A stretch of DNA of 64,000 bases, from IMG/VR virus record IMGVR_UViG_3300028025_000091, positions 96,001 to 160,000 of that record, one strand, 5' to 3'. The notes below the pieces were generated by a model. The model did no database searches. It saw nothing but the letters and a program-made list of their open reading frames with translations, and was not told the origin of the DNA. The position numbers and the translations under genes are program-made. Shown here piece by piece: positions 1-64,000 of this stretch. Origin of the DNA: a virus. Every line of letters begins with the position of its first letter. Positions within the stretch are counted from its first letter, which is position 1.

Positions 1-2
1 TT

Positions 3-620
3 GAAAAAAAACAGTCACTTGATGTTGTATCCGATTATGATGGTTCAATTCAAATTCCCATCCAATTACTTAAAATTGGAATCAATGAGGAATTATATGA
101 AATGTACCCTGAACTTAAAGACAAACGTGTTGGTTTAGGTGTAACAAACATTGTGATCGAATATCTTGAATATACTAATCGCTTTACGTTTACTGAGGAA
201 AAAGAAGACATTAAGCAACGTATGATTGCTCAAGATAAAGCATCTGATAAAGGCATTTCATCAAATAAAATAGAGGTAAAAGGAAATGTAGTACTTGCCA
301 AATATTTCGTTTATATTGAAGTCTATGATTTCAGTGTATCAGAAGACGAGATAGTTAAAGTAAATGGTAAACAAACCACAACACAAACAACACGTTTAGG
401 ATTGCAGATTAAATTCGTAGATGCTGAAACCGGCCAAATCATTGTAGGTTCTGGTTTAGGCGAAGCAAACACGGTAAAAATGTCTTCTATATTAGAAGAT
501 ATTACTGATGAAGTAAAATTCAACCAATCCACCATAGGTACTTCAACTAAAAAAGCATTAGAAACCGCATCATCCCGAGTTGTATCACGATTAATTAGTA
601 AAGGTGTATTCAAGAATTGA
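3..620 (+). CDS. CsgG/curli-transport-like outer-membrane protein (5' truncated by window edge)
   Basis: Frame is open from position 3 (EKKQSLDVV...) into the tracked ORF 102..620; LGLQIKFVDAETGQIIVGSGLGEA resembles the CsgG-family strand motif. Confidence 0.6.
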   Translation, partial: EKKQSLDVVSDYDGSIQIPIQLLKIGINEELYEMYPELKDKRVGLGVTNIVIEYLEYTNRFTFTEEKEDIKQRMIAQDKASDKGISSNKIEVKGNVVLAKYFVYIEVYDFSVSEDEIVKVNGKQTTTQTTRLGLQIKFVDAETGQIIVGSGLGEANTVKMSSILEDITDEVKFNQSTIGTSTKKALETASSRVVSRLISKGVFKN

Positions 621-2113
621 AAAAATACTTGTTTATATTATTTCTCCTGTGTACATTTAATATAAGCGCACAGACGTATAATTATAGTTATACTGATCCT
701 TGTACTGGAAATTTAAAAACAATAATAGTTCCAATAAACGGTAATGTTACTGTTTCTTATTACGGTGAATTAGGATCATTTAATGCAAATGATTTTACAA
801 ACGGAAATTTTGAGTCGTGGGCAAGTGGAATTTTTAACCAATATGGTCAAGATTCTCCATGTTCTCAAATTGTGGGGTTAGGAACTGCGGTTAATGTGAC
901 ACAAAGTACAACTTTAAATGTTATGGGAATTTTAAATTCCCTATCAACAATAGCAAGTTTAACAGGTGGAGCAACAAATGTTTTAGGAGGAGCAGTTGGA
1001 TCAGTATCCAATTCTTCCGGAGATGGAGAAAGTAATAGTAACAATAACAAAAATAACAATGGAAACAATAATCCCAGTAATAATCCTAGTAACCCTAGTG
1101 GGGGTGGGAGTAGCATCCCTAATCAGCCTAATCAAAACCCACAAACTCAAAGTGGAGGAACACAAGAAGGAACAGGAACAAGCAGTAGCGAAACTAGTTC
1201 AAACCCTGAAGGAAGCGGGAGTACCGGTTCTACCTCATCCCCTGAAGGAGGAGGAAGTGAAGGAACAACCACAAGTGGTGAAAATGGAGGAACCAGTAGC
1301 GACCCAGGTAGTGGAAGCACCAGTAGTACTTCAGGAAACGGTAACGGTGGGCAAACCAGTCCGAACCAAGAAGGCTCGCAAACCACGTCCGAAAAAACAG
1401 AAGGCAAAACAAATATAACTGCCGGAGCTTCAACAACAGCTAAATCAACTCCAACCTCTAAAGAGGGAGGAAAACCAAGTGTAGTCGCGTCAAGCGACTT
1501 TGTTGGTTTTAACTTTAGAAACTCAGATGTTAAGACTGGATTAAAAGCAACAGGTGGTTATACAGCCATGAAATGGGATGGGAAACGTAGTTGGGGCGCA
1601 TTAGCCGATTATACTTCAGCTTTAAAAGGCCCAAACATTACATGCTTTTATGCTTGGATGAGACCAAAATCAGTAATTTTACTTTCAGGCACTGCAACTA
1701 TTGGATTTGAAGGAAATAAATCCTTATATGGCACTCTAGCATTTGGACAAATGTTCAAATTTAAAAAAGCACCTACCCTTAAAGTAGTTTATATGGCCAC
1801 AGCATCATACGGTCAAGTTTATAGAGTATCATTTTTGGGTACAGCAGTAATTGGTGGTGTAATGTATGATGTTAAAGTGGGTAAACGCATAGATATTAAA
1901 TTAATGAATTTGATGGTTTATGCTCCATATGTTTCATATTATAATGATGTTTTATTAAAGTCACCCTATGTAATGCTTCCTAGCATTGGAACAAACATAG
2001 GTATAACCAAGAAATTTAAATTTAACATAAACGCAGGAGGTGCTTGGGATTTAAAAACCGCAGCTCTAAACTATACAGTAACATGTGGTACAAGAATATT
2101 GGTAGGACAATAA
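617..2113 (+). CDS. Secreted protein with Gly/Ser/Asn-rich linker and probable C-terminal outer-membrane beta-barrel
   Basis: Signal peptide MKKYLFILFLLCTFNISA|Q; ~150-aa low-complexity linker; C-terminal ~200 aa of alternating amphipathic strands. Confidence 0.55.
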   Translation: MKKYLFILFLLCTFNISAQTYNYSYTDPCTGNLKTIIVPINGNVTVSYYGELGSFNANDFTNGNFESWASGIFNQYGQDSPCSQIVGLGTAVNVTQSTTLNVMGILNSLSTIASLTGGATNVLGGAVGSVSNSSGDGESNSNNNKNNNGNNNPSNNPSNPSGGGSSIPNQPNQNPQTQSGGTQEGTGTSSSETSSNPEGSGSTGSTSSPEGGGSEGTTTSGENGGTSSDPGSGSTSSTSGNGNGGQTSPNQEGSQTTSEKTEGKTNITAGASTTAKSTPTSKEGGKPSVVASSDFVGFNFRNSDVKTGLKATGGYTAMKWDGKRSWGALADYTSALKGPNITCFYAWMRPKSVILLSGTATIGFEGNKSLYGTLAFGQMFKFKKAPTLKVVYMATASYGQVYRVSFLGTAVIGGVMYDVKVGKRIDIKLMNLMVYAPYVSYYNDVLLKSPYVMLPSIGTNIGITKKFKFNINAGGAWDLKTAALNYTVTCGTRILVGQ

Positions 2114-3081
2114 CATTACTCGTATTATTTTCATGTAACTTGTTTTCCCAAACATTTACATATTCCGGTTACATCAGAAATGCTGATGGTACTGGAGCTG
2201 TAAATGTACCTGTTAAATTATACAAACGTACTACTCCGACATTAACTGGCTTTACATCTCAACAAAACTATAACGGACATTCATATTATCGCTCAACTGG
2301 AAATGCTTTTTGGACAGATGCAAGAACTGCTTGTTCAAACATGGGTGGTTATCTAGTAACTGTAACTTCAGCTGCTGAAAATAATTTTATATTCGGCTTA
2401 TGGCCTTCTGGTTGGATTGGTTTAACAGATGAGGTAAACGAAGGTGTGTGGAGATGGGTAACTGGAGAAGCTTACTCATATTCTTCATGGAACCCAGGCG
2501 AACCAAATAATGCGGGTAATGAAGATTATATTCAATTTGTTGGTGGGGGTAAATGGAATGATTTACCTAACAATCAATCATTACCTTATGTTATCGAATT
2601 TGATTATATTGTCACATATACTGCTTGGACAGTACAACAAACCGTTTATACAAATTCTTTAGGATATTATTCATTTTCCCAACCAACAAACCCTTCAGTT
2701 GAATGGTATATACAATTAGATGCTCCTACACCAGTAACATCTCACACTATAACAGATATTAGAGGTGTAACAGATAATATACTAGGCAATACAGTGCGAA
2801 AAAGCATACATTGGATACAATATGATACAAACAACGATGGAAAAATAAGCGTTTCAGATGCAATATATATCAATAGAAAACAAAACTTATTAGCAACATT
2901 CCCCTATACATCTAGAATATTTACTCCAACACAATATACCTCTTTAACAACGGGTACAACTGATTTACGCTCAACTATACCAGGTGTAAGTTCAATTACA
3001 ATTAACACTCCTGTAAGTGGTACCACAACAGGAAATTATTATTTAATCGCTCCTGGGTATAAGGGGCAAGTAACTTATTGA
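2083..3081 (+). CDS. Secreted C-type lectin domain protein with dockerin/EF-hand-like motif
   Basis: YNGHSYY...W..AR.AC...GG.LV, WIGL, EPN and WND lectin motifs; DTNNDGKISVSD Ca-binding loop; likely start at ATG 2083 with a signal peptide. Confidence 0.8.
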   Translation: MWYKNIGRTITLLVLFSCNLFSQTFTYSGYIRNADGTGAVNVPVKLYKRTTPTLTGFTSQQNYNGHSYYRSTGNAFWTDARTACSNMGGYLVTVTSAAENNFIFGLWPSGWIGLTDEVNEGVWRWVTGEAYSYSSWNPGEPNNAGNEDYIQFVGGGKWNDLPNNQSLPYVIEFDYIVTYTAWTVQQTVYTNSLGYYSFSQPTNPSVEWYIQLDAPTPVTSHTITDIRGVTDNILGNTVRKSIHWIQYDTNNDGKISVSDAIYINRKQNLLATFPYTSRIFTPTQYTSLTTGTTDLRSTIPGVSSITINTPVSGTTTGNYYLIAPGYKGQVTY

Positions 3082-3082
3082 C

Positions 3083-3532
3083 ATGAAACAGCTATTTTTA
3101 TCGTTATTTTTATTCCCGTTTATGCTAGTTGCACAACAATGTGTTTATGTAGATACAGTGTTTGTAACCGCAAAAGTAAGAGAATTAGGCACACGTGATA
3201 TTCGTTTTGGTATCAAACAAATTGCTGAAGATGCATTATCTGAAAAATATTGTTTGGATGAAACCGGTTTACCTATTAAAATTGAAATATACTATTTTGG
3301 TATTCCAAAAAATACCATTCGAGTGATGGGGGTAGAACGTTCAAACGTAATCACTCAAGTTGGAGTACGTTTACACTACAATAACTGTAAATATGAAGGT
3401 ATAGGCGAATCCGAAACCGAAATTACAGCAGTTTTAATCGAGGTAAAAGAAGGTACAATCCCATTTGAAAAAATGACTGTATCTAATTCCTTAAAAAAAG
3501 CCATAAATGAAGCAGTTAGTAAAATGCCTTAG
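3083..3532 (+). CDS. Secreted protein, possible distant paralogue of the CsgG-like ORF
   Basis: Signal peptide; YEGIGESET...SLKKAINEAV resembles GSGLGEANT...STKKALETA of the first ORF. Confidence 0.45.
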   Translation: MKQLFLSLFLFPFMLVAQQCVYVDTVFVTAKVRELGTRDIRFGIKQIAEDALSEKYCLDETGLPIKIEIYYFGIPKNTIRVMGVERSNVITQVGVRLHYNNCKYEGIGESETEITAVLIEVKEGTIPFEKMTVSNSLKKAINEAVSKMP

Positions 3533-3959
3533 TATATTCTTCCCACTTATACTTTCAGCTCAAATTAAAATAGATGATGTTGGAGATGGATGGAAAAATA
3601 AAGTTGAACAAGCAATAGAGGTTGTAAAACAATACGATTCGGAAAAGTATACTTTACTTACAGAAAATTGTAACCATATCAGCTATTCTCTTTTACCTTT
3701 TTCTACTACCGAAAGTAAAAATACAATCTTAATTTCTCAAAAAGAAATTTTAAAAGGAAATGTAAACGATATAGCTGCTATTTTAGTTCATGAATCTTTA
3801 CATTTATATTTTTTAAAAAACAACATAATCCTCCCCGAAAATGAGGAAGAAATATTGTGTTACACGTATGAGCTTGAATTGCTTTTTAAAATACCTGATG
3901 TAGAACCGTGGTTAATAGACCATGCAAAAAAACAAATTGAATTTTATACAAACCCTTAA
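3507..3959 (+). CDS. Putative secreted zinc metallopeptidase
   Basis: LVHESLH (HExxH) followed by EEE; N-terminal signal-like segment. Confidence 0.55.
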   Translation: MKQLVKCLSIFFPLILSAQIKIDDVGDGWKNKVEQAIEVVKQYDSEKYTLLTENCNHISYSLLPFSTTESKNTILISQKEILKGNVNDIAAILVHESLHLYFLKNNIILPENEEEILCYTYELELLFKIPDVEPWLIDHAKKQIEFYTNP

Positions 3960-3982
3960 TATTTATAAACAAAAGAACGCTT

Positions 3983-4231
3983 ATGAAAAAATTTTTTAAT
4001 CAATTGTTTGACGACAATAACTCAATCAACGAAAAAGCAGTAGTTGGTTTTATTGCATTTATTATGCTTTGCATATCATTAGCAGTAGATTTAATTACTG
4101 GAGCATGGGGTAAAGAATTATTAATTAACAAATTCATTTTTGATGGATTTATGGTAATTGTATTAGGGTCATTCGGAATTGCTTCCGTTGACAAGTGGAT
4201 TAACAAGAAAAAAGATAAAGACGAAGAGTAA
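3983..4231 (+). CDS. Holin-like two-TM membrane protein
   Basis: Two hydrophobic segments, charged C-terminus, directly upstream of endolysin. Confidence 0.55.
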   Translation: MKKFFNQLFDDNNSINEKAVVGFIAFIMLCISLAVDLITGAWGKELLINKFIFDGFMVIVLGSFGIASVDKWINKKKDKDEE

Positions 4232-4842
4232 TGAGTTTAAAAAGTTTACAAGAAAAGATCGGAGTTACCGCGGATGGTGCTTTTGGTCCCGGAACGTTGA
4301 AAGCCGCAATGGCATTTTACAAACTAACCCCAGTACGTGCAGCACATTTCTTTGCACAAACAGCACATGAAACTGGTGAGTATAAATTGTTTAGTGAAAA
4401 CCTAAACTATTCAGCAGCAGGTTTGCAAGGTACTTTTGGAAAATATTTTCCTGGTACACTAGAAGAATCTTACGCTCGTAACCCTGAAAAAATTGCTAAC
4501 AGAGTTTATGCAGATAGAATGGGTAACGGAAACGAAGCTTCAGGTGACGGATGGAAATACAGAGGTCGTGGTGCATTACAATTAACTGGAAAAGCTAATT
4601 ATAAAGCATTTGCTGATTATTTGAAAAAACCTGAAATTATGGAAACACCTGATTTAGTAGCATCAACATATGCTTTTGAATCAGCAATGTTCTTCTTTGA
4701 CAAAAACAAATTATGGTCAATTTGTGATCAAGGTGTGAATGAAGCAGCTATTTTGGCTTTAACAAAACGCATCAATGGTGGAACAAATGGTTTAGACCAT
4801 AGAAAATTATTAACTAACAAATATTACGGATACGTAAAATAA
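4231..4842 (+). CDS. Endolysin, glycoside hydrolase family 19, with short peptidoglycan-binding N-terminus
   Basis: ADGAFGPGT, AHFFAQTAHET, YRGRGALQLTGKANY, TKRINGG motifs. Confidence 0.9.
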   Translation: MSLKSLQEKIGVTADGAFGPGTLKAAMAFYKLTPVRAAHFFAQTAHETGEYKLFSENLNYSAAGLQGTFGKYFPGTLEESYARNPEKIANRVYADRMGNGNEASGDGWKYRGRGALQLTGKANYKAFADYLKKPEIMETPDLVASTYAFESAMFFFDKNKLWSICDQGVNEAAILALTKRINGGTNGLDHRKLLTNKYYGYVK

Positions 4843-4847
4843 GAATT

Positions 4848-5315
4848 ATGCAATTAAGTGAACATTTAGCATTAGCAGAAGTTACAAAAAGTGACACTGC
4901 AAAACGTAAAGGAATTTCAAACATGCCTACTGAAGCGCATTTAGCAAATTTCAAATTATTGGCAGAAAATATTTTTGAACCAATCAGAGTTCATTTTGGA
5001 GTCCCAATCCATTTATCTTCAGGATACCGCTCAGCTGAATTAAATAAAGCTGTTGGTGGTGCTCTTTCTTCCCAACATTGTAGTGGTGAAGCAATTGATA
5101 TTGATATGGATGGACGTCCTGGTGGAGTTACCAATAAAATGGTGTTTGATTATATCAAAGATAATTTAAATTTTGATCAATTAATTTGGGAATTTGGAAC
5201 ATCTACAGCTCCAGATTGGGTACACGTTTCTTATGAATCAACAGGTAAACAAAGAAAGCAAATCCTTAAAGCAGTTCGCAAAGGTAGTGCTACATCTTAT
5301 GTACCATATAAATAA
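4848..5315 (+). CDS. Peptidase M15 (D-Ala-D-Ala carboxypeptidase-like) endolysin
   Basis: SSGYRS..LN.AVGG, SQH..GEAIDI, WVHVSY motifs. Confidence 0.85.
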   Translation: MQLSEHLALAEVTKSDTAKRKGISNMPTEAHLANFKLLAENIFEPIRVHFGVPIHLSSGYRSAELNKAVGGALSSQHCSGEAIDIDMDGRPGGVTNKMVFDYIKDNLNFDQLIWEFGTSTAPDWVHVSYESTGKQRKQILKAVRKGSATSYVPYK

Positions 5316-5333
5316 ACCATAAATTAAATTAAC

Positions 5334-5498
5334 ATGAAAAAAGAGCAAGTTTTAGGAATTATCCGTCACTCCTTAACATTTATTGGAGGTATCCTTTTAA
5401 TGAAAGGATTGATTGACGAAGCTACTTGGACTGAAATCTCAGGAAGTGCTTTAACATTAGTTGGTACTGTTTGGTCAGTAGTAGATAAAAACAAGTAA
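5334..5498 (+). CDS. Small holin-like membrane protein (54 aa, not in ORF track)
   Basis: My translation: MKKEQVLGIIRHSLTFIGGILLMKGLIDEATWTEISGSALTLVGTVWSVVDKNK; two hydrophobic helices after the lysins. Confidence 0.65.
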   Translation: MKKEQVLGIIRHSLTFIGGILLMKGLIDEATWTEISGSALTLVGTVWSVVDKNK

Positions 5499-5517
5499 TT
5501 AAATTATTTAAAAATTT

Positions 5518-5544
5518 AGAGCCCCAATTAGGGGCTCTTTTTTT
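5518..5544 (+). terminator. Intrinsic terminator
   Basis: AGAGCCCC-AATTA-GGGGCTCT followed by a T-run. Confidence 0.85.
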
Positions 5545-5576
5545 CCTTATATACTTTTCAATATTTATCACCCGAC

Positions 5577-5942
5577 ATGGAGAAGTTTTTAAATAATCAA
5601 CAAATACCCTTAACACAAGTTATAGACCCTAATACAGGTCAGGTATATTATGCTCCCCAAAATGTTGTATATGACGATAAAAATGATTCGGGTCCTACAA
5701 CACTTAAAGATGTAATAGTTGACAGTGCAACTTCTGCTTCATATGCTTTAACAGCTTCATATGCATTAAATGGAGGAAGTGGAGGAAGTGCAGATACTGG
5801 TTCTTTATTAATTACTGCTTCATTTTTAGACCCAAATTTAACATTTGAAAAAGGTGATAAAAGTACATTTAATGTAAATATATCTTCTTTAACAGTTACA
5901 AATGCAGCTACGGCATCATATATAAATGGAGGAACTTTTTAA
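5577..5942 (+). CDS. Putative virion/tail-associated protein with SASYA repeats
   Basis: SASYALTASYA motif shared with the fibre gene; ends INGGTF. Confidence 0.5.
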   Translation: MEKFLNNQQIPLTQVIDPNTGQVYYAPQNVVYDDKNDSGPTTLKDVIVDSATSASYALTASYALNGGSGGSADTGSLLITASFLDPNLTFEKGDKSTFNVNISSLTVTNAATASYINGGTF

Positions 5943-6292
5943 TGTCAACTAGAATACCTTTTCAATGGAATACTGCCAACTTCAATTGGGATGCAACAAA
6001 CCCAACTGATGGAAAAACATATCCACCAAATGAAATAGTTATTGGAACTAATTTGTGGGATGATTGCGCTTTAATTATAGAAATAATTGAAGCAATGCGA
6101 GGAGGAAAATCTCCTGATGAATACTTTAACCAAAAACCTGAAAAGAAAAAACAATTTATTAAACTTCTTTGCCAAGTTCAGGGAAAAGAATACAAAGAAA
6201 CTAAAGAGGTACATAAGACCAAAATATTTATATCAGACATAAAACTAGTAGCTAAAGAAGTACTAGGAGTAGACGTAAAAATAGACAGATAA
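5942..6292 (+). CDS. Hypothetical protein
   Basis: 116-aa ORF translationally coupled in operon. Confidence 0.6.
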   Translation: MSTRIPFQWNTANFNWDATNPTDGKTYPPNEIVIGTNLWDDCALIIEIIEAMRGGKSPDEYFNQKPEKKKQFIKLLCQVQGKEYKETKEVHKTKIFISDIKLVAKEVLGVDVKIDR

Positions 6293-6837
6293 TGTATACA
6301 TTATACACAGACAAACAGGAATTATTTGAATGTTCCATTTCACTAGAGGGCGCTTCTGTTAAAAACAGCCAAGCTCGTTTAATAGTTGAATCAGATAATT
6401 TAAATCTTTTATTTAAAGGAACCATCGATTCTAGCGGTAAATGTACCGTTCCTATTAAGAAATTAAAAAATCTTTTAGAAGAATCAACAAAAGGTAAAAT
6501 AAGACTTGAAGTTATAGCAGACGATACGTATTTTACACCTTGGGAATCAGATTTCGAGGTAGAAACTGCTAAAAAATTAACCGTAGAAGTGAAATCTCAA
6601 TCAAATAAAACAACAATAGCGGAAGTTAAGACCGGAGTTACTGTAAAAAATATTAAGGTTGGAGATCACGTTGAAAACTTGTCAAAAATGCTTGTAAAAG
6701 AAAATATTAACGTACACAATATTGGTAAACATAGAGCCAAATTGAATAACGTTATAGCTTCTTACTTAAAAACAAACAAAATAAGCGATGGTGAAAAAGG
6801 CAGAATAATCGAAGGAATTATTCAAACACTAATCTAA
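6292..6837 (+). CDS. Hypothetical protein (possible virion protein)
   Basis: 181-aa coupled ORF. Confidence 0.6.
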   Translation: MYTLYTDKQELFECSISLEGASVKNSQARLIVESDNLNLLFKGTIDSSGKCTVPIKKLKNLLEESTKGKIRLEVIADDTYFTPWESDFEVETAKKLTVEVKSQSNKTTIAEVKTGVTVKNIKVGDHVENLSKMLVKENINVHNIGKHRAKLNNVIASYLKTNKISDGEKGRIIEGIIQTLI

Positions 6838-6845
6838 AATAAGTT

Positions 6846-7109
6846 ATGGCTGGACCTTTTGATTTAACGGGCCAAAATATAGAGACAACATATCAGAGGG
6901 TTCTACAAACTGATGGAGTTAACATATATGATGGTACAGGATCACTTTTTGTGGTCTCGGGGTCTGGAGGCAACATCAATACCAGTTCATTTGCAACTAC
7001 GGGTTCAAACATTTTTATAGGAAACCAAACAGTAACAGGAAGCATTTCGGTAACAAATTCCGTGACTGCTTCCTACTTTGTTGGTACAATCGATGGAGGT
7101 ACATTTTAA
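6846..7109 (+). CDS. Small virion/tail-associated protein
   Basis: SFATTGSNIFIGNQTVTGS fibre-like motif; ends IDGGTF like 5577..5942. Confidence 0.5.
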   Translation: MAGPFDLTGQNIETTYQRVLQTDGVNIYDGTGSLFVVSGSGGNINTSSFATTGSNIFIGNQTVTGSISVTNSVTASYFVGTIDGGTF

Positions 7110-7123
7110 AATATTTATAATTA

Positions 7124-10100
7124 ATGAGCACAATAATAACAAGAAATAGCGCAACATCAGGAAGTACTCCTTCTTCACTTGTACAAGGTGAATTAGCAAT
7201 CAATGTAACTGATGGTCGTTTATTCTATGGTTCGGGTTCTGGAAATATTGTAAAAGAATTTACTGGAAGTGCTAGTGGTGGAACAATTGATACTGGTTCA
7301 TTTGTAACGACTTCATCATTTAATGCTTATACTGGTTCTAATACGTCTCAATTCGCAGGAACTGCGTCATATGCTACAACAGCATCGTATGCTTTAAACG
7401 CTTTAAGTGCTTCTTATGCCTTAACAGCATCATTTATTACTGCTTCAAATGTTTATGGACCTTTTGGTTCAAACAGTATTGTTTCTGCATCATATGCTGC
7501 TACTGCTTCATATGCAACTACAACCTCAGATATTTTAGTATTAGTTAAAAACCAAACTGGGGACACTATTGCAAAAGGTGTTGTAGTTCGAATTACAGGT
7601 TCAAACACATCTAGTGATATCCCTCGTATTGTAACAGCATCTTATGAAAATGATAACAATTCTGCAAATACTTTAGGTATTACCAACCAATCCATTGCAA
7701 ATGGAGACGATGGTTATGTAATGACCGAAGGAATCTTACTTGGAATTGATACAAATGCATTTATTTCAGGTCAGTTAATTTATCTAGGTGCAACAGGATC
7801 CATTATAGGATATGCACCTCAAGCACCTTTACATAATGTTCGTTTAGGTGAAGTTGTTCGTCAACAATCTAATAATGGTTCAATTTATGTTCGTATAGAC
7901 AATGGATATGAATTAGAAGAATTACATGATGTACGAATCACTAGCGCTTCTTCAGGTGACTTATTAATCCGTTCAGCTAGTGTTTGGATTAATTCCAAAC
8001 AACTTTCAGGTTCATATGGCTTAACAGGTAGTTTAACTGCTACTTCATTTACAGGAAGTTTATTTGGAACTTCAAGTTGGGCAAATAATGCTCAAACGTC
8101 TCAAACTTCTAGTTATGTTTTAAATGCAATAAGTGCTTCATATTCTCAAACAGCATCATATCTAAATACACTTAATCAAGATTTAACATTTAATGGAAAT
8201 CTAACATTAAATGGTACTGCATCAATCTCATTTTTAAATGTGGCTTATGAATCTGCTTCTGTAATATACTCAAGTGGTTCAAACCAATTTGGAGATGCTT
8301 CAAACGACGTTCAAACGCTTTGGGGAACAGTTGATGTAAAAACAGGTCCTGTTTTAGTAACTGGATCTTTAAATGTATCTGGAGGTATAACAGGTAGTTT
8401 GCTTGGAACTTCTTCATATGCTGTTCAATCATTGTCTAGTTCATATGCTCAAACAGCTTCATATGTTCAAAACGCTCAAACAGCTTCTTATGTTTTAAAT
8501 GCTGTTTCAAGTTCATATGCATCAAATGCTTTAAGTGCTTCTTATGCTGTAACCTCTTCATATTCAAATAATTCAACTAGTGCTTCATATGCAATTAATT
8601 CTACAACAGCACAAACTGCTAGTTATGTTTTAAATGCAGTAAGCGCCTCTTATGCTACAACGGCATCATATTATGGAGGAAGTGTTATAAGTGCTTCATA
8701 TGCTGCAACTGCTTCATATGTTCAAAACGCTCAAACGGCATCGTATGTTTTAAATGCTATTTCAAGTTCATATGCATTAAGTGCTTCTTATTCTACAACT
8801 TCATCATATTCAAATAATTCAACTAGTGCGTCATATGCAATCAATGCTACAACATCACAAACCGCTAGTTATGTTTTAAATGCAATAAGTGCTTCATATG
8901 CTACTCAAGCATTATCAAGTTCATTTTCTTCAACTGCTTCTTATTATGGTGGAAATGTTGTAAGTGCCTCATATGCAACAACCGCTTCATATGTACAAAA
9001 TGCTATAAGTGCCTCATATGCTACAAACGCATCTAGTGCTTCTGTCTTAGACCTATACAGTATTACTTCCAATACAAATAGCTACTTACTCTTTTCAAAT
9101 ACAATAGCTGCTACGGGACAAATTGTAGGAGGGGATAATGATTTACGATATAACTCTAGTACAAATACATTAACAGCAGTTAATATTTCTGCATCAAGTT
9201 TAACAGGTTCTTTATTTGGAACTGCTTCATATGCTACACAAGCTATAACCGCTCAAACAGCTTCATACGTTATAAACTCTATAAGTTCTTCATACGCTCA
9301 GACAGCTTCGTATGTTTTAAATGCAATAAGTTCTTCATATACTACTCAAGCATTGTCAAGTTCGTATTCTATAACTGCTTCATACTCAACGTTAGCACAA
9401 ACTGCATCTTACGTTCTACAAGCTGTAAGTGCATCATATGCTGCAACTGCTTCATATGTTCAAACAGCACAAACAGCATCTTACGTTCAAAATGCTCAAA
9501 CAGCATCTTATGTTTTAAATGCCATAAGCGCTTCATATGCTTTAAATGCTACAACAGCACAAACTGCATCTTACGTTCAAAATGCTCAAACCGCTTCATA
9601 CGTTTTAAATGCTCAAACCGCTTCATATATTCAAACGGCTCAAACCGCATCATATGTTTTAAACGCTGTAAGTGCATCATATGTTACTCAAGCATTATCA
9701 AGTTCATTTGCATCAACTGCTTCATATGTTAATCCACTTAACCAAAATGTATTAATTACAGGTAGTGCTACAATTGGATCATCTAGTTTAGGTCCATTTG
9801 AAAATACTATAACTTTAGGAGCACGTGATAGTGCAAATGAAGGTGGTCAAATAGGATTCAATGCACCTGGAGGAACATATACATCTGCCTCATTTATTGA
9901 CAACTGGTCAAATTACGCCCGCATATTACGTGGAACAAATGCAAGTAGTACCGGATTGGTAGCTCAGTGGAACCTTCACACTCTTCAAATGCAGTTACCT
10001 GCATACACTAATGCATCATCATTTCCAGGAACCGCTACAGCTAATTTAGCAATTGACTCAGGTGGTAACATTATAACAGTATCAACAACCGGAGGATCAG

Positions 10101-11422
10101 TTTTCCCTTATGTTGGAGACGCAGTTATAACAGGTTCATTAACTACAACTGGTATAATTTATGCTCAACCAAATGGAGGTATGTACTTCCAAGGTGGAGA
10201 TGATGCTGCCTTATATGACATCAACGTAGCAAATACTATGGGTATCTATGGTATGCAAACCGTTACAGAAGGAGCAATAAAGTTAGGAAGTAATGGCCCT
10301 GTACTCTATGGCTCAGGCAGTAGACTTGGATTAGGCACAACAACTCCTACTTCAGCCTCTTTAACTGTTAATGGTAACGTGTGGGCAAACTCATTTACTG
10401 GATCATTACAAGGAACATCCTCATATGCAACTCAAGCGTTAAGTGCTTCATATGCTTTAAGTGCTACAACTGCAAATACTGCTTCATATGTTCAAAATGC
10501 TCAAACAGCATCTTATGTTCAAACAGCACAAACTGCTTCATATGTTTTAAATGCTATATCAAGCTCATATGCTTTAAGTGCCTCATTTTCAGTATCTTCA
10601 TCTAGAGCAGTAAGTGCTTCATTTGCAACTACTGCATCTTATTATGGAGGAAGTGTGATTAGTGCTTCATATGCAGCTACCGCTTCATATGTTAACCCAT
10701 TAATACAAAATGTAATAGTTACCGGTTCATTAGATATAAGTGGTTCATTTATTGCATATGATGAAAGTAATGTTAAAGCAATACAAGCAAATTTATCAAA
10801 ACGTTCATTATTTGATACAAGTGCTGTTGTATCTGTAAATTGGAGTGGTAGAGGTTTATACACTCCATCTTCTATATTAGCTATAGATTGGAGCGATAAC
10901 AATTACTTAGATTCAAACGTTTACCAAAGAGATTATAAATCTGCAACTACACAAAATGCAGTATCAAATACAATTAATAATGCTTATTCTTCATATCTAG
11001 GAGACATAATTGAAGTAGATGGTGTAAATACAATTATCAATGGGACTGTAAATGATGGTATGTTAGTTTATTTGGATACTGATGCTACTTGGTATCCTGT
11101 TAATCAAAGTAGTACTACGGCTACTAAAATGATAGGAATAGCATGTAACGTTGCAGGTCCTACAGGATTTATACTCCTAGAAGGACATGTTGTTATTGAT
11201 GATTCTGGAGCTAATAGACCAACCGTAACAGGAGCAGACCATGGACTTCCAGTTTATATTGAAGATAGTACAACCAATGGTAGAATGTCTACAACGTTAC
11301 CAACAACTGCTGGTGGAAATAATGTAATACGCGTAGTAGGACATTGTTATTGGAATAACACAGGAACATCCTCCCAATGGATGATGAAATTTAGACCATC
11401 AAATGATTGGATCACAATATAA
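7124..11422 (+). CDS. Long tail-fibre-like protein with (A/Q)TASY repeats
   Basis: N-terminal GELAINVTDGRLFYG fibre-attachment-type motif; dozens of TASYV(L/Q)NA/SASYA repeats; 1432 aa. Confidence 0.75.
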   Translation: MSTIITRNSATSGSTPSSLVQGELAINVTDGRLFYGSGSGNIVKEFTGSASGGTIDTGSFVTTSSFNAYTGSNTSQFAGTASYATTASYALNALSASYALTASFITASNVYGPFGSNSIVSASYAATASYATTTSDILVLVKNQTGDTIAKGVVVRITGSNTSSDIPRIVTASYENDNNSANTLGITNQSIANGDDGYVMTEGILLGIDTNAFISGQLIYLGATGSIIGYAPQAPLHNVRLGEVVRQQSNNGSIYVRIDNGYELEELHDVRITSASSGDLLIRSASVWINSKQLSGSYGLTGSLTATSFTGSLFGTSSWANNAQTSQTSSYVLNAISASYSQTASYLNTLNQDLTFNGNLTLNGTASISFLNVAYESASVIYSSGSNQFGDASNDVQTLWGTVDVKTGPVLVTGSLNVSGGITGSLLGTSSYAVQSLSSSYAQTASYVQNAQTASYVLNAVSSSYASNALSASYAVTSSYSNNSTSASYAINSTTAQTASYVLNAVSASYATTASYYGGSVISASYAATASYVQNAQTASYVLNAISSSYALSASYSTTSSYSNNSTSASYAINATTSQTASYVLNAISASYATQALSSSFSSTASYYGGNVVSASYATTASYVQNAISASYATNASSASVLDLYSITSNTNSYLLFSNTIAATGQIVGGDNDLRYNSSTNTLTAVNISASSLTGSLFGTASYATQAITAQTASYVINSISSSYAQTASYVLNAISSSYTTQALSSSYSITASYSTLAQTASYVLQAVSASYAATASYVQTAQTASYVQNAQTASYVLNAISASYALNATTAQTASYVQNAQTASYVLNAQTASYIQTAQTASYVLNAVSASYVTQALSSSFASTASYVNPLNQNVLITGSATIGSSSLGPFENTITLGARDSANEGGQIGFNAPGGTYTSASFIDNWSNYARILRGTNASSTGLVAQWNLHTLQMQLPAYTNASSFPGTATANLAIDSGGNIITVSTTGGSVFPYVGDAVITGSLTTTGIIYAQPNGGMYFQGGDDAALYDINVANTMGIYGMQTVTEGAIKLGSNGPVLYGSGSRLGLGTTTPTSASLTVNGNVWANSFTGSLQGTSSYATQALSASYALSATTANTASYVQNAQTASYVQTAQTASYVLNAISSSYALSASFSVSSSRAVSASFATTASYYGGSVISASYAATASYVNPLIQNVIVTGSLDISGSFIAYDESNVKAIQANLSKRSLFDTSAVVSVNWSGRGLYTPSSILAIDWSDNNYLDSNVYQRDYKSATTQNAVSNTINNAYSSYLGDIIEVDGVNTIINGTVNDGMLVYLDTDATWYPVNQSSTTATKMIGIACNVAGPTGFILLEGHVVIDDSGANRPTVTGADHGLPVYIEDSTTNGRMSTTLPTTAGGNNVIRVVGHCYWNNTGTSSQWMMKFRPSNDWITI

Positions 11423-11431
11423 GAATAAAAC

Positions 11432-11923
11432 ATGGCTACAACAAAAATATTAGGTTCAGAGATTACGGCATCAAATGCAATAAGTGCTTCATTTGCTACT
11501 TCCGCTCAAACAGTGTTAGGAAGTGTAACAAGTGCTTCATTTGCATCCACTGCTTCTTCTGTCAATCCACTTAACCAGAATGTAATCTTAACCGGATCCT
11601 TAAGAGGACAAGTATCTCTTCTTTCAATAGCATCTAATACTGCTTCTGTTAATATGTCATCTAATAACTTTTTTACTTTAACCCTAGTAAACGGAGCAAA
11701 CACTCATATTAACCCCACCAATATACAACCAGGACAAACAGTTAATATACGTGTTACCCAAGGATCTTTAGGAACAGGAACCGTAAGTTTTCCATCTTTC
11801 GTTGATCAACCCAGTGGTTCTTTGTATACGGGATCTATGATAGCAAATGCTATTGATATAGTAACAATGATTACTTTTGATTCATCAGTGGTATTTATGA
11901 GTTCTGTAAGAAATATGATATAA
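11432..11923 (+). CDS. Tail-fibre-associated protein
   Basis: Shares SASFASTAS.VNPLNQNV..TGS with the fibre; beta-rich C-terminus. Confidence 0.55.
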   Translation: MATTKILGSEITASNAISASFATSAQTVLGSVTSASFASTASSVNPLNQNVILTGSLRGQVSLLSIASNTASVNMSSNNFFTLTLVNGANTHINPTNIQPGQTVNIRVTQGSLGTGTVSFPSFVDQPSGSLYTGSMIANAIDIVTMITFDSSVVFMSSVRNMI

Positions 11924-11926
11924 GTT

Positions 11927-14900
11927 ATGTTTACACCATTTGCCTTCATACAACCTATAACAACAGCTATCCCGATTACTCCCTCAACACAGTATTTGTT
12001 GATTGGAGGATCGTTTACTTTATATAATGTTCCCGTATTAAACCGAATGGTTAAAATAGATGCAAATGGTGATATAGATAATTCGTTTAATATAGGAACA
12101 GGTTTTGGTAATGTTCCATTTGATATCAAACAACAACCCGATGGAAAATATGTTGTAGGAGGAAACTTTACTTCATATAGTGGTTCTAGTGTAAATTATT
12201 TAACACGTTTAAATCATAATGGTACTAGAGATACTTCACTTAATATAGGAACTGGATTCAATTCTGCTCTATATACTGTTTCTCCCCAATCAGATAATTC
12301 GAATATAGTAGTAGGAGCATTTACTTCATATAATGGTTCTGCAGGGAAAAATTATATAGCAAAAATTACCCCTTCGGGTAGCCTAGATGCAACTTTCAAT
12401 ACGGGAATAGGCTTTAATAATAGTAGCACATATACTATAATTACCCAAGCAGACGGTAAACCTATAATTGGTGGAATATTTACCCAATATAGTAGTTCTA
12501 ATAATTATATAACCAGAACCGATTTATCAGGCTCATACAACGCAGGCCCGGGAACGGGATTTAATACTGGTGTTGGATTTAATAATGTTGTCTATACATA
12601 TGCTACACAATCCGATGGAAAAATCATTTTAGGAGGATCATTCACCCAATACAGTGGTTCCTCAACTAATACTACAAGATTAATTCGATTAAATACTAAT
12701 GGTACCCAAGATACTTCATTTGTAACCGGAGTTGGATTTAATACAGATGTTTATACAATTAAAGTACAAACAGATGGAAAAATAATTGTAGGTGGACTTT
12801 TTACTACTTATAGTGGTTCAACTGTAAACTACATTACAAGACTTAATTCAAGTGGTTCCATAGACACTACATTTAATACAGGAACAGCTGCTTCTTCAAC
12901 GGTATGGGATAGTCATATCCAATCAGATGGAAAAATTGTTATAGTAGGTGGATTTGGTACATATAGTGGATCTTCAAACCCAGGTATTGTAAGAATTAAT
13001 AATAGTGGATCTAAAGATGCTACTTTTAATGTAGGAGCAGGAACTGTTGGTGCTGCATATTCAATAAACCCTACTGGGTCTCAATATATTGTAGGAGGAA
13101 ACTTTACTTCATATAGTGGTTCTTCTAATAATTACATAGTTCGTATAAATTCTGATGGTACTAAAGATACATCATTTAATATTGGTACAGGATTTAGTAG
13201 CACAGTAAATGATACTACAATAGAACCTAATGGAAAAATTTTAGCAATAGGACAATTTACAACATATAGTGGTTCCTCAACAAACACCACTAGAATAATC
13301 AGATTAAACCCAAATGGTACCCAAGACACAACATTTGTAACAGGAACGGGATTGAATCAAGTTACCCCCAACGGAAACCACCTTTCAATAGAATCAGATG
13401 GTAAAATATATGTTGGATCTCAAATGGCTACTTATAGTGGGTCAACTGTTAACTTTTTTGCTAGGATTAATCCTAGTGGAACTTTAGACACTACATTTAA
13501 TGGATATACATCCAACATTGCTTATGGAATAGGATTTAATAATGTTATAAGAACATTATTTATATCTGGGTCTAATATCTATTTTGGAGGAAGTTACATA
13601 GCCTATAAACCAACAAACCGAATTATTAGATTAAACACTAATGGTACTCAAGATACTACATTTTCTCTTGGAGAAGGAATTACTGGTGGTCAAAATACTA
13701 TTTATTCCTTAGTTTCTCAATCTGATGGAAAAATTATAGCAGTAGGAGCATTTTCTACTTATCAAGGATTCTCCCAAAATAACATTACTAGACTTAATAC
13801 AGATGGTACTAGAGATACAACATTTAATATAGGTACAGGATTTAATAATACTGCAACCTCAGCAACTGTACAACCAGATGGAAAAATAGTTATTATGGGA
13901 CTTTTTACTACATATAGTGGTTCCTCTTCAAACCGTATAATTCGCCTTAACCCTAGTGGTACTTTAGATACAACATTTAATATTGGAGCTGGAATTGATA
14001 CCGTAAGCAGCGCAGTTGGAGCTTCTAAGATTATTTCCACCCCAGATAACAAAGTTTATGCTACTACAGTAGGTATGGCTAGTTATAGTGGTTCATCTAT
14101 TGGTAATCTTGTTAAAATTAATTCAAGTGGTTCTATAGATACCACATTTGGTACTACTTCTTCATTTTCTTTTAATAGTACTGGAAGGGGATTTTATGCT
14201 GCATCTAGCCCTGGTGGATACACATTGATTCTTAGTGGTTCAAGCGTAATAGTAGGAGGACAATTCTTAACATATAAAAATACAGCATTTCTGTATGGTG
14301 GCATGATAGATACAACAGGTGCCATTTCTTCTTCATTTAACATAGGGGCAGGATTTAGTACTACAGTTCGAACATGGGTTACTCAATCTGATGGTAAAAT
14401 TTTAGCAGCCGGAGCATTTACCACATATAGTGGTTCCTCAACTAATACAACACGAATTATTCGTTTAAATAGAAATGGTACCCGAGATACTTCATTTGTA
14501 ATAGGAACTGGATTCAACAGTACTGTAACAGATCTTAGAATACAATCTGATGGAAAAATATTAGCAATAGGACAATTCACAACATATAGTGGATCCTCAA
14601 CTAGTGGAATAGTTCGTTTAAACATAAGCGGTACTCGTGATACTACATTTAATGTAGGAACAGGTTTTACATTAGCACCAGATGCTAGACATTGTAAAAT
14701 TCAATCAGATGGAAAAGTTGTAGTAGTAGGTAACTTTACTACATATAGTGGCTCTACACAACAATATATTACTCGAATTAATACTGATGGTACTAGAGAT
14801 ACAACCTTTAATATAGGCACAGGATTTAATAACACTGCAGAAGCAGTGATTCTTCAACCTGATGGAAAATTAATTGTAGGAGGACAATTTACAACATATA

Positions 14901-15364
14901 GCGGATCAAGTCAAAACCGTATAACCCGAATAAATACAGATGGTACTCTTGATACTACATTCAATTCAGGAACAGGATTTGGTGGACCGACATATGCTTT
15001 AGCACTCCAATCTGATGGAAAAATAATATGTACCCATCAAAATCAAACATATAGTGGTTCTACAACTAGATATATAACACGGATTAACCCTAGTGGTACT
15101 TTTGATAATACATTTAACGCGGATGCAAATTCTTCTTTATCCTCTACATCAAATACCCAAAATAGTTTAGTAATTGCTAATGATGGCTCAATATATTGGG
15201 GAAATGCTTTTACTACTTTTAGTGGATCTTTTATACCAAACCGTATAGTAAGATTAAATACTAATGGATCAGTAGATGAAACATTTAACCAAGCATTCCC
15301 TAATTTTGTTAACAATACAGGAAAAGGAGCAGATAGTACAGTAAACGCAGTATTATTAATATAA
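11927..15364 (+). CDS. Delta-60-type repeat beta-propeller protein (putative receptor-binding/virion protein)
   Basis: ~20 repeats of QSDGKI..GG.FTTYSGS....I.RLN..GT.DTTF..GTGF. Confidence 0.8.
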   Translation: MFTPFAFIQPITTAIPITPSTQYLLIGGSFTLYNVPVLNRMVKIDANGDIDNSFNIGTGFGNVPFDIKQQPDGKYVVGGNFTSYSGSSVNYLTRLNHNGTRDTSLNIGTGFNSALYTVSPQSDNSNIVVGAFTSYNGSAGKNYIAKITPSGSLDATFNTGIGFNNSSTYTIITQADGKPIIGGIFTQYSSSNNYITRTDLSGSYNAGPGTGFNTGVGFNNVVYTYATQSDGKIILGGSFTQYSGSSTNTTRLIRLNTNGTQDTSFVTGVGFNTDVYTIKVQTDGKIIVGGLFTTYSGSTVNYITRLNSSGSIDTTFNTGTAASSTVWDSHIQSDGKIVIVGGFGTYSGSSNPGIVRINNSGSKDATFNVGAGTVGAAYSINPTGSQYIVGGNFTSYSGSSNNYIVRINSDGTKDTSFNIGTGFSSTVNDTTIEPNGKILAIGQFTTYSGSSTNTTRIIRLNPNGTQDTTFVTGTGLNQVTPNGNHLSIESDGKIYVGSQMATYSGSTVNFFARINPSGTLDTTFNGYTSNIAYGIGFNNVIRTLFISGSNIYFGGSYIAYKPTNRIIRLNTNGTQDTTFSLGEGITGGQNTIYSLVSQSDGKIIAVGAFSTYQGFSQNNITRLNTDGTRDTTFNIGTGFNNTATSATVQPDGKIVIMGLFTTYSGSSSNRIIRLNPSGTLDTTFNIGAGIDTVSSAVGASKIISTPDNKVYATTVGMASYSGSSIGNLVKINSSGSIDTTFGTTSSFSFNSTGRGFYAASSPGGYTLILSGSSVIVGGQFLTYKNTAFLYGGMIDTTGAISSSFNIGAGFSTTVRTWVTQSDGKILAAGAFTTYSGSSTNTTRIIRLNRNGTRDTSFVIGTGFNSTVTDLRIQSDGKILAIGQFTTYSGSSTSGIVRLNISGTRDTTFNVGTGFTLAPDARHCKIQSDGKVVVVGNFTTYSGSTQQYITRINTDGTRDTTFNIGTGFNNTAEAVILQPDGKLIVGGQFTTYSGSSQNRITRINTDGTLDTTFNSGTGFGGPTYALALQSDGKIICTHQNQTYSGSTTRYITRINPSGTFDNTFNADANSSLSSTSNTQNSLVIANDGSIYWGNAFTTFSGSFIPNRIVRLNTNGSVDETFNQAFPNFVNNTGKGADSTVNAVLLI

Positions 15365-15382
15365 ATTTAAAAAATAAAAACT

Positions 15383-15619
15383 ATGACACTTAAAGAATTT
15401 TTACAAGACAAAACATTAACAGCTGTTGAACTAATCGACTATGATTACAACCAAGTTATCAACGTTTATGTTGATGGAGCAGGCTATGGCTTAGCTATAG
15501 ATACATCCAATATCCCTGCCGGAACCCCATTAACATATACTACAGAATTTACATTAGAAGGAGATGTTTTATCTGTAAGTGATTTCTCTATCAATACAAA
15601 TGATATAGATATGCTTTAA
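15383..15619 (+). CDS. Hypothetical protein
   Basis: 78-aa acidic ORF closing the virion block. Confidence 0.6.
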   Translation: MTLKEFLQDKTLTAVELIDYDYNQVINVYVDGAGYGLAIDTSNIPAGTPLTYTTEFTLEGDVLSVSDFSINTNDIDML

Positions 15620-15624
15620 AAAAA

Positions 15625-15655
15625 TTAGGCCCCCCAAAGGGACCTTCGTACATTT
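15625..15655 (+). promoter_or_regulatory. Class-1 promoter (YTWGG-N19-TAYAWT) with imperfect hairpin
   Basis: TTAGG at 15625, TACATT at 15649; near-copy of 34316 element. Confidence 0.65.
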
Positions 15656-15671
15656 AATGAAAATAAAGGTT

Positions 15672-16256
15672 ATGTACGCATTTATTAAAGAAGGAAGTAT
15701 TCGTCACAGTAGAGAAACGGTTATGGAGCATATCAAAAAACTTCAACCACTCAACTACAACCGATTCATGTGGTGGAGAACACATACTGATAAAGTTACT
15801 CCACTAGGAAAACGTGCTTTACTCAAAGACCGTATCCTAAATGGTGATTTCAATCCATCTTCCTATTTTTGGCAAGCACAATTAGCACTTTATGTTGCTA
15901 AAGACAAACTTGACTTGAGAATCCACGATACTCGTTATCAACTTGATCTTGCTGGTGTTGATTTTATGCGTCACAAAAAATTAATGGAAGACTTTGAGAA
16001 GGAAGAAAAAAACCGTATGTTTGCTTTGTATGAAGCGTTTACTTCCGAATACAACATTACCAAAGAAGAATTAGAGGAGGCATTCCTCAAATCCCATGGC
16101 ACCATTTTAGATTTCTATTACTATGCCGAGGAATTTTTGTACAAAACACCATCTTCCAACCGTAAAGACATGCGTGGACGACCTAAAAAAGTAAGAACTG
16201 AATCCGTACCTAGAGTTTTACAAAAAAAACGAGGTAGACCAAAAAAGAATAAATGA
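15672..16256 (+). CDS. Hypothetical protein with two C-terminal AT-hook-like RGRPKK motifs
   Basis: Likely start ATG 15672 after AAGGTT leader; RGRPKK twice. Confidence 0.55.
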   Translation: MYAFIKEGSIRHSRETVMEHIKKLQPLNYNRFMWWRTHTDKVTPLGKRALLKDRILNGDFNPSSYFWQAQLALYVAKDKLDLRIHDTRYQLDLAGVDFMRHKKLMEDFEKEEKNRMFALYEAFTSEYNITKEELEEAFLKSHGTILDFYYYAEEFLYKTPSSNRKDMRGRPKKVRTESVPRVLQKKRGRPKKNK

Positions 16257-16657
16257 AAACAGGAGTTATAGCAGGAAATTTTGACGTAATCCATCCAGGA
16301 TACATTTATATGTTTGATGAATGTAAACAAAATTGTGATCACCTTGTAGTATACCTACATAAAGATCCATCAATTGAACGTCCCGAAAAACTAAAACCGA
16401 TTTTATCGGTTGAGGAACGTCGTAAAATTCTATTTGCTTTAGATATCCCTACAGTTATAGCTTACGATACTGAAAAGGAGTTGTATTGGATGCTTCATGA
16501 TGGGAATTTTGATGTTCGATTTTTAGGAGATGATTACATTGGAAAACCATTCACGGGTGATGATTTAGATATACCCATCCATTATCTTAGTAGAGATCAT
16601 GGTTGGTCAACAACAAAATATAAACAATTAATAGCAAATAGTTTAAATGAAAAATAA
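16253..16657 (+). CDS. Cytidylyltransferase-family nucleotidyltransferase (TagD/RfaE-like)
   Basis: GNFDVIHPGY (HxGH-like), GDDY, GWSTT motifs. Confidence 0.85.
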   Translation: MKTGVIAGNFDVIHPGYIYMFDECKQNCDHLVVYLHKDPSIERPEKLKPILSVEERRKILFALDIPTVIAYDTEKELYWMLHDGNFDVRFLGDDYIGKPFTGDDLDIPIHYLSRDHGWSTTKYKQLIANSLNEK

Positions 16658-16874
16658 CCAATACCCACAACCAAATGAGATTTGGCAACACTACAAAGGT
16701 GGAAAATACCAAATTGTAGCAATGTGTAATCACACAAATACAGATGAAGTACTTGTAATATATAAATCAATGTCATTTGGAGGTTTCCATGCTCGTCCGT
16801 ATAGTGAATGGCATGAACAAGTTGGAGAAACAGGAGCCGCAGGATATCCAATTTATCGTTTTGAAAAATTATGA
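16647..16874 (+). CDS. DUF1653-like small protein
   Basis: WQHYKGGKY, HTNTDEVLVIY, ARP, RF motifs. Confidence 0.7.
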   Translation: MKNNQYPQPNEIWQHYKGGKYQIVAMCNHTNTDEVLVIYKSMSFGGFHARPYSEWHEQVGETGAAGYPIYRFEKL

Positions 16875-17971
16875 ATATAGAACATGATTACCTTAGACTC
16901 CTAAAGGATATCCTAGACAATGGAGTACAAAAACAAGATAGAACTGGAACAGGTACTATCTCAGTATTTGGAAGACAGATTAGACATAAGATGTCTGAGG
17001 GATTTCCTTTGATTACAACTAAGAAAATGCCATTTCGTCTTATAGCAACTGAATTGTTATGGTTCTTACGTGGTGATTCTGATATTAGATTTTTATGGGA
17101 AAATAATTGTACAATCTGGGATGGTGATTGGTATAAGAAGTATAAAACTACTTGTTCTGAACCATACACATTAGAAGAGGTTAAACAGAAAGTAAAAGAT
17201 GGTAACCATTCTTTTCACGATTCAATGTTTGATATGGGTCCTGTTTATGGTAGACAATGGAGAAGTTGGAGACGATATAGAAAATTACCAAAAGATGATT
17301 ACACTACAGATTACAGAGAAAATGAACCAATAGATCAAATCCAAAATCTAATCAATGACCTTAAAACAAACCCAGATTCTAGACGATTGATGGTTAATGC
17401 TTGGAATGTAGGTGAATTAGACCAAATGGTTCTTCCACCTTGTCATTATGGATTTCAAGTTTATACAAGAGAGTTGAGTTTCGCGGAGAGAGTTGTTTGG
17501 ATAAAAAATAATTCATCAACCCAACAAATAACTCTACCACAATATATAGATGATAAATTTTCTTTGGATGAATTTTTTAAACCATATGGAGTTCCAACCA
17601 GAGCAATCTCCCTAATGTGGAATCAAAGATCAGTAGATACATTCTTAGGTTTACCATTCAACATTGCTTCATATGGTTTGTTATTAGAAATTATTGCTAG
17701 AGAAGTCAATATGGTACCTGATGAATTGATTGGGAATTTAGGTGATGTACATTTATATTCAAATCATTTAAATCAAGCAAAAGAACAAATTACGAGAGAG
17801 CCATTTAAATTACCTGAACTTCAGTGTTTAGATGAATATCATTACTTAATGGATGAAGAATTGGTTGATCCAATTCCACTCGATAAGAAAATACAACAAT
17901 TTAGACCCGACTTTTTTATAATGAACAATTACGAATCCCACCCACATATTAAAGCACCTTTATCAAATTAA
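16871..17971 (+). CDS. thyA: Thymidylate synthase
   Basis: DRTGTGT, ELLWFLRG, LPPCH, QRSVDTFLGLPFNIASY, GDVHLY; two insertions. Confidence 0.95.
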   Translation: MNIEHDYLRLLKDILDNGVQKQDRTGTGTISVFGRQIRHKMSEGFPLITTKKMPFRLIATELLWFLRGDSDIRFLWENNCTIWDGDWYKKYKTTCSEPYTLEEVKQKVKDGNHSFHDSMFDMGPVYGRQWRSWRRYRKLPKDDYTTDYRENEPIDQIQNLINDLKTNPDSRRLMVNAWNVGELDQMVLPPCHYGFQVYTRELSFAERVVWIKNNSSTQQITLPQYIDDKFSLDEFFKPYGVPTRAISLMWNQRSVDTFLGLPFNIASYGLLLEIIAREVNMVPDELIGNLGDVHLYSNHLNQAKEQITREPFKLPELQCLDEYHYLMDEELVDPIPLDKKIQQFRPDFFIMNNYESHPHIKAPLSN

Positions 17972-17975
17972 AATT

Positions 17976-18215
17976 ATGAAAAAATTAGTATTAATATTAG
18001 CAGTATTAGGATTAACAAGTTGTGTTAATCAAATGGACCGTCTAAAAGACGCTCAAAAAAAGTATCCAAAATGTATTGTACAACCAACAACAAGTTTACT
18101 AGCCAGAGATGGATATGAAATTATGGTAGAAGATACCATCACTAATCAAATTTATGTATTGAGTTACTACTCATTTAGTACAACAAAAATTTCAAGTATC
18201 CGAAACATCAAGTAA
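17976..18215 (+). CDS. Small lipoprotein
   Basis: MKKLVLILAVLGLTSC lipobox. Confidence 0.7.
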   Translation: MKKLVLILAVLGLTSCVNQMDRLKDAQKKYPKCIVQPTTSLLARDGYEIMVEDTITNQIYVLSYYSFSTTKISSIRNIK

Positions 18216-18631
18216 TGGAACTACTAAACACACACCCAATTAAAAAATCCGATTTAGGTTTCCATGGAAATCTATTTGGTGGCAAATTACTATCATGGAT
18301 AGATGCTTCAGCTGCAGGTTATGCAATGCAACTTTGTGATACCCCGAGAATGGTAACAGTATCGATTGATCAATGCAACTTTGAGAAACCAGCCAAGGAA
18401 TCCCAACTATTAAAAATTTATGGATATCCAAAACGTGTAGGAAACAGCTCAATGACTCTTTATATGGAAGCAAGAGCCCATAATGTTTATACAGGCAAAC
18501 AGGATATTGTATTGAAAACAAACACTACATTTGTTCAGATTGATGAAGGTGGAAATTCAATCCCACTTGGTGAAAAAGCTAAAAAGAGAATTAATGGGAT
18601 GCTTGGAGAAAACTTGGTTTTTGAAAAATAA
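18215..18631 (+). CDS. Hot-dog fold acyl-CoA thioesterase (YciA-like)
   Basis: HGNLFGGKLLSWID, VTVSID, VGNSSM, TFVQID. Confidence 0.85.
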   Translation: MELLNTHPIKKSDLGFHGNLFGGKLLSWIDASAAGYAMQLCDTPRMVTVSIDQCNFEKPAKESQLLKIYGYPKRVGNSSMTLYMEARAHNVYTGKQDIVLKTNTTFVQIDEGGNSIPLGEKAKKRINGMLGENLVFEK

Positions 18632-18642
18632 TTTTGTATATT
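18613..18642 (+). promoter_or_regulatory. Class-1 promoter
   Basis: CTTGG at 18613, TATATT at 18637. Confidence 0.6.
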
Positions 18643-18663
18643 CCGGGTATAAAAATAAGAGTT

Positions 18664-18900
18664 ATGATATTTAGAAAAAAAACAAAAGCCAAATTTAAAT
18701 TATTCCTACGAAATTTAGGAATGCTTTGTAAAGGACCAACTGGATCCTCAAAACGAATTAGAATCTCCAAAACAGTTTACCCAGACAATACAGTTGTTGA
18801 ACATGGTTATATTACAGAAGTACCTCAAAACAAAGATTCATTTGCTTCCGAGTTGCATGTTTACAATGAAATTAAAAAATCCGTAAAGAAAAATAAATAA
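18664..18900 (+). CDS. Hypothetical basic protein
   Basis: Likely start ATG 18664 after GAGTT leader. Confidence 0.55.
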   Translation: MIFRKKTKAKFKLFLRNLGMLCKGPTGSSKRIRISKTVYPDNTVVEHGYITEVPQNKDSFASELHVYNEIKKSVKKNK

Positions 18901-18920
18901 ATCCCCTAAAAATAAAAGTT

Positions 18921-19244
18921 ATGAAAATCGAGAGAGAAAAAGTTATGAATTTGTTAAAGCCGGCTATGAACCTTATTATTGTAGCAGCTGTTGGAACAGC
19001 TATGTTCCGTTTAGGAATTGCTTATCAATCACATGAAAGCAAAGAAAATATCAAAGTAGATAACCCATATGCACACGCATTTTCCCCTGAGGAAATTTCA
19101 ATCGCAGTTAACGAATCAAACGAGTTGATCATGATTGAACGTTCAACTGGAAAATACATTGTATATTCAGATCAAATTGGCCAAACCATCTTTGGAATGT
19201 ATGCCAATCGTATTCACCAAGAGGTAACTAATGTTAGTAAATAG
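18921..19244 (+). CDS. Hypothetical membrane-anchored protein
   Basis: N-terminal hydrophobic helix; coupled to the SLT gene. Confidence 0.55.
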   Translation: MKIEREKVMNLLKPAMNLIIVAAVGTAMFRLGIAYQSHESKENIKVDNPYAHAFSPEEISIAVNESNELIMIERSTGKYIVYSDQIGQTIFGMYANRIHQEVTNVSK

Positions 19245-19752
19245 TATCAAAATCGGTATTGTAGCGGGGGCAGTTATTGCCACCGCTCTTACTGTTACTG
19301 AACCGGAAGTTCAAGCAACTCAAGACGTGCGCATTCCGGACAGTATCGATCAAAGTTCACCCCCATGTCTGCAGATGTATGAGTACATTAAAGCATACGC
19401 TGATACGTTTGATATTCCATTAAATTATGCATTTGGAATAGCATATTGTGAAACAAGATATGAAGGTCCATTTCAGTGGAAATATAACCCTGCCCAAACC
19501 TCCCCTACAGGTGCTGAAGGACCAATGCAAATTTTGCTTTCAACAGCACGTTACTTAAACAAAGATAAAGTTTCACGTGAACGTTTACGTACTGACATTG
19601 GGTATAACGTGAAAACTTCAATGGGTTATTTAAGACGTTTATACAATCGTTACAAAAGTTGGCCAATTGTGTTTGGATACTACAATACAGGTTACCCTAG
19701 AGTAAATGATTATGCAAGAAAAGTTGTAAATTTTAAAATGAATTGGATATGA
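19231..19752 (+). CDS. Lytic transglycosylase (SLT domain) with N-terminal anchor
   Basis: IAYCETRY (catalytic Glu), SPTGAEGPMQI, YYNTG. Confidence 0.85.
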   Translation: MLVNSIKIGIVAGAVIATALTVTEPEVQATQDVRIPDSIDQSSPPCLQMYEYIKAYADTFDIPLNYAFGIAYCETRYEGPFQWKYNPAQTSPTGAEGPMQILLSTARYLNKDKVSRERLRTDIGYNVKTSMGYLRRLYNRYKSWPIVFGYYNTGYPRVNDYARKVVNFKMNWI

Positions 19753-19997
19753 AAGAAGTAGTTTGTATAAACGATAAAAACCTACCTGAAGGTGCAGCAG
19801 TAGTAAAGGGTAGAGAATATAATGTAGTAGAAGAATTTATAAACAACTATGACCAGCGAGTTTATATCATTGAAGGTATTGTAAATGAAGGTACTACTAA
19901 AATGGGATTACGTTGGGTTGGATATGATGCATCTCGATTTGCAATCCCCGAAACATTAATGGAAGAAACTTACGAACACGCATACGCAGAAGCTTAA
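19743..19997 (+). CDS. Hypothetical protein
   Basis: 84-aa ORF, VVCINDK start, YDASRF motif. Confidence 0.55.
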   Translation: MDMKEVVCINDKNLPEGAAVVKGREYNVVEEFINNYDQRVYIIEGIVNEGTTKMGLRWVGYDASRFAIPETLMEETYEHAYAEA

Positions 19998-19998
19998 T

Positions 19999-20796
19999 AT
20001 GAAAAAAGTAAAAATTAGTCACGAGGTACCATTTTGCCTCTTAGAACAAAGTAGAAAATTTAACGACTACGATTATTGTTTACCCCACTTGATGGACGAA
20101 AATGAAGAATATCGCAACTTCTTCTACGAATCAAAGAAAATGGGTCGATATATTGTAATGGACAATTCACTCCATGAACTAGGTGAAGCATACAATACAG
20201 AACGTTTAATGCACTGGATTGGAGAAATCAAACCAAATGAATTCATAGTTCCAGATGTATGGGAGAACTATGCTGAGTCAGTTAGAAATGCAAAACAATG
20301 GGCTCAAGTAGAATTACCAGACGGAGTAACTAAAGTAGCAGTAGTACAAGCAAAATCAATGTATGAAGCAGGATTATGTGTTCAAGCATATCGTGATTTT
20401 GGATACAAGAAAATTGCATTTTCATATGGTGCAGAATACTACCACAGTGAAATGTGTCCACATCCAAACAAAGATTTAGGTAAAGCAATTGGTCGTTACA
20501 TGGTTTTATCAACTTTCCAAAACAATAAAACACTTTTGCCAAACGATAGAGTACATTTGCTTGGAACCGCATCCCCAATTGAATTTGGAATGTATAAAAA
20601 TATGCCATTTATTGAATCAATTGATACTTCAAATCCAATTATGGCAGCAATTGGTGAAATGCCTTATACAAAAATGGGGTTATATCAAAAACCACTTGCA
20701 AACATGAACAAATACCAAGATATAAGCATTGATTTTGTAAACGAAGATCTTATAGAATACAATGTTGAAATGTTTCGTACAATAAATGGACTCTAA
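19999..20796 (+). CDS. DpdA/TGT-like 7-deazaguanine DNA transglycosylase
   Basis: TGT-barrel-like motifs MDNSLHE, VPDV, VAVVQ, VHLLG, SIDTS; located beside queC/queD/queE. Confidence 0.65.
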   Translation: MKKVKISHEVPFCLLEQSRKFNDYDYCLPHLMDENEEYRNFFYESKKMGRYIVMDNSLHELGEAYNTERLMHWIGEIKPNEFIVPDVWENYAESVRNAKQWAQVELPDGVTKVAVVQAKSMYEAGLCVQAYRDFGYKKIAFSYGAEYYHSEMCPHPNKDLGKAIGRYMVLSTFQNNKTLLPNDRVHLLGTASPIEFGMYKNMPFIESIDTSNPIMAAIGEMPYTKMGLYQKPLANMNKYQDISIDFVNEDLIEYNVEMFRTINGL

Positions 20797-20827
20797 TTTG
20801 GAGTCCATATTTTATTTTAGTATATTT
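20797..20827 (+). promoter_or_regulatory. Class-1 promoter overlapping hairpin ATGGACTC-N7-GAGTCCAT (20786-20808)
   Basis: TTTGG at 20797, TATATT at 20821. Confidence 0.6.
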
Positions 20828-20843
20828 ATACAAACAATAAGTT

Positions 20844-21101
20844 ATGGAATATTTAAGTTTATATGATTACCTAAAAAGACCCGCAGGTGGTGAATTAGGT
20901 AGAGAAGTAGCACAAGCAGCTAGTAAAGCAGGTGTTAAATTAGAAACTCGAGAGGTTTCAACCCCAAATTATACAGGAATAGTATATTTGTATCCTAATG
21001 ATTTCTTAGATTTTTATTTTAGAGAACCTGATTCAAATCTAATGGATGAATTACCTGGAGAATTAAATTATAATATTGGAGACGACGATTTACCATTTTA
21101 A
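20844..21101 (+). CDS. Hypothetical protein
   Basis: 85 aa, SLYDYL start, acidic DDDLPF tail. Confidence 0.6.
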   Translation: MEYLSLYDYLKRPAGGELGREVAQAASKAGVKLETREVSTPNYTGIVYLYPNDFLDFYFREPDSNLMDELPGELNYNIGDDDLPF

Positions 21102-21110
21102 TAAAAAAAT

Positions 21111-21959
21111 ATGAAACACGTAGTAGTATCCTTATCTGGAGGGATGGATTCCTCCACATTGTTACTTCGTTGCTTGAAAGAGTACGATACCGTAACAGCA
21201 ATTTCATTTGACTATGGTCAAAAACATCGAGTTGAGCTTGAACGTGCTCAATCGTTGGTAGATTATATTAATCATATTAATTCTGCCTATTCATCAATTC
21301 GTTATCGTCAAATCCAATTAAATGGATTAGTTGATCTTTTAGATTCAGCTCTGGTAACAGGTGGAGATGATGTACCTGAAGGACATTATGCTGAAGAAAA
21401 CATGAAAGCAACAGTTGTTCCAAATAGAAACAAAATATTTGCTTCAATCGTACAAGCAGTTGCACTTTCAGTAGCAAATAAAACAGGAGAAAATTGTGAT
21501 ATTGCAATGGGAATCCATGCAGGTGATCATGCAATTTACCCTGATTGCCGACAAGAATTTAGAGATGCAGACGACCATGCTTTTAGAATGGGGAATTGGG
21601 ATGCAGAGCGAGTAGGTTACTTTACACCATACCTTGAAGGTGATAAATTTACCATCTTACAAGATGGAGAAGTATTATGTGGTGAATTAGGTTTAGACTT
21701 TAATGAAGTATATAAACGTACAAACACTTCATACAAACCAATTTTCCTTAATTTAGCATTTGTAAATAATGAAGATGAAATAGTTGATTGTTCAGATTGG
21801 TTCTCTGATTATAAATCAGCAAGTTCCGTGGAGCGAGTAGAGGCCTTTATTAAATTAGGAAGACCTGATCCCGCAGGATATGCAGATGAAGAAGGTCCTG
21901 TAAGTTGGGAACATGTAGTAACAGAAGTAACAAAAGTACTAGAAAACCATGAAGGATAG
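21111..21959 (+). CDS. queC: 7-cyano-7-deazaguanine synthase (variant lacking Zn cysteines)
   Basis: SLSGGMDS, FDYGQKH, VPNRN, YPDCR motifs. Confidence 0.9.
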   Translation: MKHVVVSLSGGMDSSTLLLRCLKEYDTVTAISFDYGQKHRVELERAQSLVDYINHINSAYSSIRYRQIQLNGLVDLLDSALVTGGDDVPEGHYAEENMKATVVPNRNKIFASIVQAVALSVANKTGENCDIAMGIHAGDHAIYPDCRQEFRDADDHAFRMGNWDAERVGYFTPYLEGDKFTILQDGEVLCGELGLDFNEVYKRTNTSYKPIFLNLAFVNNEDEIVDCSDWFSDYKSASSVERVEAFIKLGRPDPAGYADEEGPVSWEHVVTEVTKVLENHEG

Positions 21960-22128
21960 TTGTATTATAGACTGGGAATTATACCAAAAAGTTATGGCAA
22001 AGAAAAGAACAATTAAAGTATGTACCGGGATTGGATTGAATATGTTTTTTCCCGAATACATTACTATCGAATTAACCGATATAGATACAGAAATTAAAAC
22101 ACCTAAAAAAACAAAGAAAAATGGGTAG
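21949..22128 (+). CDS. Small hypothetical protein (59 aa, not in track)
   Basis: MKDSCIIDWELYQKVMAKKR...KKNG; overlaps queC stop and queD start. Confidence 0.45.
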   Translation: MKDSCIIDWELYQKVMAKKRTIKVCTGIGLNMFFPEYITIELTDIDTEIKTPKKTKKNG

Positions 22129-22606
22129 ATATATTAGCACAAAATTATTTGAAAATTATTCCGTTGCACTTAGACAATGGAGAGCATCTCACTCACATTG
22201 TGAATTGTTACATGGTTATGCTTTGAAATTCAAAGTATGGTTTGCTTCAAACGAACCGCTAGAGGAAAACCAATTAGATGACATGAACTGGATCGTTGAT
22301 TACGGTGGGTTCAAAGATGCACCTAAAGGTAATGGTTTGAAATCTTGGATGAATTATATGTGGGATCACACATTGTTGATCGAGAAGGACGATCCATACT
22401 TAGACTTTTTCGAATCGGCAGCAATGGAAGGTTTATGCGCACTTCGAGTAATGGACAAAATGGGCGCAGAATCATGTGCTAAATTAGTGTTTGATCATTT
22501 TAACGACGTTTTAGCCAAAACAGACGCCGGAAGATGCAAAGTAATTAAAGTAGAATGTTTCGAAAACGACAATAACTCTAGTATTTATGAAGAAACGGAA
22601 GCCTAA
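22121..22606 (+). CDS. queD: 6-carboxytetrahydropterin synthase
   Basis: HCELLHGY, WIVDYG, WDHTLL, GAES motifs. Confidence 0.85.
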   Translation: MGRYISTKLFENYSVALRQWRASHSHCELLHGYALKFKVWFASNEPLEENQLDDMNWIVDYGGFKDAPKGNGLKSWMNYMWDHTLLIEKDDPYLDFFESAAMEGLCALRVMDKMGAESCAKLVFDHFNDVLAKTDAGRCKVIKVECFENDNNSSIYEETEA

Positions 22607-22718
22607 ACAACTTAAACCTGTTCCTCCAATTACAATAGGACCATTTAGTCCTAGAGTAGCAAAAATTCTTACAGATGCTGATAAAGAATATCAAAAAAAT
22701 AGAAAAGATGAACAATAG
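22587..22718 (+). CDS. Small basic hypothetical protein (43 aa, not in track)
   Basis: MKKRKPKQLKPVPPITIGPFSPRVAKILTDADKEYQKNRKDEQ, overlapping queD stop. Confidence 0.4.
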   Translation: MKKRKPKQLKPVPPITIGPFSPRVAKILTDADKEYQKNRKDEQ

Positions 22719-22802
22719 CTATTACACAACAACCACCACTTTTGGTGACATTAAATTCACTTATATATTTTAACAAAATAGCGACTTTGGTGCGTTTTTA
22801 CC

Positions 22803-22812
22803 ATATGTATAA
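22803..22812 (+). promoter_or_regulatory. Class-2 (putative late) promoter motif
   Basis: ATATGTATAA just upstream of endonuclease ATG. Confidence 0.5.
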
Positions 22813-22814
22813 TC

Positions 22815-23396
22815 ATGGAACGCACCAAAATTTACTATCTACATTACGGAAATAATGTACCAATTTATGTAGGAAAATCTAATAGAATCCAAGGTAGAAT
22901 ATCTAATCATAGAAAAAATTTCGGAAAAGATATTATAGCTGAAGTGTTAGATGATGTACCTTTACATGAATGGAAGTTTTGGGAGTGTTTTTGGATAGAA
23001 CAATTTAAACAATGGGGGTATGTTCTTTCAAACAAAAACAATGGTGGTGGAGGAGCTACTAAACAAAATTTTTCCCCTATTAGAAGTCAAAAAATAAGTA
23101 AAGCTAGACTAGGTAAACCTATGCCCCATAAAGGAAAAAAATTCACAGAAGAGCATAAAGAGAAAATTAAATCTACTCGAGGTTTTCTCCAATCCCGCCC
23201 AAATACTTGGACAAATCAACCAGTTCTTCAATATAATTTAGATGGAACTTTTATAAGGGAATTTGGTTCCCAATTAGAAGCTTCGTATTTTTTACAGGTA
23301 AAAGGAGATGGAGTTGGAGCCTGTTGTAGAGGTAAACAAAAATCTGCTTATGGTTACATATGGAAATTTAAAAATATAAAACAACAAGAACAATGA
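22815..23396 (+). CDS. Free-standing GIY-YIG homing endonuclease with NUMOD3/NUMOD1-like DNA-binding motifs
   Basis: KIYYL...IYVGKS..R...H; KGKKFTEEHKEKI; PVLQYNLDGTFIREF...CCRGKQKSAYGYIWKF. Confidence 0.85.
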   Translation: MERTKIYYLHYGNNVPIYVGKSNRIQGRISNHRKNFGKDIIAEVLDDVPLHEWKFWECFWIEQFKQWGYVLSNKNNGGGGATKQNFSPIRSQKISKARLGKPMPHKGKKFTEEHKEKIKSTRGFLQSRPNTWTNQPVLQYNLDGTFIREFGSQLEASYFLQVKGDGVGACCRGKQKSAYGYIWKFKNIKQQEQ

Positions 23397-23596
23397 AGAC
23401 AAAATTTTTACAAAGTGTAGAGAGATACACAAACACGAAAGGAAAAACAGGTTACAAAGCTATTTATAGCAATGGAATTGATTTTCAAACATTATTCTTC
23501 CCAATTAGAAATGGAGTAGATGTTATTAATATTCCTTCAATTATTAACTCAGTTCAAACAATAGATGATTTAGAAGCTATTGGAGCAGAACTTTAA
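23393..23596 (+). CDS. Small hypothetical protein (cassette)
   Basis: 67 aa between junction repeats. Confidence 0.6.
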   Translation: MKTKFLQSVERYTNTKGKTGYKAIYSNGIDFQTLFFPIRNGVDVINIPSIINSVQTIDDLEAIGAEL

Positions 23597-23608
23597 AAAA
23601 CAAGAACA

Positions 23609-23836
23609 ATGAAAGAGAAACAATTAACAGCAGTAGAACAAGCAGCAGTTGCTTTAAGATTATGGTCAAATGCTTGGAGGGAATTTGATAAGACAGGTAA
23701 AAATAAACCTGAATCATTTGAAAAAGTAATTGAACCGTTTATTAAAATGGAGAAGGAGTCACTCCAGGAATCCTATGTTAATGGATATGCAAAAACCAAA
23801 AAGATGCTTATACAATTTAAACAACAAGAACAATGA
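23609..23836 (+). CDS. Small hypothetical protein (cassette)
   Basis: 75 aa; TAVE...MEKE motifs; ends KQQEQ. Confidence 0.6.
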   Translation: MKEKQLTAVEQAAVALRLWSNAWREFDKTGKNKPESFEKVIEPFIKMEKESLQESYVNGYAKTKKMLIQFKQQEQ

Positions 23837-24081
23837 AAGAAATCCTTTATTTCTCAGCCAGCTGGTGTATGCCTTGTAAACGCTTCAAACCAGTTATGGA
23901 ACAGGTAGGACAAAGTATACCTGTACGATTTGTAAATGTAGATGAAGACCCTCAATTGTCTTCCCAATACAATATCAGAAGCGTACCTACATTGGTATTT
24001 TTAAAAGACGGACAAGAAGCAGACAAATCAATCGGAGTTTTAACGGAATCACAAGTAAAAGAAAAATGGAATCTACTTTAG
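23833..24081 (+). CDS. Thioredoxin
   Basis: FSASWCMPCK, IRSVPT. Confidence 0.9.
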   Translation: MKEILYFSASWCMPCKRFKPVMEQVGQSIPVRFVNVDEDPQLSSQYNIRSVPTLVFLKDGQEADKSIGVLTESQVKEKWNLL

Positions 24082-24848
24082 GAAGAATAGAAGATTATAA
24101 CAAAACGTTACCTATTATAGAATTGTATCGTTGCGTTCAAAGCGAGGGATCTCGTTTTGGACGCCCAACGATTGCAGTTCGCACAACAGGTTGTACTCAC
24201 CGTTGCTACTTTGGTGAAGGGGGTTGGTGTGATTCTTGGTACACAAGCATCCACCCCGAGAAAGGAACATTCAACTTTAACGATATTATTCGTATTTATG
24301 ATGAAAACCCACATATCAAAGAAATGATGCTAACGGGTGGTTCACCTACTATGCATCCTAAATTGGTTAATGAATTAACACATTTTGCACATGAAAGAGG
24401 TATTCTCATTACTATTGAAACCGAAGGTTCTCATTTCCTCGCTACTGACTATCCTATATCTCTTATTAGTCTCAGTCCTAAGTTTAGCAATAGTGTTCCC
24501 GTTGTGGGTGTTGCCACGCCGAATGGTTCTATTACGGATGAGAAGATGGTTACCCAACATAACAAACATCGATTAAAATTAGATACAATCAAACAAACAC
24601 TGGAATACCACTCAGATTATCACTATAAACCAGTTTGGGATGGTACAGAAGAAAATCTAAATGAAATTGAAACATTCCGCTTAGCATTAGATATCCCTAA
24701 AGACAAAACCTATATCATGCCCGCTGGCGATACAAGAGAAGAATTAATTAAAATGTATCCACTTGTATTTGATATGTGTGCTGAAAAAGGATACAACATG
24801 ACAGGAAGAGATCATATTATTGCATTTGACACTAAAAGAGGAGTATAA
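24066..24848 (+). CDS. queE: 7-carboxy-7-deazaguanine synthase (radical SAM)
   Basis: VQSEG..GRP..VRTTGC...C...WCDS, LTGGSP, ITIETEG, SLSPK. Confidence 0.9.
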   Translation: MESTLGRIEDYNKTLPIIELYRCVQSEGSRFGRPTIAVRTTGCTHRCYFGEGGWCDSWYTSIHPEKGTFNFNDIIRIYDENPHIKEMMLTGGSPTMHPKLVNELTHFAHERGILITIETEGSHFLATDYPISLISLSPKFSNSVPVVGVATPNGSITDEKMVTQHNKHRLKLDTIKQTLEYHSDYHYKPVWDGTEENLNEIETFRLALDIPKDKTYIMPAGDTREELIKMYPLVFDMCAEKGYNMTGRDHIIAFDTKRGV

Positions 24849-25045
24849 TGAAAAGAGAAACACCAATGAAAAGACCAAAACGTAAAGAAAAACACCTCCA
24901 TATGGTTACTTGGGATGGTACACGTTATGAATCAATTAACATGCCTGATTATTTAGCAGATGACTATGTTAGAGAGTTTGATTTAGTACATACCCCAAAA
25001 ACTATTGAATTAAAGGAATGGATTAATAAAAAAACCAGGAAGTAG
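24848..25045 (+). CDS. Hypothetical protein
   Basis: 65-aa coupled ORF. Confidence 0.5.
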   Translation: MKRETPMKRPKRKEKHLHMVTWDGTRYESINMPDYLADDYVREFDLVHTPKTIELKEWINKKTRK

Positions 25046-25067
25046 ATAATTATCCGTTAGGTATCTG

Positions 25068-25077
25068 ATATGTATAA
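25068..25077 (+). promoter_or_regulatory. Class-2 (putative late) promoter motif
   Basis: ATATGTATAA upstream of 25087. Confidence 0.5.
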
Positions 25078-25086
25078 TAAAAACAG

Positions 25087-26058
25087 ATGCCTACATATCC
25101 TTTTTTAACCCGAGCGTATGGACCTAATGCAAAAGGATCTACACTAACATGGGAAGATTTAGATAATAGTTTATTATTCCTCTCAGAATCTATCAATGAA
25201 CTTAATTTTGAACCATTATCAGGTTCAAATTATCTTTTTGTAGAAGCAAATAGTACACCAACTCAAAATGGTTTATCACTATCTGCTTCTTACGCTCAAG
25301 CAAAAGCTAGTTCCCCATCAGCTACAAATAGAATTTCTATTTTAGTTAGTCCTGGTGAATATACTTTTGCCTCTACTTTTACTTTAAATACTCAATATAT
25401 TGATGTAGTATCTCTTACAGGTGAATGTGATGTATTAGTAACTGGTAGTGGTACTATTCAAATCGGTGCAAACGATGTTTATGTAAGAGGTATTGATGTT
25501 GATGTTAAAAACTTTACTATAACAGCAAGTTTACCTTTACTTAAAGTAAAAAATTGTAAAGGTGGAGATTTCAGTTTTGGAGGCTATCCAGACCCAACAA
25601 CAGGAGGTACTCCTTCTCCTGGATACACTGTTGTAGGAACATTTATAGACTGTGAAGGTGGGAATATTAGCTTTGCCGGTAATGGATCAGCATATGGTAC
25701 TTTTATAAATTGTACTGCAGGTAGTGGTTCATTTGGTAATTATTGTGATGGTACATTTATAGATTGTATTGCTGGTGATTCTAGTTTCGCTACTCTTGGA
25801 GATATTGAAGGAGGAACTTTAGAAAATTGTGTTGGTGGGGCAGATAGTTTTGCCTCTGTTGGAAATATATCTGAATCTATTCTTAGAAACTGTACAGGTG
25901 GACAAAATAGTTTTGCTTTCAACACCAATATTTCCGGAATATTACAAGATTGCAGATTAACAAATGGAAGTTTTTCCTCAACTGGTACAAATATTGCCCC
26001 TGGAGGTCAATTAATTACATGCATTAACTCAGATAACACTCCTATAACATACCCATAA
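25087..26058 (+). CDS. Virion/fibre-type protein with beta-helix-like GTFxxCxxGxxSF repeats
   Basis: N-terminal KGSTLTWEDLDNS motif; ~7 periodic Cys-containing repeats. Confidence 0.55.
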   Translation: MPTYPFLTRAYGPNAKGSTLTWEDLDNSLLFLSESINELNFEPLSGSNYLFVEANSTPTQNGLSLSASYAQAKASSPSATNRISILVSPGEYTFASTFTLNTQYIDVVSLTGECDVLVTGSGTIQIGANDVYVRGIDVDVKNFTITASLPLLKVKNCKGGDFSFGGYPDPTTGGTPSPGYTVVGTFIDCEGGNISFAGNGSAYGTFINCTAGSGSFGNYCDGTFIDCIAGDSSFATLGDIEGGTLENCVGGADSFASVGNISESILRNCTGGQNSFAFNTNISGILQDCRLTNGSFSSTGTNIAPGGQLITCINSDNTPITYP

Positions 26059-26071
26059 TTTAAATAAGAAT

Positions 26072-29000
26072 ATGACAACTTATTCATTTATACAATACGA
26101 TGTTTTAAACAATTTGATGTCCTTTAAAGGAACACCAACCCCAGGTTTAAAGACACTTATTAAAAACAATAATTCTAATATTTCTTCTATTAGAGATATT
26201 TTACAAAATGACCAATATGCAGGCGATACTGTAGTCCCAACAGCAGCATCTTCAGCAATAATTAGTTTTTTAGGGGCTACTCCTGAAATTAATTTAGCTA
26301 ATTCAAAAACAATTATTTTAACTATTGAAATCATTGATGATACATCAATAGGAAATACAGTTATAGTTTCTAAAAACTTAGACGGAACTAAAACAGTTGT
26401 TACTAAAGGAGGATTATCATTAGCTATTGAAAACATCAAACCATCTAAAAAATGGGATACGATGGGCAAATGTGATAACTGTCTTAAATTTGCATTTAGT
26501 TCATCAAACGCATATAATTTTACAGGAAATTTAGGAGGTGCATGGAACGGTACATTTAAAAATGGACAAAAAGTTTATGAATTTTATATACCAAACTATT
26601 CATCTCCTGTAGGATTTGGATCTACTGAATTATATAGAATATATTGGAAACCTAACATCACATATTCGGGTATTAATTACAATGGTACTCCATTTACTAT
26701 TACTAATAAACATAAGTGGATAGCTACTCCTGCATCTACAATGGATGTACTTAATGATAATACATTTTTCCACGTTTTAGATAATTTTGATGCTCCTTGT
26801 CCGTATGCTTTAGCTCCTTCATGGTATAATTTCTTTGGAAAGGAAGGATTTTTCCTATTAAATTCTGTTCCACAAACAACTCAAACAAAACCTTGCCCTA
26901 ATTTTATCCCAACCCCAGGAACAGTAAATTGGGGATACAATTGTGGAACAAATGGTTGTGTATCCTCCCCTTCAGGATCAATAGGTGAATTTGCTACTCT
27001 AGCGGCATGTCAAGTAAGTTGTAGTTTACCTACTCCTCCAGCAAGTAGCAGCAATGGATATAACTGTATTGATGGAGATTGTGTTGAAAGTCAAATTTCA
27101 GGAACATTTCAATATACTACTTTAGCTCAATGTGAAGCAAGTTGTAGTGCTCCTTCCCCTGTAACAAGTAGCTGGTATGCTTGTACTCAAAATGGATGTG
27201 TTCAAGTACCATCTGGTTCAGCAGGAGCATTCGTAACTCAAGCAGAATGTGAATCTATTTGTAATATCCCAGTAGGTGGAACTCCAACAACATGTAGTTG
27301 TGATCCTGATTTAAGTCCTGTTATAAACCCAAGTTTTTTCTTAGGATCAACAGGATGGACATTTTCACCATCTGCTTTCACCCCAGGAATTGGTAGTTGG
27401 GATTTTTCACAAGGATATGCTCAAGCTGAGACTGGTGTTACTATGAGTGCACAAAATACTTCAAGTGTATCTTTAACTCAAGCTAACTTGTTTACACTTT
27501 CATGTTCATATGACGTATGTTTCCAAGCATGGACTGGAAATCCTACAAATAATGCCTTAATTACTATTGATACAGGAAATTATACTACTAATTTACCTCA
27601 AGGAACTAGTCCTTTAACAACTGTACCAACAGCATATTCATTTACTATAAACAATATTGAAACTAATGATCTAACTTTATTCTTTGGATTAGATATTACT
27701 GGCTCAAGTGCAAGAATAAATGTAGATAATGTTTGTGTAACTTTAATTGGATGTCCTCCACCTCCACCACCACCATCTGAAGGTACAGGATCAGTAATTC
27801 CACCTGAAGATTGTTACATTACTGGATCTATATATTCTTATGTATCTGCTTCTTATGATTGTTTATGCCCTGAAGGATATGTATCTGATGGAAGTGGAAG
27901 TTGTATTAATAATACCCCAACAATTGTACTTGCTAATTCAGGTCTTTATACTCCATCAAGTATATCCCAATCAAATATAGGTTGGCCTCAAGGTAATGGT
28001 AATATAATACCTGGTTTTTCAATTAACCAACCAAGTACATTATATGCAATTGACCCAACTAATGTTGCAGGATATATCCCGGCAATGGTTGGTATGGCTC
28101 AACCTATATTATTTTACAGTTGGAGTTTTAATGGTGCTGGTTACTCATCAACAAATAACACATCTTCATTTTCTGGAAGTTCTTTAGTGTATAATACTCA
28201 ATATACTTTTGATATATTAAAAAATAATTTCTGGTACCAACCAGATTTAGGTCAAAACTGGACTGCAAGATGGGTTGCTCAACTAGCAAGACAAACAACA
28301 ATTGGAACACCAAGTAATGGGTTTCCTTCAAATGATAGATGGACAGGAATGGGTACTACTATAAGTGCATCCTCCGCAAAGACATATTATATCGGGATTA
28401 TAGGTCAAGGAGCCATGAAAATTAAATTGGATGGTAACACAATACTTTGCACATCCCCTTCAGTAACAAATACTCCTTTATACAACCAAGCTACTTATCC
28501 AGCATATGCCCAAAACGGCTATGCAAGATACCCAAATTATCCTTATGGTCTTTATAATTGGGGGGTATTACCATCACCACTATTTGGTTTTAATAATACT
28601 CTTACTAGTTCGATCTCAAGTTCTTATTTTGACTTTTATTTTCAAAATGCTGGTCCTGAATATGCTTTTGTTGATCCACCAAACACATTTGCAGGAAATG
28701 GTAAATTCCTTTCAGCATATAATTTATACCTTTACCCAGTAACTATGTCTGCGGGATGTCATCAAATTAATATTGAAGCTAATCCTGATAATTTTAAATA
28801 TTGTATATCTTATCAAGGTTTCTTAGGTGGAATTATTTTAGATAATACAGCAGAACAATTAGTTAGTGCTAGTAATTATAACGATTTAAATATTGTTTGG
28901 GATTCAACATATTTAGACCCAATTACTTCTTCATTTCTAGGATATAGTAATAATAATGCAATTACTGAAAGTTATTACCTTTACACATATGATGTAACCA

Positions 29001-30208
29001 CAATCCCTCCAACATCATCATATATTTCCTGGTGCCCTTCAGGATCAACTGCTATTAGTGGAAGTCCATGTAATGGATGTTTAAAATCTGGAAGTATAAA
29101 TAGTACAATAGCATGTGGTAATTGTTTAGAATGTACTCATGGTTTATTATATAACGGATATGTAGTAGATAAAGGTAGTGCTCCTCTACAAGGACGTGGT
29201 CCTGGTGGAATTGTCAATACTGGATCAGCTAATGCTACCACTTGGGTTATACCAACCGAATCAGATTGGAATAACTTAGTAACTTTCTTAAACAATAATA
29301 CAGCACCTGTTGATGTAACTATAACAGGTAGTTTAGGAACAATTGCTGGTGGTAAATTAAAAGATTACACTAGAGATTTAGAAGCTACTTGTTGGGAAAA
29401 TCCAAATATTGGAGCCCAAACAAATACAGGTTCAAGTGGATGGACAGGAACAGCAGGTGGAAGACGTAAAGACGACGGTACATTTGAAGGTCTTGGATTT
29501 GAAGGATTATGGTGGAGTGCTAACTCGTTATCAACCCCACCAATTCAAAATGGAGCATTAATGGCCGCTCGCCGTTTAGAACACTATTCAGCTGATGTTT
29601 ATAGAGATATTTTCCCTAAAAGCTATGGTTGTTCAATCCGTTTAGTTAGACCTGCTACAACCGGTGAAACAAATGGAATGTTTATCCCGGATGCATATGT
29701 TGGTAAAAACGGAACCATGTATGATGGTATTGTAATTAATGATCAAGTTTGGATTGATAAAAACTTATCTGAAACATTATATAATAATGGTACTGCGATT
29801 ACAATTACTACCCCAAATGGTCTTTGGAGTTCAACCCCAGCAGTAGCAACAGCAACATCATGTTATTACGATAATAATGCTACTAATGCTAACATTTTAA
29901 ATGGAAATATAAACCCTGTAACTCAAGAATGTTATATCTTCCCAACATATTACATATATGAAAAATGTGATGGGTCTGAATTTTTAGTACAACCTGTTTC
30001 AGGTAGCACTACTACTGTAGGAAAAGTATTAAAAGATTCAAATTCAGATTGCTGGTCATTCTTTGAATCATCTGAAGGAATCCCAACATACCCTCACACA
30101 TATTCCACAACTAATTATTTCTCAGGAAGTAATGTGATATACAATAATTGTAATGAATGTGAAGCGATTCATACCATTTACATGAAATTTGGAACTAAAA
30201 ACTGTTAA
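26072..30208 (+). CDS. Large Cys-rich multidomain protein with FISUMP-like (Fibrobacter major paralogous) domain
   Basis: Three YxCxxxxCV...TxAxCxxxC repeats; GLLYNGY, IPTESDW, AGGKLK, GLWWS, GCSIRLVR, QVWIDKNL. Confidence 0.65.
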   Translation: MTTYSFIQYDVLNNLMSFKGTPTPGLKTLIKNNNSNISSIRDILQNDQYAGDTVVPTAASSAIISFLGATPEINLANSKTIILTIEIIDDTSIGNTVIVSKNLDGTKTVVTKGGLSLAIENIKPSKKWDTMGKCDNCLKFAFSSSNAYNFTGNLGGAWNGTFKNGQKVYEFYIPNYSSPVGFGSTELYRIYWKPNITYSGINYNGTPFTITNKHKWIATPASTMDVLNDNTFFHVLDNFDAPCPYALAPSWYNFFGKEGFFLLNSVPQTTQTKPCPNFIPTPGTVNWGYNCGTNGCVSSPSGSIGEFATLAACQVSCSLPTPPASSSNGYNCIDGDCVESQISGTFQYTTLAQCEASCSAPSPVTSSWYACTQNGCVQVPSGSAGAFVTQAECESICNIPVGGTPTTCSCDPDLSPVINPSFFLGSTGWTFSPSAFTPGIGSWDFSQGYAQAETGVTMSAQNTSSVSLTQANLFTLSCSYDVCFQAWTGNPTNNALITIDTGNYTTNLPQGTSPLTTVPTAYSFTINNIETNDLTLFFGLDITGSSARINVDNVCVTLIGCPPPPPPPSEGTGSVIPPEDCYITGSIYSYVSASYDCLCPEGYVSDGSGSCINNTPTIVLANSGLYTPSSISQSNIGWPQGNGNIIPGFSINQPSTLYAIDPTNVAGYIPAMVGMAQPILFYSWSFNGAGYSSTNNTSSFSGSSLVYNTQYTFDILKNNFWYQPDLGQNWTARWVAQLARQTTIGTPSNGFPSNDRWTGMGTTISASSAKTYYIGIIGQGAMKIKLDGNTILCTSPSVTNTPLYNQATYPAYAQNGYARYPNYPYGLYNWGVLPSPLFGFNNTLTSSISSSYFDFYFQNAGPEYAFVDPPNTFAGNGKFLSAYNLYLYPVTMSAGCHQINIEANPDNFKYCISYQGFLGGIILDNTAEQLVSASNYNDLNIVWDSTYLDPITSSFLGYSNNNAITESYYLYTYDVTTIPPTSSYISWCPSGSTAISGSPCNGCLKSGSINSTIACGNCLECTHGLLYNGYVVDKGSAPLQGRGPGGIVNTGSANATTWVIPTESDWNNLVTFLNNNTAPVDVTITGSLGTIAGGKLKDYTRDLEATCWENPNIGAQTNTGSSGWTGTAGGRRKDDGTFEGLGFEGLWWSANSLSTPPIQNGALMAARRLEHYSADVYRDIFPKSYGCSIRLVRPATTGETNGMFIPDAYVGKNGTMYDGIVINDQVWIDKNLSETLYNNGTAITITTPNGLWSSTPAVATATSCYYDNNATNANILNGNINPVTQECYIFPTYYIYEKCDGSEFLVQPVSGSTTTVGKVLKDSNSDCWSFFESSEGIPTYPHTYSTTNYFSGSNVIYNNCNECEAIHTIYMKFGTKNC

Positions 30209-30226
30209 TATATAAAAAAATAAAAA

Positions 30227-31789
30227 ATGGCATTCAATTATAATACTAATATCAAAAACATTTTATTATCAATGTCCCTTAGCCCGTATTTACCTACGGG
30301 CTCAAGTGTAGGATATGGTTTTAAAATGGCCTATAGTGGATCTAGAACAGGATCCCTTTCAGGGTCTATAACAATATATGATACTGGTTTAGTATCTACA
30401 GGAACCGCTTCATTACAAGTTTTTGTTCCCACATCTTCCTATTTAGATACAGGACTTATTTCCCAATCAATAGCTGCACTAGTAACTCAGTATACTAATT
30501 TCCCTACAGGTACTGCAGATGAAACTATTTCTACTCAAATTATTTATTCTCCTGGAGAAATTACACCTTTAGCTTGTAGCTCAACGTGTTATCAAGGAGA
30601 AACTTATCCATGGGTATGGGATACTCCAACATTAAACCCCCCAGAAATATATACTAGCTTAGTAAATAGACAAACTGTACGACCACTAAAAGGTGGTGTT
30701 TCAATTACATCAACTTCCCATTCAACACCATTTACAAATGGTACTGTTGGAACAATGGGTCTTATATGTCAAGATTCGGCATCTGGTGCTATAGTTGGTT
30801 TAACAAATAATCACGTAGTAATTAGAGATGCTTTTTATACTAGTCAAAGAACCTATACAAACCCACAAAACGAATATAACTTAAACGATTCAAGTACTAC
30901 AGTTCAAGGGGATTATGTATATCAAACAGGTGACTCCCAACCAGTAAATCCTGGAGGAGCAAATGAAATAGGTAGAGTATTAAGATATGTCCCTATTTAC
31001 ACCTCAGCTTCAATTGCAGCTAATCCTTCTTTAGTAAATAACGTAGATGCTGCTATATTTTCTTTATATTGTACTTCTAGTACAGGACAAACAATTATAA
31101 ATTTTTCTCAAGTAGGAGGTGAACAAGTAGGATTAACTTATGGATCTACAATTCCATTTGCATCAACTGTTGAAATTGACCAATTGATGAACTCAAACTA
31201 TGAACTTTTCAGTTCAGGTAGAACTACAGGACCTAAAGGTTCTCCTAGCACATTATGTCCTTTAAGAATACTTGGTTATAAATCATTCCCTATAAAATAT
31301 CCACTTCAAGGAGTTCAAACATTATCTTATTTTACAGATGTAATTGCGTTTGTTAAACCTAACAATAGTGCTTCTTATAACCCTGGTACAAGTAATTCAA
31401 TTGTTGATATTTGCCCTTGGCCAGTATGGGGTGGAGATTCAGGATCTACATTAATAGCTAATATTGGTGGTGTTTGGAAAGTTGTTGGTTTAGTATTTGC
31501 AGGAGATGGTCTTGCTTATAATCCTCAAACTGGTTCTCCAAGTGCTCTTTTACCAAATGGGACATTAGTACCATATCAAATAGCATCTTCAGTAGGATAC
31601 GCTTGCCGTATAGATCAAGTAGCAGCTCAATTAGGAATTAAAGCATGGACTGGGAGTGCAGCACCCGTGGTAGATCATAGTACAATCACATACAAAACAA
31701 TATCAGGAAGTAATAGTACTAAAACTTTAGTTTGTAGTGGTTCAACTTATTGGCAAGTTGGTCTTACAGAAAAACATAACATTTGTTAA
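30227..31789 (+). CDS. Trypsin-like (S1) serine protease domain protein
   Basis: GTMG, LTNNHV (His), VDAA (Asp), SGRTTG, GGDSGS (Ser), VVGLVFAG. Confidence 0.85.
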   Translation: MAFNYNTNIKNILLSMSLSPYLPTGSSVGYGFKMAYSGSRTGSLSGSITIYDTGLVSTGTASLQVFVPTSSYLDTGLISQSIAALVTQYTNFPTGTADETISTQIIYSPGEITPLACSSTCYQGETYPWVWDTPTLNPPEIYTSLVNRQTVRPLKGGVSITSTSHSTPFTNGTVGTMGLICQDSASGAIVGLTNNHVVIRDAFYTSQRTYTNPQNEYNLNDSSTTVQGDYVYQTGDSQPVNPGGANEIGRVLRYVPIYTSASIAANPSLVNNVDAAIFSLYCTSSTGQTIINFSQVGGEQVGLTYGSTIPFASTVEIDQLMNSNYELFSSGRTTGPKGSPSTLCPLRILGYKSFPIKYPLQGVQTLSYFTDVIAFVKPNNSASYNPGTSNSIVDICPWPVWGGDSGSTLIANIGGVWKVVGLVFAGDGLAYNPQTGSPSALLPNGTLVPYQIASSVGYACRIDQVAAQLGIKAWTGSAAPVVDHSTITYKTISGSNSTKTLVCSGSTYWQVGLTEKHNIC

Positions 31790-31804
31790 TGTAAAAATAA
31801 AAAT

Positions 31805-31814
31805 AATATTTATA
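31805..31814 (+). promoter_or_regulatory. Class-2 (putative late) promoter motif
   Basis: AATATTTATA upstream of 31828. Confidence 0.45.
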
Positions 31815-31827
31815 ATAAAACTCAAAC

Positions 31828-34296
31828 ATGGATTACGCAATTTGCTTAGATCAATTCTCAACTAACTTTGATGTTAATAATTTATCATCTAACGGTTTTA
31901 GTATTTACACAAACCTTGATAATTATACAACCCCAATAGCGCAAAATATCCCCTACCAGGATTTATTTGCACCTCCAATTGGAAACTGTCCTTTAGTAGT
32001 AACTCTACCTCAAGGGGCAACTCAATTAGTAGTAATTGATGCTTGTACAACTTTACCTACAAACATTGCTTCCATTTTTACCAACGGATCAAGTACCGCT
32101 AACAACTTGATCACTCAATGTTGTTATGCTATAATCAATGTTCCTACTCAATCTATTTCATGGTGTGATACGGCAGATTTAAGTTTTGATGTATTTAGTG
32201 CAAGTTTTGTAGGGCAAATTATAGCAGGAAACTTAAACAGCTCAATTGGATCTGTAACAGATTATACAATCGGTTGGTACAAAGATGGAGATTATTCATC
32301 CCCCGAATTTGTTTCGGGATACGGCAATGCATTTGTTCCTTACCAACTAACTCATCCATTAGCAGCAAATACAGCACCATATGTTACAGCAGGTGATTGG
32401 GAAGGTATTATTCACGATATAGCAATCAATGGAATTACTTATAGCAGTGTAAGTGGTTCTGCTAATGGAACTCCAATCCCTTTTATAAGCTGCTTTGGTA
32501 CAATTGTAGTAGCTCCTCTTACTTGTAATAATGGAACATTTCCATTACCATATACCCACCAAAAATCATTTACCGCCGCAGGAAATGGAGCCCCACCACC
32601 AATAATTGGTGCTACTTATGTACTTTCTGATACTACAAATTATTTTGCATATAGATTTGATGGATATAATGTTTGGGATGAACTCGAAATTAAATTTATT
32701 TCAGGTGATCCAAATAATACTGGAAATCCTTCTTTATATTCTCAACCTATTTACTTAGAAAAAGTCCAAATTGGTTTAGATGTTACAAACCCTAATACTA
32801 TTTCCCTTCCCCAAATTACTAATAATAATTATCCAAAAAAAATAAAATATAGTTACTATAAAAGAATATTTACCCTTACTAATATTTCTAGAAGTGCTAA
32901 TCCTTCTCTTCCTGATTCTTTAGAAATAAAAATATCACCAAACTCAACAAATAATCAAACCAATTGGAAACTTCAGATGCAATGTCTAGATACTTTTGAT
33001 TGTGATGAATGTTTAGATCAAGCACCACCCCCAATTTCTTATGTTGAATTGAATAAAGATTGTTGTAATACTATAATTCCTACAATAAAGATAAGTTCTT
33101 CTTGTGATTCTGGGTTTGATATATGGGATTCAAAACTCCTCACTTACGCCCCATCAACAGTTAGTCAGGGATACACAATGGGGGGTAGTTATTTAGCATC
33201 TACTTTTACCCCTACCCCCATAGAAATACCCCTTTCCTTCTACCCTCTTCAAGTCATCGCATCCACTTCATGTTACTCAACTGGAATAAATCCTTCAAAT
33301 CCATGTAGTCCTGCTACTCCTAACTCAATAATAAGTTACCATAAATCAGTAACAACTGTTAATGGACAGCTTCAAGGGATAATTTCCATGTCTTTTAATA
33401 ATCAGACGGATTATCAATTTTATAAAGATAAATTAATTGATGCAAAAAATTCATTAAATAATGGATTAAGTGTTGCTAATTTTAATTTTAATCCAACCCA
33501 ACCTCAATATTACAGCATGTTTAGGATATGGCTTCCAAAAACCACCGCTCCCTGTGGAGATGGGGTTATATATGAAGATTATTGGTTTCATCCTTCTACT
33601 AATATAACATATGTTGAGAATCCATCAAATAATTATTGGTCTATTACAATACCAATGCCTACAATAATAAATGGACTTCCTCCAAGTATTTGTTCTTCTT
33701 GTGATGATTACTCTTCTGGTAATACAACTATTATAAATGCTAGTTCTTTAGGAAGCCCTGATTTAGATGTAACTAATAATTATGGAAGTAAACTCCAAAC
33801 CCCAGTTGGATACCTACTTGTTAACTCTTACCCAGGAGGATATCAACCAAATGATATGATGTGGGATGTTGTAAATTCTAGACAAATGCCCTATTATTCA
33901 TGGAATACTCTTCCATTTATTTCATCTGTTTCATCTCCAACAGGATGGGTTAATTTACCTACATTAAATGCCAATCCATGTCCCTCTTTAGTATCTTCAA
34001 ATATGCCATATTCTACTAATGGATATCCCACTCTTACCCATGTAGGATTTTCAAATTATGGATATGATATACATTATTTTCTTAAATTCCCTAATTTAAC
34101 GGCTAGTGTAGATTGGTTCCAAATATATACAGGCGTTACCTCTTCTAATGGCGGGCATGTTGGTCCTCTGTATACACCATCCCCCCAATATATGATTTAT
34201 GAATATAGTGCTTCAATAGGTACAGTTTATTCATCTTCATATTTTATAAATGGTGCCCCAACATTAAATATTGAAACAACTTTTCCAAATTGTTAA
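31828..34296 (+). CDS. Large Cys/Pro/Ser-rich hypothetical (virion-type) protein
   Basis: 822-aa ORF, composition like neighbours, no family recognised. Confidence 0.6.
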   Translation: MDYAICLDQFSTNFDVNNLSSNGFSIYTNLDNYTTPIAQNIPYQDLFAPPIGNCPLVVTLPQGATQLVVIDACTTLPTNIASIFTNGSSTANNLITQCCYAIINVPTQSISWCDTADLSFDVFSASFVGQIIAGNLNSSIGSVTDYTIGWYKDGDYSSPEFVSGYGNAFVPYQLTHPLAANTAPYVTAGDWEGIIHDIAINGITYSSVSGSANGTPIPFISCFGTIVVAPLTCNNGTFPLPYTHQKSFTAAGNGAPPPIIGATYVLSDTTNYFAYRFDGYNVWDELEIKFISGDPNNTGNPSLYSQPIYLEKVQIGLDVTNPNTISLPQITNNNYPKKIKYSYYKRIFTLTNISRSANPSLPDSLEIKISPNSTNNQTNWKLQMQCLDTFDCDECLDQAPPPISYVELNKDCCNTIIPTIKISSSCDSGFDIWDSKLLTYAPSTVSQGYTMGGSYLASTFTPTPIEIPLSFYPLQVIASTSCYSTGINPSNPCSPATPNSIISYHKSVTTVNGQLQGIISMSFNNQTDYQFYKDKLIDAKNSLNNGLSVANFNFNPTQPQYYSMFRIWLPKTTAPCGDGVIYEDYWFHPSTNITYVENPSNNYWSITIPMPTIINGLPPSICSSCDDYSSGNTTIINASSLGSPDLDVTNNYGSKLQTPVGYLLVNSYPGGYQPNDMMWDVVNSRQMPYYSWNTLPFISSVSSPTGWVNLPTLNANPCPSLVSSNMPYSTNGYPTLTHVGFSNYGYDIHYFLKFPNLTASVDWFQIYTGVTSSNGGHVGPLYTPSPQYMIYEYSASIGTVYSSSYFINGAPTLNIETTFPNC

Positions 34297-34315
34297 ATAT
34301 AAAATAATAAAAAAA

Positions 34316-34346
34316 TTAGGCCCCTCAAAGGGGCCTTTTTATATTT
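34316..34346 (+). terminator. Intrinsic terminator nested in a class-1 promoter
   Basis: AGGCCCC-TCAAA-GGGGCCT-TTTT (34318-34340); TTAGG at 34316, TATATT at 34340. Confidence 0.75.
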
Positions 34347-34364
34347 CCCGTAAAAATAAGTTAT

Positions 34365-34859
34365 ATGATTCTTTTCACCTCCAAACAAATCCAAGACAAA
34401 GTAACAGAAATAGCCCATGCTATTGACTTCAAACATACAGTAGACGATGATGTAGTAATGATTTGTCTATTAAATGGTGGATTTATGTTCTTTAGTGATT
34501 TAGTAAAAAACATGTCAACGGATATTGAATGTGACTTTATGAGAGTAAAATCATATAATGGTCAAGAACAAGGTTTAATCCATATTACAAAAGACATTGA
34601 GACAAATATTGAAGGAAAAACAGTATATGTAGTAGATGACTTTTATGATACTGGAAATACTTTAGATATTGTTGTAGAACATTTATCTACCCACAACCCA
34701 AAATCAATTGAAATGATTACTCTATTGACTAGAGATATTTCCCCACTCCCAGAATATCCTTTACACTATGGTTTTATGATCCAAGATCAATGGGTAGTAG
34801 GTTATGGGATGGATAACAATAAAAAAGAGCGCAATTTAGATTACATTTATGTACTTTAA
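34365..34859 (+). CDS. hpt: Hypoxanthine/guanine phosphoribosyltransferase family
   Basis: LLNGGFMFFSDL, VKSY, VVDDFYDTGNT (PRPP loop), VVGYGMD. Confidence 0.9.
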   Translation: MILFTSKQIQDKVTEIAHAIDFKHTVDDDVVMICLLNGGFMFFSDLVKNMSTDIECDFMRVKSYNGQEQGLIHITKDIETNIEGKTVYVVDDFYDTGNTLDIVVEHLSTHNPKSIEMITLLTRDISPLPEYPLHYGFMIQDQWVVGYGMDNNKKERNLDYIYVL

Positions 34860-34889
34860 TTTGGATACCCAAAATATCCTTCATACATT
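34860..34889 (+). promoter_or_regulatory. Class-1 promoter
   Basis: TTTGG at 34860, TACATT at 34884. Confidence 0.65.
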
Positions 34890-34909
34890 CATACAAAATA
34901 ATAAGTTAT

Positions 34910-35608
34910 ATGTCAGAAAACAAACGTAAAAAACAGCACACAGATCTAGAATGTGTACAAATTGGTTTTGCAAATGGGGTTGCACCCGGTTTCCCACTTA
35001 CAGAACCAGAAAAATGGAAAATGGTAGATGAAGCAGAAGAAGCTTATGGTAAGTTCTTAACTGCATTAGGTGTAGATTGGGAAAACGACCCAAACTCATC
35101 TGATACACCTCGCCGTGTAGCCAAAGCCTATGTATTTGATTTATTTGCAGGTAGATATAATGCAATGTCAGATATTACTTCATTTCCATCAGACGGTTAC
35201 GATGGTATTGTAATCGAAAGAAACATTCCAGTTACTTCAATGTGTTCACACCACCACCAAACAATTGGAGGAGTAGTTCATATTGGTTATGTAGTTGGAA
35301 ACGAAGGACGAGTAATTGGTCTATCCAAATTGAACCGTATTGTAGAATTATTCGGTCGTAGAGGTGCTATCCAAGAACAATTAACTTCAGCAATCCACAA
35401 TGCAGTAAATAAAATTTGTGAGAAAAACAGAGGTGTAATTGTAACTGTAGTAGCAACCCACAACTGTGTATCTTGTAGAGGTGTTAAACACCAAGGTGCT
35501 TCAATGGTAACTACAAAAGCATCAGGTGTATTCTTGGAAAACGATAACCAAGCACGTAAAGAATTCTTCGATTCAATCAAAATTAATAACGGAGGACACC
35601 AGATATGA
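34910..35608 (+). CDS. folE: GTP cyclohydrolase I
   Basis: TPRRVAK, SMCSHH, GLSKLNR, QEQLT, HNCVSCRG. Confidence 0.95.
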   Translation: MSENKRKKQHTDLECVQIGFANGVAPGFPLTEPEKWKMVDEAEEAYGKFLTALGVDWENDPNSSDTPRRVAKAYVFDLFAGRYNAMSDITSFPSDGYDGIVIERNIPVTSMCSHHHQTIGGVVHIGYVVGNEGRVIGLSKLNRIVELFGRRGAIQEQLTSAIHNAVNKICEKNRGVIVTVVATHNCVSCRGVKHQGASMVTTKASGVFLENDNQARKEFFDSIKINNGGHQI

Positions 35609-36225
35609 CCAAATTAGAAACAACCCAATCTAAATTAATAGAATTGCTACTTGATCAAGTCATTAGTCTTTCTATGATGTCCAAAATCGAACTTGGAAAT
35701 GATGTGCTAGAAGAGCTTAACACGCTAAACAGAGAAATTTCCCAAATAAGAGAAAGCTATGTTCCATTTGTGTCAGAAGTTGAGGAATTTAATGCAGTTA
35801 TGGGAAAACCCAATAATTATAACCCGGTCATTCCCGAGGAGAAGGAGTGGATGTTTGTGTATAATTTCATTTTGGAAGAACTCGAGGAATATAAACATGC
35901 GTGTGAAACAGGCAATATTGTTGAAGTGCTTGATGCTCTATGTGACATTACCTACGTCTCGCTTGGTAACGGCGCTATGTTACATGGTCTTAAGGATAAA
36001 GTATGGCCTGCGTATCAAGAAGTACAAGCATCGAATCTTAGTAAAGCTTGTATTAGTGAAGAAGAGGCACAAGAAACCGTTAGAGTACGTTCCACAGAGC
36101 AAGAGGAACCATGTCACTATGAACAGGTTGGTAAATATTATATCGTCTATAGAACACGCGATCGCAAAGTCATGAAGAACATTAATTACTTCAGACCTGA
36201 TCTTACCCAATTTTTAAACAAATAG
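35605..36225 (+). CDS. MazG-like all-alpha nucleoside triphosphate pyrophosphohydrolase
   Basis: EELEEY, EVLDALCDITYV, VQASNLSK, KVMK motifs. Confidence 0.8.
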   Translation: MTKLETTQSKLIELLLDQVISLSMMSKIELGNDVLEELNTLNREISQIRESYVPFVSEVEEFNAVMGKPNNYNPVIPEEKEWMFVYNFILEELEEYKHACETGNIVEVLDALCDITYVSLGNGAMLHGLKDKVWPAYQEVQASNLSKACISEEEAQETVRVRSTEQEEPCHYEQVGKYYIVYRTRDRKVMKNINYFRPDLTQFLNK

Positions 36226-36227
36226 TT

Positions 36228-36536
36228 ATGAGAGAACCATTAGAAATTATTACTGAAATTAGAGGTTTTATATCGAGTCAAAACCCTATGAGATTTCCAC
36301 ATCAAGAAACAATTTTAATAAATCTACTTAATGAGTTGGAAGTAACATTATCTCCTATTGAAGAAGTAGGAGTTGAAGAACCAATTGTAGAGGTTGTTGA
36401 AGAACCAACAGAAGAATTTAATGAAGATATTAGTGAATCTCTTTCAAACATTTTATCTCTTTTAGAAAATGGAGCCACTGAAGAACCAATTGTAGAGGTG
36501 GTTGCACCTAAAAAAACAACAACTAGAAAAAAATAA
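36228..36536 (+). CDS. Acidic hypothetical protein with duplicated EEPIVEVV
   Basis: 102 aa; 21-bp direct repeat at 36374 and 36479. Confidence 0.55.
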   Translation: MREPLEIITEIRGFISSQNPMRFPHQETILINLLNELEVTLSPIEEVGVEEPIVEVVEEPTEEFNEDISESLSNILSLLENGATEEPIVEVVAPKKTTTRKK

Positions 36537-36551
36537 TTTAAAATAAAAGTT

Positions 36552-39281
36552 ATGTACCAATCTGTTTTTTATAACAGGTTACCAGGAGAAGATCAGTACC
36601 ATTACTATCTGAGGGACGATAAAAAAGGAATACACAAATTCCAATATTGGCCTACCCTATATAAGCTCGATGAAGATGGAGAATTCGAGACCCTATTCGG
36701 TGATCGATGTTCTCCATTTCAGGGCAAATATGATAGAAAAGATCCTACAATTTATGAAAAGGATATTGATCGTGAACTAGTAATCTTAAGAGATCTGTAT
36801 TACAAGACAGATGAAATGCCCTCATACCACAACACAGTTTATCTGGATATTGAGATTGAAATTCTAGGAGCACTTACACCACAAACCATTAGAGAAGCAA
36901 ACGCTGAGGTTACAGCTATTGCTTTAATCGATGTTTCCACTAAGGAAAAAATATGTTTTATCTTAGATAAAGCAGGTGCAATTGAAGACTTAAATCAAGA
37001 TGGTAAAGTAATTGTATCTTGTCCTGATGAAAATACTTTGTTACGTAAGTTTTTATTAAAGTGGGAACAAATGGACCCTACAATTGTTGCAGGATATAAC
37101 AGTGATTTCTTCGATATTCCCTATTTGTACTATAGAATACAAAAACGCTTAGGAGATGAAGTATATCGTTTATCCCCTATAGGTAAAATTACAGAAACAT
37201 TATCCCAACCAAATGACCCAATCAGAATTGGCTTAGTTAACAGTTTGGACTATATGTTGCTGTTAAAAAAATATATCGCCAAAGAAGAACCATCGTATAA
37301 GTTAGGTGATATTGGACTTAAATATGCTAAGCTAGGTAAGATTGAATACAATGGTAGTTTAGATACTTTATTTAGAGAAGATCCAATCAAGTTTATAGAC
37401 TATAACATTCGAGATGTTGAAATCATTGAGGTGTTAGAGGAAAAATTAAAGTTCATTGAATTGACCATTTTGATTTCCCATTTATGTCATACACCATATG
37501 AATCAATCTACTACAATACAGCATTGAATGAGGGAGCGATTTTAACGTATCTAAAACGCAAGAATATAATTGCACCCAATAAACCGACTACAACAAATCC
37601 ATCCATTAGAGAGCTTGAACTCGGTGATCACGTTATACATCAACGAGGTACTCCAACAATTGAAGGTACTGTATATAGCTTTGAGAAAGACAATATTGTT
37701 GTAAAAACAATGTCTGGAAAATATATGAACCGTTACCCTAAAACAATCCGTAAAAAAGATAGTTATGCAGGTGGTTATTTGCTTGACCCTATCCCTGGAC
37801 TATACTCAGATGTAAGTGACCTTGACTTTACCTCACTATACCCTTCAATTATCAAATCTTTGAATTTGGGTGTTGAAACATTGGTAGGTAGAATTATTAC
37901 AAAGAACAACTACGAACAGTACAATTCACTTGAGCAGTTAAAGAAACTTGACCCCGAAGAAAAACTACACATACAAAAGCTAGTCAAATCTACTTATGCT
38001 TTAAAAGATGCTACAATAGCAGCCGGTGCCTTAATCCGCCTAATCGAAGACAATAATTGGACCATTTCAGCCAGTGGAGCGTTCTATAGAACAGATCAAA
38101 AGAGTATTGCTTGTGAGGTACTAGAGGATTGGTTTGATAAGCGAGAGCACTATAGAGCGCTTAAGAAAACAGCAGGTAAATCAGAAGATTGGGTAAACTA
38201 CAAGCTATATGACTTGTACCAAATGGCATTCAAAATCCTCCAAAACGCATTATACGGTACGTATGCAATTAATTCATGGCGTTTTACCGATGGATTCAAA
38301 ATATGTTCTGCTGCCATTACAAATAGTGGACAACGTTTAACTAAAGAATCTATTGCATTTGTAAACGACTACATTTCAGAACAATTAGATATTGACCCTA
38401 GAACATTTGTAATCGCCTCTGATACCGATTCACTTTATATGGAGTTAACTGACTTATTAAAGCACAGAAATCCAGATTTGGAATACGATAACCGTGAAGA
38501 GAAAATTAAACGATTGCTTGTTTTAACCGAGGAACTACAACAGGTAGCAAACGATAATCTGAACAATATATCGCAGGATCTGTTCAATATGACCGAAGCA
38601 CACCACTTTGTGTTAAAACAAGAGGTAATCGCTGAAAAAGCGTATTGGTCTGGAAAACGCCGTTACGCAATGTATATTGTAAATAAAGAAGGTGTTGAAA
38701 TCGAGGAACTAGAGATGAAAGGATTAGACATTATGAAATCCAATTTCCCACCTCTATTTAGAAATTTTGGAGAAAACCTGATCAAAAATATCCTATTTGG
38801 TAAACCAAAAACCGAAATAGATAAAGACGTAATGGAATTCAAACAAATGGTAGGTGAAATCGAATGGATCAAGCTATTGAAACCAACTGGATTGAAGAAA
38901 ATGGGTGAATATATTGAGCGTAGACCTATGGCAGGCGAATTATTTACCAAACTGAAATTGAAATGTCCGGTAAACACTAAAGCAGCCATTAGATACAACG
39001 ATTTCTTGAGATACAAGAAACTCAATGTCAAATACCCTGAATTTACAATTGGAGACAAAATGTATATAGCCAATTTGAAACCAAATCCATACCAGATTGA
39101 TGCTATAGGATACAACGGTTACAATGACCCAGATGACATTACTGAATTGATCAATAAGTACATTGATAGAGATGGTTTATTTGATAGTGTAATGCGAAAC
39201 AAATTAGAAACAGTGTACAATGATATCGGTTGGGATTTCAATTTGAACCCATTTAAAGCAAAGTTCTTTACATTTAACTAG
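36552..39281 (+). CDS. Family B DNA polymerase (T4 gp43-like)
   Basis: Exo DIEIE, GYNSDFFD, YNIRDV; pol DLDFTSLYPS, KILQNALYG, ASDTDS, KRRY. Confidence 0.95.
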   Translation: MYQSVFYNRLPGEDQYHYYLRDDKKGIHKFQYWPTLYKLDEDGEFETLFGDRCSPFQGKYDRKDPTIYEKDIDRELVILRDLYYKTDEMPSYHNTVYLDIEIEILGALTPQTIREANAEVTAIALIDVSTKEKICFILDKAGAIEDLNQDGKVIVSCPDENTLLRKFLLKWEQMDPTIVAGYNSDFFDIPYLYYRIQKRLGDEVYRLSPIGKITETLSQPNDPIRIGLVNSLDYMLLLKKYIAKEEPSYKLGDIGLKYAKLGKIEYNGSLDTLFREDPIKFIDYNIRDVEIIEVLEEKLKFIELTILISHLCHTPYESIYYNTALNEGAILTYLKRKNIIAPNKPTTTNPSIRELELGDHVIHQRGTPTIEGTVYSFEKDNIVVKTMSGKYMNRYPKTIRKKDSYAGGYLLDPIPGLYSDVSDLDFTSLYPSIIKSLNLGVETLVGRIITKNNYEQYNSLEQLKKLDPEEKLHIQKLVKSTYALKDATIAAGALIRLIEDNNWTISASGAFYRTDQKSIACEVLEDWFDKREHYRALKKTAGKSEDWVNYKLYDLYQMAFKILQNALYGTYAINSWRFTDGFKICSAAITNSGQRLTKESIAFVNDYISEQLDIDPRTFVIASDTDSLYMELTDLLKHRNPDLEYDNREEKIKRLLVLTEELQQVANDNLNNISQDLFNMTEAHHFVLKQEVIAEKAYWSGKRRYAMYIVNKEGVEIEELEMKGLDIMKSNFPPLFRNFGENLIKNILFGKPKTEIDKDVMEFKQMVGEIEWIKLLKPTGLKKMGEYIERRPMAGELFTKLKLKCPVNTKAAIRYNDFLRYKKLNVKYPEFTIGDKMYIANLKPNPYQIDAIGYNGYNDPDDITELINKYIDRDGLFDSVMRNKLETVYNDIGWDFNLNPFKAKFFTFN

Positions 39282-39307
39282 GATACCTAAAAAATATTTC
39301 ATACATT
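39278..39307 (+). promoter_or_regulatory. Class-1 promoter
   Basis: CTAGG at 39278, TACATT at 39302. Confidence 0.6.
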
Positions 39308-39313
39308 CATAAT

Positions 39314-40048
39314 ATGGTAAATAAATTAGTACTTCAGTCAGTTATAAACAAATACTACTTGGGCGAAAACGAGTCCGTCAAGTGGAAAATTAAAGACAAA
39401 ACCCTTACAATTGACTTTATGTCAATTTCAAAAGAGGTAATAGGTAAAATCACTCACAACAATATTGATATTGAGGATAGTGAGTTAGCCATTTTCGATA
39501 CCAAAAAACTATTGAACCTATTAGGTATTACTCAAGGTGACTTAATGTTTGAGTTAGAGAAAGGCAGATCAGTCTATACCAAAATGAAATTTGCTGATGC
39601 CTCATTTAACTTAACTTATGCACTAGCTGATCCTTTACTAATTGGTAAAGTAGGTGCTGTAAGTGAACCGGAATGGGATGCTATACTTCCACTTGAAAAA
39701 GAAAATGTCGACAATCTAGTTAAAGCAAAATCTGCTTTAGCAGGAGTTGGTTTATTAACAGTATCTGTTGATAAAGATTTGAACGATGATGATATGTGTG
39801 TATTCACATTTGGAGATGAGCAAGGTCACAACAACAAGATCACTTACCAAATGTATGGCCTAATCAAACAACAAAAATGTGAAATCCCATTCAATTCAGA
39901 TATATTCAAAAACATATTTCAAGCAAACAAAGACCTTGAACGTGGTACCTTATATTTGAGCTACCAAGGTTTAATGAAACTTGAATTCAAATCCGAAGAC
40001 ACTACCAGCGAATACTATATGGTTCGTAAAGAAGAAAGTGCCTTCTAG
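39314..40048 (+). CDS. DNA sliding clamp (gp45/PCNA-like)
   Basis: 244 aa directly after polB; LAIFDTKKLL, YALADP, GLMKLEF..YYMV pattern. Confidence 0.7.
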   Translation: MVNKLVLQSVINKYYLGENESVKWKIKDKTLTIDFMSISKEVIGKITHNNIDIEDSELAIFDTKKLLNLLGITQGDLMFELEKGRSVYTKMKFADASFNLTYALADPLLIGKVGAVSEPEWDAILPLEKENVDNLVKAKSALAGVGLLTVSVDKDLNDDDMCVFTFGDEQGHNNKITYQMYGLIKQQKCEIPFNSDIFKNIFQANKDLERGTLYLSYQGLMKLEFKSEDTTSEYYMVRKEESAF

Positions 40049-40062
40049 TATGTATAACAGAA

Positions 40063-40092
40063 TTAGGAAATTCAAATAAGTTTTTGTATATT
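40063..40092 (+). promoter_or_regulatory. Class-1 promoter
   Basis: TTAGG at 40063, TATATT at 40087. Confidence 0.6.
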
Positions 40093-40116
40093 ACAGTTAT
40101 AAATTTAAATTTAGTT

Positions 40117-40473
40117 ATGGAAGAAACCAAAAGACGCGGTCGTCCCGCTAGAGACGAGAATGACACACAATCAAATTTATGTACAATTAAAGATCCATCA
40201 ATGGAGCCTTTTTATATTGTCAAAGATTCATCCAATTTTACCGTTGTAGAAAGATCAACATCCACAAGAGGATTTGCTGGTAAAGAAGCAACCGGTAAAG
40301 AAACAGAGAAAGTAATAGGTTATTACTCTTCATTCAAAAATGCGCTGAACCGCGTAGCCAAAGAAAAATTTTATGAAAACCAAGCCGAATACGATACCAT
40401 TCAAGATTATATCGGTACTTGGAATACAGTCAAAGAAGGAATGGAAACAATGTTAAACAAAGTAGAGTTATGA
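40117..40473 (+). CDS. Hypothetical protein with N-terminal KRRGRP AT-hook-like motif
   Basis: Likely start ATG 40117 after AGTT leader. Confidence 0.55.
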   Translation: MEETKRRGRPARDENDTQSNLCTIKDPSMEPFYIVKDSSNFTVVERSTSTRGFAGKEATGKETEKVIGYYSSFKNALNRVAKEKFYENQAEYDTIQDYIGTWNTVKEGMETMLNKVEL

Positions 40474-40775
40474 GTAAATTAGAAGCATTATTTGATGCGG
40501 TAATCGTTAAGCCGCTTGAATTAGAAGAAACCCAATTTGGTTCAATCTTCATTCCAGATGCAGGAAAAGACAGAAACGAACAAGGAGAAGTAGTAGCAGT
40601 AGGCCCAGGATCAGAGTACGGAGGTATTGGATTTATTCCAACCCAAGTAAAAGTAGGAGATATTGTAATTTTGCCTACAATGGGATTCTCAAGATTGCAA
40701 TTCCAAGGAGATGAATACTATATCGGAAAAGAAAGAGAAATTTTAGCTAAAGTAAATAAAAAAGAAAATGAGTAA
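40470..40775 (+). CDS. groES: Co-chaperonin GroES
   Basis: LFDAVIVKP, GSIFIPD, GEVVAVGPG, VKVGD, EREILA; likely start ATG 40470. Confidence 0.9.
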   Translation: MSKLEALFDAVIVKPLELEETQFGSIFIPDAGKDRNEQGEVVAVGPGSEYGGIGFIPTQVKVGDIVILPTMGFSRLQFQGDEYYIGKEREILAKVNKKENE

Positions 40776-42405
40776 GAGAATTGAATTTGGAGCAGAAGCT
40801 CGAAAAAAGTTAGTTAAAGGTATTGACACTATTGCAGATGCAGTAGTAGCAACTTTAGGTCCAAACGGACGCAATGTTGTATACATTGAAAATGGAGTAG
40901 TTGTTTCAACAAAAGATGGTGTATCTGTAGCAAAACAGATTGTTTCATTGGAAGATCCAATTGAGGATTTAGGTGCTCAAATGGTAAAACAAGCAGCTAT
41001 CAAAACAGCTGACCATGCTGGAGATGGTACAACAACATCTACTTTGTTGGCACGCGAGTTAGTTAAAGGCGGTTTAACTAAATTAAACGAAGGAGCAAAT
41101 GCAGTTGAGATCAAACGTGGGATTGATGCAGGTGTAAAAGAAGTATTAGCTACACTTAAATCAAATTCAGAAAAAATTTCATCTGAAGAACAGTTAGAAC
41201 AAATTGCTACCATTTCAGCAAACAATGATCCTGAAGTAGGTAAATTGATCTCTCGTGCTATGGAAAAAGTAGGACGTGAAGGTGTAGTTTACATTGAAGA
41301 GTCTAAAACAGACGAAACATATTTGGAAGTTGTAGAAGGTATTCAATTTGAACGTGGTTACAAATCTCCATATTTTGTTACTAACAATAGTACAATGACA
41401 GCAGTTCTAAACGATTGTTATATCTTGTTAGCAGACCACCGTTTCAACCCAGTTAAAGAATTGGTTCACATTTTGGAAGGTGTAGCTCAAAGCGGAAAAT
41501 CATTATTGATCATCGCAGAAGATATCGATGGTGAAGCATTAGCAGCACTTATTGTAAACAAAATGCGTGGTACACTTAAAGTAGCTGCAGTTAAAGCACC
41601 TGACTTTGGTGAGCGTCGTAAATTGATCCTTGAAGATATTGCTATCTTAACTGGTGGTAAAGTATTTGACAAGGAAAAAGGAATGAAATTGGATAAATTT
41701 GATTTCGCTTGGTTAGGTAAAGCTCAAACAGTAACAGTTACTAAAGAAAAAACTACAATCGTAGATGGTGGTGGTGAAGAAGAAGCAATTACTTCAAGAG
41801 CAGAAGAACTTACAGCACAAATCGAAAAAGCTGCTACACCATTTGAAGCAGAAAAATTACAAGAACGTTTATCTAAATTTGTAGGTGGTGTTGCTTTGGT
41901 TCACGTAGGTGGAAGTACTGAAACCGAAATGAAAGAGAAAAAAGATCGTGTAGACGATGCTTTACACGCTACACAATGTGCCCTAGAAGATGGTATTGTA
42001 CCAGGTGGAGGCTCAGCTCTATTATATGCACGTGAAGGTATCACTTATTCAAAATCTGAATCAGATGATTTCAAATACGGTAAAAAATTAGTTTACAGAG
42101 CATGTGGTAAACCGTTTGAAACAATTTTACACAATGCAGGTTACGATGAGCGTGATATGTACCCAATCAACATGCAAATTGGTAAAGCCAAAGGTGTATG
42201 GAGCGGTTACAACATCAAAACCGAAACTATCGTTGACATGAAAGAAGCAGGTATTATCGATCCACATAAAGTGACTAAAAATGCACTTATGAACGCAGCT
42301 TCAATTGCCGGAACAATCCTATTAACAGAATGTACAATCGTTGATACTCCAGAAGATAAAAAAGAAGGTGGATTTGATCCTTCTATGATGGCTGGAATGA
42401 TGTAA
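40768..42405 (+). CDS. groEL: Chaperonin GroEL
   Basis: TLGPNGRNV, TKDGVSVAK, GDGTTTST, KAPDFGERRK, GIVPGGG, MMAGMM tail. Confidence 0.97.
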   Translation: MSKRIEFGAEARKKLVKGIDTIADAVVATLGPNGRNVVYIENGVVVSTKDGVSVAKQIVSLEDPIEDLGAQMVKQAAIKTADHAGDGTTTSTLLARELVKGGLTKLNEGANAVEIKRGIDAGVKEVLATLKSNSEKISSEEQLEQIATISANNDPEVGKLISRAMEKVGREGVVYIEESKTDETYLEVVEGIQFERGYKSPYFVTNNSTMTAVLNDCYILLADHRFNPVKELVHILEGVAQSGKSLLIIAEDIDGEALAALIVNKMRGTLKVAAVKAPDFGERRKLILEDIAILTGGKVFDKEKGMKLDKFDFAWLGKAQTVTVTKEKTTIVDGGGEEEAITSRAEELTAQIEKAATPFEAEKLQERLSKFVGGVALVHVGGSTETEMKEKKDRVDDALHATQCALEDGIVPGGGSALLYAREGITYSKSESDDFKYGKKLVYRACGKPFETILHNAGYDERDMYPINMQIGKAKGVWSGYNIKTETIVDMKEAGIIDPHKVTKNALMNAASIAGTILLTECTIVDTPEDKKEGGFDPSMMAGMM

Positions 42406-42406
42406 T

Positions 42407-42655
42407 ATGGAACAAGTAGAATACAATGAATTAATCGCTGAACGAGTACCACCTGGAGACAAGTGGTTACTCGTTGGCGATTCTACTAAAACAATATACA
42501 ATTCACTTACAGAAGTTTTAGAGGCATGGTTTGAAAAAAACCAAGAGAAAGCGGAGTTCCGTTTAGCTCCTTTGGATAGTAAAGTATATGTTATTCGAAC
42601 TGAAAGTAAAACACCTGAACCACCTAAGCGATACAACATTTACGGGGATTATTAA
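42407..42655 (+). CDS. Hypothetical protein
   Basis: 82 aa, IAERVPPGDKW. Confidence 0.6.
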   Translation: MEQVEYNELIAERVPPGDKWLLVGDSTKTIYNSLTEVLEAWFEKNQEKAEFRLAPLDSKVYVIRTESKTPEPPKRYNIYGDY

Positions 42656-42664
42656 TATGTATAA
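42654..42664 (+). promoter_or_regulatory. Class-2 (putative late) promoter motif
   Basis: AATATGTATAA upstream of 42667. Confidence 0.5.
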
Positions 42665-42666
42665 TT

Positions 42667-44091
42667 ATGAAATTAACAGATATACTACACGAAATTGGAG
42701 AAGCATCATCCACTCCATATAACTACAAGTATTCTGGGGATCTTTATGAGGCATATTTTACTACAGATAAAGGTACTCCGTATAAAGTTAACTTTGGTAT
42801 TGATGAGTATGATGAAATGGAAATTTCTTTTGGTACTGTAGATGAAAGGGATAATATAAATTATGAAATTGATACCAATGAAGGGAATCCATTTCGAGTT
42901 ATGAGTACTATTATGAAAATAATAAATCAAGCAGTTACTCAATTTAAACCTTCAATAATTTCTTTTGGAGCTACTAAGTCAGATCCTCGAAGAATGAACA
43001 TGTATAGAAAATATGTAATTAATAATATAAAAGGATATTCTATTGCCCATGATAAAGATTCATTTTTGACTCTTCAACGTGATACTTTAAAGGAGAAATT
43101 GAAAAAAACATTTAAAATTACAGAAAAAGGAATGAAATTAACAGATATATTACGCGAAATTGAAGGTGATGAAGATGGGATGAAACAAATGAAGGTCAAT
43201 TACGACCTTGCTGTTCAACCAACGGATTTAAACGCGGCACTTGATGCTATGAATAATACCGCTAATTACGGTATTTACGCGCAGAATATGCGTGATCCTA
43301 AAGCTATTGTAAAAGCATTCGGACCTTCAATTCCTGCACAAAAAGCAGGAGCTGCTTGGAAAGATTGGGATTCTCGTTCAGACGATGAAAAAGCGTTCAA
43401 GTTAATTGACATAAAAAATAGAGTACCTGAAGCATGGGCTGCAACTGAAAAAGAAGCAGAAGCAGGCTTTGAAAAATGGCAAGCAGAAGGAAATGATGGC
43501 AGTTTAAACGACTATTTATTTACACTCCCAGGTAAATCACTTCCAAAAAGTTTTGTTGGTACATACGGAAAAAATTACTACCCAATGAAAACCCCAGACA
43601 ATTTGAAAAAATATGGTGGTAAATTGGAACAAGACATTCACTATGTAGTAAAAGATGGTAAAATCATCTTCCCATCAACACTTGAAAACCCATACAAAAC
43701 AAAACCATACTTGTCCAAAGTATTGAAAACAATCATGGACAATGCAGGAGTTGAATTCCAATTGGTAGATGTTGAACAAGATGGAGGTGAAGCACCAAAA
43801 ACAGTAGAAAAACCAAAAGCAGAAACAGTACCACCATTGTCTGTAACAGCTGATAGTTTAGATAAAATAGACAAAATTCGTAAAGCATTCCAAAAAGAAA
43901 TTGGAGACGTTCCAACAGCAAAATACGAAACAGAAGCAGTTGAAACAGAAGCTGGAAGACAATACAAACTAGTAGTAACCGGTATTTCAGCTGATCAACG
44001 TAAAAAACTTTTAGTAAGAAAATCTACGTTGAAAGAGGAAATGGATTTTGATTATGGAATGTATAGAATGAAAAAATTAGCAGGATTATAA
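42667..44091 (+). CDS. Putative internal head (poly)protein with duplicated MKLTDILxEI leader
   Basis: Leader at 42667 and in frame at 43132; C-terminal YRMKKLAGL. Confidence 0.55.
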   Translation: MKLTDILHEIGEASSTPYNYKYSGDLYEAYFTTDKGTPYKVNFGIDEYDEMEISFGTVDERDNINYEIDTNEGNPFRVMSTIMKIINQAVTQFKPSIISFGATKSDPRRMNMYRKYVINNIKGYSIAHDKDSFLTLQRDTLKEKLKKTFKITEKGMKLTDILREIEGDEDGMKQMKVNYDLAVQPTDLNAALDAMNNTANYGIYAQNMRDPKAIVKAFGPSIPAQKAGAAWKDWDSRSDDEKAFKLIDIKNRVPEAWAATEKEAEAGFEKWQAEGNDGSLNDYLFTLPGKSLPKSFVGTYGKNYYPMKTPDNLKKYGGKLEQDIHYVVKDGKIIFPSTLENPYKTKPYLSKVLKTIMDNAGVEFQLVDVEQDGGEAPKTVEKPKAETVPPLSVTADSLDKIDKIRKAFQKEIGDVPTAKYETEAVETEAGRQYKLVVTGISADQRKKLLVRKSTLKEEMDFDYGMYRMKKLAGL

Positions 44092-44441
44092 TGGATAATT
44101 TCGATTTAAAAAAATATTTAGCTGAAAACAAGCTAAATGAAGCTGTTGGGTATGTACTCTATAATACAGCAGGACAAATGATCTCTCAAGTTGGTTTATT
44201 TACCCAAGAACTTGCAGACGAGTTAGAAACAGAAGGCAGAGGAAATTTATCTCGTTTCTTTGACACCCCAGAAGAAAAAGCAGAATTGATTAAAATTTCA
44301 GAAGCATATCCTGCTTATCTAGCTAAAGTAAAAGCAATGATGGATGAATTGATGAATGATCCAATGTATCAAGTTGCAGTAGGTGATGCTGGAAGAGACA
44401 ATGCATTAGAAAAAGCTTATTATAGAGCAAAAAATATTTAA
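44091..44441 (+). CDS. Putative internal head protein
   Basis: MDNFDLKKYLAENKLNE leader with LxE sites. Confidence 0.5.
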   Translation: MDNFDLKKYLAENKLNEAVGYVLYNTAGQMISQVGLFTQELADELETEGRGNLSRFFDTPEEKAELIKISEAYPAYLAKVKAMMDELMNDPMYQVAVGDAGRDNALEKAYYRAKNI

Positions 44442-44442
44442 T

Positions 44443-44790
44443 ATGAAAAAGGAACAACTTAGACAACTCATCAAAGAGGAAATTAAGAACATCCTTCAAG
44501 AATCTATAAATATGAATGATGTGTATTTCATTTTGAAAACATATAAATTTAACCCCGAAATTATTGATGGTAATAGAATTACAGGAATCAAAGCTATTGA
44601 TTTTGGAACGTACGATGAAAAAACAGGTGAAGATGCAGGGCGTCTAAGGATTGACTCAAATGGCACAATGTATGGTCATGATCTATGGGGAACGGATATA
44701 AAAAAGGCTGAAGAAATTTTAGATGCTATTGATCATTATAGAAGAGATCAAAGAGATTTAGAAAATTCCAAAAGATCAAAAAATATTTAA
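44443..44790 (+). CDS. Putative internal head protein
   Basis: MKKEQLRQLIKEEIKNILQE leader. Confidence 0.5.
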   Translation: MKKEQLRQLIKEEIKNILQESINMNDVYFILKTYKFNPEIIDGNRITGIKAIDFGTYDEKTGEDAGRLRIDSNGTMYGHDLWGTDIKKAEEILDAIDHYRRDQRDLENSKRSKNI

Positions 44791-44797
44791 ATGAAGA

Positions 44798-44828
44798 GCT
44801 TGCCTAGTGCAAGCCTTTTTTGTATAAT
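44798..44828 (+). terminator. Terminator hairpin nested in a class-1 promoter
   Basis: GCTTGC-CTAGT-GCAAGC + T-run; CTTGC at 44799, TATAAT at 44823. Confidence 0.65.
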
Positions 44829-44834
44829 ACGGTT

Positions 44835-45743
44835 ATGAAAGAAAATACGTTATATGTAGAACGTTTTCGTCCTACCGAACTGCAATATTATGTTGGTAAC
44901 GAAAACATTAAAGAGACAATCCAAAAATACCTAGACCAAGGTGATATCCAAAACTTCATCTTCTATGGTCCTGCAGGTACAGGTAAAACTACCCTAGCAA
45001 AAATTATCGTTAAAAATCTAGACTGCGATTATCTTTATATAAACGCATCTGATGAAAATGGAATCGATACTATTCGAGAGAAAGTAAAAGGATTCGCTAG
45101 TGCTGCATCTTGGAAAGGTATTAAAGTAGTAATTCTAGATGAAGCAGATTTCATTACAATCCAGGGACAAGCCGCTTTACGAAATGTAATTGAAACATTC
45201 TCCCGCTCAACTCGATTTATCTTAACCTGTAACTTTGTAGAGCGAATTATTGACCCACTCCAATCACGTTGCCAGGTACTTAAAATTGTACCACCAACAA
45301 AAATGGATGTGTACAATCATTTAGTTTGGATATTGGAGGATCAATTATCTATTGAATACTATCCCGATGGTTTAAAAGCACTCATATTAAAATACTATCC
45401 TGATATGCGTAAGATGTTAAACGTTTTACAAATGTCTGTAAAAGATGGTATTGTTGAATTTGACGAAACCGTTTTGACCTCAAACAACTATGTCAAAGAT
45501 GTATTGAAAGAGCTAGCAGGTAAGAAAAATTGGATTGCCATTAGACAGATTATAGCAGATTCAAACGTTAAGGATTTTGAAGAACTATATCGCACCCTAT
45601 TCGAATACGCTCCCAAATACGCCCCAGGCAAGGAAGGATCAATCACAATCATATTAAACGAGCATTTGTATCAAGCAAATTTCCGAATTGATAAAGAAAT
45701 TAATGTAATGTCTGCAATTGCAAAAATTATAGAAGTGATATGA
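44835..45743 (+). CDS. Clamp loader AAA+ subunit (gp44/RFC-small-like)
   Basis: VERFRP, GPAGTGKTT, INASDE, ILDEAD, SRC, YPDMR; likely start ATG 44835. Confidence 0.92.
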   Translation: MKENTLYVERFRPTELQYYVGNENIKETIQKYLDQGDIQNFIFYGPAGTGKTTLAKIIVKNLDCDYLYINASDENGIDTIREKVKGFASAASWKGIKVVILDEADFITIQGQAALRNVIETFSRSTRFILTCNFVERIIDPLQSRCQVLKIVPPTKMDVYNHLVWILEDQLSIEYYPDGLKALILKYYPDMRKMLNVLQMSVKDGIVEFDETVLTSNNYVKDVLKELAGKKNWIAIRQIIADSNVKDFEELYRTLFEYAPKYAPGKEGSITIILNEHLYQANFRIDKEINVMSAIAKIIEVI

Positions 45744-45943
45744 AACACCTATTAAGATATACTCTTTCGTGGATATCTCAAAATTTGGCTGTACCTTTCT
45801 GGACAATCGGACATATCCACTTGATGACAACAATATATGCTGACATATATGAAATCATAATGTCGCTTGGATTAAACCTAATTGTAGCAGCTGGATTTAT
45901 AGCTGACTTTATAGATTATAGAAAAGAAAAAACAAATAAATAA
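45740..45943 (+). CDS. Small membrane protein
   Basis: Hydrophobic 67 aa; ends KEKTNK. Confidence 0.6.
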   Translation: MKHLLRYTLSWISQNLAVPFWTIGHIHLMTTIYADIYEIIMSLGLNLIVAAGFIADFIDYRKEKTNK

Positions 45944-45956
45944 AACAACAAGAACA

Positions 45957-46136
45957 ATGAATAAAATAGAAAGAGCAATCTATGATGTAAAACTACACAT
46001 AGCAAATAAACAAAGTCAATTTGAAATCTTAAAAGCACAACTTGTTACATTGGAAGCTGTGTTAAAAACTATGGAATTAATACGGGAAGATGATTCAATA
46101 CCACACGAAGTATATAAATCAGAAGCAGATTTATAA
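45957..46136 (+). CDS. Small coiled-coil-like hypothetical protein (59 aa, not in track; cassette)
   Basis: MNKIERAIYDVKLHIANKQSQFEILKAQL...SEADL starting at the ATG inside the junction repeat. Confidence 0.6.
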   Translation: MNKIERAIYDVKLHIANKQSQFEILKAQLVTLEAVLKTMELIREDDSIPHEVYKSEADL

Positions 46137-46156
46137 ACTATTAAACAACAAGAATA

Positions 46157-46501
46157 ATGAATAAAGAATTTGTGCCTTATGAGTTGGCTTTAAAACTCAA
46201 ACAACTTGGCTTTGATGAGCCTTGTATTGCAACACATGGATATTTAGAATTATACATAAATACTGATGATGGACATCTTAAAGCACCACTATTCCAACAA
46301 GTATTTAGATGGTTTAGGGATGTGCATGGACATAATGGAATTGTTGAGGGTTGCAAAAAGCATGGTTTTGAATGGTGTATATTTCCTGATATGGAACATT
46401 ACATAAAACCACCAAATAATTTTAACACCTACGAAGAAGCAGAACTTGCTTGTCTTGAGAAGCTAATTGAGATTGTAGAAACTAAAAAACAAGAACAATG
46501 A
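46157..46501 (+). CDS. Hypothetical phage protein (cassette)
   Basis: EFVPYELALKLKQLGFDEPC...APLFQQVFRWFR...TYEEAE; ends KKQEQ. Confidence 0.65.
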   Translation: MNKEFVPYELALKLKQLGFDEPCIATHGYLELYINTDDGHLKAPLFQQVFRWFRDVHGHNGIVEGCKKHGFEWCIFPDMEHYIKPPNNFNTYEEAELACLEKLIEIVETKKQEQ

Positions 46502-46683
46502 AAACAGCAGTAGAATTTTATAGAGAAGAATTAAATGCTTTGGTTAGCTTTAAAGAATCCAAATATAAAACGGAACAAGAAATTTTTGAACAAGCCAAAG
46601 AAATGGAGAATAAATTTATTGAAGACTATAAGATATATAAAAAGTATTGGGAAATAACAGCTAAATTATCAATTAAAAAATAA
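46498..46683 (+). CDS. Small hypothetical protein (cassette)
   Basis: MKTAVE...EQAKEME motifs. Confidence 0.6.
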   Translation: MKTAVEFYREELNALVSFKESKYKTEQEIFEQAKEMENKFIEDYKIYKKYWEITAKLSIKK

Positions 46684-46694
46684 AACAAAATAAA

Positions 46695-47216
46695 ATGGAA
46701 ACAAGAAAAAGCAAAGTAACAATTAAGGATGCAGTACATAATGATTATTACTGCCCCATCCCATTAGATGTATTTCCTAATTATATGGGAATAAATTTAG
46801 TAAGTGTTGACTCAGTAGAATGGGTCAAACAAGAAGACGGACAGTTAGTCACATTAACAGTGAACTTTATTCCAAACAATGACGGAACAATTGAAGAAAT
46901 TGCTGAAGAATTTTATTCTGAACAATCAAAAGCTTACGAAGATGCAACAGAACCTATGTTTGATAATTCAAGATATTTAGTTGCAGGTTTTATTGATGGA
47001 GCTAAATGGCAACAAGAACAAGCCAAACAAATGGAGAAAGAGCATCGAGAAACCCATAAGTACACTGAATTTGATATAATTAATGCATTTGAATATGGGT
47101 GGAATCAATATGGGTGGAATAAACAACAATATGGTATAATGGATGAAGATAAGATACATCGAATACAAAAAAGGCTTATACAATCCCTCAATGAAACTAA
47201 ACAACAAGAACAATGA
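46695..47216 (+). CDS. Mosaic hypothetical protein (cassette)
   Basis: Contains GAKWQQEQ, QAKQMEKE modules; ends KQQEQ. Confidence 0.6.
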   Translation: METRKSKVTIKDAVHNDYYCPIPLDVFPNYMGINLVSVDSVEWVKQEDGQLVTLTVNFIPNNDGTIEEIAEEFYSEQSKAYEDATEPMFDNSRYLVAGFIDGAKWQQEQAKQMEKEHRETHKYTEFDIINAFEYGWNQYGWNKQQYGIMDEDKIHRIQKRLIQSLNETKQQEQ

Positions 47217-47560
47217 AAACAACAGTAGAATACAAATACCCAGTAGGTGATTTTTTAAGCGGATTTTCTGAGGATAAAAATAATCCATGTGACTATGAAT
47301 TAGAATGCCAAAGAATGGTAATTAGAGGTGTAGAATATTTTGACCAACACCCAGAACTATTTGATTTAATAACAACTACAAATGTGAAGACTTCTGATGA
47401 TGTTATGAAACCTATGATTGAGTATATGTGTTTAAATGAGGAAAACCCAGAAGAATCAGAAGGTCAAACAGGTGCAATGGTAGCACATACAGTTAAAGTA
47501 GCTTATCATGCTAAAAAAATGGGTTGGGAAACATATATTCAAAAGATAACAGAAAAATAA
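47213..47560 (+). CDS. Hypothetical protein (cassette)
   Basis: 115 aa between junction repeats. Confidence 0.6.
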   Translation: MKTTVEYKYPVGDFLSGFSEDKNNPCDYELECQRMVIRGVEYFDQHPELFDLITTTNVKTSDDVMKPMIEYMCLNEENPEESEGQTGAMVAHTVKVAYHAKKMGWETYIQKITEK

Positions 47561-47572
47561 ACAACAAGAACA

Positions 47573-47944
47573 ATGAGTAAAGGAACATTCAAGGTTATTC
47601 CAATAGAAATATATTGCACAGAACTAGTAGTATCAATTGGACAGACAGATGACGAAATCTTTGATGAGTGTAAGAAACGTTGGGAATGGGATAAATATGA
47701 AAGTGTAGTAATTTCATCAGTATCAAGCCAGAGCCTAGCCAATTTCTCCAGCAACTCAAAGATGTTTATGATCCGGTTTAAGGAAAAGGAACCTAAGGAT
47801 GGATTGATTGCACATGAAGCATTCCATGCCGCCTTTAGGATACTTAATTCGATTGGACTCAATCCAAGCTATGAAACCGAAGAAGCCTATGCTTACTTGT
47901 TAGATTACATCGTTAATAAAATAAAAGAAAAAACAAATAAATAA
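47573..47944 (+). CDS. HExxH metallopeptidase-like protein (cassette)
   Basis: IAHEAFHAA...EEAYAYL; ends KEKTNK. Confidence 0.6.
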   Translation: MSKGTFKVIPIEIYCTELVVSIGQTDDEIFDECKKRWEWDKYESVVISSVSSQSLANFSSNSKMFMIRFKEKEPKDGLIAHEAFHAAFRILNSIGLNPSYETEEAYAYLLDYIVNKIKEKTNK

Positions 47945-47949
47945 CACAT

Positions 47950-48195
47950 ATGAACCAACAACCAAAAATGAACATTGACTTCAAAAACACTACATCAGTA
48001 GAAGGTTTTGATGGAGGTAAATTATTCGGACAAGCAGTATTGATCCGTAAAATCTCAAAATTCTTAGTAGGAGCAGATGAAGATGCTTTAATTCCAATCC
48101 CAGTATTTTATTGCTTGGAATCGAAAAAAATCCTAGTAGATTCACTCCCACCAGAATTGAGAGAAGAATATAAAGATATTACTTTAGATGTCTAA
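47950..48195 (+). CDS. Hypothetical protein
   Basis: RKISKFLVG..EDALIPIPVFYC. Confidence 0.6.
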   Translation: MNQQPKMNIDFKNTTSVEGFDGGKLFGQAVLIRKISKFLVGADEDALIPIPVFYCLESKKILVDSLPPELREEYKDITLDV

Positions 48196-48619
48196 GAAAC
48201 AGATAAAAGATATTTGGGGGTGGTTGAATGAAATCACCCTTTATAAAACACCTGTAGAAAACATTTCCGAGGAATCATGGGATAAATGGAACTCTTACAT
48301 GATACATCGATATGTATCTATGAATATAAATTATGTTGAGCTAGCTAATTATGTTCAAACTCTGCCTTACGAGAACAAGCAACAAACATATATAATTTAT
48401 AGAGAGATGATTCCAAAAACTAAAGTATTCTTGAAGTACATCAAGTCAAGAAACAAAAAACAGCCTGCAACGTTAGTAGAGTACGTAGCAAAACATTTTG
48501 AATGCAGCCTAGGTGAAGCTGAAGAGTATATTGATATTTTAAGAGAAGCAGGCACACGAAGTGTCCTCTATAGAATGGGAATTGAAGATAAAGAAATAGA
48601 AAAGTTATTAAAAAAATGA
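48188..48619 (+). CDS. Clamp loader small subunit (gp62-like)
   Basis: YMIHRYVSM, FLKYIK, VAKHFECS..EAEEY; near the gp44-like gene. Confidence 0.65.
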   Translation: MSKKQIKDIWGWLNEITLYKTPVENISEESWDKWNSYMIHRYVSMNINYVELANYVQTLPYENKQQTYIIYREMIPKTKVFLKYIKSRNKKQPATLVEYVAKHFECSLGEAEEYIDILREAGTRSVLYRMGIEDKEIEKLLKK

Positions 48620-48879
48620 CAGACAATACAGACGTTGGAAGACATAGAGTAGAATCGTTTTATACAAGAACTGTTAAAAAAACAGATTCGGTTGTAGATT
48701 CAATCATCGATAAATTTATTGAGAGAGCAACAGTAGGTAAAGCCAAATACGGAACAGACCTAGACCGCAATGACCTATCTTTAGAAGACTGGCTAGAACA
48801 TAGTATCCAAGAAAAAATGGATGATATTTTGTATATGCAAAAGACCCTAAAAGTAGTGCGCGAAACAAAAAACTCATAA
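48616..48879 (+). CDS. Small helical phage protein (possible NTP-pyrophosphatase-like fold)
   Basis: GKAKYGTDLDRNDL...WLEH..QE.MD.ILY. Confidence 0.5.
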   Translation: MTDNTDVGRHRVESFYTRTVKKTDSVVDSIIDKFIERATVGKAKYGTDLDRNDLSLEDWLEHSIQEKMDDILYMQKTLKVVRETKNS

Positions 48880-48901
48880 TATTTATTATAAAATACATAA
48901 A

Positions 48902-49414
48902 ATGGATAAAGAAACCTTACGTATGCAAATGTTGGCTGGTGTAATCACAGAAAGTGAATATGTAGCTATTATCAATAAAGAAATCGAAGAAGAAGATAAA
49001 TCATCTTTAAATGAATCTATGATCGGAGGGATTGTAGGAGTTGGAGCAATTAACCAAATCCCACCTCGTGAAAAAACAGATTATGAATTAGCATTTGAAC
49101 ACTTTTTAGGTGAGCGTTACCAAATCAAACCAAACCGAGAAAGAGACGACATCAAAGACATCAACGAGGAAGATAAAGTTGAAGAAGGTAAAGAAGGAAA
49201 AATGTATTTTCATGTATTAGAAGATGGTGGGTATGGTGAAATAGGATGGAAAGGTGTTTATAACACTGAAGAAGAAGCTCAAAATAGAGCTGATTCATTA
49301 TCTGATATGTTCTCTGATTCATCATTTTATGTTGAAGCTTCAGATAGTGAAGATGAGCCATATAATGTTACTATGGAAGAAGGTAAAGAAGTTGAAGAAC
49401 CATACAACTACTAA
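48902..49414 (+). CDS. Acidic putative internal head protein
   Basis: N-terminal LRMQMLAGVITE; AATATTTAT motif at 48878 upstream. Confidence 0.5.
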   Translation: MDKETLRMQMLAGVITESEYVAIINKEIEEEDKSSLNESMIGGIVGVGAINQIPPREKTDYELAFEHFLGERYQIKPNRERDDIKDINEEDKVEEGKEGKMYFHVLEDGGYGEIGWKGVYNTEEEAQNRADSLSDMFSDSSFYVEASDSEDEPYNVTMEEGKEVEEPYNY

Positions 49415-49415
49415 T

Positions 49416-49652
49416 ATGAACCCAAAAGACACAATTATAGTAGATGTTCCTCTATTCATTCGCTTGCTAGAATATGCTCGTGAAGATGCTAAAACAGATA
49501 TGGACCTACATAACGTAGCAGAAAATATTATCGACTTAAGCGAAGAAGGACAAGTTCTATCAATGGATGACTACAATGCAATTGTAGGAACTACCGAAGA
49601 AGAAATTGCTGAGATTCGAATGATGCAAGTTAGAGCAGGAATCATTAAATAA
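49416..49652 (+). CDS. Hypothetical protein with C-terminal MMQVRAGI tag
   Basis: Likely start ATG 49416; VDVPLFIRLLEYARED. Confidence 0.6.
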   Translation: MNPKDTIIVDVPLFIRLLEYAREDAKTDMDLHNVAENIIDLSEEGQVLSMDDYNAIVGTTEEEIAEIRMMQVRAGIIK

Positions 49653-49661
49653 TATTTAGGA

Positions 49662-49720
49662 CCGTTACACAAACTGTAACGGCGAAACCCCCAACGTCGC
49701 TATCGTGGGGGTTTCTTTTT
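49662..49720 (+). ncRNA. Candidate small structured RNA / double-hairpin terminator
   Basis: CCGTTACA-CAAAC-TGTAACGG, then GAAACCCCCA-N12-TGGGGGTTTC + TTTTT. Confidence 0.4.
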
Positions 49721-49721
49721 C

Positions 49722-49752
49722 CTTGGATAAGCAAAAAATTTTTTGTACATTT
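49722..49752 (+). promoter_or_regulatory. Class-1 promoter
   Basis: CTTGG at 49722, TACATT at 49746. Confidence 0.65.
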
Positions 49753-49757
49753 AGGTA

Positions 49758-50693
49758 ATGAAAAAGAAGTTACCTGCTTTACTAAAAGAAATTAAGAGCA
49801 AACAATTGCCTCAAATAGATTATGCAACCCAAAAATCGGTTTCATATTCCCAAATGTCCATGTTCAATGAGTGTCCTAAAAAATGGTCACTCCAATACAA
49901 AGAAGGACATAAACAATTCACTTCATCTATTCATACTGTTTTTGGAACGGCACTTCACGAAGTACTTCAAGCATACTTGACTGTAATGTATGAAAAAAGC
50001 GGAGCCGAAGCAGACCGTTTAAACATGTATGAAATGTTTGAAGATGCTTTACGTGAAGAATATAAAAAACAATACAAAGCAAACAACAACCTACACTTTT
50101 CAGCTCCAGACGAGCTTAGGGAATTTTTTGAGGATGGGATCGCTATTATAAGGGAATTTGCTAAAGACAAAAGTAAATATTTTTCTAAACGCGGTTGGCA
50201 TTTAGTGGGATGTGAGCTACCTTTGGTTCTGACCCCATCTTCAAAATTACCTAACGTTATGTTTCAAGGTTTTCTTGATTTAGTAATGTATCATGAACCA
50301 ACCAACAGAATTAAGATCATAGATATCAAAACAAGTAGACAAGGTTGGAGCAAAAAAGAAAAATCGGACGAAAACAAACAATTCCAACTTATCCTATACA
50401 AAAAATACTTTGCTGAAACATATAACATCCCAGTAGAGAATATAGAGATTGAGTTTATGATTGTAAAACGTAAGATATTTGAAAGCGAAAACTTTGTAAT
50501 CAAACGCGTACAATTATACAAACCTGCATCAGGTAAAGTAAAATTAAACAAAGTATCAAAATCTATTGAAGCCTTTGTAGAACAAGCATTTGATCAAAAC
50601 GGATACAAAGATGTTGAACATCAACCAACACCTCATAAAAATTGTAATTGGTGTCCATTTCATAAAACCCATTTATGTTCTGCGACTTTTTAA
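49758..50693 (+). CDS. PD-(D/E)XK nuclease, Cas4/RecB-like with Fe-S cysteines
   Basis: SYSQ...CP, FGTALHE, GFLDLV, IIDIKT, QLILY, CNWCPF....C. Confidence 0.85.
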   Translation: MKKKLPALLKEIKSKQLPQIDYATQKSVSYSQMSMFNECPKKWSLQYKEGHKQFTSSIHTVFGTALHEVLQAYLTVMYEKSGAEADRLNMYEMFEDALREEYKKQYKANNNLHFSAPDELREFFEDGIAIIREFAKDKSKYFSKRGWHLVGCELPLVLTPSSKLPNVMFQGFLDLVMYHEPTNRIKIIDIKTSRQGWSKKEKSDENKQFQLILYKKYFAETYNIPVENIEIEFMIVKRKIFESENFVIKRVQLYKPASGKVKLNKVSKSIEAFVEQAFDQNGYKDVEHQPTPHKNCNWCPFHKTHLCSATF

Positions 50694-50737
50694 GATCTCT
50701 TATATATGTATATTATATAAATAAATAAAAATATACC

Positions 50738-50935
50738 ATGAGTGAAAAAAACCAACAATTAACATCTGTCAAATTAGACAAAGATCTATTTGAACAGTTT
50801 AAAGTTGAATGTATCAAAAGAAAATTCAGCTTTCAAAAACTATCCGAACGAGCAGTTCACCTTTATTTAACGGATGACAGCTTTAGAAAACAAGTTCATA
50901 ACCACAGTGATTTAAGTTTGGAAACCGAAGATTAA
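50738..50935 (+). CDS. Small ribbon-helix-helix-like DNA-binding protein
   Basis: LTSVKLDKDLFEQFK...SFQKLSERAVHLY. Confidence 0.55.
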   Translation: MSEKNQQLTSVKLDKDLFEQFKVECIKRKFSFQKLSERAVHLYLTDDSFRKQVHNHSDLSLETED

Positions 50936-50947
50936 TTTCTTACATTT
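50917..50947 (+). promoter_or_regulatory. Class-1 promoter
   Basis: TTTGG at 50917, TACATT at 50941. Confidence 0.65.
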
Positions 50948-50968
50948 ATTAAAAATTAAAATAGTTAT

Positions 50969-52408
50969 ATGAATTCAAGTTTTAAACATTTGCCGCAAAA
51001 CGAGCGGAAAAAAATCTTACTAATTTGTGATGATATTCGAGTACACTCAGGTGTAGCTACAATCGCACGTGAATTAGTTCTCAACACAGCTCAACATTTT
51101 AATTGGGTAAACATTGCAGGAGCCATAAACCACCCAGAAAAAGGTAAACGTTTTGATCTATCAACAGATACAAACACAAATACAGGTTTAACAGATGCAT
51201 CTGTATTTTTATACCCTGTAGATGGATATGGTGACGCTGATTTTATCAGACATATGATTAAAATGGAAAAACCAGATGCAATCATGTTGATTACCGATCC
51301 AAGGTATTTTGAATGGTTGTTTATGATTGAGAATGAAGTTAGAAAAACAACTCCAATTATTTACTTGAACATTTGGGATGATTACCCAGCTCCATTATAC
51401 AATAAAGCATTTTATGAGTCATGTGATGCATTATTAGCAATCTCAAAACAAACAAAATTGATCAATGAATTAGTTTTGGATGAAAAACGAGGTAAAAAAG
51501 TTGTTGAATATGTTCCCCATGGTTTGAATCATGAAATTTATTATCCAATTGAAAAAGATGATGAATTAAAAGAATTAGAGCAATTCAAATCTGTTGTATT
51601 TGGTGGTAAAGAAAAAGATTTTGTTGTATTTTTCAATTCAAGAAATATCCGACGTAAACAAATCCCGGATACAATGCTTGCCTTTAGAATTTTCTTAGAT
51701 ACTTTACCTAAAGAAAAAGCAGAAAAATGTGCCATGATTATGCACACAGAAATTATTTCAGACCATGGAACTGATTTAGAAGCAGTACGTAAAGTATTAT
51801 TCCCTGATTATCCTGAAGCAATTTATTTCTCCCAAAACAAATTAGACAATAAACAATTAAACCAATTGTACAACATTGCCGATGCCCAAATCTTATTAAC
51901 ATCAAACGAAGGTTGGGGTCTATCATTAACAGAAGCAATTTTGGCTGGAACAGTTATTATTGGTAACGTAACAGGTGGTATGCAAGATCAAATGGGATTT
52001 GAAGATGAATATGGAAATTGGTACACACCATCACCAGATATCCCTTCAAACCATACAGGACGCTATAAAAACCATGGTGCCTGGGCATTTCCCGTTTACC
52101 CAACTAATCGATCACTTCAAGGTTCTCCTAAAACACCTTATATTTGGGATGATAGATGCAATGCTGAAGATGCAGCTGTACAAATTGGAAACGTTTATGC
52201 TTTAGATAGAACAATGAGAAAAGATCTTGGTAAAACAGGACGTCATTGGGCAATAAATGAATCAGGATTCACTGCTGAAGCTATGGGAGAAAGAACAATT
52301 AACGCGATAGATCAATTATTTAATACGTGGACTCCACGAGAAAAATATGAGTTAATCAACGTTAATGACGTTAAAGAAGACACAATCGATCACAAATTTG
52401 TATATTAA
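50969..52408 (+). CDS. GT-B (GT4-like) glycosyltransferase
   Basis: HSGVAT, VPHG, RNIRRK, EGWGLSLTEA. Confidence 0.85.
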   Translation: MNSSFKHLPQNERKKILLICDDIRVHSGVATIARELVLNTAQHFNWVNIAGAINHPEKGKRFDLSTDTNTNTGLTDASVFLYPVDGYGDADFIRHMIKMEKPDAIMLITDPRYFEWLFMIENEVRKTTPIIYLNIWDDYPAPLYNKAFYESCDALLAISKQTKLINELVLDEKRGKKVVEYVPHGLNHEIYYPIEKDDELKELEQFKSVVFGGKEKDFVVFFNSRNIRRKQIPDTMLAFRIFLDTLPKEKAEKCAMIMHTEIISDHGTDLEAVRKVLFPDYPEAIYFSQNKLDNKQLNQLYNIADAQILLTSNEGWGLSLTEAILAGTVIIGNVTGGMQDQMGFEDEYGNWYTPSPDIPSNHTGRYKNHGAWAFPVYPTNRSLQGSPKTPYIWDDRCNAEDAAVQIGNVYALDRTMRKDLGKTGRHWAINESGFTAEAMGERTINAIDQLFNTWTPREKYELINVNDVKEDTIDHKFVY

Positions 52409-52411
52409 AAT

Positions 52412-52975
52412 ATGGAAAGTCAAGAATTTAAACGAATGCAAGAATTAGCCGGTATAATTGTTGAAGAAAAACAAACATATGATTTTGGTTGTGCCATGTT
52501 GTATTTCGATTTCCCACAAATGAATAAAATTCATGATGCAATTGATCCTAAAGATGTTTATACTCAAGAAGGAGACAGGTCATTTGGGTTTGAAGATGAA
52601 CCACATTGTACTTTACTTTATGGTTTACATGATGGAGTATCAACTGATGATGTTAGAAGTGTATTAGATAAATATACTTACTCAACTTTAAAAGCACATA
52701 ATGCTTCATTATTTGAAAATCCTGAATATGATGTTTTAAAATTTGATATTGAAGGAGATAATTTACATGAAACTAATAAATCCCTTCAACAATACCCCTT
52801 CACATCAAACTTCCCAGACTATCATCCCCACATGACAGTCGCCTACTTAAAACCAGGTACTGGGGGAAAATATGTAAAAATGCTTAAAGGGCAAGAATTT
52901 GATTTACTTCCTCAATATGCAGTATATTCAAAACCCGAGGGAGATCAAGATAAAATTAACATAAATATAGATTAA
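52412..52975 (+). CDS. 2H phosphoesterase (T4 57B/Acb1-like) with N-terminal RMQELAGI tag
   Basis: PHCTLLYG and YHPHMTVAY (two HxT motifs). Confidence 0.75.
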   Translation: MESQEFKRMQELAGIIVEEKQTYDFGCAMLYFDFPQMNKIHDAIDPKDVYTQEGDRSFGFEDEPHCTLLYGLHDGVSTDDVRSVLDKYTYSTLKAHNASLFENPEYDVLKFDIEGDNLHETNKSLQQYPFTSNFPDYHPHMTVAYLKPGTGGKYVKMLKGQEFDLLPQYAVYSKPEGDQDKININID

Positions 52976-52984
52976 AAAACAACC

Positions 52985-53470
52985 ATGAAAACAAAAATCA
53001 TTTCAGCATTTCCAGGCACAGGAAAAAGTGTTTATCATCAAAAACATAAAGAAACTACATTAGATAGTGATTCATCTAACTTCAGTTGGATAATTGATGA
53101 AAATGGAAACAAATCAAGAAATCCAGAGTTTCCAAAAAACTATATTGAGCATATAAAGGAAAATATAGGTAAGTATGAATTTATATTTGTTTCATCACAT
53201 AAAGAAGTTCGTGATGCTCTTTTAAATGAATGTATTTTCTTTTACTTAGTTTACCCCGATGATAGAAGAAAAGATGAATTTATTGAACGATATAAAAACA
53301 GAGGCAATGATGAAAATTTCATAAAACTTGTTTCAGACAATTGGGATAATTGGATGAAAGAATTATGGTTTCTTCCCGATGGTTGTCAACATATTAATAT
53401 GGTTTTACCTAATCTTGAAGATGAGTTAGATCATTTAGAAAGAGTTGAATATAGGGAAGTTTTAAATTAA
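52985..53470 (+). CDS. P-loop NTPase / nucleotide-kinase-like protein
   Basis: AFPGTGKS Walker A; DSDSS. Confidence 0.6.
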   Translation: MKTKIISAFPGTGKSVYHQKHKETTLDSDSSNFSWIIDENGNKSRNPEFPKNYIEHIKENIGKYEFIFVSSHKEVRDALLNECIFFYLVYPDDRRKDEFIERYKNRGNDENFIKLVSDNWDNWMKELWFLPDGCQHINMVLPNLEDELDHLERVEYREVLN

Positions 53471-53500
53471 ATTATATATTAAAAACAAAAATAAAGTTAT

Positions 53501-54793
53501 ATGAGCAAACCAACATTTGTAATCAGTTGCCCTATTGATACCTATTCAGGATATGGAGCACGTTCTCGCGATATCGTTAAAGCGATTATTGAAATGGATA
53601 AATATGACGTTAAGATCTTAGGTCAACGATGGGGAAGTACTCCATTTGGATTTATTGAAGCTAACCCTGAATGGGAATTTTTAATTAAACATATTTTACA
53701 ATCCCCCCAATTACCATCACAACCTGAAATTTGGATGCAAATTACAGTTCCAAATGAATTTCAACCAATTGGAAAATATAATATTGGATGTACAGCTGGA
53801 ATTGAAACAACAATAGCCCCAGCAGAATGGGTTGAAGGTTGTAATCGAATGAATTTGATTTTAGGTTCATCTGAGCACACTATCAAAGTACTTAAAGAGA
53901 GTAAATTTGAAAAACGCGACCAACAAACAAACCAAACAGTAGGAACTATTGAGTGGAAAACTGATAGTGAAGTAATATTTGAAGGTGCTAACACAGATAT
54001 TTACAAACCAGTAAAATCAACATTTGATTTATCTAATGTAAAAGAAGAATTTGCTTATTTGTTTGTAGGTCACTGGATGCAAGGTCAATTAGGTGAAGAT
54101 AGAAAAAATGTAGGTTTACTAGTAAAAGCGTTTTATGAAACGTTTAAAAATAAATCAAAGAAACCTGCACTTATCATGAAAACTTCAACTGTAGGTTCTT
54201 CTTATATGGATAGAGATGAGTTAATTAAACGTATCCAAATGATTAAAGATACTGTTAAATCAAATAACCTTCCAAATATCTATTTGTTACATGGTGAGTT
54301 TACTGATGTAGAAATGAATGAGATTTATAATCATTCCAAAGTTAAAGCAATGGTTAATTTAACTAAAGGAGAAGGATTTGGTCGACCATTACTTGAATTT
54401 TCACTTACTAATAAACCTATTATTACTACAAATTGGAGTGGCCATACAGATTACCTAAATTCAGAATTTGTTACACTTTTACCAGGTAATTTAACCAAAG
54501 TCCACCCATCAGCAGCAAATAATATGCTAATGGCTGAAGCAGAATGGTTTAGTGTTGATTTTGGACAAACAGGTGGTTATTTAAGAGACATATTTGAAAA
54601 CTATAAAAATTACACTGATAAAGCAAAACGTCAAGGTTTCCAAAGTAGAACAAAATTCTCATTTGAAGCAATGAAAAATAAGCTAGGTGAAGTTTTTACA
54701 AATAAAATCCCTGAATTTCCAAAACAAGGTCAAATTCAATTACCTCAATTGAAAAAAATTGAATTACCAAAACTTAAAAAAGTAGAACAATAA
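53501..54793 (+). CDS. GT-B glycosyltransferase
   Basis: YSGYG, DRKN, GEGFGRPLLE, WSGHTD. Confidence 0.85.
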   Translation: MSKPTFVISCPIDTYSGYGARSRDIVKAIIEMDKYDVKILGQRWGSTPFGFIEANPEWEFLIKHILQSPQLPSQPEIWMQITVPNEFQPIGKYNIGCTAGIETTIAPAEWVEGCNRMNLILGSSEHTIKVLKESKFEKRDQQTNQTVGTIEWKTDSEVIFEGANTDIYKPVKSTFDLSNVKEEFAYLFVGHWMQGQLGEDRKNVGLLVKAFYETFKNKSKKPALIMKTSTVGSSYMDRDELIKRIQMIKDTVKSNNLPNIYLLHGEFTDVEMNEIYNHSKVKAMVNLTKGEGFGRPLLEFSLTNKPIITTNWSGHTDYLNSEFVTLLPGNLTKVHPSAANNMLMAEAEWFSVDFGQTGGYLRDIFENYKNYTDKAKRQGFQSRTKFSFEAMKNKLGEVFTNKIPEFPKQGQIQLPQLKKIELPKLKKVEQ

Positions 54794-55257
54794 TGCAACA
54801 CGAAGAAATAATTAATTGCCCTAAATCAGGAGGTGACTTGTGCTATAAAGTACAAGTTGCCCCTGAAATTTACAACTACATGAGTATATCTTGTGGATTC
54901 TGGACGAATTCATTTATGAAAGAAGGTCATGAATTCTATATGCAACAAATGGAAACATTACCTGAGTTGTATAAAGATTTAGCTTGGACTGATCCGGAAA
55001 CAGGATTGATTTGGTTACCAAATACAATTAATGTAGAGGATAAAGGTATGGTATTTGCCAATGGCACAAACATCTCCAATTGGAAATGGGCTGCTGTTAG
55101 AGCAATTGAAATCCCTAAAAAAGACCAGAAAAAACACCCAATACCAGGTAAACCAGGACAATTCATGAAATATAGAATGGACATGAAGAATTTAAAATCG
55201 TTTGAAGAGCGTGATTATATGGATGCTCTTTCGTATATTGGAATATTACCTGAATAA
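54793..55257 (+). CDS. Hypothetical protein
   Basis: CPKSGGDLCY...SCGF. Confidence 0.6.
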   Translation: MQHEEIINCPKSGGDLCYKVQVAPEIYNYMSISCGFWTNSFMKEGHEFYMQQMETLPELYKDLAWTDPETGLIWLPNTINVEDKGMVFANGTNISNWKWAAVRAIEIPKKDQKKHPIPGKPGQFMKYRMDMKNLKSFEERDYMDALSYIGILPE

Positions 55258-55262
55258 GATAT

Positions 55263-55886
55263 ATGAAAATAAGTTATGCAATCACAGTCTGTAATGAATT
55301 CTTAGAAATTCAACGTTTAGTGCATTTTTTGCTTCAACACAAACGTATGCAAGACAATATTGTGATCCTATATGATGAAGCAAATGGTGACCCCGAAATC
55401 GAGGCCTTCCTCCGCTCACATTCCCAAAATGAGGAATTTGTGTGGCACAAAGGAAAATTCGAAAGACATTTCGCAGACTGGAAAAACAAATTATCCAGTC
55501 TGTGTAATGGCGATTACATTTTCCAAATTGATGCTGATGAATACCCATCAGAGGATTTGATCCAAAACCTACCTGAAATTCTAGAACTTAACCCTGAAAT
55601 GGATATTTTTCTAGTACCACGAGTAAATACAGTTGAAGGTTTAACTCCCGAACATATCGCAAAATGGGGATGGAATGTAACAGATACTGGATGGGTTAAT
55701 TGGCCTGATTTTCAATGGAGGATTTGGAGAAATGTACCTGAAATTAAATGGGTAAACAAAGTACATGAGCGTTTAGACGGATTCAAAACATACACTATGC
55801 TCCCAGATGCAGAATACTTTGCTCTATACCACCCAAAAACAATAGATAAACAAGAAAAACAAAACAGTTACTATGACACACTCTAG
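55263..55886 (+). CDS. GT2 glycosyltransferase
   Basis: ISYAITVCNE, FQIDADE, VHE. Confidence 0.85.
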   Translation: MKISYAITVCNEFLEIQRLVHFLLQHKRMQDNIVILYDEANGDPEIEAFLRSHSQNEEFVWHKGKFERHFADWKNKLSSLCNGDYIFQIDADEYPSEDLIQNLPEILELNPEMDIFLVPRVNTVEGLTPEHIAKWGWNVTDTGWVNWPDFQWRIWRNVPEIKWVNKVHERLDGFKTYTMLPDAEYFALYHPKTIDKQEKQNSYYDTL

Positions 55887-56727
55887 CCCACTGACATTTT
55901 GTATTTCAACATATAATAACCTTCCCTACCTTAAAATTGCAATTGATTCAGTTAGAAAGAATAGTTACTACAAAGATGCTCCATTTATAATACATGCTGA
56001 AAATTGTACTGATGGAACTAATGAATGGTTATTTGAGAATCGAGATAAATATAATTTAATTTTACTTGTTGAACCTGAAAATATTAAAGTTCGGGGTATT
56101 GGAGGTGGAATGAATATTTGTGCTGATCATGTTGAAACAGAATACATAATGTTTTTACACTCTGATTTTTATGTAACTAAAGATTGGGATAAAGTATTAT
56201 TAGATATTCATGAAAAATACCCCAATGAAAAATTATGGGTCAATTCTCAACGAGTAGAACCTAATATGTTCAACAATCTATCCCAAAGACCAGGTACCGC
56301 AATAGTTCCTAAAGAAATATTTGGAGCATATCACCACGATTTTGATTCTGATTATTTTGATAATTGGGCTGAAGATTTTATTAGAATAAACAAAGGTATT
56401 GAAATTCCAAAAGGTGAAGGTGTATCTGGATTAATTAAAAAATCAGTATGGGATGAGGTAGGAGGAAACGATCCACGTTTTGCCCCAACAAGTTGGGATG
56501 ATATGGATTTATTTTTACGAATGCTTCAACATAATGTGAGATTTATTCTTTCTACATCTTCTTTAATATGGCATTTTGGAGCTAGAGGCAGCCACCGACT
56601 AGAAGAAAATAATGGACAATCTTCAGATCGCCAAAGAAAAGCAGAAACTGAAAATATTAAAAAATGGTTGGAAAAATGGGAAAAGATGCCTATATTTGAT
56701 GAATACGGAATGATAAAAATTATATAA
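55873..56727 (+). CDS. GT2 glycosyltransferase
   Basis: ISTYN, CTDGT, FLHSD, VGGND, DDMD. Confidence 0.85.
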   Translation: MTHSSPLTFCISTYNNLPYLKIAIDSVRKNSYYKDAPFIIHAENCTDGTNEWLFENRDKYNLILLVEPENIKVRGIGGGMNICADHVETEYIMFLHSDFYVTKDWDKVLLDIHEKYPNEKLWVNSQRVEPNMFNNLSQRPGTAIVPKEIFGAYHHDFDSDYFDNWAEDFIRINKGIEIPKGEGVSGLIKKSVWDEVGGNDPRFAPTSWDDMDLFLRMLQHNVRFILSTSSLIWHFGARGSHRLEENNGQSSDRQRKAETENIKKWLEKWEKMPIFDEYGMIKII

Positions 56728-57414
56728 ATGAAAAATATACCAATAGTAATTTTAAATCGAGATCGATTATATCCATTAATTGATCAAGTTAATGCTTTAA
56801 GACAAAAAGGTTATAATAATATTACAATTATAGATAATCAATCAACCTATCAACCCTTATTGGAATGGTACAAACAAGACGGGCTAGATGTATTTTATAA
56901 TAATATTACAGAAAATTCTTGCCATGCTTTTAGAGATTTAGTTTTAATGCAACATCCTAAATTTATAGAAATTGTATCTAACTGGTATGTGTTTAATGAT
57001 AGTGATATTATCCCATTAGACACGGTTCCTAATAATTTTATTGATGATTTAATTGCTTATGCTATTAAATATAATAAAACTAAAGTTGGTATGTCAATTA
57101 AAATTGATGATTTAGATATGTCATATCCATTAAATGAATGGGTTTATAGTTATGAATCGTCTTATTGGACAAATGCAATTATCGATGGAGATGTTGAATT
57201 ATATCCCCACCCAATTGATACAACATTTGCCGTACATGCCCCAAATGTATTACCAACATGGAGTAACAATACATTACGTGTTGGAGAACCATATATTGTT
57301 AAACATGCCCCTTTTTATTATGATCCGGAATCTTTACCGGAAGATGAAAAATATTATTTAACTCATATGAATAAACAAAGTAGTAATTGGTCAAGTAAAG
57401 TAAAAATAAAATGA
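56728..57414 (+). CDS. GT2-like glycosyltransferase
   Basis: IIDNQST, NDSDI, IDTTFA. Confidence 0.7.
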   Translation: MKNIPIVILNRDRLYPLIDQVNALRQKGYNNITIIDNQSTYQPLLEWYKQDGLDVFYNNITENSCHAFRDLVLMQHPKFIEIVSNWYVFNDSDIIPLDTVPNNFIDDLIAYAIKYNKTKVGMSIKIDDLDMSYPLNEWVYSYESSYWTNAIIDGDVELYPHPIDTTFAVHAPNVLPTWSNNTLRVGEPYIVKHAPFYYDPESLPEDEKYYLTHMNKQSSNWSSKVKIK

Positions 57415-58073
57415 TAAAAGTAAATAAAGCAGGTGTTAATTTTTTAGTTACACCATCAACCCCAAGTCTTGATAATTTTTGGCAAACTGTATATCAAGAA
57501 TCTTGGGAAGGAGGTACATTTTACGATATATTACCTCATTTAAGTAAAGATAAAACTTTTATTGATATAGGTGCATGGCAAGGACCCATATCATTAGTAG
57601 CCCAACAGTTTTCAAAACAATGTTTATGTTTTGAACCAGACCCATATGCGTATAAATACCTAGTTAGTAATGTGGAATTGAATGGATTTCAAAACATAAT
57701 CTGTGAAAATGCAGCTGTCTCTGCAGAACCTACATTAAATATAGGTGCTGATGAATTAGGAGGGGGTGTAACTAGTTTTACAAAATCATCCAATAGTATT
57801 GAATGTAAAACTATATCAATCAAACAAATATTTGATAAATACCAATTAACATCAGATGACATTTCAGTTATTAAAATAGATATTGAAGGTTATGAATGTG
57901 AATTATTAAAAGATCCATTTTGGAAAACATTAAATGTAAATTTACACATTAGTTTACATAAATTATTTTTCCCAGACCCAGAAAAATATTTTGATGATTT
58001 GCGAGAATTTTTTGGACCAAATTATCAATTTTCATATACTGATACACAAGAAATTTTTATAGGAAAAAAATGA
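57411..58073 (+). CDS. FkbM-family SAM methyltransferase
   Basis: FIDIGAWQG, FEP, NAAVS, IKIDIEGYE. Confidence 0.9.
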   Translation: MIKVNKAGVNFLVTPSTPSLDNFWQTVYQESWEGGTFYDILPHLSKDKTFIDIGAWQGPISLVAQQFSKQCLCFEPDPYAYKYLVSNVELNGFQNIICENAAVSAEPTLNIGADELGGGVTSFTKSSNSIECKTISIKQIFDKYQLTSDDISVIKIDIEGYECELLKDPFWKTLNVNLHISLHKLFFPDPEKYFDDLREFFGPNYQFSYTDTQEIFIGKK

Positions 58074-58717
58074 AGACAGTAGCATTATTTGGAGCCACCG
58101 GTGGCTTAGGAAAACAATTATTACCATTATTGCAAACAAAATATAACGTAATAGGAATAAGTTCATCAGATATTGATGTTACTAGCTTTACACAAGTTAA
58201 TGAATTTTTTGAAACTAATGATATTGATGTTGTAATTAATTTGAGTGGTTATAATTTTGATACATTTACACATAAAATAAATAATGAAACTTTAAATCAA
58301 ATTGATAAACAAATTGATGTGAATATTAAAGGAACCATTAATGTAGTTTCAAATTGTTTAAGTAAAATGCGAGAACAACAATTTGGTAGAATCATTCTTG
58401 TTTCATCAGTGTTAGCAGATCATCCCGTTATTAGTACTAGCATATATGCTGGATGTAAGGGGTTTGTTGACAGTTTTACTAAAACAGTAGCTTTAGAAAA
58501 TGCAAATAAAAATATTAATTGTAATAGTTTGCAATTAGGATATTTCGATGGAGGATTAACATATAAAATTCCAGAAAACTTTAGAGATACCCTTAAAAAT
58601 AATATACCAGCAAAACGTTGGGGTACAATTGCTGAATTATATAATACAATTGATTATTTAATTGAAACTGGTTATATTACGGGACAAAATTTAAATATAA
58701 GTGGAGGAATTATATAA
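58070..58717 (+). CDS. Short-chain dehydrogenase/reductase
   Basis: GATGGLG, VN..G, SS, YAGCK, ITGQ. Confidence 0.9.
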   Translation: MKTVALFGATGGLGKQLLPLLQTKYNVIGISSSDIDVTSFTQVNEFFETNDIDVVINLSGYNFDTFTHKINNETLNQIDKQIDVNIKGTINVVSNCLSKMREQQFGRIILVSSVLADHPVISTSIYAGCKGFVDSFTKTVALENANKNINCNSLQLGYFDGGLTYKIPENFRDTLKNNIPAKRWGTIAELYNTIDYLIETGYITGQNLNISGGII

Positions 58718-59568
58718 TGCAGGAATATAAAGACATATTTAACAATGTACATATCACCTCTAAAGAATTAAATATTGGTACCAATGTAAAATTTGGTAAA
58801 GATATTAATATTAAAGTTAGAGGTTGTTTAGAAATTGGTGATAATAGTATTATAGGTGATAGATTTACTGTTAATGCTGAAAATGTTACTTTAGGAGAAT
58901 ATTTTTATAATGGTCCTACTGATAGTAGAGGTATGGTTATTGGGGGTGGAAGTTCAAATTTCCCATACGCAAATCTTCAAATAGGAACAGGAATGGTATG
59001 TCATACAGGTCATATCAATCTCGCAGCACCAGTAACAATAGGAAACGATGTAGGATTGTCTCACGATGTTGATTTAATTACTCACGGTTTTTGGTCTAAT
59101 ATCTTAAAAGGTTACCCAAGAGTATTTGAAGAAATTAAGATTGGAAACAATGTTATTGTAGGATGGAAAACAGTTATTATGAGTGGAGTTGAAATTTGTG
59201 ATGATGTTGTCATTGGGTCACATTCAACTATAACAAAATCCTTAACAACACCAAAAGGAATATATGTGGGTTCACCCGCAAAACTAATCAAAACGATAAC
59301 AGAACCATCCTTTGAAGAAAAGATTAATATGGTTGAAGGATTAATTAAAGATTTTAATGATTTAATGTCATATTATGATATCCCGGATTATACCATATCA
59401 TATGATTATCCTAAGTTATTTATTAATAAGTTAGAGATTGATTTACTTAACTTCTCATATAAAGGAGAACATGATATGATTACAGATGCGTTTAGAGATT
59501 TTGCTAGACGATATGGAATTAGAGTATATGCTCCACAAGGATATAAATTTAATCTAAACAGAAAATGA
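58717..59568 (+). CDS. Hexapeptide-repeat acyltransferase
   Basis: VTIGNDV, ITH, IGNNVIVG, YVGSPAK. Confidence 0.85.
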   Translation: MQEYKDIFNNVHITSKELNIGTNVKFGKDINIKVRGCLEIGDNSIIGDRFTVNAENVTLGEYFYNGPTDSRGMVIGGGSSNFPYANLQIGTGMVCHTGHINLAAPVTIGNDVGLSHDVDLITHGFWSNILKGYPRVFEEIKIGNNVIVGWKTVIMSGVEICDDVVIGSHSTITKSLTTPKGIYVGSPAKLIKTITEPSFEEKINMVEGLIKDFNDLMSYYDIPDYTISYDYPKLFINKLEIDLLNFSYKGEHDMITDAFRDFARRYGIRVYAPQGYKFNLNRK

Positions 59569-60197
59569 AATTTCTAAATTTTAATAGAGTACTTTGCCTA
59601 AGCCCTCATCCAGATGATACTGAATATAGTATTGCCGGAGTAGTACTAAAACATCAAGATACTCACTTTGATATTTTATGTTTAACTCAAGGAGGTGATT
59701 GTGATACCACAACAGGTACTGATCGCATACAAGAAGTAAAAAATTCCTGGAAATCAACCCCAGCATCTAATTATTCTTTACATTTTAGTGGTGTAAAATT
59801 CCTTAAAGAACTAGGAGTAGATGAATGGATAAACTATATTGAAACTAATTTCACAAAACAATTTAATTATGATTGTATAATGACTACTTCAGAATTCGAT
59901 AGTCATTTTGAACATGTGTTAATATCATCATTTGCAGCACCCTTAGCTAGAATTAAACCATATAGTATTATTCAATATAAATCTCCATCAACTTTAGATA
60001 AATGGACTCCAAACTTATTTGTCTCCTTAAAAGATTTTTATTATATTAAGAAGGAAATGTTACTTGAATTTAAATCTCAATTACATCATGGATATTTTGA
60101 TGAATCTGTTTTAGATGGATTTCATACTAATTTCCAATGCATGAAAAAAGGACAAGGATTTGTAGAATCATATAAAATAATTACAGCATATGAATAA
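59565..60197 (+). CDS. PIG-L/LmbE family deacetylase
   Basis: SPHPDD, DSHFEH, FKSQ. Confidence 0.85.
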   Translation: MKFLNFNRVLCLSPHPDDTEYSIAGVVLKHQDTHFDILCLTQGGDCDTTTGTDRIQEVKNSWKSTPASNYSLHFSGVKFLKELGVDEWINYIETNFTKQFNYDCIMTTSEFDSHFEHVLISSFAAPLARIKPYSIIQYKSPSTLDKWTPNLFVSLKDFYYIKKEMLLEFKSQLHHGYFDESVLDGFHTNFQCMKKGQGFVESYKIITAYE

Positions 60198-60975
60198 ATT
60201 AGTATTATATTGCAAAAGCTATGATAAAGATGTACATAGAGCTAAGACCTTATTAGACAGTATTGTAAAATATAATACCGACAACATCCCATTTTACATT
60301 TCAGTCCCATCTTCTGATATAGAATTATTCAAACAAGAATTAGGTGAAAGTAATTATATTCTTTTAAAAGATGAAGATATTGATAGTTTAAATGAAGGGT
60401 GGAAAGGTCAACAAATAGTAAAAAGTCAATTTTGGAAATTGGGATTATGTGAGAACTATGTTTGTATAGATTCTGATTGTATCTTTATTAAAGATTTTAC
60501 TGTATCTGATTTTATGTTTGATAATGATACTCCTTATACGGTATGTCATGAATATAAGTCATTTTTTGAATTTATGGAAAAGTATCCTTTAGGATTTGAT
60601 CCATATGAATCATTTGCTAAAGAACGAAAACACATAATGGATTTATTTGGTAGAGAAGGAGCAATATATGATTTTGGTCCCGGACCTACAATTTGGTCAT
60701 CTAAAGTTTGGAAATCCTTAGAAGAAAACTATTTAATTCCAAATAAATTAAAATTTAGTGATTTAATTGAAGTAAATGGTTCTGAATTTACTTGGTATGG
60801 AGAATGGTTATTGTATAGTCAAGTAATTAGATTAATGCCCAAAGGACCATTATTTAAAAATTATCACTATCCTCATCAATATGATTATGATAAACATTGT
60901 GGGTATGATATAAAAAAAATTGCAAAATTATACTTAGGAATAGGTATGCAATCAATATATAAATTTAATATTTAA
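60190..60975 (+). CDS. Glycosyltransferase-like protein (DUF6492-like)
   Basis: GWKGQQIVK, IDSD, SEFTWYG. Confidence 0.6.
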   Translation: MNKLVLYCKSYDKDVHRAKTLLDSIVKYNTDNIPFYISVPSSDIELFKQELGESNYILLKDEDIDSLNEGWKGQQIVKSQFWKLGLCENYVCIDSDCIFIKDFTVSDFMFDNDTPYTVCHEYKSFFEFMEKYPLGFDPYESFAKERKHIMDLFGREGAIYDFGPGPTIWSSKVWKSLEENYLIPNKLKFSDLIEVNGSEFTWYGEWLLYSQVIRLMPKGPLFKNYHYPHQYDYDKHCGYDIKKIAKLYLGIGMQSIYKFNI

Positions 60976-60980
60976 AAAAC

Positions 60981-61598
60981 ATGAAAAAAAGTTTAGAAGA
61001 AATTAGTAAACAATACCAATCTGATAAAGGATTAGTGTATCATAATTATTTAGAAATTTATGAAAAATATTTTTCTAAATACCGTGATACATTAGAAAAT
61101 TTTTTAGAGATTGGACTATGGAAAGGAGATAGTATTAGAATGTGGCGTGACTATTTTGACACAGGTAATTTAGTAGGAGCTGATATATTAGATTTATCTC
61201 ATGTAATATTACCAAATACTCAAATACACATATGTGATCAATCTGATAGAGATCAATTAGGAAATTTAGTAAATAATTCATTTAATGAATTTGATATCAT
61301 TATAGATGATGGAGGTCATTGGCAACACCAACAACAAATCACATTAGGATTTATGTTCCCATTTCTCAAACCAGGAGGAGTATTTGTAATTGAAGATCTT
61401 CACACAGCTAACCATCCAGAATATACACGCCCTGGTGATGTTGCAACATTAGAAATATTACATACTTGGAAAGATACAGGTAATTTAATTAGTAATTGCA
61501 TGTCAGAAAGCGAAATAAAATATTTAACAGATACAGTTGCTGAAATCCATATTGAACAAGCTACAGTATCAGATATAGCATTTATTATTAAGAAATGA
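60981..61598 (+). CDS. Class I SAM methyltransferase
   Basis: SDK..HNY, LEIG, DQSD, IIDDGGH, LKPGG..IED. Confidence 0.9.
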   Translation: MKKSLEEISKQYQSDKGLVYHNYLEIYEKYFSKYRDTLENFLEIGLWKGDSIRMWRDYFDTGNLVGADILDLSHVILPNTQIHICDQSDRDQLGNLVNNSFNEFDIIIDDGGHWQHQQQITLGFMFPFLKPGGVFVIEDLHTANHPEYTRPGDVATLEILHTWKDTGNLISNCMSESEIKYLTDTVAEIHIEQATVSDIAFIIKK

Positions 61599-62440
61599 AA
61601 AGTTGCATAGTTTTTGCATGTACCATCATATCAGAACCTCGATTAATAGTATTGCATCGGTTTTTACAAACATTTCAACAACATTTTTCAGACAGTGACT
61701 TATTTATTGGAATTAATCCAAATAGTTTAGATGAAGTTGAAACTATTATAGATTCCTATGATCTAAATATTAAGTTTATACAACGATGTCCTGATGAATT
61801 GTATGCACATAGTGATGCATCTGCATATCAAATAGCTTTAAAGGGGTTAAAAGAATGGGGTGTTGAATATGAAAATTATTGGTTTATACATACTAAAAGT
61901 GGTGTAAATGAACATAGTAATTATTTACGAGAATGGTATATTGATAATTTTTTAGCAAACCGTATTCCTATTGAAAAATTTATAAATGAAAATCAAGATA
62001 TAGGTTCATATGGTATGTTAGGATTAGCTTATGATGAAAATAAATCATATGGTGATACAGATGTTGAAATTGATATTTTTAAAAACGTTATAACAGATGA
62101 TTTACCTTTTACACATTCTCACTTTTTTTATATCCACTCATTATATGTAATTAATAAAAAACCTATACATAAATTTCTAAATTTAATAACAGATAAATGG
62201 TTTAATACTAAGTTGGACCGTTATTATTTTGAAGGTGTTTTTCCATTTATAGTCTCCCGATCAGGATACTTTCCTTATATTGAAAATCAATTTGATTGTT
62301 CTTATAATGATTTAACACCAAAAATCACTGAATGGATTGAAGTTAATAAATTAGAAAAGTATGAAAAATACAATAATATATTTAAAACAAATTTTACATT
62401 TAATCAATTAAATCCCCCATATGTTAATAGCAACTCTTAA
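61595..62440 (+). CDS. Putative glycan-synthesis protein
   Basis: WFIHTKS and RYYFE motifs; cluster context. Confidence 0.5.
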   Translation: MKSCIVFACTIISEPRLIVLHRFLQTFQQHFSDSDLFIGINPNSLDEVETIIDSYDLNIKFIQRCPDELYAHSDASAYQIALKGLKEWGVEYENYWFIHTKSGVNEHSNYLREWYIDNFLANRIPIEKFINENQDIGSYGMLGLAYDENKSYGDTDVEIDIFKNVITDDLPFTHSHFFYIHSLYVINKKPIHKFLNLITDKWFNTKLDRYYFEGVFPFIVSRSGYFPYIENQFDCSYNDLTPKITEWIEVNKLEKYEKYNNIFKTNFTFNQLNPPYVNSNS

Positions 62441-63143
62441 CCATAATCTCCCCCAGTGGACTGATAATTTGGTAAATCAATTAAAACGAGACCCATTATT
62501 TTCTGAATGTGAATTGATGGTAGTAGATAATGGTTCAAAAGAATCTTTAGCTCAATCAACAACTCACCAACTAGAAGAAAATATATTTTTTGGTGGTGGT
62601 TTTAATGTTGTATTAGATTATTTTCTTTCAACAGATCATGATTACTTATATTTTTTAAATAATGATCTAGTATTTCATGGTCCATCATTTTTAACTACTT
62701 CATTACGTGAAGCAAAAGAATCAGATGCCGCTGTTTATTCCCCAACAGTTGTAAACGCTTCAATGGAACAATGCCATTGGAAACAAATGTGGAATTGGGG
62801 TCAAGGATTACGTAAAGTAAAATGGATTGATTTCCAATCCCCTCTACTTAGACGAGATATCCTAGAAAAAATCCAATATTTCCCAGATGAATTAATTTAT
62901 GGATGGGGTTTAGATTTTTACGCAGGATGTATTTCAGAACAAGAAGGATTAAATACTATTGTATCTGATACAAATACTATAACACATATGAATTCTTTAA
63001 CATTTAAAGAAAATAAAATTAATATTGGAGTAAGTGAATTCTGTCAAAGAGCAGATCAAAATATGAGCCAATATTTTTGGAAATCGGAATTCAATTCATT
63101 ATATTTAGACTTAAGAAAATACGGAGAAAACTATACAATATGA
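62421..63143 (+). CDS. GT2 glycosyltransferase
   Basis: VVDNGS, FGGGFN, LNND, GWGLD. Confidence 0.85.
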   Translation: MLIATLNHNLPQWTDNLVNQLKRDPLFSECELMVVDNGSKESLAQSTTHQLEENIFFGGGFNVVLDYFLSTDHDYLYFLNNDLVFHGPSFLTTSLREAKESDAAVYSPTVVNASMEQCHWKQMWNWGQGLRKVKWIDFQSPLLRRDILEKIQYFPDELIYGWGLDFYAGCISEQEGLNTIVSDTNTITHMNSLTFKENKINIGVSEFCQRADQNMSQYFWKSEFNSLYLDLRKYGENYTI

Positions 63144-64000
63144 TATCATTTATTATTCCAAGTTATAATAACTTAAAACACCTAAAAAACGTTTACGCAA
63201 GTATTCAAAAACATGCTCCACAAGCTGAAGTTATCTTATTAGATGATGGTTCAACAGATGGAACACAAGATTGGATTCAACAACAAGATTGTATCAAATA
63301 TAGAAGTGAAGAACGAGTTGGTCATACTATATTATATGACAAAGGTATTGAAATGGCTACAAATGAAATAGTAGGTATTTTACATGCTGATATGATTTTA
63401 GGTCCTAACTACATTGAAAACTTAATTAAACATTTAGAACCAGGTAAAGTAGTATGTGCAACCCGAATCGAACCACCTTTACATCCAGAAGGTAAAGAAA
63501 AAATCATCCGAGATTTTGGAATGGATTTTGATACACTGGATATAGAAGCATTTGAACAATTTGTTTTAGAATCCCAAACAGAATTCCAAGACCAAACCAC
63601 TAAAGGGATGTTTGCACCTTGGATCCTTTATAAATCAGATTTTCAAGCAATAGGCGGACACGATCCATTATTTGCTCCATTCCCATATGAAGATTCAGAT
63701 ATTTTTCAACGTTGGATTTTAGCTGGATATGAATTAATTCAATCACGAGATGCGTTTGTTTACCATTTAACTTGTAGAGGGCATAGATGGAATGAACAAA
63801 TAGGTAAAGATGATGATTACTATAAAATAGTATCAGAACGAGCAGGAAAAAATTATTTACGTAAATGGGGAAGTTGGATCAAAAATGATGAATACCAATA
63901 TCCTATCATTTTACCAAAATATAATATTGCTTTTGTAGTAAAAAACTGTAGTGGGAATATATTAGAAGCTTTAGAAACTTGGTGTGACCGTATTTATATT
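63140..64000 (+). CDS. GT2 glycosyltransferase (3' truncated by window edge, not in track)
   Basis: MISFIIPSYNN, LDDGSTDGT, LHADM, IGGHD, EDSD. Confidence 0.85.
   Translation, partial: MISFIIPSYNNLKHLKNVYASIQKHAPQAEVILLDDGSTDGTQDWIQQQDCIKYRSEERVGHTILYDKGIEMATNEIVGILHADMILGPNYIENLIKHLEPGKVVCATRIEPPLHPEGKEKIIRDFGMDFDTLDIEAFEQFVLESQTEFQDQTTKGMFAPWILYKSDFQAIGGHDPLFAPFPYEDSDIFQRWILAGYELIQSRDAFVYHLTCRGHRWNEQIGKDDDYYKIVSERAGKNYLRKWGSWIKNDEYQYPIILPKYNIAFVVKNCSGNILEALETWCDRIYI

Follow-up and report, generated by a model that had tools for sequence, protein, structure and literature searches.

A trx-linked homing endonuclease gene and a motif-led cassette array look like neighbours in a que-cluster hot spot of a phage genome

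Results

Genes at the queD-queE locus

The window analyzed here is a stretch of 64,000 nucleotides, positions 96,001 to 160,000 of the virus record IMGVR_UViG_3300028025_000091 (complete; 173,789 bp). All coordinates refer to the window unless stated otherwise, and all features of the locus lie on the + strand. The gene order is queD, a GIY-YIG endonuclease gene, ORF 23393-23596, ORF 23609-23836, a thioredoxin gene (trx), and queE, in agreement with an earlier reading of the sequence alone, which had described a motif joining the endonuclease, the two small ORFs, and thioredoxin between queD and queE. The left anchor of this variable interval, queD (22121-22606; 6-carboxytetrahydropterin synthase, PTPS fold), matched Pfam PF01242 (7.3e-11), and its best NCBIfam match was TIGR03367 QueD. 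The right anchor, queE (24066-24848; radical-SAM 7-carboxy-7-deazaguanine synthase), matched TIGR03365 (9.7e-15); its relatives in IMG/VR number at least 598, and the best 80 of these are 81-92% identical; queD in the relatives comprises two allelic types (40% versus 75-97% amino acid identity).

The end of queD is overlapped by a small conserved, K-rich ORF of 43 amino acid residues (22587-22718; ...PPITIGPFSPR.AKI...). Its homologues were found by tblastn in L067 (82%) and L076 (58%), and L032 has a similar 39-residue ORF. A conserved micro-ORF of 21 residues (22708-22773; MNNSYYTTTTTFGDIKFTYIF) forms the left flank of the endonuclease gene insertion. On the other side, trx (23833-24081) encodes 82 residues with a CxxC motif (PF00085, 3.1e-17; TIGR01068, 1.7e-21). 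The two ORFs between the endonuclease gene and trx, hereafter cassette 1 (23393-23596; 67 residues) and cassette 2 (23609-23836; 75 residues, ending in KQQEQ*), belong to no known family: Pfam, PHROGs, and NCBIfam gave no function for either, nor for ORF 22587 or a 265-residue ORF at 19999. The name DpdA was not given to the last.

The homing endonuclease gene (HEG; 22815-23396) encodes 193 residues. Its GIY-YIG domain matched PF01541 with 25.9 bits (cut-off 22.6; 26.9 bits in the genome-wide search), and the protein matched phrog_314, 'homing endonuclease' (6.9e-9). The GIY-YIG half of the earlier label GIY-YIG/NUMOD was confirmed; for the NUMOD half, the C-terminal part gave matches under the cut-off (NUMOD3, 16.9 bits against 20.4; I-HmuI NUMOD-like, 16.6 against 27). 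Residues 91-185 matched the group I intron endonuclease model TIGR01453 with 28.4 bits, under the cut-off of 56, and a PDB sequence search with the endonuclease gave no match.

One nucleotide before the HEG ATG lies a late-promoter-like box, TATGTATAAT (22804-22813), in the loop of a hairpin (22786-22829); this distance implies a leaderless or near-leaderless mRNA. The consensus TAT(T/G/A)TATAA occurs 29 times on the + strand and 7 times on the - strand. By our own count, about 23 of the 29 closely precede a called gene start, the box ending 2-22 nt before the ATG; large structural genes are among those with such a box, and so is each of the three GIY-YIG genes of this genome. The box also precedes most of 80 HEG relatives. 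The 11-bp stem of the hairpin (22786-22796 / 22819-22829) was 100% complementary in the inverted-repeat search, and an inner CCAU/AUGG stem pairs the HEG start codon. The predicted RNA fold has an energy of -18.3 kcal/mol (z = -3.5), a stability that none of 200 shuffled sequences reached. Orthologues of 64-72% identity do not keep the 5' arm (it is missing in L044 and L076), and the L014 hairpin has non-compensatory changes. By analogy with I-TevI, e, and mobE of T4, the hairpin probably keeps the HEG untranslated on read-through transcripts; T4 precedents for hairpin-gated, late-promoter regulation of HEGs (I-TevI, mobE, segB) have been reviewed (PMC3014915). A further inverted repeat around the HEG (22798-22809 / 23355-23366) was taken as a coincidence, because its CATATG palindrome sits in conserved coding sequence.

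Insertion site of the HEG

The sequence-only reading had proposed comparing the queD-queE interval among relatives. The interval proved to be highly variable (about 0 to 1806 bp in 77 loci), a result that does not refute the exchange of genes suggested in that reading. The intervals form a series: the micro-ORF with trx (empty), the HEG with trx, and the HEG with cassettes and trx. A HEG was present in the interval in 4 of the 77 loci holding both que genes, most trx genes at these loci having no HEG upstream. In the HEG-less relatives, the micro-ORF encodes 19-23 residues, and its stop overlaps the trx start as ATGA; its peptide is kept in 36 relatives, and its DNA in the window is 93% identical to that of L012, which is HEG-less, as is L028. 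Alignment of empty sites (...AACAAAATG|AAAGAA, trx ATG) with filled sites (...AACAAAATA|GCGACT...) places the HEG start exactly at the position of the trx ATG. The leader ahead of trx in the HEG-less and HEG-only relatives is A-rich and unrelated to the motif described below.

Orthologues of the HEG (48-100% identity) were located directly upstream of trx in 21 of 21 loci, in the order queD-HEG-trx-queE or queC-HEG-trx-queD, and 17 of these loci contain neither motif nor cassette. HEG loci of any kind number at least 144. The HEG thus looks like a trx-linked, free-standing homing endonuclease gene that predates the array. The HEG tract (22708-23403) is 97.7% identical in nucleotide sequence between the window and L014/L011; the corresponding values are 84-85% for trx-queE and, at the amino acid level, 40% for QueD. 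An identity so far above that of the flanks indicates that the HEG has recently moved laterally between diverged genomes.

The junction motif

Three copies of TTAAACAACAAGAACAATGAA(A), with ATGs at 23393, 23609, and 23833, lie in the queD-queE interval. Copy 1 (23377-23398) joins the HEG stop to the start of cassette 1 with an ATGA overlap, copy 2 (23593-23614) has one mismatch, and copy 3 (23817-23838) joins the stop of cassette 2 to the trx start. The exact 15-mer AACAAGAACAATGAA begins at 23383, 23599, and 23823; the positions 23379, 23595, and 23819 given earlier are starts of the longer motif. In the window, the 15-mer has 8 copies at two or fewer mismatches, against 0.97 expected, and none of 100 shuffles reached 8. 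The complete record contains about 24 copies in five clusters, all on the + strand, as befits the genome-wide element postulated in the earlier reading.

The motif was also found in at least 118 other viral contigs, with about 290-300 copies at one or no mismatch. Across these stretches, the arrays have a median spacing of 210 nt and a median ORF of 64 residues, and the motif occurs on the coding strand only. Its logo has sharp edges at -16 and +5, with A at -3, -6, -12, and -13, as in the start regions described by Baez et al. 2019 (PMC6847099). Since 64% of the upstream ORFs read through the motif and the others do not, the motif is a nucleotide-level element. Read-through also accounts for the KQQEQ* terminus shared by cassette 2 and the endonuclease, in which it had been noticed before: the last six codons of the HEG (IKQQEQ*) come from copy 1, and orthologues without the motif end in ...WKFKN* or ...FKNKEKIK*. 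There is no read-through at copy 2, since the ORF ahead of it ends 10 nt earlier. In homologues of motif-led ORFs, the motif differs either at one position or none, or at five or more, with only 1-4% in between.

No sigma-70 promoter overlapped any motif copy on the + strand (region total 5, against 6.8 expected), and no terminator-like site was found on that strand in 22500-24200. No dyad symmetry or attC-like structure was seen in the motif on reading the sequence and logo, the motif was absent from the pairs found in the inverted-repeat search of the region, and a literature search for the motif string gave no match. The motif was also considered as a general host start region or a prophage feature, and this was rejected: among the 120 matches listed, cellular genomes show single copies only, and the scatter of these over all phyla, including archaea, makes them chance-like.

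Homologues of the HEGs of this phage were detectable by tblastn at only 5 of 118 motif loci (7 when the wider neighbour cluster is counted), and HEG density was about 0.7 per 100 kb near arrays, versus 1.7 per 100 kb in this genome. A HEG is located inside an array in L148/L207. Two of the three GIY-YIG genes of the present genome adjoin motif arrays, a hint of some link that counts against full independence of HEG and array.

Exchange of cassettes

In the four genomes that carry both HEG and array (the window, L011, L014, and L216), the HEG is 97-100% identical and the cassette set is different in each. Between the window and L011/L014, the homology of the HEG tract stops at the first motif (23397-23403) and resumes at the last (23816-23818). 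Cassette 2 has a paralogue in the terminal array, outside the window (genome positions 173,095-173,307), with 83% amino acid and 85% nucleotide identity from motif to motif; the resemblance to cassette 46498 claimed earlier for this ORF vanished in BLASTP (E = 21). A homologue of cassette 1 (94% amino acid identity) is contained in a motif array of L158, an unrelated ERF/NinG/terminase phage contig, and cassette 1 also lies on a 99% identical contig piece from an unrelated metagenome (X3), which diverges past the next motif. The L011 cassettes were found again in five other arrays.

Judged from these comparisons, cassette exchange at the motif is supported, as the sequence-only reading had anticipated in suggesting that cassettes may move between arrays. 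They do not support its second suggestion, that cleavage by the endonuclease could drive recombination or make the whole array home: 17 of 21 HEG-trx loci are free of the motif, the HEG tract ends where the first motif lies, and a HEG homologue was detectable at 5 of 118 motif loci. Hitch-hiking of the array by co-conversion is possible in principle and was not seen in these genomes.

The metagenome joints 23397>23818, 23402>23815, and 23615>23819 were not counted as motif-to-motif deletions, because their shorter side is only 21 nt and the letters between are unknown. Some loose metagenome ends belong to other arrays of the same genome. The metagenome runs in which this phage is present (X1-X7) are from lake or subsurface samples. 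Contigs from RNA libraries (X19), which match parts of the region at 92-97%, were not taken as transcription; they may be DNA or relatives.

Discussion

We consider it rather likely that two independent kinds of accessory DNA have entered one hot spot in the que cluster, the trx-linked HEG and then the motif-led cassettes. A Seg-like GIY-YIG HEG would have inserted at the trx start codon, between the micro-ORF and trx, and would cleave HEG-less trx alleles; with its own late-type box, it may be expressed only late. Later, in one sub-lineage, small promoterless genes would have entered between the HEG and trx, each headed by the 21-22-nt junction TTAAACAACAAGAACAATGAAA. The junction gives the upstream gene its stop and would provide an SD-less, A-rich start region with all the adenines favouring initiation in Flavobacterium (-3, -6, -12, -13); the ATGA overlap suggests translational coupling. 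Having the same sequence at every cassette, the junction would also work as a block of microhomology, at which general phage recombination may replace, add, or delete whole genes. The recombination would be of the RecA/UvsX type here and ERF-type annealing in the small phages holding most arrays; RecA-like genes are present in this complete genome, and no integrase, resolvase, or ERF was found in it. One point against this explanation is the length of 21 bp, a short one for RecA/UvsX-type exchange to be efficient.

The sequence comparisons show breakpoints at the motif, cassettes common to arrays and to phage families, and all-or-none conservation of the motif. The endonuclease would have no part in how cassettes are exchanged; the most that its double-strand breaks would do is stimulate recombination nearby and perhaps take the array along by co-conversion. 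The HEG and the cassette array have the look of two neighbours sharing a hot spot rather than of a single machine.

The HEG resembles the free-standing GIY-YIG HEGs of T4-type phages (SegA-G; for SegB, PMC2330249) in its GIY-YIG domain and possibly in an I-TevI-like C-terminal part. Like them, it is intergenic, beside a conserved gene, sporadic at one fixed site, and of an identity well above that of its flanks; the late-type box of its own and the hairpin over the start codon also recall the T4 regulation cited above. Unlike them, it has trx in a que / 7-deazaguanine cluster as its host gene, its box ends 1 nt before the ATG, and its NUMOD matches are sub-threshold; the Bacteroidota-type SD-less phage group is also new.

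The junction has a counterpart in the promoter-early stem-loops (PeSLs) of T4-type phages (Arbiol et al. 2010, PMC2839356; Comeau et al. 2014, PMC4122927), which are likewise short conserved repeats between small non-essential genes in hyperplastic regions; when close relatives differ there by an indel or a replacement, the breakpoint is exactly at the repeat, and no dedicated recombinase is involved. Mini-circles of PeSLs have been looked for in the first of these studies. The breakpoints at our locus fall on the repeat in the same way. However, a PeSL is intergenic and consists of a sigma-70 promoter and a terminator hairpin, whereas the junction has neither, measures 21-22 nt, overlaps stop and start codons, is often translated as KQQEQ*, and is common to unrelated phage types (T4-like, ERF/NinG). 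With integron cassettes the array has in common that its small genes are promoterless and co-oriented, are separated by a recurring junction, and are gained and lost cassette by cassette. In contrast to integrons (attC/attI, IntI), there is no integrase, the junction does not form a structured imperfect palindrome, and it lies 5' of and within the ORF start instead of 3' of the ORF. The SD-independent start regions of Bacteroidia (Baez et al. 2019) have the same adenines, no SD, and no extra nearby AUG, as does the junction; those regions are degenerate, whereas the 21 nt here are letter-exact across hundreds of unrelated genes.

Two other readings give the endonuclease a larger part. The HEG and cassettes could be a single composite selfish element, co-converted upon cleavage of HEG-less trx alleles, the array being present here because of the HEG. 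Homing endonucleases do carry flanking sequence with their own gene (PMC2330249, on SegB), the array separates the HEG from the gene that is probably its target, and HEGs adjoin or lie within arrays at two loci here and in L148/L207. However, the four genomes with nearly the same HEG have four cassette sets, the tract in common with L011/L014 stops at the first motif, most HEG-trx loci are free of cassettes, 113 of 118 motif loci have no tblastn-detectable homologue of the HEGs of this phage, and HEG density is not raised near arrays; we therefore regard a composite element as very unlikely. The same adjacency of HEGs and arrays is what favours recognition of the junction motif itself by the endonuclease, which would open the arrays of competing phages. 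Such an enzyme would face about 24 targets in its own genome; in addition, 17 genomes without the motif have its orthologues at the same place beside trx, and most arrays contain no HEG, which leaves this proposal scarcely credible.

The junction could instead be mainly an RNA operator, through which a RegA-like repressor or a RegB-like endoribonuclease would co-regulate the motif-led genes, recombination being a by-product. This is quite unlikely in our judgment, even though the exact, all-or-none conservation goes far above the need of an A-rich start region, and the motif, on the coding strand alone, lies over the AUG and is unstructured and A-rich, like the RegA operators of T4 (PMC3014915). 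The RegA family PF01818 had no match in this genome, although the control genomes were silent too; the unrelated motif phages share with this genome only HEGs, an 87-residue ORF family, and a partial 31-residue match to a 171-residue family; and every phylum of cellular genomes shows single chance-like copies among the matches listed. A host factor could also serve as the reader. Site-specific recombination as in integrons, with the motif as an att-type site for a dedicated recombinase, would suit the promoterless co-oriented cassettes, the constant junction, and the insertions and replacements exact at it. Yet neither tyrosine nor serine recombinases were found in the complete 174-kb genome (PF00589, no match, with the control matched 14/14; PF00239, none, its control likewise matched), the motif is without visible dyad symmetry or attC-like structure, and the neighbour-enrichment search gave no recombinase that the T4-like genome shares with the small phages, so that no conserved enzyme joins the motif-bearing phage types; we hold this explanation to be extremely improbable.

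One more point weighs against our preferred account of two independent kinds of DNA. To be merely 'good', a start region in Bacteroidota can do without 21 exact nucleotides; thus, the all-or-none conservation may point to a sequence-specific reader of the junction. A wider scheme, possible but unlikely, would make the junction a sequence-specifically read element (an RNA operator or a hot spot for an annealing protein) that underlies a cassette-exchange network, an 'integron without an integrase', among unrelated phages of a single Bacteroidota host group; its units would be a stop, a start region, and a recombination handle, and in which HEG breaks, e.g., at trx, would seed arrays in core operons.

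At this locus, a site defined to the base pair is found in a clean natural series of states (empty, HEG only, HEG with four cassette sets), so that two ideas can be tested separately: junction-based gene exchange, and the aid of HEG breaks to the entry of accessory genes. The locus also documents the passage of genes between T4-like phages and small ERF/NinG phages and flags a pool of tiny unknown genes, likely candidates for host takeover or anti-defence. The junction is, moreover, a compact candidate start region for gene expression in Bacteroidota, which ignore Shine-Dalgarno sites.

Results

Gene order and junction motif

The whole IMG/VR phage record, of which the window covers bases 96,001-160,000, is 173,789 bp long and is rated complete by CheckV, and 239 of its 241 crude gene calls lie on the + strand. 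Gene start regions in this genome are A-rich and lack a Shine-Dalgarno (SD) signal, which fits a host from the Bacteroidota. In the window, queD (22121-22606) is followed by a GIY-YIG homing endonuclease gene (HEG, 22815-23396), two small ORFs of 67 and 75 amino acid residues (starts 23393 and 23609), trx (thioredoxin, 23833-24081), and queE (24066-24848). The exact 15-mer AACAAGAACAATGAA occurs at 23383, 23599, and 23823; the ORF order and the three motif copies of the sequence-only reading were thus borne out. This junction motif is a stop/start sequence of 21-22 nt before each small ORF (cassette). At two or fewer mismatches it has 8 copies in the window (0.97 expected; reached by 0 of 100 shuffles), and about 24 are spread over five clusters of the whole genome, without exception on the + strand, in agreement with the earlier view of a genome-wide element. 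The likeness reported between ORF 23609 and ORF 46498, a cassette of another array in the window, was not recovered (BLASTP E = 21), and ORF 46498 was ruled out as a relative. A true paralogue of ORF 23609 lies at genome positions 173,095-173,307, with 85% nucleotide identity and a motif copy at either end.

The final 1.1 kb of the record (genome 172,642-173,789, outside the window) holds a 651-bp direct duplication with three motif-led cassettes. The duplicated ORF pairs (172656/173307, 172895/173546, and 173095/173746) are identical, and the record ends within the second copy. The repeat is either a genuine tandem duplication at the motif or a product of faulty assembly at the contig end.

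The queD-queE interval in relatives

At least 598 stretches contained a QueE relative; the 80 best matches (81-92% amino acid identity) were examined, and 77 loci contained both queD and queE. The gap ranged from about 0 to 1806 bp over the 77 loci, so that the interval is not invariant, as expected from the mobility proposed earlier. The genes were adjacent in 19 loci, separated by trx alone (293-299 bp) in 12, by the HEG and trx in four, by trx and a different insert in one, and by other inserts without trx in 41. QueD in these stretches is of two allelic types, with about 40% or 75-97% amino acid identity to the window, while the adjoining queE stays at 81-92%; queD has thus been exchanged as a module. 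A lysine-rich ORF of 43 residues (22587-22718) overlaps the queD stop and is kept in three relatives (L067, L076, and L032) with the shared peptide ...PP(I/P)(T/Q)IGPFSPR(I/V)AKI...; a family search with it gave no match.

Insertion site and distribution of the HEG

In trx-only genomes, a conserved micro-ORF of 19-23 codons (e.g. MDNSYYTTTTTFGDIKFTYTITK) comes next after queD, and its stop overlaps the trx ATG. The micro-ORF lies directly upstream of trx with the ATGA overlap in 36 relatives; the window copy is at 22708-22773. The consensus is approximately M-x-N-x-YYTTTTTFGDIKFTYxITK, with shorter forms such as MYTVTTTFGDYKINYIITK, and variable sites at codon positions 1/2/3 number 8/7/14. 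The micro-ORF has the look of a genuine micro-protein gene in the que/trx cluster. Alignment of filled and empty sites (relatives with trx and no HEG before it) placed the left end of the HEG insertion exactly at the trx ATG: empty sites read ...AACAAAATG and then AAAGAA, and filled sites ...AACAAAATA and then GCGACT.

Orthologues of the HEG (48-100% identity) were found at 21 loci, in all of which they lie directly upstream of trx. This adjacency holds in three gene orders (queD-HEG-trx-queE, queC-HEG-trx-queD-queE, and queE...HEG-trx). The junction motif is absent from 17 of the 21 loci. Motif-free orthologues end in ...WKFKN or ...KEKIK before the stop codon, and the window HEG tail, IKQQEQ, is the motif read as codons. 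Between the window and two relatives (L014 and L011), the tract covering the micro-ORF and the HEG (22708-23403) is 97.7% identical, compared with 84-85% for trx-queE and 40% amino acid identity for QueD, which is of the other allelic type. An identity far above that of the flanks is a classical mark of a recently mobile HEG. Because of this difference, the HEG is judged to be recently mobile; its site, its distribution, and its lateral spread are shown by these comparisons.

The box ATAT(G/T)TATAAT precedes all three GIY-YIG genes of the genome and most of 80 HEG relatives. The form TAT(T/G/A)TATAA occurs 29 times on the + strand (e.g. window 3960, 7112, 22804, 25069, 31807, and 42656) and seven times on the - strand; by our count about 23 of the 29 closely precede the start of a called gene, large structural genes included, with 2-22 nt between box end and ATG. 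By analogy with the TATAAATA of T4, TAT(T/G)TATAAT probably serves these phages as their late promoter. Several genes have no more than 1-4 nt between the box and the ATG, a spacing suggestive of leaderless mRNAs.

A hairpin at 22786-22829, with a perfect 11-bp stem and an inner CCAU/AUGG stem, encloses the box and the HEG ATG (predicted fold -18.3 kcal/mol, z = -3.5). A transcript begun at the box would be without the 5' arm. This predicted arrangement resembles the one described in T4 for e, soc, 49, I-TevI, and mobE/segB (PMC3014915). The 5' arm is confined to the lineage of the window, L011, L014, and L216 (a further HEG relative), and the changes in L014 are non-compensatory.

Cassettes between the HEG and trx

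The four genomes with 97-100% identical HEGs all differ in what lies between this gene and trx: the window has ORFs of 67 and 75 residues, L014 has ORFs of 106 and 67 residues, L011 has a pair of membrane-type peptides (39 and 30 residues), and L216 has a decayed motif (ATG to ATA), a 94-nt tRNA-like gene, and a 107-residue ORF. The tRNA-like gene (L216:2585-2678), between the HEG and the next cassette, was called 'tRNA-Ala agc' by ARAGORN. Nucleotide similarity between the window and L011/L014 ends at 23397-23403 and returns at 23816-23818, with both breakpoints on motif copies. Since the leader before trx in HEG-less and HEG-only relatives is unrelated to the motif, the motif appears to have come with the cassettes, later than the HEG.

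ORF 23393 has a counterpart of 94% identity on the contig L158, in an array of five motif copies. L158 carries NinG, ERF, and terminase genes and has no relationship to T4-like phages. The L011 peptides were found again at 92-100% in five other arrays. Together with the motif-bounded paralogue, these matches uphold the suggestion that cassettes move between arrays. The cassettes form part of a circulating pool. In metagenomes of two other studies, the HEG (about 98-99%) and ORF 23393 (99%) are present; these sequences diverge past the motif, ORF 23609 lies outside their coverage, and, as contigs alone, they add weak support.

The motif across viruses

An exact 18-mer scan of IMG/VR found at least 118 stretches, with about 290-300 copies at one or no mismatch, always on a single strand per locus. 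Among the listed matches, the median motif spacing was 210 nt and the median downstream ORF 64 residues. Information content rises steeply at -16 and drops past +5. In only 64% of copies does the upstream ORF continue as far as the TGA in the ATGA overlap, which argues for a constraint on nucleotides, not peptide. A homologue of a motif-led ORF is preceded either by the motif with one or no mismatch or by an unrelated leader with five or more; intermediate states make up 1-4% of each identity class, down to below 40% amino acid identity. The motif is either kept whole or replaced, and does not decay alongside its gene. A residues at -3, -6, -12, and -13 are positive initiation determinants measured in Flavobacterium johnsoniae (PMC6847099), and the motif has A at all four. 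No sigma-70 promoter or terminator was found at the motif, the 120 listed matches in cellular genomes were single, chance-like copies in all phyla, and we found no paper with the motif string.

Within about 0.5-2 kb of the array, a protein family of about 226-261 residues with no Pfam match was found in 66 of 118 listed loci, the ERF annealing protein in 62, and NinG in 42, so most of the listed arrays lie in small recombinase-bearing phages. In L158 (417-3838), these three genes are directly upstream of the array. This setting suggests that the small NinG/ERF phages are the chief reservoir from which the 174-kb T4-like genome obtained its cassettes. The complete 174-kb genome contains RecA-like genes and no integrase, resolvase, or ERF, and no recombinase family common to it and the small motif phages was found.

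Discussion

We conclude from these comparisons that the locus is a hot spot of two separate things, a trx-linked HEG and later junction-led cassettes. The endonuclease is apparently a Seg-like GIY-YIG HEG with a new home at trx in the que cluster. Free-standing, it would most likely cut HEG-less alleles near the trx start and spread by repair, and the cassettes would have entered afterwards. The junction most plausibly serves as a portable stop/start module that allows SD-less, coupled translation, and its exact repetition would let general homologous or annealing recombination exchange whole genes; the breakpoints and the sharing of cassettes are shown, and they support exchange at the junctions.

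The comparisons do not support the earlier proposal that the endonuclease drives homing of the whole array: an array is missing from 17 of 21 HEG-trx loci, tblastn detected no homologue of the HEGs of this phage at 113 of 118 listed arrays (a wider neighbour cluster counts seven loci with one), and identical HEGs precede differing arrays. Breaks made by the HEG may raise local exchange; two of the three HEGs of the genome adjoin arrays. So exact a motif might also be read sequence-specifically, as an RNA operator or RNase site, which we consider unlikely.

Promoter-early stem-loops of T4-type phages (PMC2839356, PMC4122927) mark shuffling breakpoints as the junction does, but their two defining features, promoter and terminator, are not in the junction. 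Nor does it qualify as an integron, since an integrase and an attC structure are both absent. The most fitting description is junction-mediated modular shuffling in a new form. The locus gives a base-pair-resolved series of empty, HEG-only, and HEG-plus-array states that separates the HEG from the cassette mechanism, and it shows a named cassette shared across phage families and all-or-none motif conservation.

Just before the window (genome 87,931-89,507), a second GIY-YIG gene (207 residues, with a late box) directly follows an array of three motif copies. The final one has lost its ATG (CAATAAA), and the ATG-to-ATA decay is likewise behind the L216 HEG. A second hot spot for endonucleases is the junction of trx and queE: an ORF of 156 residues with a late box lies there in L216 (3424-3894) and L221-L223, and an HNH-like ORF of 133 residues in L032 (5564-5965).

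Follow-up and report, generated by a model that had tools for sequence, protein, structure and literature searches.

A conserved sequence, T-AAACAACAAGAACA-ATG-A, recurs between the small accessory genes of uncultured phages and is likely to be both a stop/start junction for these genes and a site of homologous crossover between them. The phages carrying the junction are probably phages of Flavobacteriia. The element is a homologous 'linker' made from a translation junction, comparable to the promoter-early stem-loops (PeSLs) of T4-type phages, and is not an integron, as there is neither an integrase nor a hairpin. The evidence lies in the distribution of the motif, its conservation, its coding geometry and the breakpoints between relatives that fall at it.

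The motif was characterized in a 64-kb window (the whole stretch of DNA analyzed) of a complete 173.8-kb genome, hereafter G. The degenerate 18-mer gave eight exact matches in the window, all on the + strand, and none in 100 shuffled sequences; the whole genome held 24 copies (≤1 mismatch), 24 on the + strand and 0 on the − strand. Each window copy includes the ATG of an ORF and is preceded by T at −15 or −16. The motif forms the start of 20 of the 237 genes in G, every one of them small (57–129 aa), consistent with the proposed restriction to accessory arrays. It is asymmetric and lies in a single orientation directly upstream of the start codons of this subset. Five clusters of motif genes, consisting of small unknown genes, are placed between core genes of G, such as gp44 and gp62.

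Conservation was assessed with an IMG/VR motif scan that covered 113 contigs and whose totals are lower bounds. The extended consensus, T-AAACAACAAGAACA-ATG-A-AA, was conserved at ≥92% per position over at least 212 sites in at least 59 IMG/VR contigs. Among the matches listed (212 sites in 59 multi-copy contigs), conservation at this level spans −15 to +3, and no position upstream of −21 is conserved. The element is 18–21 nt long; it is G-poor and has no Shine–Dalgarno sequence. When the genes of G were scored for matches to the 15 upstream positions, 18 scored 14–15 and the remaining ~217 peaked at 5–7; the distribution is bimodal, with hardly any genes scoring between the two peaks. Ordinary phage and host genes have only a weak preference for A upstream of the start. 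The motif stands apart as an element of its own rather than the far end of a generic A-rich start context. Of the 106 sites at which the upstream ORF continues through the T at −15, 94 retain it, so its role in a stop codon is not the only reason for its retention.

The larger array in the window, array 2, is a + strand insertion of ~2 kb with six cassettes (45944–47914). As initially described, it interrupts the clamp-loader region, whose conserved flanks are the genes for a gp44-like large subunit (44820–45743, +; phrog_168, E 5e-72) and a gp62-like small subunit (48188–48619, +; phrog_225). Immediately inside these flanks are a conserved 67-aa ORF (45740–45943, +) and, after the insertion site, a conserved 81-aa ORF (47950–48195, +), which the 67-aa ORF directly precedes in most relatives. 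All five motif copies reported for the array were recovered on the + strand. At copy 1 (45943–45960), the TAA of the 67-aa ORF occupies 45941–45943 and ATG 45957 starts a 59-aa cassette. Copy 2 (46143–46160), with T for C at −2, leads into a 114-aa cassette from ATG 46157, which itself ends in KKQEQ-stop through an ATGA overlap at copy 3 (46484–46501). The 61-aa cassette starting there (ATG 46498) has no homolog among 50,697 phage records. Copy 4 (47199–47216) provides the KQQEQ-stop terminus of a 173-aa ORF and the start of a 115-aa cassette (ATG 47213), which in relative L154 stands alone behind the motif with 93% nucleotide identity. At copy 5 (47559–47576), the in-frame TAA at −15 is the stop codon of the upstream ORF and ATG 47573 starts a 123-aa cassette of phrog_1365, function unknown.

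Two generalizations about array 2 held only in part. The motif occupies five junctions of the array, but the one at 46683/46695, before the 173-aa ORF (46695–47216, +), has a decayed copy only (46678–46697, +). The genes between copies had been described as sharing no overall similarity, but the cassettes at 46498 and 47213 share their first ~8 codons.

Array 1 contributes the three further copies, also on the + strand. Its first copy (23379–23396) contains the KQQEQ-stop terminus of an HNH-like ORF (22815–23396) and the start of a 67-aa cassette (ATG 23393), the second (23595–23612) starts a 75-aa cassette (ATG 23609), and the third (23819–23836) lies at the start of a thioredoxin-like gene (23833–24081). 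The common C terminus, K(Q/K)QEQ-stop formed by ATGA overlap, was thus confirmed for the ORFs at 22815–23396, 23609–23836, 46157–46501 and 46695–47216. An Rfam search of 22500–49000 returned no matches.

The geometry of these junctions points to translation. The motif carries stop codons in two frames plus an ATG; of the upstream ORFs, 47% finish in the ATGA overlap and 18% at the TAA at −15. In F. johnsoniae, A at −3, −6, −12 and −13 has been experimentally shown to be a positive determinant of initiation (PMC6847099), and the motif holds every one of these adenines shown to boost Shine–Dalgarno-independent initiation in Flavobacterium; it shares them, together with low structure, with the A-rich Kozak-like regions of Bacteroidia (Baez et al. 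2019, PMC6847099). Secondary structure is weaker around motif starts than around other starts (unpaired probability 0.81 versus 0.61, p = 1.5e-8), and the motif regions are the least structured starts in G. The motif appears from these features to be a leader for translation in Bacteroidia, which ignore Shine–Dalgarno sequences, and its sequence fits the built-in start and coupler suggested by the initial annotation. Known translational determinants do not account for the invariant C, C, G and C at −11, −8, −5 and −2, which could mark a specific trans-acting reader. Pairing with 16S rRNA was rejected, as the best duplex with Kordia 16S (−12.5 kcal/mol) was equaled by 27 of 300 shuffled motifs. 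A slippery-site reading of TTTAAAC was also rejected, as the upstream ORFs do not use the required frame.

Comparison with relatives placed changes in gene content exactly at the motif, as had been anticipated. At array 1, the HNH-like flank (~98% nucleotide identity) and the thioredoxin-like flank (~85%) are common to G, L003 and L226, and the cassette pair between these flanks is a different one in each of the three; identity breaks off and resumes exactly at the motif. At genome positions 87.9–88.8 kb, the cassettes of L036 are homologous to cassettes of other G arrays. The 67-aa cassette recurs at 84% DNA identity, from motif to motif, in contigs L088 and L054, which belong to an unrelated lineage of Erf-type phages and have unrelated flanks. 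Within G, the 75-aa cassette (ATG 23609) has a paralog at genome positions 173077–173315 that matches it at 85% DNA identity, again from one motif to the next. G also has a 651-bp unit at genome positions 172641–173789. The arrays consist of unrelated genes in the same orientation, their content differs between relatives, and cassette families occur in differing orders in different arrays. For gene pairs with ≥70% protein identity, the downstream neighbor was conserved at 63% of motif-less and 9% of motif junctions, so that gene order breaks ~7 times more often at the latter, a contrast confounded by the accessory nature of the arrays and by compared contigs that are not phylogenetically independent. 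The thioredoxin-like gene, the one exception to the accessory rule in the initial annotation, lacks the motif in 71 of 73 relatives and has it at its start only in genomes with the array upstream (2 of 73). The HNH endonuclease gene beside array 1 has been recently mobile and may itself drive exchange there.

Array 2 is absent from L144 (flanks of ~92% DNA identity) and from ~65 of 80 relatives. An exact 22-bp direct repeat flanks it on both sides, with the left copy at the 3′ end of the 67-aa ORF (45922–45943, +) and the right copy at the 3′ end of the last cassette (47923–47944, +); L144, in which the site is empty, has a single copy there (position 7103). The outer borders of the array thus fall only partly in the element. 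Its depiction as a motif-driven insertion fails at the right outer border, which is the repeat without a motif copy. Nor is the motif needed for insertion between gp44 and gp62, where several relatives have inserts without it at the same junction.

A two-level mechanism would account for these patterns. In mRNA, an unstructured leader with A at −3, −6 and −12 to −14 would support translation free of Shine–Dalgarno pairing; the upstream gene would be ended at TAA (−15, in the frame of the start codon) or at TGA (in the ATGA overlap, leaving a KQQEQ tail), leaving the ribosome free to initiate, or reinitiate, at the small gene that follows. In DNA, the same 18–21 bases stand at every junction, so homologous recombination can cross between any two copies. 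The likely enzymes would be RecA/UvsX-like in the T4-like phage, where G has two RecA-superfamily ORFs, and Erf with an exonuclease in the other lineage. Through such crossovers, whole genes would be inserted, lost, duplicated, exchanged or reordered in register, with their starts intact. Cassettes with an intact junction would spread further, both within a genome and between co-infecting phages. Such selection at the level of the gene, combined with the role in translation, would hold the sequence almost constant. We infer the effect on translation, the enzymes and the cause of the invariance from sequence. For homologous recombination to be efficient, a length of 18–21 bp is short.

The absence of a recombinase from the window noted initially was confirmed, although nucleases are present there, namely the HNH-like ORF and a PD-(D/E)XK exonuclease (49758–50693). 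This bears on an integron-like site-specific system, in which a dedicated recombinase would use the motif as its core site and cassettes would pass through circular intermediates. Precise borders and apparently promoterless cassettes that all point one way would suit such a system, as would the exact 22-bp repeat around array 2, which is expected of circle integration by one crossover. We nevertheless consider it very improbable, and the integron analogy drawn initially does not stand as a mechanism. The tyrosine recombinase family PF00589, matched in 14 of 14 control genomes, had no match in the 173.8-kb genome rated complete, in which no serine recombinase was found either, and no motif copy has a local inverted repeat or hairpin. 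Among the matches listed, 36 of 59 multi-copy contigs encode NinG/Rap, Erf and an exonuclease immediately before the array; the array neighbors in the other lineage are genes of general recombination rather than integrases. Breakpoints near the motif also do not fall at one fixed phosphodiester, homology sometimes continuing 10–40 nt beyond it. A promoter for phage or host RNA polymerase before each small gene is hardly credible. The motif does resemble promoters of single-subunit polymerases in being a conserved sequence of ~20 nt in one orientation upstream of genes, but nearly half of the upstream ORFs run through it and overlap the next ATG, which implies co-transcription, and a transcript would have to begin in or at the start codon itself. 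Conservation does not extend upstream of −21, and the motif bears no resemblance to the −33/−7 promoter elements of Bacteroidota. Upstream of the terminal array is a promoter-like repeat of another sequence, GGA-N20-WTCGTATATT.

More weight is due to an operator, although we judge it unlikely. Here, a specific trans-acting factor, either a translational repressor like T4 RegA or an endoribonuclease like T4 RegB, would bind the motif to switch early small genes together, and crossovers would be an unselected by-product. The non-adenine positions −11, −8, −5 and −2 and T−15 are as invariant as the adenines, and the match distribution is bimodal; both point to sequence-specific recognition beyond ribosome preference. 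A candidate factor would be the small conserved P0001 protein (window 48616–48879), encoded directly before arrays in 35 of 59 contigs and also in G. However, this family also occurs in cultured Flavobacterium phages without the motif and is of no recognizable nucleic-acid-binding family or fold; it matched neither a Pfam family nor any PDB entry by sequence or fold, and its structural model was of only moderate confidence (pLDDT 74). No protein common to all motif-bearing contigs was found. A search for RegA (PF01818) had no match in G, a weak result because it matched no control genome either. An operator alone also does not explain why the thioredoxin-like gene gains the motif only together with an array. 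Exchange at the motif resembles ordinary homologous recombination acting on a short stretch of shared sequence, the process described for T4-type PeSLs.

The small accessory genes of phages include those for host takeover and anti-defense, and their shuffling is mostly credited to rare illegitimate recombination. In the modular theory of phage evolution, linkers or conserved boundary sequences were reportedly proposed by Susskind and Botstein in 1978, Botstein in 1980 and Clark et al. in 2001. Linkers and the motif are both short conserved sequences at gene borders that serve as crossover points between unrelated modules. The concept is also cited in PMC3029335 and PMC2839356, and linkers are rarely identifiable at mosaic joints (PMC3029335). 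Few concrete examples exist besides PeSLs; the motif, by contrast, is one explicit 21-nt sequence at hundreds of single-gene joints in many contigs, and relatives differ exactly there.

PeSLs (Arbiol et al. 2010, PMC2839356; Comeau et al. 2014, PMC4122927) are the closest parallel. Both are short conserved regulatory repeats between small ORFans in hyperplastic regions of T4-like genomes, and in both the borders of indels and replacements between close relatives fall in the repeat. In PeSLs, as would be the case for the motif, the element moves with the gene and keeps it expressed, and general homologous recombination has been proposed. A PeSL, however, comprises ~100 bp with a terminator stem-loop, a sigma-70 early promoter and a Shine–Dalgarno sequence, making each cassette its own transcription unit; the 18–21-nt motif has no promoter or GC-rich stem-loop terminator and would act at the level of translation. 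Unlike a PeSL, it overlaps the upstream coding end (KQQEQ-stop) and is nearly unchanged in the unrelated Erf-type lineage. Mini-circles have been shown for PeSLs, which their authors likened to integrons (PMC2839356, PMC4122927). Integron cassettes and motif arrays share small, apparently promoterless genes of unrelated functions in the same orientation, a recurrent site and variable content; the arrays lack IntI, the attI/Pc platform and folded attC sites, and exchange at the motif fits homologous rather than integron-type site-specific recombination. The start-associated sequences (SAS) of cluster K mycobacteriophages (Pope et al. 2011, PMC3203893) are likewise asymmetric, conserved short sequences just upstream of some start codons, nearly all in one direction, linked to genes of different families and presumed, though not proven, to act in translation. 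The SAS is a 13-bp sequence, GGGATAGGAGCCC, with a Shine–Dalgarno-like core that the motif lacks, and the two sequences differ. About half of SAS copies have an extra 17-bp inverted repeat, the copies are scattered rather than arrayed, and no gene-shuffling role or embedded stop codons were described (PMC3203893).

The occurrence of the motif in two unrelated phage lineages implies a shared cassette pool. A wider reading, tentative and somewhat doubtful, is that the motif would be a universal adaptor for a pool of small genes shared across unrelated phage families of one host group, allowing any gene that bears it to be captured through homologous recombination and instantly translated, with selection for mobility chiefly keeping the adaptor invariant. 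The phages drawing on this pool would be the lineage of the 174-kb T4-like myovirus and the ~40-kb Erf-type phages. If true, the adaptor would be a recombinase-free functional analog of the integron. Start and restart signals in Bacteroidia could be studied with the motif as a test case, and it could also be used as a portable expression junction. Outside the uncultured phages, the Flavobacterium phages elemoA, snork6-2 and FpV9 had no motif copy, and BLAST of the motif against cultured phages gave chance hits only, although low-complexity masking may hide matches. No motif arrays were formed in bacterial genomes. The exact 19-mer had 25 hits in 596 Gb of prokaryote genomes, about half in Bacteroidota and always single, and it is therefore not a feature of host genes.

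The degenerate 18-mer (AAAmAACAAGAAyAATGA) that the initial annotation placed at small-gene junctions is strongly enriched, with eight copies in the window against none in 100 dinucleotide-preserving shuffles. All eight lie on the + strand, three in array 1 (23379–23836), between an HNH-like ORF and a thioredoxin-like gene, and five in array 2 (45943–47576), which indeed has a clamp-loader gene on either side, one gp44-like (phrog_168, E = 5e-72) and one gp62-like. As also proposed, every window copy contains the ATG of an ORF, and the four upstream ORFs that read into the motif there end in K(Q/K)QEQ-stop through the ATGA overlap. Shortly before the replication genes, 40768–42405 encodes a phage GroEL-like chaperonin (phrog_5725, E = 2e-147).

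The source virus record (173,789 bp, rated complete, of which bases 96001–160000 were annotated; hereafter G) carries nearly all of its genes on the + strand. A 13-nt motif core occurs in G 18 times exactly and 24 times at ≤1 mismatch, and a whole-genome scan at that tolerance found no − strand copy. The + strand clusters lie at 0.1–0.8, 87.9–88.8, 119.4–119.8, 141.9–143.6 and 172.2–173.7 kb. Twenty copies head called genes, every one of 57–129 aa; the remaining ~217 gene starts have a weak A-rich, G-poor context and no Shine-Dalgarno element, as in Bacteroidota. Matches of gene starts to the 15 upstream positions were bimodal, with 18 genes scoring 14–15 and the others peaking at 5–7, so the motif stands apart as a discrete element and is not the upper end of a continuum.

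Gene content was expected to change exactly at the motif, and in array 1 it does. Two other phage contigs, L003 and L226, share the flanks of G (HNH-like ORF, ~98% DNA identity; thioredoxin-like gene, ~85%), and each contig has a different cassette pair between them: 67 and 75 aa in G, two unrelated genes in L003 (− strand as stored, with its motif ATGs at positions 8503 and 7893) and 39 and 30 aa in L226. Counting from the A of the ATG as 0, identity is lost a few bases past the ATG of the first motif and regained at −15 of the last. The thioredoxin-like gene has an ordinary leader in 71 of 73 relatives and the motif only in the other two, both array-bearing, so the motif comes with the array. 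The HNH-like (homing endonuclease) ORF (22815–23396) exceeds in identity its neighbor genes, which reach only 80–85% among the three contigs; it is missing in most of the 80 relatives compared, and L259 and L291 hold a diverged copy without the array. From these comparisons the ORF looks recently mobile, and it may be the source of breaks that make the array 1 site prone to exchange.

Cassettes also differ or move at other arrays. At 87.9–88.8 kb, the flanks are conserved in contig L036 (88% and 96% nt), but the cassettes between them are not those of G at this site; their homologs sit in other arrays of G. A 67-aa cassette (genome 172879–173099) has 84% DNA identity to L088 (stored 693–908, −) and L054 (stored 1055–1275, −), contigs of a separate lineage with an Erf recombination gene; motifs bound the identity at both ends, the flanks are unrelated and the cassette is, judging from these alignments, a transfer between lineages. 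Inside G, one cassette pair shares 85% identity from motif to motif. At genome 172641–173789, outside the window, a 651-bp, three-cassette unit occurs in tandem copies that are 100% identical and whose borders fall at −15 of two motif copies. The repeat runs into the contig end and may thus be an assembly artifact; the alternative is unequal crossing-over at the motif. Many between-contig alignment ends stack at −15 and +3 to +5, and the order of cassette families varies. Among gene pairs with ≥70% protein identity, the downstream neighbor was homologous in 63% at motif-less junctions versus 9% with the motif at both junctions, the pairs being non-independent and the arrays accessory regions anyway.

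On either side of the terminal array lies a promoter-like copy of GGA-N20-TTCGTATATT (genome 172184–172243 and 775–825, outside the window). In contig L065, genome 172243 is fused to ~805 with one copy of the element and no array, which shows that the two contig ends of G are neighbors on the phage map. Repeats of the family that includes this element, ~50–60 bp long, occur at 167–173 kb and 1–9 kb, and the window has no copy of the element.

Array 2 follows the motif only in part. Among 80 relatives with a gp44-like protein at 73–96% identity, ~65 have gp44, a 67-aa ORF, an 81-aa ORF and gp62 within 250–480 bp, motif-free. The array is absent or partial in relatives: window 45944–47914 is missing from L144 (flanks ~92% DNA identity), and L154 is an intermediate with a single cassette (115 aa, 93% nt) behind an exact motif. 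The insert is bracketed by an exact 22-bp direct repeat (45922–45943 and 47923–47944) present as one copy in L144, and unrelated motif-less inserts of 0.25–0.9 kb occupy the identical 67-aa/81-aa ORF junction in L147, L163, L169, L170, L177, L203 and L212. The site thus attracts inserts whether or not they carry the motif and, on these comparisons, is a general insertion hotspot within the clamp-loader region across this phage group. Within array 2, a 173-aa ORF has an internal in-frame motif-like stretch, …WQQEQAK… (47010–47022; related locus 46582–46610). The remainder of the ORF shows homology both to a portion of a free-standing L036 cassette and to a module of the 61-aa cassette, possibly through gene fusion across a decayed junction. 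Two of the array's cassettes, at 46498 and 47213, have their first ~8 codons in common (39 bp, 95%).

On RNA, the motif has adenines at −1, −3, −4, −6, −7, −9, −10 and −12 to −14, including all four positions (−3, −6, −12 and −13) at which adenine raises initiation in F. johnsoniae, as established by ribosome profiling and reporters (PMC6847099). Motif-led starts in G are also predicted to be less structured than other starts (mean unpaired probability 0.81 versus 0.61, p = 1.5e-8). The motif holds two stop codons, TAA at −15 in the frame of the start codon and TGA overlapping the ATG, at which upstream ORFs end in 18% and 47% of 226 sites, respectively. The T at −15 is kept at 94 of 106 sites with read-through, and C, C, G and C at −11, −8, −5 and −2 are also invariant; known translational determinants do not account for these letters. 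These invariant non-A positions could be recognized by a specific trans-acting factor. Pairing with 16S rRNA was rejected as the motif's function, as it is no stronger than for shuffled motifs, and Rfam gave no family match to the motif region.

No recombinase had been seen in the window, and searches of the complete 173,789-bp genome likewise found neither Erf nor a recombinase of the tyrosine or serine type; the arrays are thus not an integron, to which they had been likened. G encodes two RecA-superfamily ORFs and, at window 49758–50693, a PD-(D/E)XK exonuclease, as well as the HNH-like ORF heading array 1; these are candidate enzymes for exchange at the motif. The nearest known system is found in T4-type phages, where promoter-early stem-loops (PeSLs) recur between ORFans as conserved regulatory repeats; related genomes differ at these repeats, which also give rise to mini-circles (PMC2839356, PMC4122927). 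The PeSL paper puts the homology needed for T4-type recombination at <50 bp. The motif has the same logic but another anatomy, with no promoter, no stem-loop and one fifth of the size, and it is a predicted translation junction overlapping coding sequence that is common to an unrelated phage lineage. It is also like the start-associated sequence of cluster K mycobacteriophages (PMC3203893).

An exact 17-mer of the motif occurs in >113 IMG/VR contigs. Among the matches listed, 59 contigs have 2–8 same-strand copies spaced 150–700 bp apart, and the consensus over 212 sites runs from T at −15 through AAA after the ATG (≥92% at each position), with no conservation upstream of −21. In 596 Gb of prokaryote genomes, a 19-mer gave 25 matches, each solitary. 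The majority of the listed multi-copy contigs are of a different phage type with a single gene order, that of the Erf-type contigs: helicase/primase, NinG/Rap, Erf, exonuclease, a small P0001-like gene, array and terminase. The terminase is nearest to those of ~42-kb Flavobacterium psychrophilum phages (53% aa), and only small proteins are common to these contigs and G.

P0001 is a virus-only family, represented after gp62 in G by an 87-aa protein (window 48616–48879) and also found in cultured Flavobacterium phages; it directly precedes motif arrays in 35 of 59 contigs among the matches listed. Its invariant residues are D24, R37, G41, K44, Y45, W59, E66, D69 and Y73 (alignment A1). It matches no Pfam family or PDB fold, and a three-helix structure is predicted with moderate confidence (pLDDT 74). 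In many Erf-type contigs (for example, L088, L002 and L016), a second conserved stretch, …GGATAAGGGGTAAAAATTGCCA…, comprises the P0001-like stop and a ~45-nt spacer before the first motif; it is a candidate promoter or regulatory site heading the array.

Our literature search found no paper with the motif in this context, and three cultured Flavobacterium phages examined (elemoA, snork6-2 and FpV9) have no copy. In elemoA (L139, MT497075.1), many small early genes stand behind another short recurring leader, …AATAAGAT-ATG; further groups of Flavobacterium phages may likewise use standard junctions of their own, though weaker ones.
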